NCBI GenBank assembly: GCA_030390025.1
Contig: CM059432.1
Span: 78,804,001 to 78,868,000, forward strand
Source: Squalus acanthias
Lineage: Eukaryota
DNA: 64,000 nucleotides
Direction of reading: 5' to 3'
Both the position numbers and the translations under genes were made by a program. Below, in pieces: positions 1 to 64,000 of this stretch (the stretch's first letter is position 1; every line of letters starts with the position of its first letter). Under the pieces are notes generated by a model. It saw nothing but the letters and a program-made list of their open reading frames with translations. It was not told where the DNA came from and ran no database searches.

Positions 1-109
1 GGGGAGACCAAATTGTTGATTAGGTGACTGCTTTGGCAAACACCTCCATTCTGTCCGCAAGTGTCTATATCTTCTGATTGTATTAATATGCCTGTCCATT
101 TTTTTGCAG

Positions 110-240
110 TTTTGAAGAGTCTGCACTTGAAATGCGAACCTGTCTCTTTTCTCCACTGATGCTGACTGACCTGCTGATGGTTTTCTGCAATTTCTGTTTT
201 TATTTCAGATTTCCACCATCTGCAGTTTTTTTCTTTTTGC
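110..240 (+). repeat. Degenerate Penelope-type pseudo-LTR fragment
   Basis: gatgctgactgacctgctga...tttcagatttccaccatctgcag, same family as 4410-4549; hammerhead core is decayed. Confidence 0.55.
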
Positions 241-394
241 ATTAAGTACTTTTGTAGTGTAGTCACTGTTATGTAGGCAAATGTGGCCAGCTTTCACACA
301 AGGAAGCTGTTTTTGGTTGAGGAGGAATGCTGGCCAGGTCACTGGGCAATCTCCTTGCTCTTCAAATTGCATAATTAAATCATTTACATCTCAT

Positions 395-2009
395 TCATAG
401 AATCATAGAAAGTTACAGCACAGAAGGAGGCCATTTCGGCCCATCGTGTCCGCGCCGGCCAACAAAGAGCTATCCAGCCTAATCCTACTTCCCAGCTCTT
501 GGTCCGTAGCCCTGCAGGTTACCGCATCCCAAGTGTACATCCAAGTACTTTTTAAATGTGGTTAGGGTTCCTGCCTCTACCACCCTTTCAGGCAGTGAGT
601 TCCAGACCCCCACAACCCTTTGGGTGAAGAAATTTTCCCTCAAATCCCCTCTAATCCTTCCACCAGTTACTTTAAATCTGTGCCCCCTGGTTTTTGACCC
701 CTCTGCTAAGGGAAATAGGTCCTTTCTATCCACTTTATCTAGGCCCCTCATAATTTTGTACACCTCAATAAGGTCTCCCCTCCGCTTCCTCCGTTCCAAG
801 GAAAACAAACCCAGCCTATCCAGTCTTTCCTCATAGCTAAGATTCCCTACTCCCAGCAACATCCTTGTAAATCTCTGTACCCTCTCTAGTGCAATCACAT
901 CTTTCCTGTAATGTGATGACCAGAACTGCACGAAGTACTCTAGCTGAGGCCTAACTAGTGTTTTATACAGTTGAAGCATAACCCCCCTGCTCTTATATTC
1001 TATGATGCGGAGATATATATTCTATGCCACGGCTAATAAAGGCAAGCATTCCATATGCCTTCTTAACCACCTTATCTACCTGGCCTGCTACCTTCAGGGA
1101 TCTGTGGACATGCACTCCAAGGTCCCTTTGTTCCTCTACACTACTCAGTGTCCTACCATTTAACGTGTATTCCCTTTCCTTGTTAGCCCTCCCCAAATGC
1201 ATTACCTCACACTTCTCCGGATTGAGTTCCATCTGCCACTGTTCTGCCCACCTGACCAATTTATTGATATCTTCCTGCAGTCTACAGCTTCCTTCTTCAG
1301 TATCAACCACACAGCCGATTTTAGTATCATCTGCAAACTTCTTAATCATACCCCCTATATTCAAGTCTAGATCATTGATATATACCACAAAAAGCAAGGG
1401 ACCTAGTACTGAGCCCTGTGGAACCCCACTGGAAACAGCCTTCCAGTCACAAAAACACCCATCAACCATTACCCTCTGCTTCCTGCCTCTGAGCCAGTTT
1501 TGAATCCAACTTGACACTTTGCCCTGGATCCCATGGGCTTTTAACTTCGTGACCAGTCTGCCATGTGGAACCTTATCAAAAGCCTTGCTAAAGGCCATAT
1601 ACACTACATCAAACGCACTACCCTCCTTGTTACCTCCCCAAAAAATTCAATCAAGTTTGTCAGACATGACCTTCCCTTAACAAATCTGTGCTGACTATCC
1701 TTGATTAATCCGTGTCTTTCTAAATGAAGATTTATCCTGTCCTTCAGAATTCTTTCGAATAATTTTCCCACCACCGAGGTTAGGCTGACTGGCCTGTAAT
1801 TACTCGGTCTATCCTTTTCTCCCTTTTTAAACAAGGATACCACATTAGCAGTCCTCCGGCACCACACCTGAAGCCAGAGAGGATTGGAAAATGGTCAGCA
1901 CCTCTGCTATTTCCTCTTTTGCTTCGCTTAACAGCCTGGGATACATTTCATCCGGGCCTGGGGATTTATCCACTTTTAAAGCTGCTAACCCCCTTAATAC
2001 TTCCTCTTT
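395..2009 (-). mobile_element. CR1 LINE, 5'-truncated (RT and C-terminal ORF2 fragments)
   Basis: ORFs with GVPQGSVLGP, FADDTK and NYRPVSLTS; TTCTATGA-type tail at about 395. Confidence 0.95.
1005..1015 (-). mobile_element. 11-nt micro-insertion of a Penelope-type element terminus with 11-bp TSD
   Basis: TATATTCTATG duplicated at 994-1004 and 1016-1026; TGATGCGGAGAT is the reverse complement of ATCTCCGCATCA at 12693-12704. Confidence 0.6.
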
Positions 2010-2063
2010 AGTACTGGAGTGCTAAATTGCGATTCAAAAATGGCAATTTAGCACTCCAGTACT
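2010..2063. repeat. Perfect 21-bp inverted repeat at the CR1 5' junction
   Basis: AGTACTGGAGTGCTAAATTGC (2010-2030) and GCAATTTAGCACTCCAGTACT (2043-2063). Confidence 0.9.
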
Positions 2064-2204
2064 GCACTGAAGTATCAACCTAGATTATTTGCTTAAATCC
2101 TGGAGTGTGGCCTCCACTCTTAACTTTCTGTTTCAGAGATGAGATAGTTTCCAATTGATCAAAACTGACACTCAGATTTCTGTTCTTGCATTTATAGGAC
2201 ACAG

Positions 2205-3037
2205 GTTGCTCAAATGTGAAAGTGCTATTCGAGTAAATAAGGAGAAATGTTTCCACTGGCAGGAGGGTTGGTAACTGGTTCCTGAGATGGTGGGATTGTC
2301 CTATGAGGAGAGATTGAGTAGACTAGGCCTATATTCTCTAGAGTTTAGAAGAATGAAAGGTGATCTCAATGAAACATACAACATTTTTACAGGGCTTGAC
2401 AGGGTAGATGCAGGGAGGATGTTTCCCCTGGCTGGGGAGTCTAGAACCAGGGGTCACAGTCTCAGAATAAGGGGTCGGCCATTTAGGACTAAGATGAGGA
2501 GAAATTTCTTCACTCAGAGGGTGGTGAATCTTTGGAATTCTCTACCCCAGAGGGCTGTGGAGGCTCAGTTGTTGAGTATATTCAAGACAGAGATCGATAG
2601 ATTATTGAATATTAAGGGAATCAAGGGATATGGGGATAGTGCAGGAAAGTGGAGTTGAGGTAGAAGATCAGCCATGATCTTATTGAATGGCGGAGCAGGC
2701 TTGAAGGGCCAAATGGCCTACTCCTGCTCCTATTTCTTATGTTCTTAACCAGAGGACACAAATTTAAAATAGTTGGCAAAAGAACCAGAGAGGAGATTAC
2801 ATTTTTTCTTTACTCAGCGAGTGGTTAGGATCTGGAATGCACTGCCTGAAAGGGTGGTGGAAGCAGATGCAATAGTAACTTTCAAAAGGGAATTGGAAAT
2901 ATACTGGAAAAGGAACATTTTGAAGGACTATGGGGAAAGAGCAGGGGAGTGGGACTAATTGGATAGCTCTTTCAAATAGCTGGCACAAGTATAATGATCC
3001 GAATGGCCTCCTTCTGTACTGTCAGTTTCTATGATTT
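2205..3037 (+). mobile_element. CR1 3' fragment (about 2277-2746) nested in an older CR1 3' fragment
   Basis: Two CR1 ORF2 C-termini (FFTQRVV..WN.LP) and two distinct tails. Confidence 0.85.
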
Positions 3038-3171
3038 TGTTTTGTGCTAATAGATAAACAAATGCTGCTGCTGAGATTTTTTAAATATAATAAGATTGAG
3101 CAGATGTTTATTTTGTGCTGGGGATGTTTGTTATTCCTTGCTATCCCATAGTTCTCCGCTGTCTAAAAGTC

Positions 3172-3224
3172 ATGGCCGGTCGGGAGAGAGTTGTTCACTT
3201 GTTGAAGCAGCTGCAAGAGGCGTC
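3172..3224 (+). CDS. ADHFE1: ADHFE1 first coding exon (MAGRERVVHLLKQLQEAS, mitochondrial-presequence-like)
   Basis: ATG at 3172 and GT donor at 3225 (gtaagt). 53 nt, phase 2, joins the next exon in frame. Resembles the vertebrate ADHFE1 N-terminus (RVAYLLRQLQRA). Confidence 0.9.
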
Positions 3225-4409
3225 GTAAGTCACCAAGACCGAACCAAATAGAGTTTCCTCTTAAAGGAATGACTGTGGATCCCATCTCTCCCTTCTTCAC
3301 GTCGCTGCTGCTAATGGCACTGCGCTGTTGTCCGGTCAGTGCCCTTGAAGCGTCAGTCCTGCGATCAGCAGGTGCTCTCTGTCCGGGGAGCTTCCCCAGC
3401 CAGCAACCAGCCGCTGTGGTTCCCGGCAGTGGCAGACGATCCGGAACACCCCGACAATGAGCTGCTCCCCACAGCCGCCTGCTGTCGGCACTATAGTGGA
3501 TTTCTGCCACTGCAAGTCATTGCTCAAGGACACCGGCTTCTGGATTTTGTACAGTAATTTCCCTGCCATTGCAAGCTATCCTCACCCGCACTTGCAGCGG
3601 AGCCGCACTACTCTTGGCTGAACACTCAATTCGGGCCTTATCATTTATATACACAAATTTAGTCGGCGCCCAATGAAACCACATAATGTGTAGTGAAAAT
3701 GTAGTTAATAACTATGAAAATCGACAGTAGATTATGTTACTAGAAGATTAAACTGCAATTTTTAAATGTTTAATTGATAACTTTGCTTTATTCCAAATAC
3801 CATTCGTGAAAATTCCTGGATGTTTTGGTTTATAAGTAATGAAGAGTTCACTCACACTACAACTGCAGTGCCAGTGCAAAGCAGTTTCACTTAACAGTGG
3901 CCCTGCAGTTATAATGTAGACATGGGCAGAGGCGGGGGTGTTCAGGATGTTCAAGCACCGTCCCTTCACCTCCCCCACCACCCCCGAAATTTTTATAATT
4001 ATTTATATTGAACCACACCTTCTTTTGAAATAAGGGCCCAGAAATTGGGCTAGTTACTGCCGCAATCCTGGAAAAAAATGGCGGCCGCCACTCTAACGTT
4101 CTTTGGCATGGGACTTGGCGACCACCATTTTGCTGCTGGCTCTGGAGATGCACACCGACTTAACGCCACGCTCTGCAAACTTGGACCTTAGCGCTGGGTC
4201 CTAATTTCGCTCTGAAAAGCGAGCGTGCAGCAGACTGACAGAGAGTCTGTCAGCACTTCTTAATGGGACATACATATCTTTCAGGTAAGTTTGCATTTAA
4301 GCTTTTGGACTGGATTTTTTATATTTTGTTGAAGTAGTTTCTTAAGTGTGCAGGAAGTGCTGCTGGACGCTTGCAAGGCCTCGGATGGTAAAGGAAGGCC
4401 TCTGAGAAG

Positions 4410-4549
4410 ACAGAAAATGCTGGAAATACTCCGCAGGTCAGGCAGCATCCGTGGAGCGAGAAACAGTTCACATCTCAGGTTGAGATGCTGCCTGACCTAC
4501 TGAGTATTTCCAGCATTTTGTGCTACTATTTCAGATTTCCAGCATCCGC
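4410..4549. repeat. Penelope-type inverted pseudo-LTR fragment (about 36-bp inverted repeat)
   Basis: AAAATGCTGGAAATACTC.GCAGGTCAGGCAGCATC pairs with GATGCTGCCTGACCT.CTGAGTATTTCCAGCATTTT. Confidence 0.65.
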
Positions 4550-4822
4550 TCGCAGAGGGAAGGGGAAGATGCAGAAGTGAAGAAAGCAGAAGGAAGGATG
4601 CAACCCAGACAGCCCCTTTCTGGCTGGGATATCCGGGATGGAATCATCCGCCTGCGGTACCAGTGACCACAACCCCAATTCCCCTTTCAACATTTGTCCT
4701 ACACCTTACCTTCCCTCTGTTACTGACCATCACAGCGTCCTTTTGGCCACAATGCTGAAATAAAAGCCACCACAAAGCAAACTTTACAATCCAACTTTAT
4801 ACATATGTCCATCCAATATGAC

Positions 4823-6088
4823 TAATCTATTGGAATTTTTTGAGGGAGTAACTGGTAAAATAGATGGGGGAGAGCCAGTAGATGTGGTGTACCTGGACTT
4901 CCAAAAGGCCTTCGATAAGGTCCCACATAAAAGATTAGCAGGGAAAATTGAAGCTCATGGGATAAAGGGGAAAGTATTGACGTGGATAGAGAACTGGCTG
5001 TCAGATAGAAAACAGAGAGTTGGAATAAACGGCTCATTTTCTGAATGGCAGGCAGTAACAAGTGGGGTACCACAGGGATCTGTCCTGGGTCCCCAGCTGT
5101 TCACAATTTACATTAATGACCTGGATCAGGGAGTCGGATGCAGCATTTCCAAATTTGCAGACGACACTAAACTAGGAGGGGGGGTGGGCTCAGAGGAGGA
5201 GACCAGGAAGCTCCAGAGCGATTTGGACAGACTGGGTGATTGGGCGGATAAATGGCAGATGCACTATAATGTGGACAAGTGCGAAGTTATCCACCTTGGG
5301 TGCAGGAACGGGAGGGCAAATTATTATTTAAATGGCAATAAATTGGGAGAGGGGGAAGTACAGAGAGACCTGGGTGTTCTTGTACACCAGTCACTGAAGG
5401 CGAGCATGCAGGTGCAACAGGCGGTCAAGAAGGCAAACGGTATGCTGGCCTCCATAGCAAAAGGGTTGGAATACAGGAACAGGGATACCTTGCTGCAGCT
5501 GTACAGGGCACTGGTGAGACCACACCTCGAGTACTGTGTACAGTTTTGGTCGCCTCATCTGAGGAAAGATGTTCTTGCCATGGAGGGGGTGCAGCGGCGA
5601 TTCACCAGGCTGATACCAGGAATGGCGGGATTGACCTATGAGGAGAGACTATGTAGTTTAGGGATGTACACACTGGAGTTTAGAAGATTGAGAGGGGACC
5701 TCATAGAAGTGTATAAAATTCTGACAGGTCTAGACAGACTAGATGCAGAAGGAATGTTTCCCTTGGCGGGTGAGAACAGAACTAGAGGACATAATTTAAG
5801 GATAAGGGCTAAACCATTTAGGACAGAAATGAGGGGGAATTTCTTCACTCAGAGGGTGGTGAACCTGTGGAACTCATTGCCACAGAGGGCAGTGTACGCC
5901 AGCTCATTAAATATATTTAAGAGGGAATTAGATATATTTCTACAGGCAAAAGGGGTTAAGGGTTACGGAGAGAAGGCGGGGACGGGATACTGAATTGGAG
6001 GATCAGCCATGATCTCATTAAATGGCGGAGCAGGCTCGAAGGGCCGGATGGCCTACTCCTGCTCCTATCTTCTATGTATCTATGTATC
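4823..6088 (+). mobile_element. CR1 LINE, 5'-truncated, with an uninterrupted 391-aa RT/C-terminal frame
   Basis: ORF 4818-5993 (YLDFQKAFDKV, GVPQGSVLGP, FADDTK); (CTATGTAT)n tail; flanking TATGAC direct repeat. Confidence 0.96.
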
Positions 6089-6199
6089 TATGACATCAAG
6101 AAATCAACTCATCACCCTTATGCATTCCGTTAGTGACCGTCTTGTGTGTGCCTTTGCCTATCCTACTGATGTCATACAGTGCTAGGCCAGTGGCTGCAG

Positions 6200-6640
6200 C
6201 ATAAGAATTAGGAGCAGGAGTAGGCCATATGGCCCCTCGAGCCTGCTCCACCATTCAATAAGATCATGGCTGATCTTCGACCTCAACTCCACTTTTCTGC
6301 CCTATCCCCCTATCCCTCAAATCCTCTGGAGTCCAAAAATCAATCTATCTCAGCCTTAAATGACTGAGCATCCACAACCCTTTGGGGCAGAGAATTCCAA
6401 AGATTCACAACCCTCAGTGAAGAAATTCCTCCTCATCTTAGTCTTAAAAAGCCTGCCCCTTATCCTGAGACTATGCCCCCTAGTTCTAGACTCTCCAGCC
6501 AGGGGAAACAATCTCTCAGCATTTATCCTGCCAATCCCCCTCAGAATCTTATATGTTTCAATGAGATAACCTCTCATTCTTCTAAACTCCAGAGAGTATA
6601 GGCTCAATCTCTCCTCATAGGACAACCCTCTCATCCCTGG
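6200..6640 (-). mobile_element. CR1 3' fragment
   Basis: MRGLSYEERL...FFT; tail ataagaattaggagcaggagtaggcc. Confidence 0.9.
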
Positions 6641-7774
6641 TGGAAGGCCGCTGACTCTTGTTATAGGCAATACAAATGGCCTTGCTGGTCGACCTTGAGG
6701 AGTTGGTGGCTGGGAGTGTGAAATCGAGTGACGGTGTTTCTTCTTCTTCACTCTCTTCTCCCTCTTCTTGGTGCATTTCTTGGGTGTGTGAAATGAGGAA
6801 GGCACAATGGTGGAGTTGTGGTGAGGGGAGGGCGGGAAAGCAAGAGGTGCATGCGAGAAGGAGGATAATGTATGAGGATACCAGCATCTTGTATCCTTTC
6901 TGCCCTGCCGCTGGCCAAGTGCTCAGCCATGCCCCTGCCAAGAATAGACAGCACCATCTCCTCCAAGGGGGGTTAGGTGAAGCTAGGAATGGGAGGTGTG
7001 CCTCGTGATTGGTACAGATTGTTGGTAGGTGAGTGATTGGGGGGGGGGGGGGGTGTGTCATGCATTGAGCAGTGTGTGAGGCTAGTGATGCAGTTGGTAG
7101 GAGATGGCTTTTGAAGATGCATTCACTGACCTTGACCACTGAACTGAGGTCATGAAGCTTCTTTGGGCACTCAAGCCAGGTCGTGGGGGCGACACTGCTG
7201 GCAATGATGACCTTGGTGATCTGGTCCCACATCATTCTTTCTGGAGGGCCTCCTGGCCCCTGTGCATAGAGGACCTCTCTTGCAGTGCTGACCCCTGCAC
7301 AAAGCTGGAATGATGCGTGTGAGGCCCTGGATGCCCCTTCCCAGGCTTGCTGAGCCATTTGTGTTAGTACTGATGCACTTTTGGAGTCTCCTATTTGGGA
7401 ATTCTTTTTAATGTTAATTATTTTTTCAAAAGGTAGTTGAGCTGTAAGGGCTAAAACCTGCCTATTTTTAAATGATTTTTATTTTTTTCATTTTAGAAGG
7501 CAGTTCCCCTTTAAGGGACTGAACTGCTCTCTAAAATGACAGCCTTGCTTTAAGAGAAGGCTGTTCTTGCTGCAATGATGCTACGGCCACGCTACATTGG
7601 GCCTCCTGCCAGGACTAACGCCATAGAAACAGCCTTGCACAGTAAGTTTAGCGCTGGGCTAATGTTAATTAGCAACCAGCGCCAATTTACTGGCCCTGCC
7701 AGCGCCAACAATTTCAGCAGCTATTTACTCTGGCCCGCAGGTTTTTAGCGATCTCGAATTTCTAGGCCAAAGTG

Positions 7775-9810
7775 TCTTTATAGAATTACATAAAATGTAA
7801 AGCACAGAAACAGGCCATTCGGCCCACCTAGTCCATGCCTGTGTTTATGCTCCACACAAGCCTCCTCCCATCCTCTTCATCTAACCCCATCAGCATAACC
7901 TACTATTCCTTTCTCTCTCATTTGTTTATCTAGCTTCCCCTTAAATGCATCTATGCTAGTCACCTCAACTACTCCTTGTGGTAGTGAGTTCCACATTCTA
8001 ACCACTCTCTGGGTGAAGAAGTTTCTCCTAAATTCCCTATTGGATTTATTAGTGACTATCTTATATTTATAAACTCTAGTTTTGAACTCCCCATGAGTGA
8101 AAACATCTTCTCTACAGCTACCCTATCAAATCCTTTCATAATCTTAAAGGCCTCTATCAGGTCATCCCTCTGCCTTCTCTTTTATAGGGAAAAGATCCCC
8201 AGCCTATTCAATCTTTCCTGATAGGTTTAACCTCTCAGTACTGGTATTGTCCTTGTAAATCTTTTTTGCACCTTCATCAGTGCCTCTATTTCCTTTTTAT
8301 AATATGGAGACCTGAACTGTGCACAGTACTCTAAGTGTGGTCTAACCAACGTTCTATACAAGTTTAACATAACTTCTCTGCTTTTCAATTCTATGGGGGA
8401 GAAATTGGGTATCGCCCCGTTTGGGGCGCTAACTTTTAAAAGTTGAAAAAATGAGTACCAGGCGCTAATGTTTTACAACTTTTAAAAATTCGGGTTTTGC
8501 GCTCCAGGAAGGAAGTGGAGTGCTAAATCAAGTGCTCCACTTCCTTCCTGGAGTGCAGCAGGCAGCAGGCAGCAGGCAGGGTGGTAGGTGTGCAGTGCTG
8601 CACAATGGGCCGTGCAGCACTGCCGCGCTGGAAGTCTCCTTCCCTCCCTTAAAGAGAAGGGCCATCGTTGCAGGCTCTATAAGGGGAAACTTACCTGGTC
8701 CCTGACAGCAGCCACGATCCAGCCCGATCAGCCTGATGCACTGCAGCAGAGTGGCTGATCGATCGCTGGAAAAACAAACAGAAAGAGCATTTCAGAATTT
8801 GTTTTCACTTACCTCGGCCACCTCGCCTTTAAGTATCACCCCCAAAGCGCCCGGCCTCCCGATGAACGCCTCCTGCAGTGTTTTCGCCTGGCGATGCTGC
8901 AGGGGGCGGAACCGAAGTTCGGGTCCGGGCGCTACCGGGACGATGCGCACGGTGATGACGTCACGATCTCCGGCTGAAGGAGATTGGGGCGCAACGCCAT
9001 ACCACCACTGCAAACCTCCCGCCGAATATAGCTGGAGTCAATCTTCTCACCACGCCCGGTCGGCAAGTGCTTAGCGCCCCGTTATCGGGGTGATAACGGG
9101 AGGTGCTAAGGAGGCCAATTTCTAGGCCTATCTCTCTAGAAATGAACCCCAGTACTTGGTTTGCATTTTTATGGCCTTATTAACCTGCATTGCTACTTTT
9201 AGTGGTTTGTGTATCTGTACCCATTGATCCCTTTGCTCCTCTTCCCCACTTAGACTCTTATTTTCCAAGCAGTATGTGGCCTCCTTATTCTTCCTACCAA
9301 AATACACTACCTTACACTTATCTATATTGAAATTCATTTGCCAATTACAATCCCATTCTGCAAGTTTATTAATGTCTTCTTTTAGTTTGTCGCAGTTTTC
9401 CATAGTATTAACTATACCCAACCCCCCCCCCCAATTTGGTGTCATCCACAAATTTGGAAATTGTACTTCTGATTCCTGAGTCCAAATTGTTTATGCAAAT
9501 GTTGAACAACAGTGGTCCCAGCCCCAGTCCTTGTGGAACACCACTTCCCACCTTTTGCCAGCCTGAGTGACTACCCTAAACCTCTATTCTCTGTTTTCTG
9601 TTTTGTAGCCAGCTTGCTATCCATTCTGCTACGTGCTGACTCCACATGCTCTGAACTTAGTCATGAGTCTACTATGCGGTACCTTATCGAAGGCCTTTTT
9701 AAAATCCAAATATATTACATCTACTACATTACCCTTGTCTACTCTTTTTGTTACTTCTTGAAAGAATTCAATAAGGTTGGTCAAGCATGACCTTCCCGTT
9801 TGAAATCCTT
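7775..9810 (-). mobile_element. CR1 fragment interrupted by the MITE at 8395-9128
   Basis: Degraded RT frames (WQMNFNIDKCKV); sequence resumes across the MITE. Confidence 0.88.
8395..9128. mobile_element. Harbinger-type MITE (734 bp), TSD TAT
   Basis: TIRs GGGGGAGAAATTGG and CCAATTTCTAGGCC; TAT at 8392-8394 and 9129-9131; internal 19-bp perfect hairpin 8502-8553. Confidence 0.88.
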
Positions 9811-10577
9811 AGATCACTTGATAGAACACGAACATTGGATGTTCTTCCAGAGCTAGTCAGTTCCGCCAGTGAAATTCAACCAGTGAAAACTGATTAGTTG
9901 AGCTTGCACTTTTAATTGTTTACCGGGATATTGTAGTGAATAGTAGCCAAGTTATTGATAGACTAGTGACACATAGCTGGCACTTTGATTCTGTGGTTTA
10001 AAGTTTTCATCTGACAAGACTTTTTAAATTTGCTTTATTTGAATTGTTAGATTAATGGAAATAATAATGTTTGTATTTGAACCTTATTTTGAAATTTCTA
10101 TTTGGGAAAATAGACTTTTTGAGTTAGTTTAGTTTTGGTCTGGCAAGCTCATATCCAAACATTACCACCCCCACCCCCTCACCCCCACCTCACCTCGAAA
10201 AAAAACCTGCCTAGGCCACTGAATGTGTAGATGCAGTTTGAATTCGACTGGAAACTGGAGTGAAGTGGAGTGAGACTCCTTGGAGGAGTGAGTCTTGCTC
10301 GGCTTCACATTAGAGTCGTTTGGACCTTCACACCCAATTTACATGTAACAAGTTTAGTGTTGATGCAAATCTGAAAATGCTTTGCATTAATACTGAAGTT
10401 GTAGTGTAAATGCAGCCCAAGTCACTCAACTGTTTAAACAGTATTTGACACATTTAAATGCAGTATGGTTTAAGAACAATTATTAACTGCAGCAGTTTTG
10501 TAAAAAATTTTAATACTATCTGTAGTAGAGAAAAGTTGTGTGATTTGAATATCTTTTATCTTTTGTTATTTGACTAG

Positions 10578-10615
10578 ATGTCGGTGTCCTGCTCATTCTC
10601 ACACTTACTCACAAG
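10578..10615 (+). CDS. ADHFE1: ADHFE1 coding exon 2 (CRCPAHSHTYSQ)
   Basis: tag|...|gtaat, 38 nt; matches conserved CQCPTHSHTYSQ. Confidence 0.95.
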
Positions 10616-11491
10616 GTAATACTCTGTTATGAGAACATTATTAATTGTTATGATCCTTGCTGAAGGTGGCAATAGAATATGAGTTGGCGGTAAATAATTC
10701 TTAATTCTAGTTAAAAATGTATTTCAGCAGTCAAGTAGAAAACTACAGCGCAGTTAAAACACTGGCAGTTGCCTGGGGATCTACTAATGAGTTCAAGAGT
10801 AAAGTTTTGTAAGTGGCTGTGTGCTGTGAATGACTAGATCCATATTTACCAAAGTAAATAGTTACAAGAGGAGTTTGATGCTTTAACTTCAATAAAGGTT
10901 GATAAATGTAGGCCGTGTTGTCTCAATCCCATGGTTTTCTACGGTAGTGGAACATGAAACTGACCTATGGGTCAAAAAAGTGTAAAAGTCACAATCCCAG
11001 ATTATAAAACCTGTGTAAAATTGGATTTAGGCATCACATTTCACAATTCATGAAAGATTTGAAGATACAGTAGTGCAAGCAGTTTTTTTGTGAATTAATG
11101 TCACACTGCTTTATGCTGCTGAAATTTAGGAGTTTTATTTTTTTAAATAGGAATGAAACTCCATTTATGTTTGAGCACTAACACCTGGATTTACTACCTA
11201 TGTTGTAATTTAAAATTTCTCCATGTATTTAGCAGACAGTGTGATAACTGATATTTAAAATTGGCCAATCTCTCCAAATCAGTTGATAGTTTCTCTATGT
11301 AATTGGGAAACATCAACTTTATTGTAACTTTATCTACACACCTGACCAATCAGTTAGTGTTAGTATCTGTACTGTAGGAACATTCTATGCATTCATCTCA
11401 AATTGGTTGAAACGTAGAGGTTTCCATTTTTATACGATATGGTGATTGGAAGCTGTGAATGCATTTCAGTATTGGTATTTATGTGTTCCAG

Positions 11492-11535
11492 CTCCAGGGC
11501 ATGTTACATCCAGAACAACAGACTATGCTTTTGAG
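11492..11535 (+). CDS. ADHFE1: ADHFE1 coding exon 3 (APGHVTSRTTDYAFE)
   Basis: cag|...|gtac, 44 nt; TTDYAFE motif. Confidence 0.93.
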
Positions 11536-11674
11536 GTACAAATATTTCACTTAATGGGCCATGGTCTTTCACAACTTAATCGTTGTGATAATAATAATGT
11601 AGCAAAAATTATAAAAATAAGTCACCCATTTTTTCCAAGGCTGACAATCTCTATGGATGTTGGTTCTATTTCAG

Positions 11675-11728
11675 ATGGCTTGTTCAAACATCCGATATGG
11701 AGAAGGGGTGACAAATGAAGTTGGTATG
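11675..11728 (+). CDS. ADHFE1: ADHFE1 coding exon 4 (MACSNIRYGEGVTNEVGM)
   Basis: cag|...|gtaagt, 54 nt; SNIRYG motif. Confidence 0.96.
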
Positions 11729-12084
11729 GTAAGTGATTGACCTCTGAATTTATTTTAAAGCCTTTTTTTTACTTTAATTTCATTAAGTAATTTTGCACAA
11801 ATAGCAGAGCACATCCCTAGAGCAATTCTAGTGGTTCAGTGTATTAAAGCACCAATAGTAAGAGGCATGTTTATGCTTTTGATTCTTTGTCAAATGAATC
11901 ACCAATCTCAGCAGCGCTATCGAAGACAGGTATCAAACAGAGTGACAGGTGTTTTATCGTGGGAGAAGGAAAATAAAGTCAGAGAGAGAATCACCCCAAA
12001 CCACTTTAGCACCTTGGTATCTGGCCACAGAGAGGTAAGGCGCAGATCGTTAAGAATGGGGTGCAGGCAGGGCAATGAAAGAAT

Positions 12085-15000
12085 GGGCGGAATTTTAACA
12101 AGCAAGAATGAGTGGGTTGGGGTCGGGTGCGTCCTTAAAATCGGAGAAAAATGAAGCACGACCGCTACCCGGCTACAAAGCACTGACTTCCAGGTTTAAC
12201 TGAGGCTTGTTTGGATGCTGGTGAGAAACCTACTCGCCGAAGTCGGGCATTTAATTATTGCAGGCAGGCGGGTAGTTATTGGTGCAATTAACATCCTTAG
12301 GAGACGTTACTGAGGTCTTTGGAAATTAATTTTAACTTCGCTCTAAATTTAACGGTGCAGCGTGGGTTTCCCAGGGCTTGTGAGACTGGGGCGAGATTGA
12401 ACCGCAGTTCAGGTGGGTATTTAAACTTGTCATTGCCCCATCTGAATAAAAGCTCACTTATTGCAGCTGATGTCTCCGTTCCCACTGGCAAACTTTTGTC
12501 AGAAGTTCCTTGTGTGGATACAGCTTTTTACAACCTTGGAGACTTTCAAACTGACAAGATCAGGAGATGCGATGGATGTGTTTGACAGCACATCAGAAAG
12601 CTCCGAAAGCTTGTGATTTCAAATAAAACTGTTGGACTATAACCTGGTGTTGTGCGACTTCTCACTTTTGTCCACCCCAGTCCAACACCGGCATCTCCGC
12701 ATCACATCAGAAGAGGAAGACCATCACCATCTATGGCAGCAACAATGTACTGTGGATGGATCAGCACGTGCACAGGAGAGAGCTGCACAGGAGAGGGGCC
12801 GAGATCACAGGAGGCAATACCCACGTCACAGGGTTTACAGACAGAGGCTCAGCTTCCTTGACCTCTCGGAAGAGCTGTGCTTCCGCAGGCTGTGGTTGTC
12901 ACGTCAGGTGGTGGCAGACATCTGCAGCCTCCTAGAAGAAGACCTGCTCCCTGCTGGACCTGGTGGCCACACATTGCCAGTGGCTGTGAAAGTGATCACC
13001 GCTCCCAATTTTTTTGCTTCCGGAATCCTTCCAGGGTGCTACCAGAGACATAGCCAGGAACTCCTAGTTGGCTGCATATAAATGCATAAGGCAGGTCACT
13101 GATGGATTGTTTGCCAGGGCTGGTAGTTATGTAAATTTCTCCTGTGATGACAATAGCCAGAATGAGCAGGCACTTAGATTTGCCTCTCTGGCTTGATTCC
13201 CACAGGTACAGGGTGCCACCGATTGCACACACGTGGCAATCCGAGCACCATCACAGCAACCAGGAGTTTTTCTAAACCGCAAGGGATATTCGTCCATCAA
13301 TGCGCAGCTGATGTGCAACCACAAGAAGAGGTTCATTTGGGTATGCGTCAGATTCCCTGGGACCTGTTATGATGCATTCATACTGCGGCAGTCCTACATT
13401 CCAGACCTTTTCATTCCAGGAAGCAGACTTAAGGTATGGCTCGTAGGAGACAAGGGATAACCCCCTTCAAACTTGGCTCATGACACCTGTGAGGAACCCC
13501 ACCAATGAGGTGCAGGAGCGCTACAATGAGGGCCACATGATCACCTGTGTGTCATAGAGCAAGCCATCAATATGTTGAAGATACGCTTCAGGTGCCTAGA
13601 CAGATCTGGAGGCGCCCTTCAGTACTCGCCAGCAAGGGACTCCAGAATAATAGTGGTGTGCATCCTGCACAATATAGCGCAGCAGGGAGGATTGTAGGTG
13701 CAGGAGGACAAAGGGGCTCATCACTCATCTTCGGATGAGTACAACATAGAGGAGGAGGAGGATGAAAATGGGGCACCCATCGCCAGACCAGTCGCTTACA
13801 TTGCTGCTCGGGATGCTCTAATATCACAAGGTTCACCGAGTGTAAAGCATAAGTAATGAATTCCTGCAGTCCATTCCCACCACCAGGACCATCTCCCCCT
13901 TTGCAGTAAACAATCCTTCCACCACTCATCCACCCATTGCACATCCGCCCAATGGGTCCCGCCTTGCATCATGAAACAAGTGATGGGGCGAGTTGGCTCT
14001 TGGGACGCAATAATGGGCAAGACATGAAAGTGGTGCTAATCAATACATTTTATGTTGCATTATTTAAAAAGGAAACTTAACAACATAACATTTTGTCAAA
14101 CACCCATGTGCATACCCTTGTTGAATTACAATTTCTTGAACTTTCGCTTCCTAATGCTTCTACGTGGTGCATCCTGTGTGGCTTCAGCAAAGGTAGAGGC
14201 AGGCTGCTCAGATCCCTGCTCTGACTGCTGAGATGCTCGTGACCTACGCCCTCTGGGTTTTGAAGTCCCTGAGAGCCCCGCCAAAGACTGCTCCACCTGC
14301 ACCTGTGCAGGGGCAGACTCGGCCATCGGGAGATGAGGCAGCATGTCGGGTACTGGCTGAGGAGATGGGAGGGGGTAACAGGTGAGAAGTTGAGTGCTTT
14401 AAGTGGTGTTCCCACTTCCATGCCCCCTTTCGCCATCATCCCTCTCCTGGGCCAGCGCCACATCACTCCTATCACTCTGCTGCAGACCAGCTTCAGTGAC
14501 ACGTTGTAAGGCCACGGATACAGTAGTTGTCGACCTGTTTAAGGTGGGAGACATCTCCTGCACAGCTGTGGTCACCGCCTGCATGGACTCATTTGGGAAC
14601 CGTGCTTGAAGCTCCACGGAGGCAGCCACTCTCTTCATGGCAGACATTCTCGCAATTCACTACGTCACCAATCCACTAGTGTTCGAGTTGGACTCCTCCA
14701 TTCTCTCCGCTATTATGGAGAGTGTGCGTGGCACATCTGTCAGTACCTGGCGAAGCTGCTGAAGCACCTCTAACATTCTCCTTCTCAACGATAGCCCCCT
14801 AGGTTCAGCATCTGTGTCAGGCTGAGCAGCCCTTGGAGAGCATTGCGCCCCCCAACGCGGACTCTCCACAGCTGTCCCTGCCACCAGTGTCTGCTCATGC
14901 TCACTTGTGAGGTGTGAATCACCAGGTAAAAACCCAACTAACTGTCTAAGTGGACCCAGCGAAGTGTGAGTATTTGTGCTTGTGCGTGGCTGTGATGGTG

Positions 15001-16146
15001 CACCCTCAGAAGGAATGAGGTCCTCTGAGGAATCATCCTCATGGATGTCCTGCGACACTTGCTGTATGCGTGAATGCCTTGCAAGACAAAAGAAAGGCAT
15101 ATTACTTAGTCGTGGCAATATTGACAATCACCATACTCAGTCTTCTCATAGTTCAGTCATTGATAAAAGAAAATCAGCATATGTGTGTCAGAGATATTTG
15201 TAATTCTGTCACTAGCTATGTGCGAGCTCCCTGTCTCTCCATCTCTGACTGAGAGGGACACAGATGTGCCACTTATCTCCAGGACCACCTCCTCTGCATC
15301 TGTTAGCTGCACTATTTGTGGTGGGCCACCTCCAGTCCTCTCCCTCTCCCTTACATTTTGCGCTCTCTTCTACAAGGGGCGAAACAACAAATCTGTAAGT
15401 GAGTGAAGGTCACCAGATGAATGCAGTGCATGCGGTGAGGGTGACTATGATACGCATGCATCACATTGCATAAGGATTGGGGTGAGTGGCAACAATGGAT
15501 GGATAAATGGGGAGGTGATGAAGTGCATAGAAAGTGAAGGCAGGGTGATGTTGAATGTTGAGTGGGTGTGAGAAGTGATGTGATGGAGAATGCTTAACAA
15601 GATAGGGTGAAAGGGGGCGGGGGCCTTAAACACAGGATGTAGTTGAATCAGCGAATGTACTCACTTTCCCTGACCTGGTTAGGTCATTAAGCCGCTTCCT
15701 ACATTGCATCCAAGACCTGGGCACAACACTCCTGCTGCTCATCTCCTCAGTTACCTCCAACTACACCTCCTTGGTGAGAGCCACAGGTTTCTTCCTCCCA
15801 TTGCTGGGGAAAAGTATGTCCCTCCTGCTCCTGAATGCACCCAGCAGTAATTCCAGCGATGTGTCATTGAATCTGCCCTTGCTCTAGGTCCACCATCCAT
15901 CCTCAACACCGCCAATTTCCATTTGTGCATCGTCCCTTTTGTGCATTGTCCCTTTAAATACAGCTGAGATCACATCATGCGGACGCACATCATGCCCATT
16001 GCACAGCTTGGAGACGTGAAACCCAGAAGTCAAAATTAATTGGTTCAATTGAGTTAAGTTTGCAGACCCACTGAGTTGACTTCCAGGTTTCGCCCTCGCA
16101 ATTCCACCCCCCGCTCGAAAGCCACCTTCATATTAATATCAGGGAC
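12085..16146. mobile_element. PIF/Harbinger element B, near full length and degraded (transposase + at about 12570-13845; intron-containing Myb/SANT-like gene - at about 14080-15900)
   Basis: TSD AAT (12082-12084, 16147-16149); imperfect TIRs; DCTHVAI, NRKGYSSINAQL, GDKG and [10 protein letters not shown] motifs; minus-strand RFNDTSLELLL...SWMQCRKRLNDL followed by a gtgagt donor. Confidence 0.9.
12599..12702 (+). mobile_element. Penelope-type pseudo-LTR fragment (half hammerhead) with 10-bp TSD
   Basis: CACATCAGAA at 12589-12598 and 12703-12712; GCTCCGAAAGCTTGTG...TGTTGGACTATAACCTGGTGTTG is shared with 49338-49436. Confidence 0.8.
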
Positions 16147-16441
16147 AATATCTTAAATATAGAAGTAAGTCTTTATCCATCCAATGACATCGGCATTGAT
16201 TTGTATTGATTCATCATTGGATGGATAAATGATCAAGTGACTACTAGGATGGTAGAAGGTGAACTAGATGGACCTTGATCTTTTTTTGACTAGCAATTCC
16301 TATGTTCTTATCAACAGAAAAAATGCAGAGTAGGGTTACAGTAGAGCCCTGGCAAATACATGAGCTATTCACTACTAATTGGCTGTTTGGTGCTTGCATG
16401 TTTTTCATATTAAAAATTTGCAGCTTCTGTTATTTCCATAG

Positions 16442-16596
16442 GATCTTCAGAATATTGGGGCCAGGAACGTTTGTGTGATGACTGACAAGAATGTGGCCAA
16501 GCTTCCTCCTGTTCAAGCTGTCCTCAATTCATTGGTTAAGAATGGAGTGAACTTTCAAGTGTTTGACAAGGTCAGAGTGGAGCCGACAGATGTAAG
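16442..16596 (+). CDS. ADHFE1: ADHFE1 coding exon 5 (DLQNIGARNVCVMTDKN...VRVEPTDV)
   Basis: tag|...|gtaag, 155 nt, open frame. Confidence 0.97.
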
Positions 16597-17504
16597 GTAA
16601 GGAACACTTATGTTTAAGGAGCAAGGCTCTAATGGCTTTAAAAAGTATATACTTTAAAATGAGTACTTTTTAAAGAGAATGGCTTCCGTGCTACACTTTT
16701 AGGCCAGGCTGAAGAGACTGCATATGTGCATTCTATATCACATGTAGCCAGACTCCATAATATGGACATCTCTCCATACAGTGACTGATGTGATGGTTTA
16801 GATTCTCCTCCAGGTGATGGACAATAACAAAAATTTGGGTAGTAAGACCGGCTGCTGTCTCACCATCCTGACCAGGATTTCTCTCGCCACACCCCTGCCT
16901 GGATCACCACTGGCCCCTCCTTCCTTGCCTGCTGCATTAAAATGGCAGTAGGGGTGCAGGGCCCAGATCCGCAACAGATGTTCCTTGTGTCCACCCATGA
17001 TACTGTAGCTTCCCTGACTCACCGTGAGGAAGGTGGCACTGGGCAATGGGAGGCGATGGTAACAGGCTTGAGGTGCCCCCAACGAAGGAGAGGGCCTAGT
17101 AGCGACCTCCTTTCCTTCCATTCCACCCCTCGTGAAATACCTGTGTAGGCCTCGGTCTCTGCCAAGACCAACAAAGCTGCCACTCCTGCCCCTTTAATTC
17201 TGTCCCCCTCTCCTGTGATGTTACAGCATCTCTAGCATGTCCCTCGGATCCAATGCAGGCTCCTTCTTGGAAATGAGAATCCTGCATTAATAATAATCCC
17301 AAACCCAGACAAGTGGATTGGGGATGGAGCAGAATCAGAGGGGCATACAGAAGTCCAGCCCCATTGGAACTCTGTCCCAAGAGGATAATACCAGCCAATG
17401 GGTCACTACAGCTGGTCTGAACAGAGGCACTTGGGCTGGAGTAAAATAGTAACAAGAAAGATATTCTCTGGAAGATGAAGGTAGATATTTTTTTCTTAAT
17501 ATTT

Positions 17505-18790
17505 TTTCAAACCCTCTCCTGAAGATAGTGATTTATACTAAGGTTCAATTCCATGTGCACTGGCAGTCCTCTGGTAACACACCCAAATGCCCATTGTTCA
17601 TTGGTAAGCCTTGACAGTGAGTTGGCAAGCTGTTGAACTGTGGTGGACACATGCGAGCCCAGTCCTGACACCCATGCATGTACTTTACATTAGCAGTCTC
17701 TAAATAGTGACTGGAAGGAAAACCCTTGCTGATTCTACTATATATATCTATACTGAAGATATTTGAGGCTGATTGTTGTGTCCCTATCGCTGTCCTGTTG
17801 AGATCAGCTAACTCAGCACAGATTTTTTTTTGAATTCATTCATGGGATGTGGGCGTCGCTGGCGAGGCCAGCATTTATTGCCCTTCCCTGATTGCCCTTG
17901 AGAAGGTGGTGGTGAGCCGCCTTTTTGAACTGCTGCAGTCCGTGTGGTGAAGGTACTCCCACAGTGCTGTTAGGGAGGGAGTTCCAGGATTTTGACCCAG
18001 CGACAATGAAGGAACGGTGATATACTTCCAAGTCAGGATGGTGTGTGACTTGGAGGGGAACCTGGAGGTGGTGGTGTTCCCATGCTCCTGCTGCTCTTGT
18101 CCTTCTAGGTGGTAGAGGTCGCGGGTTTGGGAGATGCTGTTGAAGAAGCCTTGGCGAGTTGCTGCAGTGCATCTTGTAGATGGTACACACTGCAGCCACG
18201 GTACGCCAGTGGTGGAGGGAGTGAATGTTTAAGGTGGACGATGGGGTGCCAATCAAGCGGGCTGTTTTGTCCTGGATGGTGTCGAGCTTCTTGAGTGTTG
18301 TTGGAGCTGCACTCATCCAGGCAAGTGGAGAGTATTCCATCACACTCCTGACTTGTGCCTTGTAGATGGTGGAAAGGCTTTGGGGAGTCAGGAGGTGAGA
18401 CGCTTGTTGCAGAATACCCAGCCTCTGACCTGCTCTTGTTGCCACAGTATTTATGTAGCAGGTCCAGTTAGGTTTCTGGTTAATGGTGACCCTTAGGATG
18501 TTGATGGTGGCGGATTCAGCGACGGTAATGTTGTTGAATGTCAAGGGACGGTGGTTAGACTCTCTCTTGTTGGAGATAGTCATTGCCTGGCACTTGTGTG
18601 GCGCGAATGTTACCTGCCACTTATCAGCCCAAGCCTGAATGTCGTCCAGGTCTTGCTGCATGCGGGCATGGACCGCTTCATTATCTGAGGAGTTGCGAAT
18701 GGAACTGAACACTGTGCAATCAAGATTAGGGATAAAACCTGGGACCTTCCTGATCTGTAAGGCTCAGTACCACACCCAACAACACTTACC
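17505..18790 (-). mobile_element. tRNA-head SINE-like repeat split by a LINE (related copies at about 32560-32810 and 46930-47225)
   Basis: Head-like segment at 18722-18790 continues into gctgagttagctgatctc at about 17800; motifs are shared among the three copies. Confidence 0.55.
17823..18721 (-). mobile_element. CR1/L2-group LINE (family 2), 3' fragment
   Basis: 290-aa ORF (WADKWQVTFAPHKC, YKAQVRSVMEY); AATAAA plus short A tail. Confidence 0.9.
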
Positions 18791-18916
18791 CATAGCTCTC
18801 CTGGTTTTTAAATAAATAAATAAAGATATACCATTTGTTTAGTCTTTCAGACTGTATTATTCTGACATATTGCTTTGTTTGAGTTGGTCATTCTGTATTT
18901 TTTGAAATGTTATTAG

Positions 18917-19113
18917 CTTCAAGGAAGCAATAACATTTGCTAGGCAAGAACAGTTCGATGCATATGTTGCTGTTGGAGGTGGATCTGTGATGGACACGTG
19001 TAAAGTGGCTAACCTCTACACCTGCAGCCCTGATGCTGAATTCTTGGACTACGTCAATGCACCAATAGGGAAGGGAAAGCCTGTTACTGTTAGTCTCCGT
19101 CCTTTGATAGCAG
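18917..19113 (+). CDS. ADHFE1: ADHFE1 coding exon 6 ([17 protein letters not shown]...PLIA)
   Basis: tag|...|gtagg, 197 nt; GGGS motif of iron-containing ADHs. Confidence 0.97.
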
Positions 19114-19239
19114 GTAGGTTGATGCGGAAGATGTTTTAATAATGAGTTGGTTTGAATTGTGCCATTAGTAGCTTTCTGTGCGGCGTACGAATTATAACCA
19201 CAGTCTGCAAATAGATTTGCGGACAGAGTGGAAATTTAA

Positions 19240-19570
19240 GTTTTCTCTCCAAGTCTCTTCTCCCCCATTCCTCCTCTCTGCCCTGCTTCCCTCCCTCGCC
19301 CTTCATCTCTCCCTCTCCCCTATCTTTATCCCTCTTCCCCTATCCTTCTCCCTCCCTCTATAACCTCCCGTCCCTTTCCCCTATCCAGTCCCCTCCCTCT
19401 CTTCTTCACTCCCCCTCTCTCCCTACATTTCCTCCTATTCTCCCCTTCCACTCCCTCTCCTCCCCTCCACTCCTCCTTCCTCTCCCTCTCCCTCTCCCCC
19501 TCCTGTCCCCTTTCTCTTCTCTACTCTCCTCTTTACCCCTCCTAACCTTTCCGCTCCCCCTGCTCTCCTG
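19240..19570. repeat. Polypyrimidine (C/T) low-complexity tract
   Basis: About 330 nt almost entirely C/T. Confidence 0.9.
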
Positions 19571-20004
19571 AAAAGTGCTGTTAGTCTTACCCACCCATGT
19601 GCAGTGCCTTGGGAGATTGACTAGTAACTACAAATTGTCAAAAATGCACTGTTGAAAAATACTTTTTCCATATAATATAGTAACATAACAGTACCGACAC
19701 AGCTTCCATTATAAAATTGCCACTCATCAATGAATGCAAGAGTCTATATTGCGTATATATGTCATCACACAACTTGTATGATGATGTCACTAGCATGAGA
19801 TACACATCTCAGGATCCACGAAAAGCCAGGAGAAATCCACTTTTTGAAGGCCAGAATCGGACAGAAATTGCTTTTACCAATCCATTAACCTGAAATTTGT
19901 TTTGGTGGAATTTGGTAAAAACTGATTATAAAGGCCTCTAATTGTAAATGTCACACATTTCTCTTTGGAGTGGATGATTCTGACTAGCAAAATGAGGAGT
20001 TTTA

Positions 20005-20455
20005 ACAGTTGGTAGCACTCTCGCCTCTGAGTCAGAAGATTGTGTGTTCAAGTTCCACACCAGAGACTTGAGCACATAATCTAGGCTGACACTCCAGTGC
20101 AGTGCCGAGGGAGTGCTGCACTGTTGGAGGTGCCGTCTTTTGGACGAGACGTTAAACCGAGGTCTCGTCTGCCCTTTCAAGTGGACATAAAACATTCCAC
20201 GGCACTATTTCAAAGAGCAGAGGAGTTCTCCCTGGTGTCTTGGCAAATATTTATCCCTCAACCACTATCACAAAAAACAGATTATCTGGTCATTATCACA
20301 TTGCTGATTGTGGGAGCTTGCTGTGCGCAAAGTGGCTGCCGCGTTTCCTACATTACAACAGTTACTACACTTCAAATGTACTTAATTGGCTGTAAAGCAC
20401 TTTTGGGGCATCCTTAGGTCGTGAAAGACACTACATAAATGCAATTCTTTCTTTT
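20005..20455 (+). mobile_element. DeuSINE (SacSINE1-like) SINE, nearly complete
   Basis: tRNA-like head (ggtagcactctcgcctctgagtcagaag...gttcaag); Deu-domain-like GAGACGTTAAACCGAGG and CTGGTCATTATCACATTGCTG; L2-like tail ataaatgcaa. Confidence 0.8.
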
Positions 20456-20476
20456 TACTTTAACTACTGACATTAA

Positions 20477-20755
20477 GGGAGTAATTTTAACCCCCAAAAA
20501 CGGGTGGGAGGTTAAAAAGTTAAAGTTAATCTAAAACAGGAACCGAACCCACTCACTTCCAGTTTTAACGGAGACGGGACGAGGGGCAGGCGACCAATCC
20601 GCTCGCAGGAGGCGGGTCAGTCATTGAAACCTTTTCAGAGGCTGTGTGCTTTTATTTTAACAGTGATTCTCTTTTTAACCACAGTCGGCCGGGTTTCCCG
20701 TCCATAACTCCTGCCCCCGCCACCCCCTCTGCACCAAATGCGCTTCAGAGGTAAT
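20477..20755. mobile_element. Harbinger terminal fragment
   Basis: GGGAGTAATTTTAAC terminus and subterminal acttccagttttaac, similar to 12085-12200. Confidence 0.55.
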
Positions 20756-20756
20756 A

Positions 20757-21243
20757 CTGCCTGGATGAGTGCAGCTCCAACAACACTCAATAAGCTCGAC
20801 ACCAGCCAGGACAAAGCAGCCTGCTTGATTGGCACCCCATCCATCACCTTAAACATTCATTCCCTCCACCACCAGCGTGTGTACCATCTACAAGATGCAT
20901 TGCAGCAACTCGCCAAGGCTTCTTCAGCAGCACCTCCCAAACCCACGACCTCTTCCACCTAGAAGGACAAGGGCAGCAGGCGCATGGGAACACCACCACC
21001 TCCAAGTTCCTCTCCAAGTCACACACTATACTGACTTGGAAATATATCGCCGTTCCTTCATCGTCGCTGGGTCAAAATCCTGGCACTCCCTCCCTAACAG
21101 CACTGTGGGAGTACCTTCACCGCACGGACTGCAGCGGTTCAAGAAGGTGACTCACCACCACCTTCTCAAGGCAATTAGGGATGGGCAATAAATGCTGGCC
21201 TTGCCAGCGATGTCCACATCCCAGGAACGAATAAAAAAAAAAG
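20757..21243 (+). mobile_element. CR1/L2-group LINE family 2, 3' fragment
   Basis: AWMSAAPTTL...KSWHSLPNS; AATAAA plus A tail. Confidence 0.9.
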
Positions 21244-21498
21244 TTATAAATTTGTACTTTTTGTCGATCTGACAAAAGAATGTTTTATATATCATGTTTT
21301 TGTAATCATTATAGATCTTAAAGGAAAAAAAGACTTGCACTTATATAGCGCCTTTCATGATCAAACCGCTTTACAGCCAATAAAGTACTTTTTGTTGTAA
21401 TGCAGAAAATCAATCTTGAAATTGAATGTTAAACTATATGGAGAACCAAAAATACAGTTCTTTGCTAATCACATTATGTATTTTGTTATTTTTCCAAG

Positions 21499-21576
21499 TT
21501 CCCACTACAGCTGGCACTGGAAGTGAGACCACAGGTGTGGCAATATTTGATTATGAAGCTATGAAAGTTAAAACAG
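21499..21576 (+). CDS. ADHFE1: ADHFE1 coding exon 7 ([26 protein letters not shown])
   Basis: aag|...|gtac, 78 nt; PTTAGTGSE family signature. Confidence 0.97.
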
Positions 21577-24048
21577 GTACAAGTGAATAACCGTGACAAT
21601 GCAAACTGTAGTGAGATGGATCTTTCCTATGTTAATGTACTTGTAAATAATCAAAGTCACCTTTGTTTTAAGAACATAAGAATTAGGAGCAGGAGTAGGC
21701 CATTTGGCCCCTCAAGCCTCCTCCGCCAGTCAATAAGATCCTCTCCAAAAGCCATATCCCACAAACTGCACCACTAGCCTCAAACACTGCTCAATTCACC
21801 ACACCCCCATCACTCACTTACCAACAATCTCTTATCAATCACGCCTCATACCTCATATTCATATGCTCCATCTCACACACTTACCACTGCTGCAAGCCTC
21901 ACACCCACATCTCACAGCTTGCACACACTGCCAGCTATTCAACCATGACAGCCACATCACCCAAAAGTGATCCACACTCACTGATACACTTCCCTTTCTC
22001 TTACAGGACAAGGTGGCGCACATACGTAGGCAGCTGCAGCTAATTGGAGGGGACAGGTGCACCTCCATATCCTGACCCCGGTCACAGAGTCGGTGCTCGC
22101 CAGAATTGGAGTGGCTGTGACTGAGAACGTGGCCAGCGGCGGCGATGAAAGCATTGAGATGACAGTGTACTCATACCTAATCCTCCTTCTCACATCCCAC
22201 TTCTCCCTCATCCCACAATCTCTTCTGACTTACAAGCTGTAGATGGTGTAAGTTTGCACCTCTTCCTTTACCATGCTCCACCCCCCTCACCATAATCCTA
22301 CCCTTGTGCCTTTCTCATTTCAGAGACCCAGGAAATCCAACCTGGCCAGCCAGTGGTGGAAGAAGACAAGGAGAGTGATAATGAAGAAGAAACACCGTCA
22401 CTTGATCTGACACTCGCAGCCACTAGCTCAGAAACTGGCACTGTGCGGACTTTAGAGGATAGCTTAGAGGCGGGATCTGCACGTGGTGAGTCACCGGGCA
22501 CGAGTGGGCTGCAGCCAGGGCAGGGGTTAAGGGTAGCGTAGGTGCCAGCTCCCCGGAGGGCGAAGTCACACATGAGTTAGGCTGCACAGGACTCCGATGA
22601 GGACTTTGATGGGGCAGCCCACAGAAGAACGCTGATGGGTAGGCACAACAAAATGCTTGGTGCATTGACAGGCCTGCCAGAAACCCTGAATGCAATGTCA
22701 AAGAGCATGGAGGAGTCCAGCTCCAGCCTTACACAGGGCTTTACGCAGAGCTTGGAGCCCATCCTTTCCAGTGTGGAAGGGATGGGCAGATCCATTAGCA
22801 CACTTGTGGACCAAACCATGATGCAGCGTCTGATGGCCGAATGTCTCAGCTTCCATTGCAGCACAAGCAGAAGCCACCCAATGTCTGAGTGCTGCAATGG
22901 AAACTCAGACTGAAGTCATGCAAGCTCAGCTTGCTGCCACGCAAGCACAGACTGCTGCCATCATGGCTGGATTTACCACTGTTGAAAGGGGCTTGCAGAG
23001 TGTCACAGCAGTCAAGCAGTCTGTCCTCCAGCAGATTACTAAGATTGCTGAGGCGCCGCCCCGGGGGATGGCACTGGCTCTGTGGAGGACGAACATGCTG
23101 TTCTCTCTCAGGATGACAGCATTCGTCTTCCCACCACTGCCACTCCGCCAGTGCCCTTGCTGTTGCGTGTCAGCCAGCCCAGACTGCTGCCGCCCATGCC
23201 GAGGTGGTGCAGTCCGAAGCCGGGCCTACTCGGCCCAAAGCTGCTCAAGGTCGTCCTACAAGGCCATCTGTAGTCTCTCCCACTGAAAGTCAGTAGCCTT
23301 CCACCAGCCATCCTGCAGCCACTGGGGTAGCACTGCATAGGAGCACTAGGACAGGCAAAGGCACTCAGAAGACAGGCACTAAGGGTGATAAGTTGACTTT
23401 TGAATGAAATATTGTAATGGTTGGATTTATAAATGTTTGTTTTGTGGTGGCTTTTATTGTAGCATTGTGGCCAAGAGAACATTGTGATGGTCAGTAACAG
23501 AGAGAAGGTAAGGTGTGGGACTATTGTTGAATGGGAAATTGGGGTTGCGTTCTCTGGTACCGCAGTTCGATGATTCAGTCACAAACAGCTCAGGCAGAAA
23601 GGGGCTGTCTGGGTTGCCTCTTCCTTTCTGCTTCCTCCTCTTCCTCTTCTTCCTCCTCCTCATCCTCCTCCTCAGCTAAGTATGCCTGGTGACAAGGGCT
23701 GTGCCCTTGTGATGGCGAGGTTGTGGAACATGCAGCATACCATGGCGAATCTTGAGACGCACTCTGGTGAGTACTGCAGGGCTCCTCCAGAGCGGTCCAG
23801 GCAGCAGAAGTGTTGTTTAATGATGCCAATGGTCTGCTCTATCAGATTCCGTGTGACAGCATGGCTTTCGTTACATGCATATAGCTCACGTGTGGTTGGG
23901 TTGTGCAGCGGAGTCATGAGCCAGGTGGTCAGCGGATAGCCCTTGTCGCCCAATAGCCACCCTCTGTTTTGTTGTGGTGGCTCAAATGCTGATGGTACAG
24001 TGGACTGCCGCAGAATGAAGGCATCATGCGTGCTGCCAGGATACCGAG

Positions 24049-24371
24049 TGTTGAATTTTAAAAATGTGCGTCGTTCGCTTGAGTAGTAACAAAGTCAACT
24101 TTTGGTTCTGGTTACAACACTTTTATTCTTGTTTCAGCACACACAGTAGTTACGCAGACAGAGTACAATTAGGTATGCGCTTTTCATATTGTACCACCTA
24201 TTGTTAGTGGGTGTAAGCAATTTATACATTTCCAATGTGGGTGTTGTGGAAAGTCATTTCTGTCTCCTATTGGTCCCTTTTTATTGTTGCAGAACCTTAT
24301 ATGGTACTACCCCTTTAGTGGTTTCCCTTCATGCCCAGACTTGCCTTTTCCTTTCTGTCCCAGTATCAATA
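24049..24371 (-). repeat. 3' LTR (323 bp)
   Basis: Direct repeat of 28130-28468 with about 21 substitutions and 6- and 10-bp indels (manual count); minus-strand AATAAA at 24122-24127. Confidence 0.95.
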
Positions 24372-24387
24372 CCTGTTACTCTTTTTT
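24372..24387 (-). promoter_or_regulatory. Polypurine tract
   Basis: Minus-strand AAAAAAGAGTAACAGG preceded by a T-run, immediately before the 3' LTR. Confidence 0.75.
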
Positions 24388-24405
24388 AAAAAAAATTTTC
24401 GCGGG

Positions 24406-25578
24406 CTACCTCTTAACAAAGGTTGTTGCACTTCCATAAACTGGTGGCCACCCCATTCCCATTACTATTTCTCTACTCTTCCTTATATCTTCTATATCCT
24501 GTATCGACTTTCTCACACAGCATAATGCAATGATCAGCAACATCTGCTCTGTGTGTTTTTGTGCGGTTCCAGTTCTGTGGATTATTGACTTCAAACTGAG
24601 GCATACAGGGTGTATATAATGTCCGATATGTGGGATCGCTTGGATTGCCTCGTCTTCCAATGGCAATTTCAGTTGGACATGTGTTACATTATAATGACGA
24701 ACCGGTACCAAAGTTTTGCCTCCTATCTTTATACTTCCTCTCTCGGATCATATGCAGAGCGATGTTCATGTGACGAGGCAGTCAGTTGTTCCTACCATCA
24801 TGCCGACTGCCGTAGTCATCACGCTCAGTTTGTTCTTCCCTTCTCCCATAATTCCAAGCCCATTTTGCAGTTTGGGGAATCATCATCCAGTGTAAAACCA
24901 CAAGCCGTAGCTCCTATTCCTAGCCAATCTGACAACCTTGCTTTTTTCGTGATTTAGGTTGATTCTCCTTATTTTCCCCATCCTTCTCGACCCTTGGCTC
25001 CGGTTTCCTATTCATTTACTAATTCTCATAACATTTCATCTATCATCATTCTGCAGATACATTTCAACTGTAACCCAAATCCTTCTTCCACCTTTACCAC
25101 ATTTTTTTCTTCCTGCCCATTATGAATGTGACATTTGCCTTTTCTTTTACTCTTCAATCTTATTAACGCCATTACACAGCATTGCGTATTCCCTGAGCCC
25201 CCATATTTTATGCTGACACACATATGTCCCATTATTATGCGGCAGAAATTTAGACCAACACAACTTAGTTCCGTTTTGATGTGACTCTTTGTCGACTTCT
25301 TCCTTCAGCCAGTTTCCTGTTTACGTTTCCGGTTTCACCTTATGGAATGTGACATCCTTGGAGTCTGGACAGGTGCATTCAAGACAAACCCCCTGGTCCT
25401 GTCCAACTAAGCGGACCTGTCGTGATAATGGAACAGTGAAGTTCCTGCTCCACCAGGTGTCTGTAAAGCTGAAGGTCTCTTTCCCCTCTATAGTAATAGT
25501 ACAATCATTCTGGGACTCGCCTTTAGCATTCATTCCATACATACTCCCGGTCAGGAACAGTAGCAGGATGTACAACAT
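24406..25578 (-). pseudogene. env-position ORF: signal peptide, two Ig-like domains and a C-terminal hydrophobic remnant (stops and frameshifts)
   Basis: MLYILLLFLTGSMYG; VCLECTC...NNGTYVC; LQLKCIC...ARLSDWLGIGATAC; MLLIIALCCVRK; upstream acceptor ttggtcttgtgtccgcag. Confidence 0.7.
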
Positions 25579-25629
25579 CTTTGTCACTGCTTCACCTGCG
25601 GACACAAGACCAAATGTAGCATTTATTCT

Positions 25630-26366
25630 TTATTCAACATCTGCACCCTTTTTATAGGGTTTACACTGATCCCCGTGATACCACATGTATTGTATTTTCC
25701 TTCCTCATTTCTGGATGGCCAATTTAATGTTGGTTTCTCCCAATTTGTCCATGATTTCATATGGGCCTTCCCAGTTAGCCTCCCAGGCCGCCCCCCCCCA
25801 AATTTTTTATAACATAACTTGATCGCCAATTGAGTAGGTGATACGACAAGTAGTGTGATTATCCTTGGTGGTGTTAAGATGGGTCGCACCCATCTTCTCT
25901 GCTGCAAGGATCAGAGTAGACTCTAAGGATTGATGGAGGCTCTGGAGGAACTGGTCATGGGTCTGACGAGTAGCAATGGGGAGTGGGACCCCCATCAGGT
26001 GTGCAGATACATTTGTCGGCCTGTCATGTGTTCAAATGGGCTGTGACCCGTAGAGCTCACTGGTGTGACGCGTATGGCCATACACAATGATAATTCAAAC
26101 TTAATGTTGCCAATTTCCAATTGGAAGGGAACGGTCATCTCCGCCGAAACACCTCCTCCTACATACCAAACACCTCCTCCTACAATCCCAAACAACTGCA
26201 GGCGATGCCCGCTAGAGGGGAAATCTCTGTGGTGAGTAATGGAACAGGAAGCCCCCGTATCCACTAAGAAGTTGTCTCGGCGGCCTCTTACCAAGGCTGG
26301 AACACAAGGTCTACCCTCATCATCATATTGGAGCTGACTCACCACAGCTATTGAGGTCCGTCCCCG
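25630..26366 (-). pseudogene. Retropepsin protease fused to the integrase C-terminus
   Basis: FLVDTGASCS, then AIRVTPVSSTGHSPFEHMTGR, YSIGDQVM and NWEGPYEI...WYHGDQCKPY (GPY/F module). Confidence 0.88.
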
Positions 26367-27800
26367 TTAATCCTTCTTAAAAGGATTTTTGGGGTCCGTG
26401 GCTCTACCATAATTGCTTATTTCTACCATCCTCTGTAGGGCCTGAAAGGCTTATAAATACACATTCTGCTCATCTGCGAGAGGTGGGAATGAGATTCCCT
26501 GTACCCCTACCTGCTTAGGTCCCTACCTGTAGGCTCCTCCTCCCCTAGCCCAACACTGTCTTTTAACGTGTCCTGACTTGCCACAGTTATAGCAAGGTCT
26601 TCCTCCTTTTGCTCCTTCATAAGTCACAGCTGCTGCTGCCCGTTTCATCTTTGAAATTACTGGGGGTCTTTAATCGAGTTGGGATTCGTACCAGGCTAGG
26701 AGGGCCATTTGGATGTCCCTCCCTATTCCTGCCCGCGGATTAGCTGCCATTAATTCCATGGCATACTGACGGAGCATATGCTCACAGGCAGGACTGACGA
26801 GGGTCTTGTACCTGCTAATCACCAATGTCCAAAATGTGGGATCATTCCCGGTTAACTCCACTCGTTGATAGCCCCCACAATTCTGATTATACACCTCCAC
26901 AAAGGCTCTCAGATATTGAGTTGGGTGCTCGTCCCTGGGCTTATGGTCCCATATCCACCATAACCCTATATATCACAGGCTCACACACCATGTCCTCGCA
27001 CACATCATGGTTTGGGAATTCCGGTCCCTCTATAAACCACTTAGCTAGTGTCAAGCCTGGAGGTAAGGCAGCCTGTAGCAGTCGACAAGCATCCTTGTTT
27101 GTCAAGGCGTGCACCTGCTGTAGCGATCGTACTTTATTTAATAGCTGGGTTGCATCTCCCACCCCATCATATTTGGGCAGTTGGCCACTAAGTTGGCATA
27201 ATTCCAAGAGAGTTAGGTCCCTACATATATATATATATTCTGTTCGACCCTTCCCAGCTGTCATTCCATGTGTATGCAGGCGATTGGTTACTATGGGGGC
27301 CACTAAGCGCCCACCCGTACTGCTACCTGCCGCATGGGACCGAGTGTGATTGGCTATACTATCTGCACTGCTGCTAACTATGTACGATGGAGATTGACTT
27401 AAACTGTCATCATCCTCCTTGCGCCACATTTATCTGCCCATGGCGGGGAACCGGGAATTGAGGGTGCCGATGGGAGGACTGTATCACCCTCGTCATTATC
27501 ACTACTGGATTTCTCCTCACAAGTGCCGAAGGAAAGGCTGCCACTCTAACCCTTAATTCTATTTTTTTTAAATTGTCCTCCTCCCTTCCATGCCGTTCTT
27601 CCCTTAATTTCCTTATTATGCATAGGACTATCGCCAATGTTACTAACACTACTAGCTGAGCAACAACTAGCCCCATCTGGAACAGACTTGCCCATACCCT
27701 CCACGAGGGTACTCCTTTATCATCTTTATCCAGTTTTACAGCTGCTTTACGTTTGGCCCTCTCACTCTTGGACTCGGCCTTTATTGGAGGTGATCAGTCT
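26367..27800 (-). pseudogene. gag-like gene with CCHC zinc knuckle
   Basis: CYNCGKSGHVKRQC at 26553-26594; capsid-like APIVT...YICRDLTLLELCQLSGQLP; several in-frame stops and frameshifts; 5' limit approximate. Confidence 0.82.
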
Positions 27801-28129
27801 CCAATATTTCTTCCCTTACAACAACCTCCCCTTCTATGATACCTATAGAGATTGAGGACTGTATAACTGGAACTGTGGTTTCCCGGCCACTGTCACGTTA
27901 TAACGTCATACAACTTGATGTCTGCTCTACTCACTAAAAAATTGAATACTACTCACACTTGTGCATGTAGGTTTTTTTTATCCTGTGTTTTGCTGTGTAG
28001 TTGTCACCGTGGGTTGGCGTCGATGGAAGTAGTCTACCTCCTGTTCCAGGGCTCGTCCAGATCGAGTCTTTGGTGGTTCAGGTTTCACTTCAGTCCGATG
28101 TCGACCATCCCGGTTTTCAAAAAGCCGCA

Positions 28130-28468
28130 AGTTGAATTTTAAAAACGTGTGTCATTCGCTTGAGTAGTAACAAAGTCAGCTTTTGGTTCTTGTTACAACA
28201 CTTTTATTCTTGCTTCAGCACACACAGTAGTTATGCAGACAGAGTGGAATTAAAAGTAGGTATGTGCTTTTCACATTGTACCACCGATTGTTAGTGGGTG
28301 TAAACTATTTATATATTTCCAATGTGGGTGTTGTGGAAAGTCCTTTCTGTCTCTTATTGGTCCCTTTTTATTGTTGCAGAACCTTATATGGTACTACCCC
28401 TTTAGTGGTTTCCCTTCATGCCCAGACTTGCCTTGACTTGCCTTTTCCTTTCTGTCCTTGTATCAACA
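28130..28468 (-). repeat. 5' LTR (339 bp) with CCAAT, TATA and AATAAA
   Basis: On the minus strand: CCAAT 28356-28360, TATATAAA 28308-28315, AATAAA 28203-28208, in U3-R order. Confidence 0.93.
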
Positions 28469-29364
28469 CCGAGCATTGACTTGCATGATGCGCTGAGTAT
28501 GGTCGCACACCAGCTGGACGTTGAGGGAGTGGAATCCCTTCCGGTTGCAGTACATCTCCAAATTGAAATGCAGCGCCCGCAAAGCAGTCAATGGCATCCT
28601 GCACCATGGGGAAGCATGCTATCCTGGCAAAGCCGCGTGCTCGCACCGCCTGCTTTTCCCTGGCAAGAGAGAATGAAATGTACTCCGCTCTCCTTGCATA
28701 CAGAGCCTCACTCACCTCCCTTATACAGGAGTGGACGGTGAACTGGAAGATGTCGCAGTTCCAGCCTGAAGGAGCCCAACGCAAAGAAGTTCAAAGCCAC
28801 GGTCACCTTTACAGCCTCTAGCAATGCCGTTCAACCTTGGACTGATGTCGCAGGTCTGTCTGCAGCAGGTGGTAGATTTCAGTGATCACCTCCTTAGTAA
28901 AACAGAGACATCGCTGAGGTTGAGGTAGGAGAATTGCTCCCTGAAGACCCTGGGTGGATATGGCCTCCTGCTGAGAGCCCTTCTCCCCCTCCTCCTCCTG
29001 CCTCTTCAAGCAACTTGTCCAGCTCTGTGTCGCCTCTGCTCATTCTCCCTGTCATGCTGCAGTCCAAGAGGGATACAAACTACTGCACCCATGTCTGGGT
29101 GCAACTGGTCTGAGCAGACCCCTTGCAAGTCAGTACTAAGTCCCTGAGCCCGTGCCACACCACTCCTTGTAGACTTTAGGCAACTTTAAAGAAGTCTAGA
29201 AACACTTCTACAAACTCAGCAACAGCTAGTAGAAATCAATCAGCAATTAACCTGTAAGTAGGTGACAATCCCTTTAAATAGCGTTGGTGGGGGGTCCTTC
29301 CTGCTGCTGTACACACTGCAGCCACGGTGCGTCAGTGGTGGAGGGAGTGAATGTTTAACATTCT

Positions 29365-29880
29365 TGCCCAATCACTTACCCGGTCTATATCCCTTTGCCA
29401 CCTCTTTGCGTCCTCCTCACAGCTTACTTTCCAACCTAGCTTTTTCAGCAAACATGGATATATTACACTCAGTCCTCTCATCTAAGTCATTAATATAGAT
29501 TGTAAATAGCTGAGGCCCAAGCACTGATCCTTGTGGCACTCCACTAGTTACACCTTGCCATCCTGAAAGTGACCTGTTTATCCCTACTCTCATTTTCTGT
29601 CCGTTAACCGATCCTCAATCCATGCTAATATATTACCCCCAATCGCATGAGCCCTAATCTGGTGTAACAACCTCTTATGTGGCACTTTATCGAATGCCTT
29701 CTGAAATACAAATATACTACATCCACTGGTTCCCCTTTATCTACCCTGCTAGTTACACCCTCAAAAAACTCTAAAGATTTTTCAAACACAATTTCTCTTT
29801 CATAAAACCGTGTTGACTCTGCCCAATCATATAATGATTTTAAAGTGTCCTGTTACCACATCCTTAATAATAGATTCTCT
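29365..29880 (-). mobile_element. CR1 RT fragment
   Basis: Reverse complement encodes GVPQGSVLGP and AFDKVPHKRL-like motifs. Confidence 0.85.
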
Positions 29881-30589
29881 TTGGTTTTACTTGGTTTTGT
29901 TTTCTCTTCGATCTAGATGCAAACTGAGCATGCACAGCATCCATGGCCCAGGAGAACATCATCAATAGCATTCCCTGAATAGAGGGAATGGGGTATGCTG
30001 CAGAGGGCCACCCTATACTGCAATCTCCCAAAGGTTCCAGGGCCCATGTCAGGCTTTCAGTAAGGGGAGGAACATGGTGACCCCTCTTCAATCCCGCAGC
30101 AGCAATTGTCACAAAATGTTTTTTCTTGTTTCAAAAGATGCCCTTGTAGGTTATCAGGAATTTTAAAACTGCAGCTAATAGTTCAACAACTTCTGCTGGC
30201 ATCTGGGACCAATATTAAATGTATTGGCCATCCTTCAGCCAGGGGAACGGTCCACACTGGATACTGGTGTGTAAAATAGCACTGACTTGAGAGAAGCAAG
30301 AAGAGCAACTTCTCTCCCAGTGTTAATATAAGGGGTGTGATACATTCCAAAATTCTAGGCCTCTTGCTGATCCCAGCAGATTGGTGACAGGAAGATTCAT
30401 CAGGCAATCGGATATCAGTGAGAGGGAGAGCATCTGGAACCTCTGCTCTCCCAGTGTATCATTCAAGTTGGTACTTATTGCACTATTATGCTAAGAGGAT
30501 ACTCTTCTAAATCTAGAGGTTAACACACAGTGTAGAACGATTTTTTTTCTCTATCCAGGTCATGCTGTATCGGATCTTGGTGACTCTTA

Positions 30590-30850
30590 CTTTTTTAAAT
30601 TCATTCCTGGGATGTGGGCATCGCTGGCAAGGCCAGCATTTATTGCCCATCCCTAATTGCCCTTGAGAAGGTGGTGGTGAGCCGCCTTCTTGAACCGCTG
30701 CAGTCCGTGTGGTGCAGGTACTCCCACAGTGCTGTTGGGGAAGAAGTTCCAGGATTTTGATCCAGCGACAATGAAGGATCGGCGATATATTTCCAAGTCA
30801 GAATGGTGTGTAACTTGGAGGGGAACTTGCGGGTGATGGTGTTCCCATGT
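30590..30850 (-). mobile_element. CR1/L2-group LINE family 2, 3' end
   Basis: Same tail as the 17823 and 60815 copies. Confidence 0.88.
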
Positions 30851-31597
30851 AATTGGATAAAACTAGAATAGTGTTCCATTCCCAGTACTAACACCCACAC
30901 TTTGATGAACATGAACCAATCACTGGAGTTGCAAATAAACTAATCAAATAATCTTCAACATGAAGGCTAAATGAACCTTTTGTCATTGCTTTTTCACAGG
31001 ATTTTTCTTTCTATAGACATCTTTCAATCAGAATATTACAAAGGCCATGAAAAGCTATGCCTGCTCCAGCATACATCTGCCATTACTTTGGCAGGAGTCT
31101 GCTAAAATGGCCAGAAACTAGGCCAGGACCTGGTTACGCTGGGAACCAACCTTACTCCAGAGTTTCTTCTATTGCCTATTATGAGCTCCCCTGCGCTCCC
31201 AGCCTGGGCACCTCCATCGGACTTTGACATTTCACAATGGCAGGCTCCATAGAGGCAGCCCTAGTTGTGCAGGTGCTTGCCAAAGACAGGGAAATGAGGT
31301 AACCTCTCCCTGACCCCAGAAAGTCCAGCAGAGACCGTGGCAGAGGTTCCTAGTGGGTACAGTCCTGGCGTAAATTCAAGGCCCACGGTCTTTCAGGGCT
31401 ATTATGCTAGGTTTTTATCATCATGGTGGTAACTATTGTATTTGTTCCTAGTTCGTATAATATCAATATTGACAAGGGCAGCAACAATACTAGTTTTTTC
31501 AGCAAATATGTCATGGAGTCAAGGGACAGATTTTTTTTTTTTACAATAAAACTAGATAGTTTTGTTTTGGTACTGTCTACTAAATGTTACATTTTAG

Positions 31598-31703
31598 GTA
31601 TTGCCAGCAGGGTTCTGAAACCAGTCCTTGGAATAGTGGATCCTTTGCACACACTGCACATGCCTGAACGAGTGGCAGCTTACAGTGGATTTGATGTACT
31701 TTG
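31598..31703 (+). CDS. ADHFE1: ADHFE1 coding exon 8 ([35 protein letters not shown])
   Basis: tag|...|gtaag, 106 nt. Confidence 0.97.
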
Positions 31704-31751
31704 GTAAGTATTTTTGTCAGGTTAAACATTTATGAAACAAACCTGTCTCAT

Positions 31752-31881
31752 GGCTGAGAATTTCTTCAGAGCTGCTACCTCTCCATCGCTGTAACTTTGC
31801 TGGAAGTGTGGTGGAAATCCTGTTTTCCGTCGTACTTCTGGCAGATTTACAGTGGGAGCAGCTCTGAGGAAATTCCTGGAC
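31752..31881. mobile_element. 130-bp fold-back mini-MITE
   Basis: GAATTTCTTCAGAGCTGCT pairs with AGCAGCTCTGAGGAAATTC; inner arms CTGTAA...GGAAA and TTTCC...TTACAG. Confidence 0.7.
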
Positions 31882-34800
31882 AATGTTGTAAAAGTTGAAA
31901 TAATAGAAGGAATAAGGTCCCTTGTAGAAATTTAACTATATCTGTAATTATGTAACATAGTTAGATATTTTTCTTAATTTGATTAGCTCTTTTTTTTCTC
32001 ATATTTTGACAGATTAATTTGAAAAATACATATCTTTGTTATGTACATTTGAATTTTCCACATGCTCATTTGTGGCATGAATTTTTTTTTAGTTTGAAAA
32101 AGTTCCCTTCCTGTGGGCAGGTGGTCTGAGAGCCACCTGTGTTCTGTTGACCGGTCCCAGGACATTCAGAAAGCTCGCACTTGATAAAAGTTACATTTAA
32201 CCTGTTCTTCGGGCTCCACTGACCAAGGAAATCAGATATAAAACTCTATTCACTTTAAATACACTTAATCAAAGTATAGGAATTGTGCTGATAAAACTTC
32301 AGACCCCTGGAATTAGTATAACGTGCTAACAGTAGGGTTTTATCTTGTATATATTTTTGGCAACTGACATGAAGGAATTTATTATTTTTAAGTTTTCTTT
32401 TTCACTTACTCTTTGAAGAATTTTACTGGTATTTTCGTTCATATTTTCTAGTATAATTTTCTTCCATGTCATTGAAATTATCTAGTTATTGATGTGACAA
32501 CTGTTATAACTTTATAATGTCTCCAACACGTGGTCATGCATTGTGATTGGTTCTGGGTTATATTTGCTAAATGTCTCGGTTAGCGGAACACCACAATTAA
32601 CTTGGGCTAGGGAAAGAAAATCAGCCAGGTTCCCGCTCCTGATCATTGTCAAGTAATTCCTCCTGGAAAGTGTGCATGTATGGGCGTCAGGTGAGAGCAG
32701 GGCTGGCCTTGGCTGTGATATCCCCACCTCACCCCTTGCCAATACTCTAGCCTCATGTACAAAATTGGCAATTTGACGTACTGAAAGGTCAGCAGTGTCT
32801 GTGGAATGTCTTCAGGAGATAAAATTAGTAAATATATATAAAATTTGCTACATCTGTCATCCGAGAACTCAGCTCATGTTTGGTATGTAATTGTGTCATA
32901 GCGGTTATATAATAGAGTTCAACTTGTTTTGTTTTCTCTTAACTAAATATAATTCCATGTTACCAGAAATAAAATATTTTCTTCGTATAATGATGACTCT
33001 CCCCAGAGACTCTGGGGGCTATTTCCCCTGCTGTAGCGTCGGTAGTTTAGGCACTAAAGAGTCTTTGAGGTGGTCAAAATGGGGTCTTGAGCTCCAACAA
33101 CTGGTTTGCCCACCTTTAGCACAAGACGCCATCTTGGTAAAGGAGTTGAAGCGCGCGCTAGGAACGGCCGTCCCGAGGATGATTAAAGCTCTGATGACCA
33201 ATTAAATTGGCCCCTAACGCTCATTAAAGAGGCTGCACGGCATTTTGCTGGCTAGTGCTGCAATTAACGACCTCTCCTAACAACGGCCAGCTGAACATGA
33301 GCAAAGAAGGTGAGGATTGTGAGCGCTACTTAAAGCCATGCTCAGCTTTCACTGATCACTTGCTGTTGGAGATCGACTGACTACACTGCGTTTGAAGAGG
33401 ACTTTTGATACACATCGGACACTTTCTGGGACACTTTGTCAAGACTTCACCAACACTCTATTGACATTTTTCCCATTTATTCTCTCAGGACTTCACCTAA
33501 AAAGAGTGACTGCTGTGCCATTGTACCTTATTGGACACCTTATAGGAGTCACCAGGAGAGAGGGAGTGGTAGGTCATGGTGATCTTGGTCTGGAGGAGGA
33601 AATGAGGCCAGGCAGAGTAACACCAGCTGCTGGAGGGGAGACGGAGAAGTGGAACAGGAGGGCCCCAGATTTGTGCTGACTTGCTGCATATTCCACAATC
33701 TGGCAATCATGAGAGACCAGTTGTTACCACCAGCAATTGTGCCAGAGGGTCAAGCTCAGGAGCCACAAGAGGAGGAGGAGGATGTTGAGGAGGAGGAGGA
33801 ATACAAGGGGGACCAGGGGGAGCATTAGAGGGTTCCAGCTAGACGGCCCGCAGCTGGGAGGGATGCTCACCGCCATCTAATTGAAGGCCGCTTTTGAGAG
33901 ACGTCCTCCAACATCAGACTTCGGAGCAATGTTGCCACATGATGTACCTTCCATGACTGAGGATCTATCAGGAAGTCCACCATCTGCACTCAATCCTTTC
34001 AACCCCTTCCCCATGAAGAACACAATAAAAAAAGACCACCAATTCCATCACTACCCAATTACCATAATTACTCTTTATCAAGAGCAAAAACAAACAATAA
34101 AAATATGACATAACCAACAGCACTTACAAATATTAAACTATCCACCCTGGTGCTTACCCTTAGTGGCGATCTATAAGTGCTCTTGCCTACTCTGATGCTT
34201 TTGCGAAGTGCAACCCGAGCAGCAGCAGCAGGCGAGGTGGATGCCTGCTGAGAATCTGAAGAGGGCAGTTCAGATGTCCTCCTGAAATGCACTCGAGAGG
34301 CTGTGGGCTGTGATGGCCTCGTCTCAAACTGCACCATCTCAGCATGGGCTTGAACAGTCTGGGTCGCCTGACTGCAAGGGCAATGGTAGAGTTTCGGGGG
34401 AGGGTGCAGGAATGCTGCCACCCGGAGAGAGGCCAGTCGGTTTCTGCTCCATGTTTCCCACGCCATTACCTCGGGGCCTCTGTTCAGCCAGCCCAGTGAT
34501 CTGCTGAAGGACACATCGCCTGGGAAGCTGAGACATTCTGCAAGCCTCTTTCAACCAAGGAGCCCAGAGCCACCATGGCAGCTGCCTGAGCTTCCATTGC
34601 AGCACTTTGCCATTCCATGGAAGCTGCTATGACTGCAGTGGAAGCTGCGACCTTAGTCATCAGGCGCTGCATGATGTTTGGCTCCACAGGTCGCTGGACG
34701 GAATTGTCCAGCCTCTCCACACTGGCGAGGATGGGTTCCAGGCTCTGTATCAAGCCACGGGCCAAGCTGGAGGCGGACTCATCCACAACCCATGACCCGT

Positions 34801-35584
34801 AATCTTCCAGGCAGGCTGTCCCTTGCACTAAGCATTTGGTTTGTCAAACCCATCAGCCTTGTTCTGAAGCTTGGCCCTGCGATGTCCTCCTCTGACTGCT
34901 CTACAGCAGAACTAGTATGTGACCTTGCCCCCCAGCAAGGTGAAGCCTGTAGTGTCCCTTCCACCTGGCATGGCTACTGCCCATTAGTCCCTGGTGCGTC
35001 CCACTGTGAGGATCCATGTTCTAACCCAGCCTATAAGTTGCGCATGGTGCCAGTCACTGAGCTGGTGCGTACGACAGTGGTAGCGATTGATGCAGTATCT
35101 TCTTCCTCACTCTCCTCCTCTTCCTCTGGGTGGGTGAGGTGGCTCTTCCTCCTCTTCCAGTTCCTCCAGGGGGTGGGGGGGGAGAGGTGAATCTTGCTCC
35201 TGGGAGCCTGCAATAATAAAGCTGGAAGTGTTAGGGTGCAGCGCATGTGGCCACTATAGGAGGATGTGTGTGATGAGATCATATGGAGCTTGTGAGTGAG
35301 GATAGTGTTGGGGATTAGGGATCAGGAATAGTTGTGGATATGTAAGGAAGCTGGAGCACTGCCTCCTCAAGGTGAGTGATCTCATGGAGTTATGCTTCCC
35401 CTCCCCTGGTTAGGTCCTGTTGGCATCTGTTATGCGCTATCTTGTCCTGGAAGAGAAAAAGTGATGATTGTAAATGAGTGTATTGGAGTGTTTGTGTGTG
35501 TGTGATACCTCACATGGTTGAAGAGCTGTCAGACGTGTCTGAGGTGTGAGTAGTGCCTGTGAAGGATCACTTTTCCCTAGAGGA

Positions 35585-38500
35585 TCCTTTAATCTTATAG
35601 TGAAGGATCCTCTAGGGAAGAGTGATCATAATATGATAGAATTTCACATTGAGTTTGAAAGTGACATTCTTAAGTCCAACACTAGAGTCTTAAACTTAAA
35701 CAAAGCCAATTACGTAGGTATGAGGGGCGAGTTAGCTAAGGTAGATTGGGAAATTAGATTAAAAGGTATGACGATATATAGCAGTGGCAATCATTTAATG
35801 AAATATTCCAAAATTCTCAACGAATATACATTCCATTGAGAAATTAAAACTGCACGGTAAAAGTGATCCATCCGTGGCTAACTAAAGAAGTTAAGAATAG
35901 TATTAGATTAAAAGAAGAGGCTTATAATGTTGCAAAGAATAGTAGTAAACCTGAGGATTGGGAAAGCTTTAGAAACCAGCAAAGGATGACCAAAAATTGG
36001 ATAAAAAGGGAGAAAATAGAATATGAGAGTAAATTAGCAAGAAATATAAAAACAGATTGTAAGAGCTTCTACAAGTATGTAAAAAGGAAGAGAGTAGCAA
36101 AAGTAAGCGTTGGTCTCTGAGAGGCTGAGACAGGAGAAATTATATTGGAGTACAAGGAAATGGCAGTGACTTTAAACAAATATTCTGTATCTGTCAAAGG
36201 GGCTAATGAGAGCAAGGAACTTAAAGTAATTAATATCAGTAGAAAAAAAGTACTTGAAAAACTAATTGGACTAAAAACCGACAAATCCCCTGGACCTGAT
36301 GGGCTACATCCTAGGGTTCTAAAAGAGATGATCGCAGAGATAGTGGATGCATTGGTTGTGATCTTCCAAAATTCCTGAGATTCAGGAACGGTCCCAGCAG
36401 ATTGGAAGAAAGCAAATGTAACCCCACTGTTCAAGAAAGAAGAAAGAGAGAAAACCGGGAACTACAGACCAGTTAGCCTGAAATTGATGGAATCCATTAT
36501 TAAGCAAGTAGTATCAGGGTACTTAGAAAATCATAATATGATTAGGCAGAGTCAACATGGTTTTATGAAAGGGAAATCGTGTTTGACAAATTTATTAGAG
36601 TTTTTTGAGGATGTAACTAGTAGGGTAGATAATGGAGAACCAGTAGATGTAATATATTTGGATTTCCAAAAGGCATTTGATGAGGTGCCAGATAAAATGT
36701 TGCTAAGCAAGATAAGGGCTCATGGGATTGGGGGTATTGTATTAGCATGGATTGAGGATTGGTTAACCGACAGAAAACAGAGAGTCGGGATAAACGGGTA
36801 ATTTTCGGATTGGCAGGCTGTAACTAGTGGGGTGCCGCAAGGATCAGTGCTTGGGCCTCAGCTATTTACAATCTATATTAATGACTTAGATGAAGGAACC
36901 ATGTGCAATGTAACCAGGTTTGCTGATGATACAAAGCTAGATGGAAAAGTAAGATGTGAGGAGGACGCAAAGAGCCTGCAAAGGGATACAGACAGGTTAA
37001 GTGAGTGGGCAATAAGGTGGCAGATGGAGTATAATGTGGGGAAATGTGAGGTTATTCACTTTGGTAGGAAGAATAGAAAAACAGAATATTTTTTAAATGG
37101 TGAGAAACTATTAAATGTTGGTGTTCAGAGAGATTTAGGTATCCTCGTACAGGAAACACATGGAGTTAGCATGCAAGTACAGCAAGCAATTAGGAATACA
37201 AATGGCATGTTGACCTTTATTGCTAGAGGGTTGAAGTATAAGAGTAAGGAAGTCTTGCTACAATTGTACAGGGCCTTGGTGAGACCACACCTGGACTAAT
37301 GTGCACAGTTTTGTTCTCCTTATTTAACGAAGGATATACTTGCCTTAGAGGCTGTGCAAAGAAGGTTCACTCGATTGATTCCTGGAATGAGAGGGTTGTC
37401 CTATGAGGAGAGATTGAGTAGGTTGGGCCTATACTCTCTGGAGTTTAGAAGAATGAGAGGTGATCTCATTGAAACATATAAGATTCTCAGGGGGATTGAC
37501 AGGGTAGCTGCTGAGAGGTTGGGCCAGAAATTCGGCTCTCCGGCTTCCTGCGGGTGCAAGCATCGCGCACGTACTTGCCTACCACGTCTGCCGTTGTGTT
37601 TCGGGCCCACGAGGACTTCAGCTCCTGGGCCTCCTGCTGCTGCCAGCGCACAGTGCTTGCGTATCCCAGGGGCGCAGTTAGTTCGAAGCATCCCTGGGAT
37701 CACGTGGGCCATGGAGAGCCAATCCTAGCAGGGCATTTTCAATCCTAGATTTGACAGGAAGACCTGTCAAATCTATGAATAGAGATCGGCCCCAAAACCA
37801 CACTTAAACTTCAAATACATTTTTTTAAAAACATCACATTTTTAAAATAACTATAAGTTACATAAATTAACTAAACAAAAATTTAAATTTTTGAAAAAAT
37901 TAATTATACTTTTTAACGGTGCTAAAAATAAACTTACCTTTCTTTAAAGTATGTAAAAAAGATAAACCTGTTGAAAAAATGTTTAAATTGTAATTAATTA
38001 ACCACTTACCTTGTTAAAAACAGGACTTGCGCCTCCTTTTTAAAAGTGCAGCTTCTCCATACTTACCCTCACAGAGAAACCTGAAAAAAAAACGAAGTTC
38101 GCTGCGTGCGCGCAGCCTCTCCGGCGCACGCGTTCGACTTCTGAATCCCTTCCTTCAAGGGAACGGAAGTTCCGGTTTCCAGCGCATGCACAGTGCATGC
38201 GTGAAACCGGCACTTTCGTTAGGTCTACGGGTGAGTACACAGCGCGTACTCACCCGTGGAGGGCCGAATTTCTGGCCCGTTGTTTCCCCTGGCTGGGGAG
38301 TCTCGAACTAGGGGGCACAATCTCAGGATAAGGGTCGGCCATTTAAGACTGAGATGAGGATGAATTTCTTCACTCAAAGGGTTGTGAATCTTTGGAATTC
38401 TCTACCCCAAAGTGCTGTGGATGTTGAGTCATTGATTATATTCAAGGCTGAGATAGATAGATTTTTGGACTCCAGAGGCATCAAGGGATATGGGGATAGG

Positions 38501-38600
38501 GCAGGAAAGTGGAGTTGAGGTTGAAGATCAGCCATGATCTTTTTTGAGGCTCAAGGGGCCGTATGGCCTACTCCTGCTCCTAATTCTTATGTTCTTATGT
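35585..38600 (+). mobile_element. CR1 LINE (long ORF2 remnant) interrupted by the MITE at 37521-38278
   Basis: PLGKSDHNMI, KSPGPDGLHP, YLDFQKAFD, FADDTK; tail cttatgttcttatg. Confidence 0.94.
37521..38278. mobile_element. Harbinger-type MITE (758 bp), TSD GTT
   Basis: 21-bp TIR GGGCCAGAAATTCGGC(T/C)CTCC with one mismatch; GTT at 37518-37520 and 38279-38281; CR1 sequence rejoins exactly. Confidence 0.93.
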
Positions 38601-38913
38601 TAAGGATGCAATAGTGTGGGGTGTGTGAATGTTTGTATATAGTTAGATGATGGATGAAGTGGGTTGAGCCTGTGATGCTGGTGGTGGTGAAGTTCTTGAG
38701 CAGTGTGTTTGTGAGATGGGATATTACCTTGACCACTCGTGTAATATCATTACATTTTTTACAGCACTGGAGCCATGTCCTGGGGCCAGGACTCCTGGCT
38801 GTTACCTCCTGGGCGATCTCCTCCCACATCTGCCACATTATTTACCTATGTGGCCTCCTTCCCCCTGTGGGTACAGGACATTCCTCCTCCTCCTGTACCT
38901 CCTCCACCAGGAG

Positions 38914-39390
38914 TCATAGAGTTATAACGGCACAGAAGGAGGCCATTCGGCCCATCGAGTCCGTGCCGGCTCTCTGCAGAGCAATCCAGTCAGTCCCATT
39001 CCCTCGCTCTATCCCTGTAGCCCTGCAAGTTTATTTCCCTCAAGTGCCTATCCAGTCTCCCCTTGAAAACACGGAGTGTCTCCGCTTCCACCACTCCCGG
39101 CAAGATTAAGGGGCCACAGATAAAGATTAAATGTAAGAGATTTTGAAGGGAAGGCAGGAGAAACTTCTTCACACAGAGAGTCGTGAGGCAGTGGAATTCA
39201 CTTCCAGGGTTCGTGGTTGAGGCAGAAACTGTGCAAGATTTGATTGGATAGGTGAATGAAGGAAAAGGTGTTGATGGGATATGGGAACAGGGTGGGTAAA
39301 TGTGATTCGAACTATTTGCTCGCACAGAGGGTAAAAGCCGACACGGACTGTTTGGGCTGAATGGTCTGTTTTCGTGTTGTAACTTCTATG
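38914..39390. mobile_element. Two CR1 3' fragments in opposite orientation
   Basis: Minus tail at 38914; plus fragment NFFTQRVVRQWNSLP ending about 39390. Confidence 0.8.
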
Positions 39391-39404
39391 TATTTATAAG
39401 AATC

Positions 39405-39700
39405 TGGGATCTTTTATATCTTCCTGAGACAGCAGACAGGGTCTCGGTTTAATGCCTCATGCAAAAGACATCACCGTCTCAGTACTCCACTGAATTGTCA
39501 TCCTAGATGATGTGTTCAAGTCCTGGAGCAAAGCTTGAAAGAAAGAAAGAAGAAAGAACTGCATTTATATAGCGTCTTTCGTGACGTCCCAAAGCGCTTT
39601 ACAGCTAATGAAGTACTTCTTGAAGTGTAGTCACTGTTGTAATGTCGGGAAGACCCACAGTCTTCTGACTCAGAGGCAAGAGTGCTACCACTTAGCCGAG
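39405..39700 (-). mobile_element. DeuSINE fragments
   Basis: Reverse complement of tail and head segments of the 20005-20455 family. Confidence 0.7.
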
Positions 39701-40654
39701 GATGACATCCCATTTATTTATATGTATATTTTCTTCCTTCTGTAACATGCCTTGAGATGTTTTCTACATTAAAGGCACAAAAAATAAAAGTGGTTATTTT
39801 TGTAAAATAATTTTGTTAAAATTAGCTGACAATTATAATGTAGAGATCTGCCATCATTAGTTGTATGTAGATCCGAAATGTACTTTGTAGTATTTGAACA
39901 GAAGCTACAGAGAATAGGGAGAGTTATTAAAAACACAAGCAGGTCTCTCTCAATGTTGCTCATAGCACCTCACATCTGCTCAGCCCCGCTTTCCACTGCT
40001 TTGCTGTTGCAGTCACTGGAGCCAGAGCAAATAAGAGAGATGGGGACAGGAGCAGAGATGGAACTACTGGAGGTAGTTGACTCGGTAAGGAGTGTGGCTT
40101 TGGAGTTGCTGTTAGGAGGGAGAGACTGAGTGGGAGGGCAGGCTGAGAGGGATCTAGCCAGGTGCCTAGCAACAGAGAGTAGAGATGAGTCAAATTTCCC
40201 ACCCCATTGTAGCTTGTACTGGATGGCTGTTGCAGAGAAGGTGGGGCAGTGCAGGGATAGTGAGATTAGCAGGCCAAGGCCATCAAAGGGGCACCTGTGG
40301 AACAAGGCTACTGGGGATGAGCTAGGAACAGGACTGAGAAGGGGAAAGGCATAAGAGCAGTTGCCCAAAATGAAATCTGGTGACTTGCCACCCATGGGTA
40401 ACATGATTCTCACCAACCAATCACATTGCTAGAAGGCACATGGCTCACAAACCAATCAAATTGCTGGAAGATTAACAGGGTCTTGGATGCAGAATTCAAG
40501 AGAGCAGTCAGATGGCTAGAAGAGAATCTGAACTCACCTTTTTTAATAATATACAAACTTTTTTACGTTTAAAAAGTAAAGTTTAAAGTTCTTCGCTATA
40601 TTCCACACAGGAACGATGCTTGAAGTTTGTGACACTATTTCTTCTTGCCTACAG

Positions 40655-40807
40655 CCATGCACTGGAGTCCTACACAGCTCTTCCTTACAACTTACGATCG
40701 CCGTGTCCCCCAAACCCAATCAATCGTCCAGCTTATCAAGGGAGCAACCCTATCAGTGATGTATGGTCCAAGCATGCCCTGAGAATTGTGGCTAAGTACT
40801 TGAAACG
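40655..40807 (+). CDS. ADHFE1: ADHFE1 coding exon 9 (HALESYTALPYNLRSPCP...AKYLKR)
   Basis: cag|...|gtaaag, 153 nt; HALESY motif. Confidence 0.97.
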
Positions 40808-41246
40808 GTAAAGCAAAGCCTAACAGAGTCTAACATCTCCACTGTTAAAGCTGCAGCTCTCCATAATTCCTTCTTGTTTTGTGTATAGGGAGGAGCATTG
40901 CTTGGGAAGAAATTACTTAAGATGTCAAGTTTAAATTTTTGAAAAATAAAATGTTTTTCAGAAAAGAGTTGGGATTTGTAATGATGTTTGTTCACAGTGC
41001 TGATTTACTTTTTGTCCCTGGCTGCTGCCAATCACAAAGGCAAACAGCAGAGGTCAGCAGAGTACTTCCAGAAACCAGCTATCACCAACCTGAGCTATTA
41101 GAAAAATTACTTCAAAAATCTATTACGGGGAGCACAATTAATGTTATTGTTCAGAGTTCCTTAGCTCCTGCAACATGTAGGAAAAATTAAGAGTTACATC
41201 TTTAAATGTAGCAGTATTTAATATAGTTTAATAGTCTATAGTTTAC

Positions 41247-42004
41247 GGCCTGGATTTTGCGGTGGGTAATAACGGCGAACCAACAGCATTCGCTGTTATT
41301 ACCCCTTTGAAAATGACCGCAACTTCAGGATGTAGCAGAGGCACATCTAATCGCGGAAATCCTGAAGTTGCATTTAGTCACTGACTGCTCCGACACTGGC
41401 TGCGCTGTGGCCCCTCCCCCAAAACCGGAAATCAGTGAAACTGATGAAAACTTGGATTTTTCCACGGTAATATCACAGTTAAATACCCCATTAAATGTTA
41501 GACCTTGTTGGATTAGGTGTAACTAGGGTTTTAACGGCGTATTGCCTGCTAAACAAATGTTATGGCCCTGAAAAACGAATTTTAATTTTGTGGAGTGTCA
41601 AATTTCTCCATTATGATTAAAAAATTCCAATTTTAAAGAAACTTAAAAAAAAATTATATTTTTTAAAAGTTTGTTCATATTTATTTCAGGTTTACCTTAT
41701 CACCATGTGAGAGCCCCAATCTTTGTTTTGTTCTCTCTAACATTTTTTAAAAGTGGGGATAAAAGCAGCTTTTCATTTTAGCTTCCCTGGCTGTGAGAAT
41801 TCTGCATTGTGATTGGCTGCTTAGACAGCTTGTTGACGTCACAGTAGATTGCGCTAGGGATTCCCCGTTATATTGCACTGAAATCACTTGCGCGTCGAAA
41901 AAGGCAAACTTCTCGCCACAGTGATCGCAAGATCTTTGTGGGCAGCTTTCTTCGGGGCCAGCGGCGACCACCTTTGCTTCGCCACTGACCACAAATTCCG
42001 GGCC
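41247..42004. mobile_element. Harbinger-type MITE (758 bp)
   Basis: TIRs GGCCTGGATTTTGCGGT and ACCACAAATTCCGGGCC; TSD not preserved. Confidence 0.75.
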
Positions 42005-42780
42005 AAAATGTCAGTGCTTGGTTTGTACTGTGCAGCTAACTTGTATTCCTCTCTGAGTTTCTTTTCTGGTTTATTGTATACTGTACATGGTTAAAGTTTT
42101 TAAAAAGTTAAAATTATATGTTTATTACACTTTGAGTAAATGCTACAGGGCTGAATTTAGGAACAATTCTTTACTTTTGTAGAGTACAATTTTAGCCCAG
42201 ATGTGTCACTTGACACCACACATTGAGTTCACACCAAGAGGGAAGAATAGCCCAAGGTGACGACCTCCCTTGGTTCATGATCAGTCACATGGTGAGCAAT
42301 TGAGATGGGGAAGGGAAGGATGAGCAACCCAACCTCAATCTGGAGTGGGAACATTTCTTAGTTTGACCATTACAAGAAGGGAGAGAGGGCAGGAAGAGTT
42401 GGTGTAGTGAACCTTCGCCTTTTTGATTCTTGTACCTGCTGATCACAAAACAGCATTGACAGCATTGATAGCACACCATAGCAGAAGGTGCTGCAAGAGA
42501 GGAGAAAAGGGCAGTCTACAGAGAAGGTATTCTTAAGCTGGTGTATTATAACTGTCTGTTGAAAGTATTTTTTGAAAATAACAGTGGAACTTTTTCTCAT
42601 ATGCAAAAAAATACAATTACTTGTTTGTACTGATTGCTTTCTATACTAAGGTCCAGGCTATTAGGTTATTTTGAGTAAAATATATGACATTAGCACATTT
42701 GATCAGTTTATTTCCAATTAATAGAAGAACCTTGATCAATGTTTGCTGCATTAATACTGTTTCCCTATCTTTATCTTATA

Positions 42781-43144
42781 CAGGAAACTCTTTATTAACC
42801 GGCACCGACGGGACCGGCGTGGTGCCGGTTAATCAAAAAGTCCGGATAACGGAGAGTTATATCTCCCAACGTACGAGAGCCCCGTACACACTGACATGCG
42901 CCTGCATTCGGAGCTCCGTCTCCCCGGGGACCGCCAGCTGACCATCTGTCGTGTCCGCTGCCTACCCGGGCTGCACATTCCCCTCCCAATCTACATGCTC
43001 CGATACAAGGCAAATGCCTCGGGGTTTTTTTTAAAGTTATTTTTAAAGGAGAGATGAAGGAAAACCCCGGTTACCTACTCAAGAATTTTGCCGGTTAAGA
43101 GAGATTTCCGGTTATTTGGGTGCCGGTTAAAAGAGAGTTTCCTG
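42781..43144. mobile_element. Tc1/mariner-Tigger-type MITE, TA TSD
   Basis: 26-bp TIR CAGGAAACTCT..ATTAACCGGCACC-type (2 mismatches); TA on both flanks. Confidence 0.88.
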
Positions 43145-43313
43145 TACTTGATTAACTGTGACGTTCAGCTTTGTTATGTCTGTCCTACAACAAGCCTGAA
43201 CCTTGCAGTTGGGTGTAGTCAAGTTGGCCTGTAATACTGATAAGTGTTTTGAGGTTAAAGTTGTGTGTAAATGATTTTTCTTCAAAGCTGGAGCAAAACA
43301 TTTTCTCTATATA

Positions 43314-43564
43314 CAGTAAACTCTTTCGTATCCGGCACCGACGGGACCGGGATGGTGCCGGTTGATTAAAAATTCCGGATAACAGAGAGGTAGGCAATTT
43401 TTAACACAAAAAAAATAAAAACCAGTGACTAACTCGGCCACTGCGGGAAAATCGGACTCGGAAAAACGAAAAATGGATGGATTCAGTAAGATTACCGGTT
43501 ATCTATTTTGCCGGTTATTAAAGAATTCCGGTTGATTAGGTGCCGTTTAAACAAGAGTTTACTG
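43314..43564. mobile_element. Second related Tigger-type MITE, TA TSD
   Basis: CAGTAAACTCTT...AAGAGTTTACTG; TA flanks; subterminal ggcaccgacgggaccgg shared with the 42781 copy. Confidence 0.85.
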
Positions 43565-43949
43565 TACAAATAAAAGGTGTTAGGTGTAGATATGTTACAA
43601 AATTATGATGTATACAACTCACGATCAAGGTCATCCATTATGTTTTCAAATTTTACCTCAGATATTTTCCTCGGGTTCAGCGCCAAAGACAACTTCTATA
43701 AATGACCCCTTGCTTCCTGCAAACTGAAGTGTACCTTTATCTGCCTAATATCTGGGTAACTGTAGTGAGCCTAGGAGTTGAATAGAAGCCCTTGTCACTG
43801 TATTCTGGCTTACTCGCTATATCAGGTGCTGCCAGATGATCCCCTTCACTTTGGAAAGCGGTAAATTAAACATGCTATCAGACTTTAGGCTAAAAACTAC
43901 TAAAAAAAATTCATTAAACAATAAATAGATAAGTGATGATCACCCAGGC

Positions 43950-45000
43950 AAGCCTTCTTTCAAATAAAGAACTTGCATAGATATTTACCATAATCACAAT
44001 ATAATTTTTCAATTAAAAAATCCACAAAGTTGTATAAAGCATGACATGCTGTGACTGTGGTTCTTCTAAATAACTATCCAGCGTCACAGTTAATCAGCCC
44101 TTCATGCGTATCTGTGGCCTCATGTCTGCTGTCACAACCTACCTGGATAGTTCGAGCCTTTGCATGCACTAAACGTCTGCCAAAATGAGGTCTGATCACC
44201 ACTGTCTACAGGTGTGGGTACCAGCGGGTGGCCACAGAGCATCTCTTGAGCCCTCGTTAATCCCAGCAGCTTGATGGGATTTTCTGGGGAAACCCATTTA
44301 TGTCAGTAATAATGCTGGGGCCGCTCTATGCTGATAGTCACGCACAATTGTACATTGATTGAAGGGATTCCTTTGTGCTTCATGTATGGGGCACCACTAC
44401 TGTTGATTGAAGAATGTAGAGCTCCATGCTTGCCATCAATGGCATCCTTAACTTTGGGAAAACCTGCCAATAGACAAATTTATTGTTGTCTCCTGTTGTT
44501 CTCTATTACCCATGGGGAAAGAGCTGCAATTGTTTGCTTTATGCAGCAATGCACTGCAGTCGGACTGGCTCTACTGATGTTCCCATTGGCCTCCTAAATA
44601 GAGCGCGAGGCAAAAAGTTCAAGGCAGTTGTTACCTTCACTGCCACTGGCAGCACCATGCCTGCCCTGCTATTCAGCTACCAGTCTTCCTGCAGCAAGTG
44701 AAATACTCAGGCATGGCTTCCCTGGTCAATCTGAGCCTGAGAAGAGATCGCTCCTCAATAAGTAATTATCTCGGCACAATATAATTGGTTAGCAAGATAT
44801 CTGTAAGTAGGAACCCTCCTCCTACACTGTTGCCACCCTTCCTTGACATCCTGCAGTTTCTGCTCATCCTCCTTTTCTTCCTCTCTCTTCCTCCAAGTAG
44901 CACAAGTCTAATGGGACCTTGAATGGGACATCCATTGTGGAAGGAGAATGGTGGAAAGCGATAAATAGCCCCATGCATTGAAGGATAAATTCTACGGTCA
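43950..45000 (-). pseudogene. Old degraded Harbinger transposase (element F)
   Basis: Minus strand at about 44340-44470 reads AGFPKVKDAIDGKHGAL and HKGIPSINVQL; boundaries approximate. Confidence 0.65.
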
Positions 45001-46433
45001 ATAACTGTAACATTAAGTAGTTGCTCCAACAACAGTAACAGTAGCAAAAGTAACACATAGTATTCAGCCCAATCCCTTTGATGTTCCTTCTTGTCAGCTT
45101 CCTCCCCTGAACCATCTGCAGCTTTTTCTGAGCAGTCAGGTTTCCACCCTATTGCTTTCTCCATTGTCAGCCATTTCCTGTCTATGCGAGACCATCTTAA
45201 AGCCTATAAAGTAAATTTTCTGCTTCTTAAAATGAATGGATGAAAATCATGGGCTGGGGCTGCACATTTTGTTGATACGTCCTTATGACATGCACCAGGA
45301 GCACAGAAGCGGATAATTTACTCTTTAGTACATTATTATGAGTTTTCTAAATTATAGTTTTTAATAAACATAAATTTCATAAACAAACAAAGTTACCTCA
45401 TAAAATGCTCCAAATTTAATGTTTATGCATTTTCCAAGTTTTTTTAGCCTGAAAAATTGTTCAGAGGAGAAAGATTGTTTAACTGAGTTTTCAACAGCAT
45501 TAAGCAAGTGAGTGACTAATAAAAAAAATCCATTCTCAATAAACAATCTCATTATGGTCAGTTCGAAAAGAAACCAAAATCACAGATCCTGCTAATAACA
45601 GGTGTTGTCCATCTGTGAGCAGTTCATAATAGAAAATAGCATTTTTAAATAAATCTCATCACTTGTCTAAAATACAGCTTGCAGAATTCAATCTCCAGTT
45701 GGTTTTAAAGTCTTTTGAAAAAAAAATCAAAGACTCTCCAATCCTCAGAGGGTGAGGGGACCCTTCTACCCTTCAACTCATGCTGCTGCAGAGGCTACAT
45801 GATGGATAAATTCTGACAACTGTGCTACTCAATGCACAGATGTAGTTGAAAGCTCTATCCAATGATTGAGATAAAATTATTAAGACAAATCCAGGCTTTT
45901 GAGACCGGCTGAGGCCTTAAAGTAAAAATTATTATTTTTTTAAATAGAAAAGACAGTTTAATGGATAAATTTGATCAAGTTATTATTGAGGAAAAATATG
46001 GCGAAAAAGATAGAATTTTTTTCGGAAAAGCATTTTGAGTGAGTTAATTGGTTCATCAAAGTGTGGCGGCAAAATTTCACCTTGAAGTGTTGATGAGTCT
46101 ATATAGGATTTTCCCAGTATGAATGTTTACATATGAATTTTCCATTGTGATGTGTTGACATACAAGTTTTCCATGATAAAAGCAGGAAGTAAGTTTTGTG
46201 GACAGGAAGTGCACATCATACACAGGTGCCAAGAATTTCCACAGGGGGTCTCCCAATCACCCGTGTAAATTGGAAATCTTGGAGACATATAAACTGCCCT
46301 CTAACCCCACGTCATCTGAAAGACTACACTTGGTCTTAACTCCTCATGTGCAATGCCATGGGAGATTGTTCAGGCATTTTACTGTGAATACTATACTGCC
46401 TGATAAATATTCATTTCTCCTTCAAACTACTAG

Positions 46434-46532
46434 TGCTGTCAGAAATCCTGATGACTGCGAGGCTAGGTTCAACATGCACCTTGCAAGTGTTTTTGCTGGA
46501 ATTGGCTTTGGAAATGCTGGCGTTCATCTCTG
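46434..46532 (+). CDS. ADHFE1: ADHFE1 coding exon 10 (AVRNPDDCEARFNMHLASVFAGIGFGNAGVHL)
   Basis: tag|...|gtaag, 99 nt. Confidence 0.97.
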
Positions 46533-47289
46533 GTAAGCAATGTGGTGTACTTAGGTTATACAGCCCCAAACCTTTAATAGATAGGATGTATATATTTGTT
46601 CAAGATGGGGAGAGGTTTAGTATTTTATAGTCTTATAGACTAATTTGGCTGTTATTTGCCCTGCTGTATGTTAGCTAATACCCAGCCATTGAGGTCCCCA
46701 GGCTGTGCAGCAGCTGTGCCAAAGGGATCTCCCCATCTAATGTCACTGCAGTCCATTTGCTACACACAATCCTGTCTAAAATGAATGTTTTCAGGGGTCC
46801 ATCAAGGAGCACCATAAAAGATTTTATTTTCCAAAATCTCTTAAAAAAGAATCTAATACTACTGCCTGCAGAGGGATCTTCTTCTTTGAGGCTTAAGTGC
46901 ATATGTTTTATTATCCTTTGCTCTTATTACTGGGATACAGCTCCACACAGGTGCTGGCAGTCCTCTAGTACCTTTTCCAGGTGGCCATTTTTCAGATGTG
47001 AGCCTGGACAATGTGTGACAGAAGGCTGTTCAACTGTGAGAAAGTCAAGGTTAAGTCTGATCCAATCCTTATCCAACATTCATTCACACACACTTTTCAA
47101 CGGGAGCCACAGGGTAGCAGTCAGAACGGGGAATCCTAGCTGATTTTACCCTTGCTAGCCCAGGGTGCTGAGACCAATTACGGTGCTCCAACTACTGCTT
47201 TAGCTGAGATCAGTTAACTTACAACCTCGGAACTTATCTTAGGGCTACAACATGCAATGCCTTTCTCCAATAGATTATTAGAGGCTCAA

Positions 47290-48610
47290 GCATGCAAGTT
47301 CTAAGCATGATTTAATTGCCTATGCAAAAAAGAATTATAAACCATATTACATGTGTGTTATAACTTATAACCCTATATCTTCCTCTGCTTCAAATATTGC
47401 TCACTTTTCCCTTAAAAATGCAATCGTCGCTGCCATTCCATGCGCCAACAACCTTTTGTGTAAAGAAATATGTCCTAACCACTCTCCTCACTCTCTTAAT
47501 TACAGTTTTAATTGGCAACCCCTTTGTCACTGACTCTCAAGCAGAGGAGATAGTCCTTCCTTATTCACCTGATCAAAACTCTTCATAGTTTGCAAAACCT
47601 CTATAAATCTCCTCTTAGCCTTCTCTGCTTCAGTGTAAATAATCCCAATATCTCAAGTCTCACTTCATCGCGATAGTTTGCCATCCCTGGCTTCATCCTG
47701 GTGAGTCTATGCTATCTACCTTCTATGATTTTAATGTCCTTTCCATAATTAGCTCAGTGAAAACTCAAGAGGATTAAATCCCATAAGTGCGAATGTATGC
47801 TGGAAAGTATTTTACCGAACCCCCATTGTCTGAGGCCATCTAACTAAATGTTTTGTCTGGCTTCTGAGTCACGTCCCATGGTGGAGCTGTCCTGAGAAAC
47901 TATCCCCTTTAAAGCAAGCTTCAAGCACATTTAGGTCCTTTCCATGAAAAGTGGTCTTAATATCTAGTAACATAACATCCCTACAACCCCACTTTCAAGG
48001 AATTATGTATTTGAAGCCCTACATCTCTCAGTTCATCCACACCCTTCAGCATCTTTCCATTAGGTGTATACTCTCACTCTTTGTTTTTCCTCCCAAAATG
48101 TATTAGATCACACTTATCTGCATTGAATTGCATCTTCCACCTGTCTGCCCATTTCGCTAACCTGTCTATGGCATCCTGAAGTATTTTGCAGTCCTTCTCA
48201 CTGTTTGTGAAACTCGTTACATTTGTGTCATTAGCAAAGTCTGAGATTGTGCTCCTTATGCCCAAGTCCAAATCATCTATATGCACCGAGAACAAATACT
48301 GGGTACACTATTGCCAATCCTCCGATACGAGCAACACCCATTTACCCTAACATTTTCTTTCTTGTTCATTAACCAACTTTCTATCCACACCACTATATTT
48401 CATCTTATACACCTGAATTTTTCTAACAAGCGTCTTGTGAGACACCTTATCTAACGCCTTCTGAAAATCCATATACATTACATCTATCTACTTCATCCCC
48501 TTTGTCTATCCAATCGGTCACTTCTTCAAAATAACTCTTAAATTTGTCAAATACAACTTGCCTTTAACAAATCCATGCTAGCTCTCAATTAACTCATGTA
48601 CTTCTAAATG
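47290..48610 (-). mobile_element. Old CR1 fragment(s)
   Basis: ORF 48074-48295 (FANDT, WADRWKMQFNADKC). Confidence 0.8.
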
Positions 48611-48749
48611 CACACTCATTTTAATCTATAATTATGGATTGTTAGTTTTGACCTGATACTTGTCAAATTATGCTGAATTTTCACAACTCTTGGGTTACAC
48701 ACAGGCAAATACATTAACTCAAACTGTATGTTTTGTGTACTTTTCTTAG

Positions 48750-48828
48750 TCATGGAATGTCCTATCCAGTAGCAGGAATGGTGAAAACCTTTAGAGCGAA
48801 GGATTACAAAGTGGATCATCCTTTGGTG
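48750..48828 (+). CDS. ADHFE1: ADHFE1 coding exon 11 (HGMSYPVAGMVKTFRAKDYKVDHPLV)
   Basis: tag|...|gtatgt, 79 nt. Confidence 0.97.
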
Positions 48829-49337
48829 GTATGTATCTATTTTGAATTGTGCACGCAATATATCTTACAGGAAAATATATTGATGGAGATGTATTACAAA
48901 GCAGTAACCTTTTTGGGTTCAAGTGATGCCACAGACCACATCAGAGATTGATACCTGAATCTGAGCTGTATGCCTAACTTGTAATGTGCTCCTGTATATG
49001 TTTATTCTATAACATTGTTGTTCAACTGGTGTCTCCTGAACCATGTGTAACTCTTTGAAAGTTTCTCATTTAAATGTGAATGATAGCAGTGACAGGTTGC
49101 AGAAAGTACAAGCCACATTCCACAGGATCAAATATAACATTTTGTACTACAGCTCCAAAATCTGCAAAAATTCAAGAAAGTGGGCACGGATTTTTGTGAG
49201 GGAAGAGTTTTGTGTTGTAGTAGTCAGGTGTTTAGGTGGGCAAAATATTTACCCCATTCCCTACAACATGGTGCATTTGTCAATCCTTAAAAGACATGCA
49301 TTAGAACCTAAGTAAGGGTGATGTTTTATTCTTTTAA

Positions 49338-49436
49338 AAATGAGAAGTCGCACAACACCAGGTTATAGTCCAACAGTTTTATTTGAAATTACGAGCTTTC
49401 GGAGCTCTGCTCCTTCGTCAGGTACAGTCCGCATCA
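49338..49436 (-). mobile_element. Penelope-type pseudo-LTR insertion carrying a hammerhead ribozyme; 12-bp TSD
   Basis: TTATTCTTTTAA at 49326-49337 and 49437-49448; body shared with 12599-12702. Confidence 0.82.
49390..49424 (-). ncRNA. Minimal type-I hammerhead ribozyme
   Basis: TAC-CTGACGA-A-GGAGC-AGA-GCTCC-GAAA-GC-TC-GTA: complete CUGANGA and GAAA cores, 5-bp stem II, 3-bp stem I, palindromic AGCT stem III. Confidence 0.8.
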
Positions 49437-49497
49437 TTATTCTTTTAACAATAATACAAAGAAAGTGTAATTTATTATAGTAACACAAGAAACCTGT

Positions 49498-49605
49498 TAT
49501 TATAGCATAAAAGTATTCATTAATACAGTAATTATAGCATAAAAGTTATTATTATTCATTAATACAATCATTATAGCATAAAAGTATTCATTAATACAGT
49601 AATAC
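49498..49605. repeat. AT-rich tandem repeat, about 3 copies of a roughly 31-bp unit
   Basis: attatagcataaaagtattcattaataca repeated. Confidence 0.85.
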
Positions 49606-50189
49606 TTGTGGCTCTTTGTCAGTACACTATTTATTTTTCTGGCCTTTACGTGCAGCAGGTTGGTCACCCCAGTTCTGTACTCTGATAGTGCAGATTATAA
49701 AGGATGTCAGACTGTTGCATGCGTCCCATGTGACTCAGACTCCAGTGATCGTGTACCAAGTAGCTCAAATTGCAATAAGGAATTTTATTATACTGAATGT
49801 CACAGAGTGATAGCATGCGTTATATTAAAGAGTGATATCATGTGGAAGCTCTGTTACCTGTTCAGAAGTTATCTACTGTTTTGAGCAGTTCTCTCAGTCG
49901 ATGTGTCTAACTTACCTGAAGTGATACACAAATGAATACCAATTCCTTCATCGCCAACTTCACTTCTTCCCCTCACAAATATTGGTTCAGCTGGTGGTTA
50001 AACAACTAAGAGCAGGAATTGCCACTGGCATATTAACCACACAGTGTTATATTTTATACTGGATGTAAAAAGTTATCATTTAAAAAAAAAAACTGGATTT
50101 AATTTGATAGTTAGAAAAGCTTCCAGTTTTAAAGAACTCCACTTCTAAGTGAAGCCAACACATTTAGAAATTTGATAGTGTATGTAATA

Positions 50190-51900
50190 GATAAATGTAC
50201 AGCAACTTACATTTATACAGCACTCCTCACATAAATCACATAAAAGAGTGTCTGAGCACTTTACAATGCAGAAAAGTGGACATTGAGCAGGAAGTAAAGT
50301 AATTTTAGAAAAGGGATAGACTGAAGGCATAGTTGAAGTAATGGGTCTTTAGAGGACATCTGAATGCAAAGCGATAGGTGAAAGAGCAAAGTGATTTTGA
50401 AAGAGAGTTCCAGAGGGCAAGGATGTAATGGCTGAAAGAACAGCATCTGATGGTGACATTCAGGGGCAAACAGTAATCCAGAGTCACAGGAGTAAAGGAT
50501 GGAAGCTGGGATGGAAGATAGAAGATTGCACAAGTATGGTTTGGTGAGGATACCTAGAGATTCAAAAACAAGGATAAGGATCTTGAAGTTAGTTCAAGAA
50601 AGAGCCAGTGGAGCTGGGCGACAATGAGGTGATAGGTATGTGGGATTTTGTACAGGAGAGGATTCAGGCCACAGAGTAGCAGATTAGCTAAAGTTTGTGA
50701 AGAGTGGAGGCTGACGAGGAGAATATTAGAGCCATTGATCCTTGAGGGTATGAAAGCATGGGTGAAGGTTTTGGTAGCAGAGGGCATGAGGTAGGATTGT
50801 AACTGGGCAGTGTTCCTGAGGTGGAAGAAGGAAGTATTGGTAATAGACTGGAAATGAGGTAGAAAATTCAGCTTAGTCAAACAGAAAACCAAGGTTTGAC
50901 ACCGCCAGGCTGAACCTGAGACAGCAGCCGGAGAGGTTAATGGAGTCAGTGGCAGAGACGTGTAGGTGTTGGTGACGGCCACAAAGAATAGCTTCAGTTT
51001 TGCCAACATTGATCTATTGGAAGTTACAATTTATTCAGGACTTAATGTCAGGCAGACAGGCAGATAGTAGAACAACAACCCTAAAGTCAGTGCTGGTGGA
51101 AAGGAGAGAGTAGGGTATCATCAACATACATGTGAAAGCTGAACCCATGTTTATGGATGATATCGCTGAGGGTAGTGTGTAGATGATGAATAGGAGAGGA
51201 CCAAGGAATGAGCTCTGAAATGTGCCAGAGGTGAGCATAGAGGAGGAACCATTTGAGGAAATGTCATAACTGTATGGGACAGTAGAAGCGGAATCATGAA
51301 GGAACAGTACCACGGGATTAGAGGAAAGGCAGTGGAGGAGAATGGAGCGCCTCATTAAGGCGAAGATGGCAAAAGTTTGAGCAGCACGAGGAAGGACAGT
51401 GAGCCACAATTGCAGTTACATAAGATCCTGAATCCCCACTATTCCAGCCCAGTTCCTGACTACCAGTGATGACTTTGACCAGGGTAGATTCTAGGCTGGT
51501 TGGAAATTAGGCAGTAATGGGAAAGGTAAGTGTGTACTTGGGTGGCAAAGGTGATTGCACGAGCCTTCAGTAGAAATTGAGCAGTAGTTTGTGAGGTTAG
51601 GACAAACTTTTTAAGGGGTGGGAGAATTAGGAATTTTAAAAGGGGTAGGGACTAGGAATAATGCCTGAGGTAAGTGAGCAGTGGATATGTGAACAAGCAC
51701 AAGAAGAAGAAAATGGATTGTCAGGAGCTGGGTTGGAAGGAGGTATAGGGAACAGATAGCACACTTCATAGAGGAAATGAGTCTCCTGTGGACTGAAGAG
51801 AGTATAAGTTTGGGGTTCGGTTGGGTTGAGAGAGGAGGCAGAGACAGCCAAACATTTGATTTCAATTTTGGAAGCAGAAGTCTTGACTGCCACACATTTT
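50190..51900 (-). mobile_element. L2 LINE remnant
   Basis: SFFHLRNTAQL...TFTHAFIPSRI and SFLGPLLFIIY; tail acaacttacatttatacagc. Confidence 0.82.
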
Positions 51901-52676
51901 TGTGTTGCTCCTGTAGTATATTGATTAGTGTTTTATTGTAAATTTATATTTTTTACAGATAAGCATTAATTTGGAAATATGTGTTTGATGCTTGAAATTG
52001 ACATATTAAAGTAATGATCAGTTGTATATTTCAGTTACAGAAAATGAAAAAGCTGTTTGTCAGTAGTTGGCACTGTTATCTAAAGCTCCTTGTGCAGTAT
52101 GAGTACAGTAAATGTTATTAGCATTGAGAACTGAGCAATTTCACATCCAAAACTTGTACTCTTGTTTCAATCAGTGTGCAGTGCACTTCCTTTTGACCAA
52201 CTCACTCCTGAATCTCAGTTTTCCAAACTTTGTTTGAGTCCAACTTTCTAAACCTAACTTGTTCATTCCCAACTTCCATTTCTCAAAATATTTAACAACA
52301 TTTGAAAAATAGCTTTGGTTGTCCTTGCCTTGCAGGATGATCTGGAGTGGTAGAAGGGTTTAGCTGAGCAGAAGGAGGCATGGTAGTGTTCAACATGGTT
52401 CAGTCAGATCTGATGTTGAGTGACTAGGCCAGTCATCTTCCCTTTGGACTTAAAGGAGTGATAGGGACTCCACCAGGGTAATGGCAGGGTTGGAAGATGG
52501 TGAGTGATTTGGTGGGAGTAAAGGCAGAGGCTAAGAGCTGGGGGAGGGGGGAACACTTTTTCCAGGAATAATTGGTGAAGTTGAAGGATGCCAGGGGGGT
52601 GGTGGTGGTGGTAAGGGAGACAGGGACGTGGACAGAGGTAACCTTATTAGTGATTGAGACCTTAAAGTGGCGATAT

Positions 52677-53373
52677 GGAATCATAGAATGGTTACAGCAC
52701 AGAAGGAGGCCATTTGGCCCATCGCACCCATGCCGGCTCTCTGCAAGAGCACTTCAGCTAGTCCCACTCCTCCACCCTTTCACTGTAGTCCTGCAATTTT
52801 TTTTCCCTTCAGCTACTTATCCAATTCCCTTTTGAAAGCCACGATTGAATCTGCCTCCACCACCCTTTCAGGCAGTGCATTCCAGATCATAACCACTCGC
52901 TGCGTAAAAAAGTTTTTCCTCATGTTGCCTTTGGTTCTTCTGCCAATCACCTTAAATCTGAGTCCTCTGGTTCTCGACCCTTCCGCCAATGGGAACAATT
53001 TCTCTCTATCTACTCTGTCCAGACCCCTCATGATTTTGAACACCTCTATCAAATCTTCTCTCAACCTTCTCTGCTCTAAGGAGAACAACCCCAGCTTCTC
53101 CAGTCTATCCACGTAACTGAAGTCCCTCATCCCTGGAACCATTCTTGTAAATCTTTTCTGCATCTTCTCTAAGGCCTTCACATCCTTCCTAAAGTAGTGT
53201 GCCCAGAATTGGACACAATACTCCAGTTGAAGCCGAACCAGTGTTTTATAAAGATTCATCATAATTGCCTTGCTTTTGTACTCTATGCCTCGATTTATGA
53301 AGCCCAGTATCCCGTATGCTTTTTTAACCGCTTTCTCAACCTGCCCTGCCACCTTCAACGATTTGCGCACATA
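52677..53373 (-). mobile_element. CR1 3' fragment inserted in an L2 remnant (L2 pieces at about 52330-52670 and 58090-58280)
   Basis: 185-aa ORF 52813-53370; tail gaatcatagaa. Confidence 0.9.
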
Positions 53374-53374
53374 T

Positions 53375-56300
53375 AGGCCAGCATTTATTGCCCATCCCTA
53401 ATTGCCCTTGAGAAGGTGGTGGTGAGCCGCCTCCTTGAACCGCTGCAGTCCATGTGGTGAAGGTACTCCCACAGTGCTGTTAGGTAGGGAGTTCCAAGAT
53501 TTTGACCCAGCGACGATGAAGGATCGGCGATATACTTCTAAATCAGGATGGTGTGTGATTTGGAGGGGAACTTGGAGGTGGTGGTGTTCCCATGCGCCTG
53601 CTGTCCTTGTCCTTCTAGGTGGAAGAGATCGCGGGTTTGGGAGGTGCTGCCAAAGAAGCCTTGGCGAGTTGCTGCAGTGCATCTTGTAGATGGTACACAC
53701 TGCAGCCAAGGTACGCCGGTGGTGGAGGGAGTGAATGTTTAAGGTGGTGGATGGGGTGCCAATCAAGCGGGCTGCTTTGTCCTGGATGGCGTCGAGCTTC
53801 TTGAGTCTTATTGGAGCTGCACTCATCCAGGCAAGTGGAGAGTATTCCATGACACTCCTTACTTGTGCCTTGTAGATGGTGGAAAGGCTTTGGGGAGTCA
53901 GGAGGTGAGACTCTTTGCAGAATACCCAGCCTCTGACCTGCTCTTGTTGCCACAGTATTTATGTGGCTGGTCCAGTTAAGTTTCTGGTCAATGGTGACCC
54001 CCAGGATGTTGATGGTGGGGGATTCGGTGATGGTAATGCCGTTGAATGTCAAGGGCCGGTGGTTAGACTCTCGCTTGTTGGAGATAAATGGGTATGATCT
54101 GATAGCCATTACAGAGACGTGGTTGCAAGGTGACCAAGGCGGGGAACTGAATATTCAGGGGTATTTGCCATTTCATAAGGATAGGTAGAAAGGAAAAGGA
54201 GGTGGTGTAGCTCTGTTAATAAGGGATGAGATCAGTGCAGTAATGAGAAATGATATTGGCCTAGAAGATCAAGACGTAGAATCAGTTTGGGTGGAGATAA
54301 GAAATAATAAGGGTAAAAAGTCACTGGTGAGAGTGGTCTACAGGCCTCCAAACAGTAGCCACACTGTAGGACAGAGAATAAATCAAGAAATAATAGAGGC
54401 TTGTAAGAAAGGTACAGCTATAATCATGGGAGATTTTAATCTTCATATTGATTGGACAAAGCAAATTGGCAAAGGTAGACTTGAGGAAGAGTTCTTAGAG
54501 TGTATACGGAATGGTTTCTTGGAACAATATGTTGTGGAACCAACCAGGGAGAAGACTATTTGAGATCTGGTAATGTGTAACGAGGTTGGATTAATTAATG
54601 ATCTCGAAGTGAAGGATCCTCTTGGGAAGAGTGATCAAAGCATGGTAGAATTTCAAATTCAGTTTGAGGGTGAGAAAGCTAGGTCTCAAACTAGTGTCCT
54701 GAACTTAAACAAAGGTAATTACAAAGGTATGAAGGCAGACTTGGTTAAAGTGGACTGGGAAAATATATTACAGGGTAAGACTAGAAAAGCAGTGGCAAAC
54801 ATTTAAGGAGATATTTCATAACTCTCAGCAAAGATATATTCCAGTGAGAAAGAAAGACTCTAAGAGAAGGATGAACCATCATAAAGAGAGAGAAGATAGA
54901 TTATGAGAGTAAGCTAGCAAGAAATATAAAACCAGACAGTAAGAGCTTCTACAGGTATATAAAAAGGAAGAGAGTAGCTAAAGTAAACATTGGTCCCCTG
55001 GAGGATGAGTCTGGGGAATTAATAATGGGGAACAGGGAAATGGCGGAGACCTTGAACAAATATTTTGTATCGGTCTTCACGGTAGAAGACACTAAAAACA
55101 TCCCAATAATGGATAATCAAGGGGCTATTGGGGTGGGGGGGGGGGGAGAAACTTAAAACAATCACTATCACTAGAGAGAAATTACTAGGCAAACTAATGG
55201 GACTAAAGGGGGACAAGTCCCCTGGACCCGATGACCTGCATCCTAGAGTCTTAAAAGAGGTGGCTGCAGAGATAGTGGATGCATTGGTTGTAATCTACCA
55301 AAATTCCCTGGATTCTGGAGAGGTCCCAGCGGACTGGAAAACCGCAAATGTAACGCCCCTATTTAAGAAAGGAGGGAGACAGAAAGCAGGCAACTATCGA
55401 CCAGTTGGCCTAACATCTGTCATTGGGAAAATGCTGGAGTCCATCATTAAGGAAGTAGTAGCAGGACATTTAGAAAATCATAATATAGTCAAGCAGAGTC
55501 AGCATGGTTTTATGGAAGGGAAATCATGTTTGACAAATTTGCTGGAGTTCTTTGAGGATGTAATGAGCAGGGTGCACAAAGGGGAACCAGTAGATGTCGT
55601 GTATTTGGATTTCCAGAAGGCATTCGATAAGGTGCCACATAAAAGGTTACTACATAAGATAAGAGCTCACGGGGTTGGGGGTAATATATTAGCATGGATA
55701 GAGGTTTGGCTAACTAACAGAAAACAGAGAGTCGGGATAAATGGGTCATTTTCAGGTTGGCAAACTGTAACTTGTGTGGTGCCGCAGGGATCGGTGCTGG
55801 GGCCTCAACTATTTACAATCTATATTAATGACTTGGATGAAGGGACTGAGTGTAATGTAGCCAAATTTGCTGATGATACAAAGATAGGTGGGAAAGCAAA
55901 TTGTGTGGAGGACGCAAAGAATCTCCAAAGGGATATAGACAGGCTAAGTGAGTGGGCAAAAATCTGGCAGATGGAGTTTAATGTGGGAAAATGCGAGGTT
56001 ATCCACTTTGGTAAGAAAAATAAAAAAGCAAATTATTATTTAAATGGGGAGAGATTACAAAATGCTGAGGTACCAAGGGATCTGGGGGTCCTTGTACATG
56101 AATCACAAAAAGTTAGCATGCAGGTACAGCAAGTAATTAGGAAGGTAAATGGAGTGTTGTCCTTCATTGCAAAGGGAATGGAGTATAAAAGTAGGGAAGT
56201 CCTGTTACAACTGTACAGGGCGTTGGTGAGACCACACCTGGAGTACTGCGTACAGTTTTGATCTCCTTATTTAAGGAAGAATATACTTGCATTAGAGGCA

Positions 56301-58085
56301 GTTCACAGAAGGTTCACAAGGTTGATTCCGGAGATGAAGGGGTTATCTTCTGAAGAAAGGTTGAGCACGTTGGGCCTATACTCATTGGAGTTTAGAAGAA
56401 TGAGAGGGGATATTATTGAAACATATAAGATTCTGAAGGGGCTTGACAGGGTAGATGCAGAGAGGATGTTTCCCCTCGTGGGGGAATCTAGAACTAGGGG
56501 GCTTAATTTCAGAATAAGGGGGCACCCTTTTAAATTGGAAATGAAGAGGAATTTCTTCTCTGAGAGGGTCATGAATCTTTGGAATTCTCTACCCCAGAGA
56601 GCTGTGGAGGCTGGGTCATTGAATATATTTAAGGTGGAGATAGACAGATTTTGAACAATAAGAGAGTCAAGGGTTATGGGGAGCGGGCAGGGAAGTGGAG
56701 TTGAGGCCCAGATCAGATCAGCCATGACCTTATTGAATGGCGGAGCAGGCTCGAGGGGCCAAATTACCTACTCTGCTCCTACGTCTTATGTTTTCATGTC
56801 ATTGCCTGGTACTTGTGTGGTGTGAATGTTACCTGCCACTTATCAGCCCAAGCCTGAACATCGTCCAGGTCTTGCTGCATTCAGTCATGGACTGCTTCAT
56901 TATCTGAGGAGTTGTGAATGGCGCTGAACACTGTGCAGTCATCAGCAAACATCCCCATTTCTGACCTCATGTTGGAGGGAAGGTCATTGATGAAGCAGCT
57001 GAAGATGGTTGGGCCTAGGACACTGCCCTGAGGAACTCCTGCAGCGATGTCCTGGGGCTGTGATGATTGACCTTCAACCACCACAACCATCTTCCTTTGT
57101 GCTAGGTATGACTCCAGCCAGTGGAGAGTTTTCCCCCCGATTCCCATTGACTTCGGTTTTACTAGGGCTCCTTGATGCCACACTCAGTCAAATGCTGCCT
57201 TGATGTCAAGGGCAGTCACTCTCACATCACCTCTGGAATTCAGCTCTTTTGTCCATGTTTGGACCAAGGCTGTAATGAGGTCTGGAGCTGAGTGGTCCTG
57301 GCAGAACCCAAACTGGGCATCAGTGAGCAGGTTATTGGTGAGTAAGTGCTGCTTGATAGCACTGTTGATGACACCTTCCATCACTTTGCTGATGATTGAG
57401 AGTAGACTGATGGGGCGGTAATTGGCTGGATTGGATTTGTCCTGCTTTTTTTGGACAGGACATACCTGGGCAGTTTTCCACATTGTCGGATAGATGCCAG
57501 TGTTGTAGCTGTACTGGAACAGCTTGGCTAGAGGCGCGGCTAGTTCTGGAGCACAAGTCTTCAGCACGATAGCCAGGATGTTGTCGGGGCCCATAGCCTT
57601 TGCTGTATGCAGTGCACTCAGCCGTTTCTTGATACCACGTGGAATGAATCGAATTGGCTGAAGACTGGCTTCTGTGATGGTGGGGACCTCAGGAGGAGGC
57701 CGATATGGATCATCCACTTGGCACTTCTGGCTGAAGATGGTTGCAAACGCTTCAGCTTTGTCTTTTGCACTCATATGCTGGGCTCCACCATCATTAAGGA
57801 TGGAGATATTCATGGAGCCTCCTCCTCCCATTAGTTGTTTAATGGTCCACCACCATACGCAACCGGATGTGGCAGGACTGCAGAGCTTTGATCTGATCCG
57901 TTGGTTGTGGGATCGCTTAGCCCTGTCTATAGCATGCTGCTTCCACTTTTTAGCATGCATGTAGTCCTGTGTTGCAGCTTCCCCAGGTTGGCACCTTATT
58001 TTTAGGTACGCCTGGTGCTGCTCCTGGTATGCTCTTCTACACTCCTTATTGAACCTGGGTTGGTCCCCTGGCTTGATGGTAATAT
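53375..58085 (-). mobile_element. CR1/L2-group LINE family 2, long copy, interrupted by a CR1
   Basis: ORFs 57184-58101 (KAMGPDNI, NYRPISLLS, ALDIKAAFD), 56881-57183 (GVPQGSVLGP, FADD) and 53398-53850; rejoins across 54081-56798. Confidence 0.92.
54081..56798 (+). mobile_element. CR1 LINE with APE endonuclease and RT ORF2 remnants
   Basis: YDLIAITETWL, VVYRPP, IMGDFN, SDQ; 377-aa RT ORF 55128-56261; CR1 tail. Confidence 0.95.
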
Positions 58086-58365
58086 TGTATCGAGTGGCCA
58101 TGTATATAGGTGGGAGAGTTCATGTGAAGGATGAGACAGAGTGAAGACAGGAGGGCAGTGAAGTTGGAGGAGAGGGGACTAGGTGTAGGTTGAAATCAGT
58201 GGGCATGAGTCGCAGCTCGTGCACAGACTAAGGGAGGAGGAGATCTTGGTGAGGATTTCGAAGTGGGGCATTGGAAAGAGGTTCATTTTAATAATTTTCT
58301 TTCTTTCAAAGAGAGTTTCTTCAAATTGTCATTCCTACATCATGGATGGTGTTCTCTTGTTGCAG

Positions 58366-58462
58366 CCCCATGGCCTTTCTGTGGTTCTGACCTCACCTGC
58401 AGTCTTCACTTTCACCGGCTCTATGTGTCCTGAACGCCACTTGGAAGCGGCTGAGATACTGG
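58366..58462 (+). CDS. ADHFE1: ADHFE1 coding exon 12 ([32 protein letters not shown])
   Basis: cag|...|gtagg, 97 nt; PHG motif. Confidence 0.97.
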
Positions 58463-59274
58463 GTAGGAGACCGATTCCTCACAGACATCAGAATGAGAGT
58501 TTGAAAGTGAATTTGTGAATTTATATGTCAAACCCTTTATTTTCTTCCAAAACTGTCTTTTGGTTAAGCCCTTACAAAGACATTCTTATGGAAATCAAAC
58601 AAATAAAGTTGCCGACTGACCTGAACTGTCATTAAATGAGACACCATTTGATTCTTTTGTCATTATGTTTGTTCATTAACTGATCTCAGTGACTAACTGA
58701 ATAAATTACATGTATTTAGTCTGCTTTTATATTTCAGCAGAGTTAGATGAAAAAATCCATCTGTACAACAACACTCACTGATTATCTTTCTGGTATGTAT
58801 GTACCAGTAAATTTACAGTTAGTGAGTAACATGAAAAATCTTTGTTTTGGAATTAAAGCACACCAGAAAATATTGTTAAAATTAATATTAAAATTTGATT
58901 AGCAGTAGTCCTTTTGAAGACTTGTACAGCCTGCAGTTAAAATTTGATCCAACATAATGAGAAAAGCATCAAATGGTGTCTCACTTAAAATACATTGCCA
59001 TTTAATGACAGCTCTGGTCAGGTGACAATTTTATTTGTTTGATATCCCAAAAAAAGTTCTATTTAAAGACATATCCAAAAAATAGAAAAAAAACTAAAGG
59101 TTTGTTGAAGTAGTAATTGAATTCATTTTACTTGTATGTGTGGCTGTTTTTGATGTATTTTACATATATTAGAGTCAGGTATAGAGGATAGTAAAACGAA
59201 GCACTGTACTGTGACTACTCAGTGCGACTTCCTTCCTATCTGATACTACAGACTGGGCTCTGTGTCTCTTTCAG

Positions 59275-59432
59275 GGACTGATGTGCAGACTGTGAAACGT
59301 GAAGATGCAGGAATGGTTCTGGCCGATACTCTTCGGAAACTCCTGTTTGAGTTGAATGTTGAAGATGGTCTGAGTGCAGTTGGTTACAGTAAAGAAGATA
59401 TTCCAGCTCTAGTCAAAGGAACTCTGCCTCAG
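59275..59432 (+). CDS. ADHFE1: ADHFE1 coding exon 13 (GTDVQTVKREDAG...VKGTLPQ); final exon outside the window
   Basis: cag|...|gtgtgt, 158 nt; cumulative CDS of 1311 nt is in frame. Confidence 0.96.
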
Positions 59433-59859
59433 GTGTGTAGAAGCCTAAAGCACAGCTCCAGTAAGGAGAGTTTACTTTTGAGTTTTACAGAATTATTACA
59501 AAACAAAATGAGTTAAACTAAAAACAAGAACAAAGGTAAATAAACTGAAAAGTGGAATGTTTCCATGGCAAACTAATGTCCATGTTAGTCATGTGAGGAA
59601 AATTGAGTGTTGCGGTAATGCTTTCTTTGCTACAATATTAAATAGTCGACTATTGGACTAAAAATTTATTTATGTGGGAAAAGTTGTACTTTGGCACTGC
59701 GGAGCAGGGGATGAAAGATGGGTGGACCACAAGATAGAATGGTAATACTGGGAGAGTCTATTTTGCCTTTTTGCAGTCATAACCAGCAGTCCAAAATCGT
59801 ATGTTGCCCCTCCCTGGTGCCAGAGTGAAGGGCATCTAGGAAGCAAGTTGAAAGCAGCC

Positions 59860-60406
59860 AAAAATTGTGGTTCCCTTTGGAACCAGTGATGTAGACAGAA
59901 GTAAGTTTGAGGTCTTGTGGAGGGAGTTTCAGGGGTTAGGTATTAGTTTGAGAAACAGGAACGTGGGGGGTAGTCATTCCCAGATTTCTTCCCATGCTGG
60001 ACAAATGAAGGAAAGGAAAATTGGGATGGTTACTGTGTGGCTGCAGGGCTGGTGCAAGAAAGGGACGGCCTTCATCTGAACCGAAACAACACCGATGTTC
60101 TTGTGGGACGGGTAAATCGAGCAGTGTGGAAGGATTTAAACTAATATGATAAGGGGTGGGGAAAGTCTACCTTTGAGACTAGAAAGGGAGAGCATTATTA
60201 ATAAAGCTATTGAATAATAGCAGAAGGCTTAACTGAAATAATTGGCAGAGACTCTGACCACAATTTTTCAATCCCCCTTAAACATGTAAATTGCACCAGG
60301 GGACCGGAGGGTAGCTGGCATACCACCTTTGTTCAAGAAGGGAGAGAAGGAAAAATCAGTTAACAATAGACCAGTTAGTCTAATGTCAGTTATCGGCAAA
60401 CTCTTA
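59860..60406 (+). mobile_element. Old CR1 fragments (ORF1 esterase-like piece and ORF2 piece)
   Basis: VVPFGTSDV...EVLWREFQGLG; FKKGEKEKSVNNRPVSL. Confidence 0.6.
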
Positions 60407-60814
60407 GGCCGCGATTTTAATTCAGCTGAGAGGGCAGGTTTGGAGGCGGGTCGGCAGCGAAAATCGGAAAAACTGTCGGCGGGATGCGAACCCGCCTCCA
60501 CGCTATTTTCGCAAGTGTCAGGTCAGCCGCTCCCGAACTGACCCGACACCAAACGGCGGGGAAGGCACTTAAGACAGTTAACAGCTTGTTAACTTCTAAT
60601 CCTATTTTAATAGGGGTTTCCGATTTTGGTGCATTTTGTCTGTATTTCCTGCCTTCCAAGAGACATGCCAGCTGCAATGAGTCGGGTTTCTTGAGGTCAT
60701 GAATTGTTGTCAGTTGCTGCAGCAGCTTAAAAGCGCTCCTGCAACATGGCTGACATTCAAATGCCACAACTTTGGTGTTTGATGTTTTGGCAAAGATTTT
60801 GCCACTCTACTGAA

Positions 60815-61446
60815 CTTTTTTTTTATTCGTTTATGGGATGTGGGCATCGCTGGCAAGGCCAGCATTTATTGCCCATCCCCAATTGCCCTGGAAAAGGTGG
60901 TGGTGAGCCACCTTCTTGAACGGCTGCAGTCCGTGTGGTGAAGGTACTCCCCCAGTGCTGTTAAGTAGGGAGTTCCAGGATTTTGACCCAGCGACGATGA
61001 AGGAACGGCGATATACATCTAAGACAGGATGGTGTGTGACTTAGAGGGGAACTTGGAGGTGGTGGTGTTCTCATGCGCCTGCTGCCCTTGTCCTTCCAGG
61101 TGGAAGAAGTCGCGGGTTTGGGAGGTGCTGCCGAAGAAGCCTTGGCGAGTTGCTGCAGTGCATCTTGTAGATGGTACACACTGCAGCCACGGTATGCCGG
61201 TGGTGGAGGGAGTGAATGTTTAAGGTGGTAGATGGGGTGCCAATCAAGCGGGCTGCTTTGTCCTGGATGGTGTCGAGCTTCTTGAGTGTTGTTGGAGCTG
61301 CACTCATCCAGGCAAGTGGAGAGCATTCCATCACACTCCTTACTTGTGCCTTGTAGATGGTAGAAAGACTTTGGGGAGTCAGGAGGTGAGACACTCGCCA
61401 TAGAATACCTAGCCTCTGACATGCTCTTGTTGCCACAGTATTTACT
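60815..61446 (-). mobile_element. CR1/L2-group LINE family 2 fragment inside Harbinger E
   Basis: YKAQVRSVMEC...; shared tail. Confidence 0.9.
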
Positions 61447-61559
61447 TGTGAGTGTTCAAGCTGACAGCCATCTGCAGTGTCACCTGTTTGGAATATCATC
61501 AGGCCACTTTGACTGTGTGCTTCAAGCTTCTTTCCTCAACTGAAATCTATAGCAACGGT

Positions 61560-62781
61560 ATGGGAACTATTTACACCCTCTCATCCTGATCGTCAGATTC
61601 TGAGGAAGAGCAGCCACGGCAGAAGCACAACCAGCCACAACAGCAGCACCAGCACCAGGAGCACCAACCTCCTCCTCACCCACCTGATGCTGCACAGGGC
61701 AGAGGGCCTCAGCGCAGGGCTGCACCTCGCCGCAGGATAAACCCCCAACACAGGGTTTACAGGCAGAGGATCAGCTTCCTCAGCATGACTGAGCAGCAGT
61801 GCCAAAGGAGGCTGAGACTTTCGAGAGATGTAGTCGCTGACATCTGCGCAATGCTGCACCAGCACCTGGAGCCCAGAGGAGTGGGTGGACACCCCTTACC
61901 AGTGGATGTCAAAGTCACCACCGCAATAAACTTCTTTGCTTCGAGCTCCTTCCAGGGATCAGCTGCAGACCAGCGGCATCTCCCAGTCAGCTGCATACAC
62001 TTGCATCACACAGGTTACCGATGCCCTCTTTGTAAAGTTGCACAATTACATCCACTTCTCCTCGGATGAAGCAAGTGCGACCGCGCGTGCGGTTGGCTTT
62101 GCAAATATGGCAGGCTTTCCAATGGTGCAGGGCGTCATAAACTGCACACATGTGGCTATTAGAGCTCCCTATCACAACCCAGCTGTATTTGTTAACCGCA
62201 AGGGCTTCCACTCCCTTAACGTCCAGCTGGTGTGTAACCACAGGAAGAACATTATGCATGTTTGCGCAAAGTACCCTGGCAGTTGCCATGACTTCTTCAT
62301 CCTGCGGCAGTCTACTGTGCCTCAGCTCTTCAATCCGCCAACCCGACTTTCCGGATGGCTACTTGGTGACAAGGGCTATCCCCTGAAAAAGTGGCTCATG
62401 ACACTGATGAGGAGGCCATCAAACGAGGCTGAGGAGCGGTACAATGTGAGCCACATTTCCACCAGAAGCATCATAGAGCAAACCATCGACTTACTAAAAA
62501 TGCAATTCCGATGCCTGGACAGATCTGGTGGAGCCCTGCAGTATGCACCAGCCAGGGTGTCCAGAATCATCGTGGTGTGCTGTGCCCTGCACAACATCGC
62601 ACAGCAGTGCGGCTTAGTGCTGCCGGATGACCAAGTGGCTCAGTGCACAGCCTCCTCGAAAGAAGAGGAGGAGGACGAGGAGCCACGCCTTGCGGTTCCG
62701 GATATGGCCAATGCAGCAGCACCCGACCACATTGCTGGCCGTCAGGCAAGGGATGCACTCATCCATGCCAGATTCGCGTAA
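61560..62781 (+). pseudogene. Harbinger DDE transposase (HARBI1-like), disrupted
   Basis: ATG at 61560, early TGA, frameshift near 61950-61970; 281-aa ORF with [24 protein letters not shown] and RSIIEQTI. Confidence 0.9.
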
Positions 62782-63065
62782 GCTTACGCTTCAAACACAG
62801 GTGGCTGGCAGATGGAGATGAAGATAAGGTTGAGATTCTTAACACACCATACATCATCTGTCCAATAAACGGTGCTTTCCGATCACTGTCACCACCATCA
62901 TTATAAATGGAATTACCCCTGAGCCCTCACTGTGCAACCTCCATTTCCCAGAACACATAGACCAGAACCTCAACTCTTTGCCATCACTTTTGTTAATGAC
63001 ATCACAAAAGGAGGACACTCGATAATTTACAGCACAATCTAACACCCATGTGATTACCCTTGTGA

Positions 63066-63950
63066 CTATTTGTGTGTTAACTTCCTCTTACGCGTGCTTC
63101 TACGTGGTGCTTCCCCTGTGGCTTCAGCAGATGTAGAGGCACCTTGCTCACTTTGATGTTGCGCCTGCTTAGATGCCTTTGGCGGGCGTCCTCTGGGTTT
63201 GGGAGCCTGGGAGGGCTCCTCCACAGTCTGCTGTTCCTGTGGCTGTGCAGGGGCTGAGACGGCCATCTCAGTTTGGTGTGGAATGTGGGGCTCTGACCGA
63301 GGGCTCCGCAGTGGCATGGTCGTGTGAGCGCTTGGAGAGGAGCCCACACTTCCTTGTTGCCTGCCACCAACATCCCTCTCATGGGTCAGCCGCACTTCAG
63401 TGCTAGCAAGTGGCTGGAGAGCACCTTGTTGCACATCAGTGGGGCCATGAGGACCCGTATCTGTACTGACAGTCCTCATAACAAGGACGGCCATGAAGCT
63501 CTGGTGTCTCTCCTGAATAGATGCCCATCTCTCCTCCATTGCAGACAATCTATTTTGAAGAGTCACCATGTTTTCGTGAGTCTGGCGACTTATGTCCTCC
63601 ATGGCGGTTGCCACCCTCTCCATGGCGGAACGTTCATGTCCCATTGCCTCCACAAAGGCAGTGCTCATGTTTGAGATGGACTCCTCCATTCTCTGCACAC
63701 TCGCAGTTACCCTGGATGCAAACCCTGTCAAAGACTCCTGCACTTGTTCCTGGAGTTCCAGCACTGCTCTCTTTCTGGATGGCCCCAGAGGCACAGCGTC
63801 TACATGCAGCTGAGCAGAGCTAGGAGAGTCCTGCCACCTCCGACGAGGATTCTCCACTGCTGTCGCTGTCTCCGCCATCTGCTGATGCTCACTTGTGAGC
63901 TGTGATACACCAGGTGACAACACTACTCTATGTGCCGAAGGACCCACCAA
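63066..63950 (-). CDS. C-terminal part of the Harbinger second (Myb/SANT-type accessory) ORF, 294 aa open
   Basis: Homologous to fragments at 14126-15127 (RMEES.SN, EATGEAPRRSTRKRK basic tail); convergent to the transposase. Confidence 0.72.
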   Translation of the reverse strand: MVGPSAHRVVLSPGVSQLTSEHQQMAETATAVENPRRRWQDSPSSAQLHVDAVPLGPSRKRAVLELQEQVQESLTGFASRVTASVQRMEESISNMSTAFVEAMGHERSAMERVATAMEDISRQTHENMVTLQNRLSAMEERWASIQERHQSFMAVLVMRTVSTDTGPHGPTDVQQGALQPLASTEVRLTHERDVGGRQQGSVGSSPSAHTTMPLRSPRSEPHIPHQTEMAVSAPAQPQEQQTVEEPSQAPKPRGRPPKASKQAQHQSEQGASTSAEATGEAPRRSTRKRKLTHK

Positions 63951-64000
63951 GGTGTGCGTTTCTGCGCTGGTGCTGGGTGCGCTGAGTCCTGGTGACGCAG

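Follow-up and report, generated by a model that had tools for sequence, protein, structure and literature searches.

Which virus leaves behind an LTR element whose env-position gene seems to encode Ig-like folds, and what kind of envelope did that gene once specify? The question is raised by a 64,000-nucleotide stretch of Squalus acanthias DNA (henceforth the window), in which an earlier note had described an ERV-like LTR element at 24049..28468, antisense to its host gene. Both the coordinates and the minus strand, on which all element features given below lie, were borne out; taken as a whole, the earlier observation was confirmed in part and its interpretation supported in part. We put a probability of about 0.8 on the reading that this is a decayed, polymerase-less endogenous retrovirus (ERV) whose copying was likely done by enzymes from a full-length relative, and whose third gene is what remains of a predicted Ig-like/F-type envelope. 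The element is one defunct member of a small family of non-autonomous copies, to which no named family was found to correspond, and the window copy encodes no working protein.

The boundaries of the element are sharp. The 5-bp target-site duplication CCGAG that had been claimed is present as a left copy at 24044..24048 and a right copy at 28469..28473. Insertion took place within a Harbinger-type transposase ORF (23672..28790, minus strand; Pfam DDE_Tnp_4, E 3.2e-21 and 7.9e-4), with profile positions 11-47 before and 39-158 after the element, which the earlier note had overlooked. Public contigs from other Harbinger copies represent empty sites: they join 24042 to 28468 and skip 4425 bases, which is the element plus one duplication. 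On a larger scale, plus-strand exons of the host gene ADHFE1 lie either side, at about 21500 and 31600, which upholds the claimed antisense position within this gene; the number 7 assigned to the intron follows human exon numbering.

The 5' LTR (28131..28468; 338 bp) begins with TGTTGA and, by comparison with siblings, has lost its final base, and the 3' LTR (24049..24371; 323 bp) begins with TATTGA and ends with TCAACA. The reported LTR pair is therefore real, with the reported TGTTGA/TCAACA termini found only at the outer ends. The two repeats differ by 20 substitutions in 322 aligned columns (K2P 0.065), the twenty-first of a previous count (about 21, or 6-7%) being the edge of a deletion. 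A short deletion private to the window copy took the last base of the 5' LTR together with the primer-binding site; at this position, siblings carry a primer site complementary to tRNA-Arg(ACG), with 12/12 and 11/12 bases matching in two relatives. The polypurine tract noted before lies at 24372..24387 and, judged against siblings, is degenerate. In the leader, a candidate splice donor (27945..27960) is suggested by conservation, reading GTGAGT in five of seven related rows and GAGAGT in the other two. Among 27 solo LTRs, eight are flanked by exact 5-bp duplications and five by duplications with one mismatch (counted by eye). The TG...CA LTR pair and target duplication, with the Arg primer site and the tether plus RNase H of the relatives, are the marks of an endogenous retrovirus.

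Comparison with relatives identifies a broken gag at 26527..27793, comprising an N-terminal coiled-coil remnant, a capsid region and the CCHC knuckle noted earlier, which we located at 26594-26553; it is the only one in the window, and relatives carry two (zf-CCHC, Pfam E 3.8e-6). The protease (26076..26366; DTG active site at 26261-26253), previously recognized by its LVDTGA motif, matches Pfam RVP with E 1.7e-4, which passes the Pfam cut-off. Of the integrase, a C-terminal remnant is left at 25630..26075, as indicated by profile and relatives; the GPY of the proposed GPY/F tail is there, accompanied by a weak SH3_Tf2-1 match (E 0.11). A pol deletion of about 2.9 kb removed RT, tether, RNase H and the integrase core. 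Its junction is marked by the 6-mer ATGGCC at 26076..26081, which occurs on both sides of the break in full-length relatives, and the identical junction is common to the window, C1:218.6M and two C3751 copies (three independent loci). None of the best-scoring candidates is a pol-bearing copy with the window's LTR, and 0/27 further LTR loci have internal sequence of the family within 5 kb.

The third gene is indeed env, as its position had suggested: it is homologous to intact envelopes of 739-784 residues, tblastn gives E 2e-25 to the homologue P0090, and siblings carry env. Since siblings do carry this third ORF, it is not a one-off insertion. The single ORF that had been described is instead a series of stops, frameshifts and two large deletions, and the best hydropathy of 1.14, against 2.47 in P0090, indicates that no transmembrane stretch remains. 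A candidate splice acceptor upstream of env (25596..25615) consists of a pyrimidine-rich tract and a CAG/G, both of which siblings keep; such an acceptor-like site and the ATG recur in three independent sibling loci beyond the window, in agreement with the earlier proposal, and the joints shown include no spliced env contig or read. None of the runs holding the sequence is catalogued as RNA, and those guessed to be RNA gave low, flat contigs that are uninformative on transcription. The putative ATG and signal peptide follow at 25519..25578, the latter a signal-peptide-like stretch that siblings keep.

The domains behind it are reduced to fragments. A first Ig-like domain, specific to the subfamily, occupies 25207..25476 with a stop at 25323-25321, and a stub of the second, family-wide Ig-like domain at 25053..25097 matches P0090 residues 84-98, which lie within the segment (56-184) modelled as Ig-like in P0090. 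The previously inferred tandem Ig-like folds thus come to one whole candidate domain and a 15-residue stub. Deletion 1 (junction at 25040..25052, by sibling comparison) removed the rest of the second domain and the start of F2 and is common to five independent loci, the window and four others. A decayed furin site and fusion-peptide start, recognized by comparison with P0090 and siblings, lie at 24903..24947 ahead of deletion 2, which took the heptad repeat and most of F1; siblings retain that part, and the deletion is absent from every sibling locus examined. What is left is the broken, Cys-rich C-terminal part of a predicted F-type ectodomain (24400..24905), for which a trypsin-like reading based on a motif was dropped after alignment to the Env ectodomain. 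A Pfam scan of the third ORF returned no family, and a word-index search with the first domain found nothing among longer proteins at E 0.1.

The architecture of the intact envelope was approached through a structural model of P0090, whose confidence is modest (mean pLDDT 53, pTM 0.31). The model matches F (Foldseek E 4e-9; VIA Z 10.2, rmsd 4.9 over 286 residues), foamy Env 8rm0 (Z 8.2) and the predicted Envs of WEHV-1 (E 9e-12) and WDSV (E 4e-9). Residues 56-184 match Ig-type sandwiches with Z 6.3-7.4 and rmsd of about 3; domain-level matches are mostly Ig-type or cadherin, and beta sandwiches commonly reach a Z of about 7. UniRef labels P0075 as an Ig-like domain protein, and Pfam Ig_3 is found with E 0.0067 on the equivalent domain of another, nested ERV. 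With moderate confidence, we therefore regard the family-wide env domain as a modelled Ig-like beta sandwich. The first window domain is probably a duplicate of it, as suggested by its match to the family's Ig-like profile (P 63.7, E 6.7e-5); against the full env alignment it reaches only E 0.25, and its own fold model has a pLDDT of 39 and a best Z of 3.1. The intact homologue is thus predicted to carry an Ig-like domain atop a paramyxovirus-F-type fusogen, so that Ig-like domains would precede the fusion machinery and not replace it; the subfamily probably adds a second such domain, and one of the two survives in most copies as no more than a stub. The absence of CKS-17 and CX6CC, reported earlier for the window, extends to the alignment of intact homologues and would be explained by this F-type core. 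TLV_coat, the gamma-type Env family, gave no match either. An env of a second type within relatives was traced to a separate ERV that is nested in antisense orientation between 1147-bp LTRs of its own, and P0076 and P0078 from a representative search were discarded as chance matches.

Known envelopes share either half of this arrangement. F-like Envs have been described in lokiretroviruses (PMC7947760) and foamy viruses (PMC11468914), and foamy and walleye epsilonretrovirus Envs share the F-type fusion core predicted here. In foamy Env, however, the receptor-binding domain is inserted into the core (PMC11468914), whereas the model here places a separate Ig-like domain ahead of it. Gamma-type Envs such as those of MLV and Env-Pb1 also bear an N-terminal Ig-like module, for which doubling and transfer have been described (Hotzel, 10.1101/2024.03.17.585361), but these modules sit on an SU/TM with ISD and CX6CC instead of a predicted F-type core.

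The lineage of the parent virus can be read from pol-bearing relatives. Twelve stretches carry RT at 72-79% DNA identity, which answers in part the earlier call for RT-containing siblings, none of those recovered having the window's LTR, and seven loci hold gag, pol and a window-type env in order. Their pol (Pfam RVT_1, RT_RNaseH_2, RNase_H and rve) runs from RT through a tether and second RNase H to integrase, the parts missing in the window copy; the suggested gag-pol-env architecture is thus confirmed in its order, and the relatives' RT is retroviral with two RNase H domains. In RT trees built without foamy or ERV-L RT, with reference labels assigned from Pfam content and source names, the relatives cluster with unclassified frog, coelacanth and bird class III-like pols. 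All three homes proposed earlier fall outside this group: Loki references are treated below, epsilon-like and bird gamma-like references are split off by branches with support of 99/98 and 100/98, and Gypsy references stand apart (100/99 and 99/96). One stretch, L104, appeared among Gypsy rows on a long branch and was disregarded, being partly out of frame. Homologues are annotated as NYNRIN-like; an integrase close to CGIN1 is a mark of lokiretroviruses. A quick tree set SnRV close to these pols (support 84), but in the careful tree it is not sister to them and joins class I references, with an RT only 36% identical; SnRV likewise has an Arg primer site. SnRV and clade Huo are alike in the type of RT motif, and P0025 matches the SnRV text of the PMC7947760 supplement. 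Clade Huo is likewise class III-like and includes CmiERV lineage I of the elephant shark (PMC4422223, PMC6001957).

An assignment to lokiretroviruses, which would extend these to cartilaginous fishes, draws on real likeness: they too have gag, pol and env between LTRs and a tether plus RNase H, their F-like Env shows a signal peptide, RxKR site, fusion peptide and coiled coil (Wang and Han 2020, PMC7947760), and the env homologues carry an RxKR site on a predicted F-like Env, next to two RNase H domains and an upstream coiled coil. Yet we consider it extremely improbable. An RT clade with Loki is rejected (p-AU 5.9e-11, with two Loki-type references, picked by motif, on the Loki side), and the relatives' RT shares 35% identity with Loki-type RTs but 43-52% with those of the frog/coelacanth group; this rejection concerns the relatives' RT and holds unless the window's gag-env had a pol unlike that of its 75%-identical relatives. 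Moreover, the RCPFG motif, found 76 times in the supplement of PMC7947760, reads LPQGF in the relatives, and the accessible text of that study mentions no Ig-like domain and reports 0/3 chondrichthyan genomes as positive. Rather unlikely, but less so, is a basal foamy-like virus (clade Tu) in place of a class III lineage that is separate or lies on the SnRV side. Foamy-like ERVs of shark and frog are described from pol only (PMC5512871), the F-like foamy Env (PMC11468914) resembles the P0090 model as noted above, and the best structure-database matches of the RT are to foamy Pol, which scores 200 bits where the MLV group reaches 177 and Ty3 RT 130. The Gag of relatives and window alike has CCHC knuckles, the Env begins with a short signal-peptide-like stretch, and accessory ORFs between env and LTR were not seen in the relatives. 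Foamy viruses are not known to have Cys-His knuckles in Gag or an Env start of this kind, so these features speak against that placement.

A different rival concerns function. As left by deletion 1, the third gene might have encoded a secreted, receptor-binding Ig-like protein about 190 residues long, made up of signal peptide, first domain and stub and capable of interfering with infection by the parental virus; the short family would then have been a functional satellite. Deletion 1 is shared as described, the frame read from upstream ends a few codons past its junction in four sibling loci, L011 has a natural 101-codon open frame from first domain through stub to that stop, and the putative splice acceptor and signal peptide are retained. 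The first domain is nevertheless broken in every copy examined, and passive copying accounts equally well for the retention; we judge such a satellite distinctly unlikely.

On the preferred reading of a decayed, polymerase-less ERV, the parent virus would have translated Env from a spliced RNA, with furin cleavage, an Ig-like head that bound a cell receptor and an F core that fused membranes. The head may have doubled within the window's sub-lineage; pol would then have been lost through a template jump at the 6-base repeat and env shortened, and the family would thereby have spread as a passenger keeping its LTRs, Arg primer site and gag. The window copy would have entered the Harbinger transposon, subsequently lost its primer site and decayed. 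Zebrafish BHIKHARI elements (10.1101/2024.03.25.586437) are comparable as pol-less LTR elements with a coiled-coil Gag in a fish genome, but they are Loki-related, young, intact in gag and devoid of env, whereas the window family is old and broken and keeps env remnants.

The dead window locus matters as a signpost to intact genes and because it documents the origin of a passenger family. An intact homologue of 739-754 aa is 85-88% identical across three shark orders (horn sharks, carpet sharks and ground sharks; GCC29952.1, XP_072333160.1 and XP_067889054.1), and sequence comparison gives signs of purifying selection. It may be a domesticated env retained by the host, and is a testable candidate for an F-type case. 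Tentatively, and with somewhat less than even odds, we propose an unnamed class III-like lineage of sharks, frogs and coelacanth with a one-chain Env of one or two Ig-like heads on an F-type core, one env of which was domesticated before the three orders split and has stayed intact since. If true, sharks would hold a co-opted retroviral env of F-type, not gamma-type, among the oldest env-derived genes known. F-type envelopes connect retroviruses with paramyxo- and pneumoviruses, and a duplicable Ig-like head offers one concrete candidate for the means by which they attach to cells when no separate attachment protein is present. The surveys of fish and shark env genes consulted searched with queries of gamma- or beta-type (10.1101/2021.11.23.469661; 10.64898/2026.05.06.723177), which an F-type class would have escaped. 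Neither an F-type retroviral Env bearing an Ig-like head nor the shark gene is described in the literature covered, most subscription papers and preprint supplements lying outside it; new here are the probable doubled Ig-like head, the shared deletions and the intact 739-754-aa shark homologue. With P0075, ESM Atlas returned one unnamed chordate cluster at 0.82, which we note as a lead only.

The main weight of the finding lies in the envelope: its predicted architecture, its probable doubling and a candidate domesticated gene. The element that carries it here, at 24049-28468 on the minus strand, is a real provirus, but a dead one. It is flanked on both sides by copies of CCGAG, the 5-bp target-site duplication claimed in the earlier note, and interrupts a Harbinger transposase frame with Pfam DDE_Tnp_4 matches on either side; in agreement, public contigs of other Harbinger copies bridge the site and skip 4425 bases, equal to the element plus one duplication. 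The Harbinger host (23600-24048 and 28469-28790) is of very high copy in public runs; in one of them its total depth exceeds that of the ERV part by a factor of thousands. Upstream of it (22843-22910) lies an inverted repeat of 22 bp whose arms are separated by 24 bp. Plus-strand exons of an Fe-ADH-family host gene flank the element; on sequence motifs and exon numbering, the gene is probably ADHFE1 and the intron probably intron 7.

The LTRs are paired as first described, measuring 338 bp (5', not 339) and 323 bp (3'); 322 aligned columns hold 20 substitutions between them (K2P 0.065), which upholds the reported 6-7% divergence while lowering its count of about 21. Canonical TGTTGA/TCAACA termini occur at the outer ends only: the 3' LTR starts with TATTGA, and a deletion removed the final base of the 5' LTR along with some 25 bases that contain the primer-binding site in siblings (short, pol-less loci of the same LTR/env subfamily). 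The described gag and protease were recovered, Gag with one CCHC knuckle and the protease passing Pfam RVP before reading directly into the integrase tail. A 21-bp tandem duplication lies within the protease flap region (26147-26188). In the gag 5' region (27410-27793, minus strand), one frame includes about 24 strongly hydrophobic residues in a row, ahead of a coiled-coil remnant; the relatives, pol-bearing loci of the wider family, have a longer coiled-coil ORF there (L074:777-1286).

The third ORF matches the shark protein P0090 (XP_072333160.1) at residues 84-98, 288-302, 538-562 and 568-706 (best E 2e-25), and the gaps imply the loss of two env blocks, one of about 150-190 residues and one of about 235; no transmembrane stretch is left in the window ORF. 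Siblings retain a basic cleavage site, a Gly-rich fusion-peptide-like stretch and a heptad region, all lost in the window. Searched against 1.84 billion representatives, a naturally open frame from sibling L020 (177 residues) gave four matches, two of them real: P0075 (GCC29952.1, Chiloscyllium punctatum, 739 aa, E 1.7e-36) and P0077 (KAM8960540.1, from the frog Pelodytes ibericus, E 6e-5). The latter is an intact 723-aa envelope of the same class, 29% identical to P0075. In an AlphaFold2 model of P0090 (21-row alignment, pLDDT 53), residues 204-612 resemble paramyxo-/pneumovirus F (Foldseek E 4e-9; VIA Z 10.2, rmsd 4.9, 286 residues) and foamy Env (Z 8.2), while residues 56-184 align with sandwiches of Ig and cadherin type (Z 6.3-7.4); the named top matches among predicted viral structures were walleye epsilonretrovirus Env and F proteins. 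The third gene is accordingly modeled as an F-type rather than gamma-type Env, for which the absence of CKS-17/CX6CC, correctly remarked upon earlier, is expected. F-like Envs, as predicted here, have been published for foamy viruses (PMC11468914) and lokiretroviruses (PMC7947760), and for errantiviruses of invertebrates (PMC13524379). No description of a combined Ig and F envelope class was found in the searched literature; the class is unusual, though its component parts are already known.

The tandem Ig-like folds ascribed to the third ORF proved partly correct. The model supports a family-wide Ig-like domain, but the window keeps only a 15-residue stub of it, and the extra domain ahead of it, a feature of the subfamily, is a candidate second one. 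Over 85 columns the extra-domain profile aligns with that of the family Ig-like domain (P 63.7, E 6.7e-5), but it does not match the full env alignment (E 0.25); its own structure model is uninformative on fold, and it had no match at E 1e-4 in the pol-bearing relatives. A tandem duplication of the family domain is the likeliest origin. Both domains stand side by side only in a decayed relative on contig C21. The deletion truncating the second domain is common to the window and four other loci, so the amplified form was already without a working fusogen; in siblings sharing it, the frame closes just past the junction.

In the 3.7-Gb Squalus acanthias genome (G000; window copy at C8:78.8M), the env DNA query gave 10 matches and the LTR query 42, from the best 40 scored of 62 candidates. 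Over most pieces, close siblings show 77-90% identity, and one relative on C21 about 70%. These copies are all old, and nested LINEs sit in several of them. The proposed search with LTR and env queries thus recovered siblings, but none with RT. They retain env, including parts lost in the window, so the third ORF is not a one-off. An identical protease-integrase junction occurs in the window, at C1:218.6M and in two near-identical C3751 copies, which suggests a single loss of pol followed by copying of the short form in trans; the 6-mer at this junction is present on either side of the break in full-length relatives, and the C21 and C3696 copies have other deletions. Among 27 further LTR loci, none had internal sequence of the window's family within 5 kb; eight showed exact and five near-exact 5-bp duplications, judged by eye. 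Sibling LTR pairs (K2P 0.088, 0.125 and 0.146, versus 0.065) place the window copy among the younger ones. Its insertion age may lie anywhere between about 150 million years, at the rate of 2.2e-10 assumed for elephant shark by Han 2015 (PMC4422223), and about 15 million years at the mammalian rate also quoted there. Contigs about 96% identical in a public run of another organism span the pol junction and a window env deletion absent from siblings; this match across internal junctions suggests an orthologous insertion.

A protease search of the genome (best 150 scored of 3167 candidates) yielded 20 stretches, 12 with RT, at 72-79% DNA identity to the window gag and protease. These relatives encode RVT_1 with a YVDD motif, two RNase H domains, one of them of tether type, and integrase, and seven loci have gag, pol and window-type env in order. 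The primer site of related loci is complementary to host tRNA-Arg(ACG) (12/12 bases in L078, 11/12 at C1:218.6M). The earlier note had offered a lokiretrovirus-like, epsilon-like or enveloped Gypsy lineage. Against solved structures, the RT scored highest with foamy Pol at 200 bits, ahead of the MLV group at 177 and Ty3 at 130. In databases it comes closest, at 42-51% identity, to frog and coelacanth pols that are unnamed or labeled 'NYNRIN-like', followed by those of birds. Labels for Loki-type and SnRV references among database proteins came from motif counts in the Wang and Han supplement (PMC7947760), with RCPFG occurring 76 times (lokiretroviruses where displayed) and LPQGFH three times, all in snakehead retrovirus (SnRV); of the three chondrichthyan genomes in the same source, none was found to carry lokiretroviruses. 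In a quick tree (98 rows) the relatives grouped weakly (84) with SnRV and frog and coelacanth pols. A careful tree (28 rows, 382 columns) again joined them to pols of frogs and coelacanth, in a group of unsettled branching, moved SnRV beside class I references (99/98) and rejected a lokiretrovirus clade including them (p-AU 5.9e-11). By RT domains, database relatives and trees, the lineage is retroviral and class III-like, and none of the three proposed; the trees, built without foamy or ERV-L RT, do not separate SnRV-side Huo, foamy-like Tu and a clade of its own. At the margin of this group branches a long, conserved 'NYNRIN-like' pol of birds (P0014, P0015, P0017 and members of their cluster), present from ostrich and kiwi through to songbirds; its RT catalytic motif is altered, and it looks like a domesticated pol.

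Intact envelopes of the predicted Ig-plus-F type occur in three shark orders: besides P0075 these are P0090 and P0091 (XP_067889054.1), its close relatives from Scyliorhinus torazame and Heterodontus francisci, both 754 aa long and 85-88% identical. G000 copies of the P0075 clade show 66-80% identity, those listed over long stretches have stops or frameshifts, and two of those retrieved have pol upstream. Relative to P0090, radical changes make up 25% in the two other intact proteins and 41% in nine broken G000 loci (Fisher p 2e-5), and Cys/Trp losses number 1/78 and 38/238 (Fisher p 2e-4), with two duplicate loci dropped, stretches below 65% identity excluded and copies not independent. This pattern fits purifying selection, although selection on a still-replicating virus would look alike; the three proteins are candidates for a domesticated env gene. 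A 2026 preprint on shark env genes (10.64898/2026.05.06.723177) screened gamma-type features alone.

Two further envelopes were seen in the same genome. L085:1189-3540 (C4:121.88M) holds a related-lineage env with a 784-codon open frame behind a broken pol, and LTR-like repeats about 90% identical bracket the env part only. A different, younger ERV of about 8.1 kb (L062:1147-3570 and L112, C1615:0.288-0.296M; L074:9365-9999), with 1147-bp LTRs 97.8% identical, lies antisense inside a relative's integrase tail, and its env combines an Ig-like domain (Pfam Ig_3, E 0.0067) with an F-type body.
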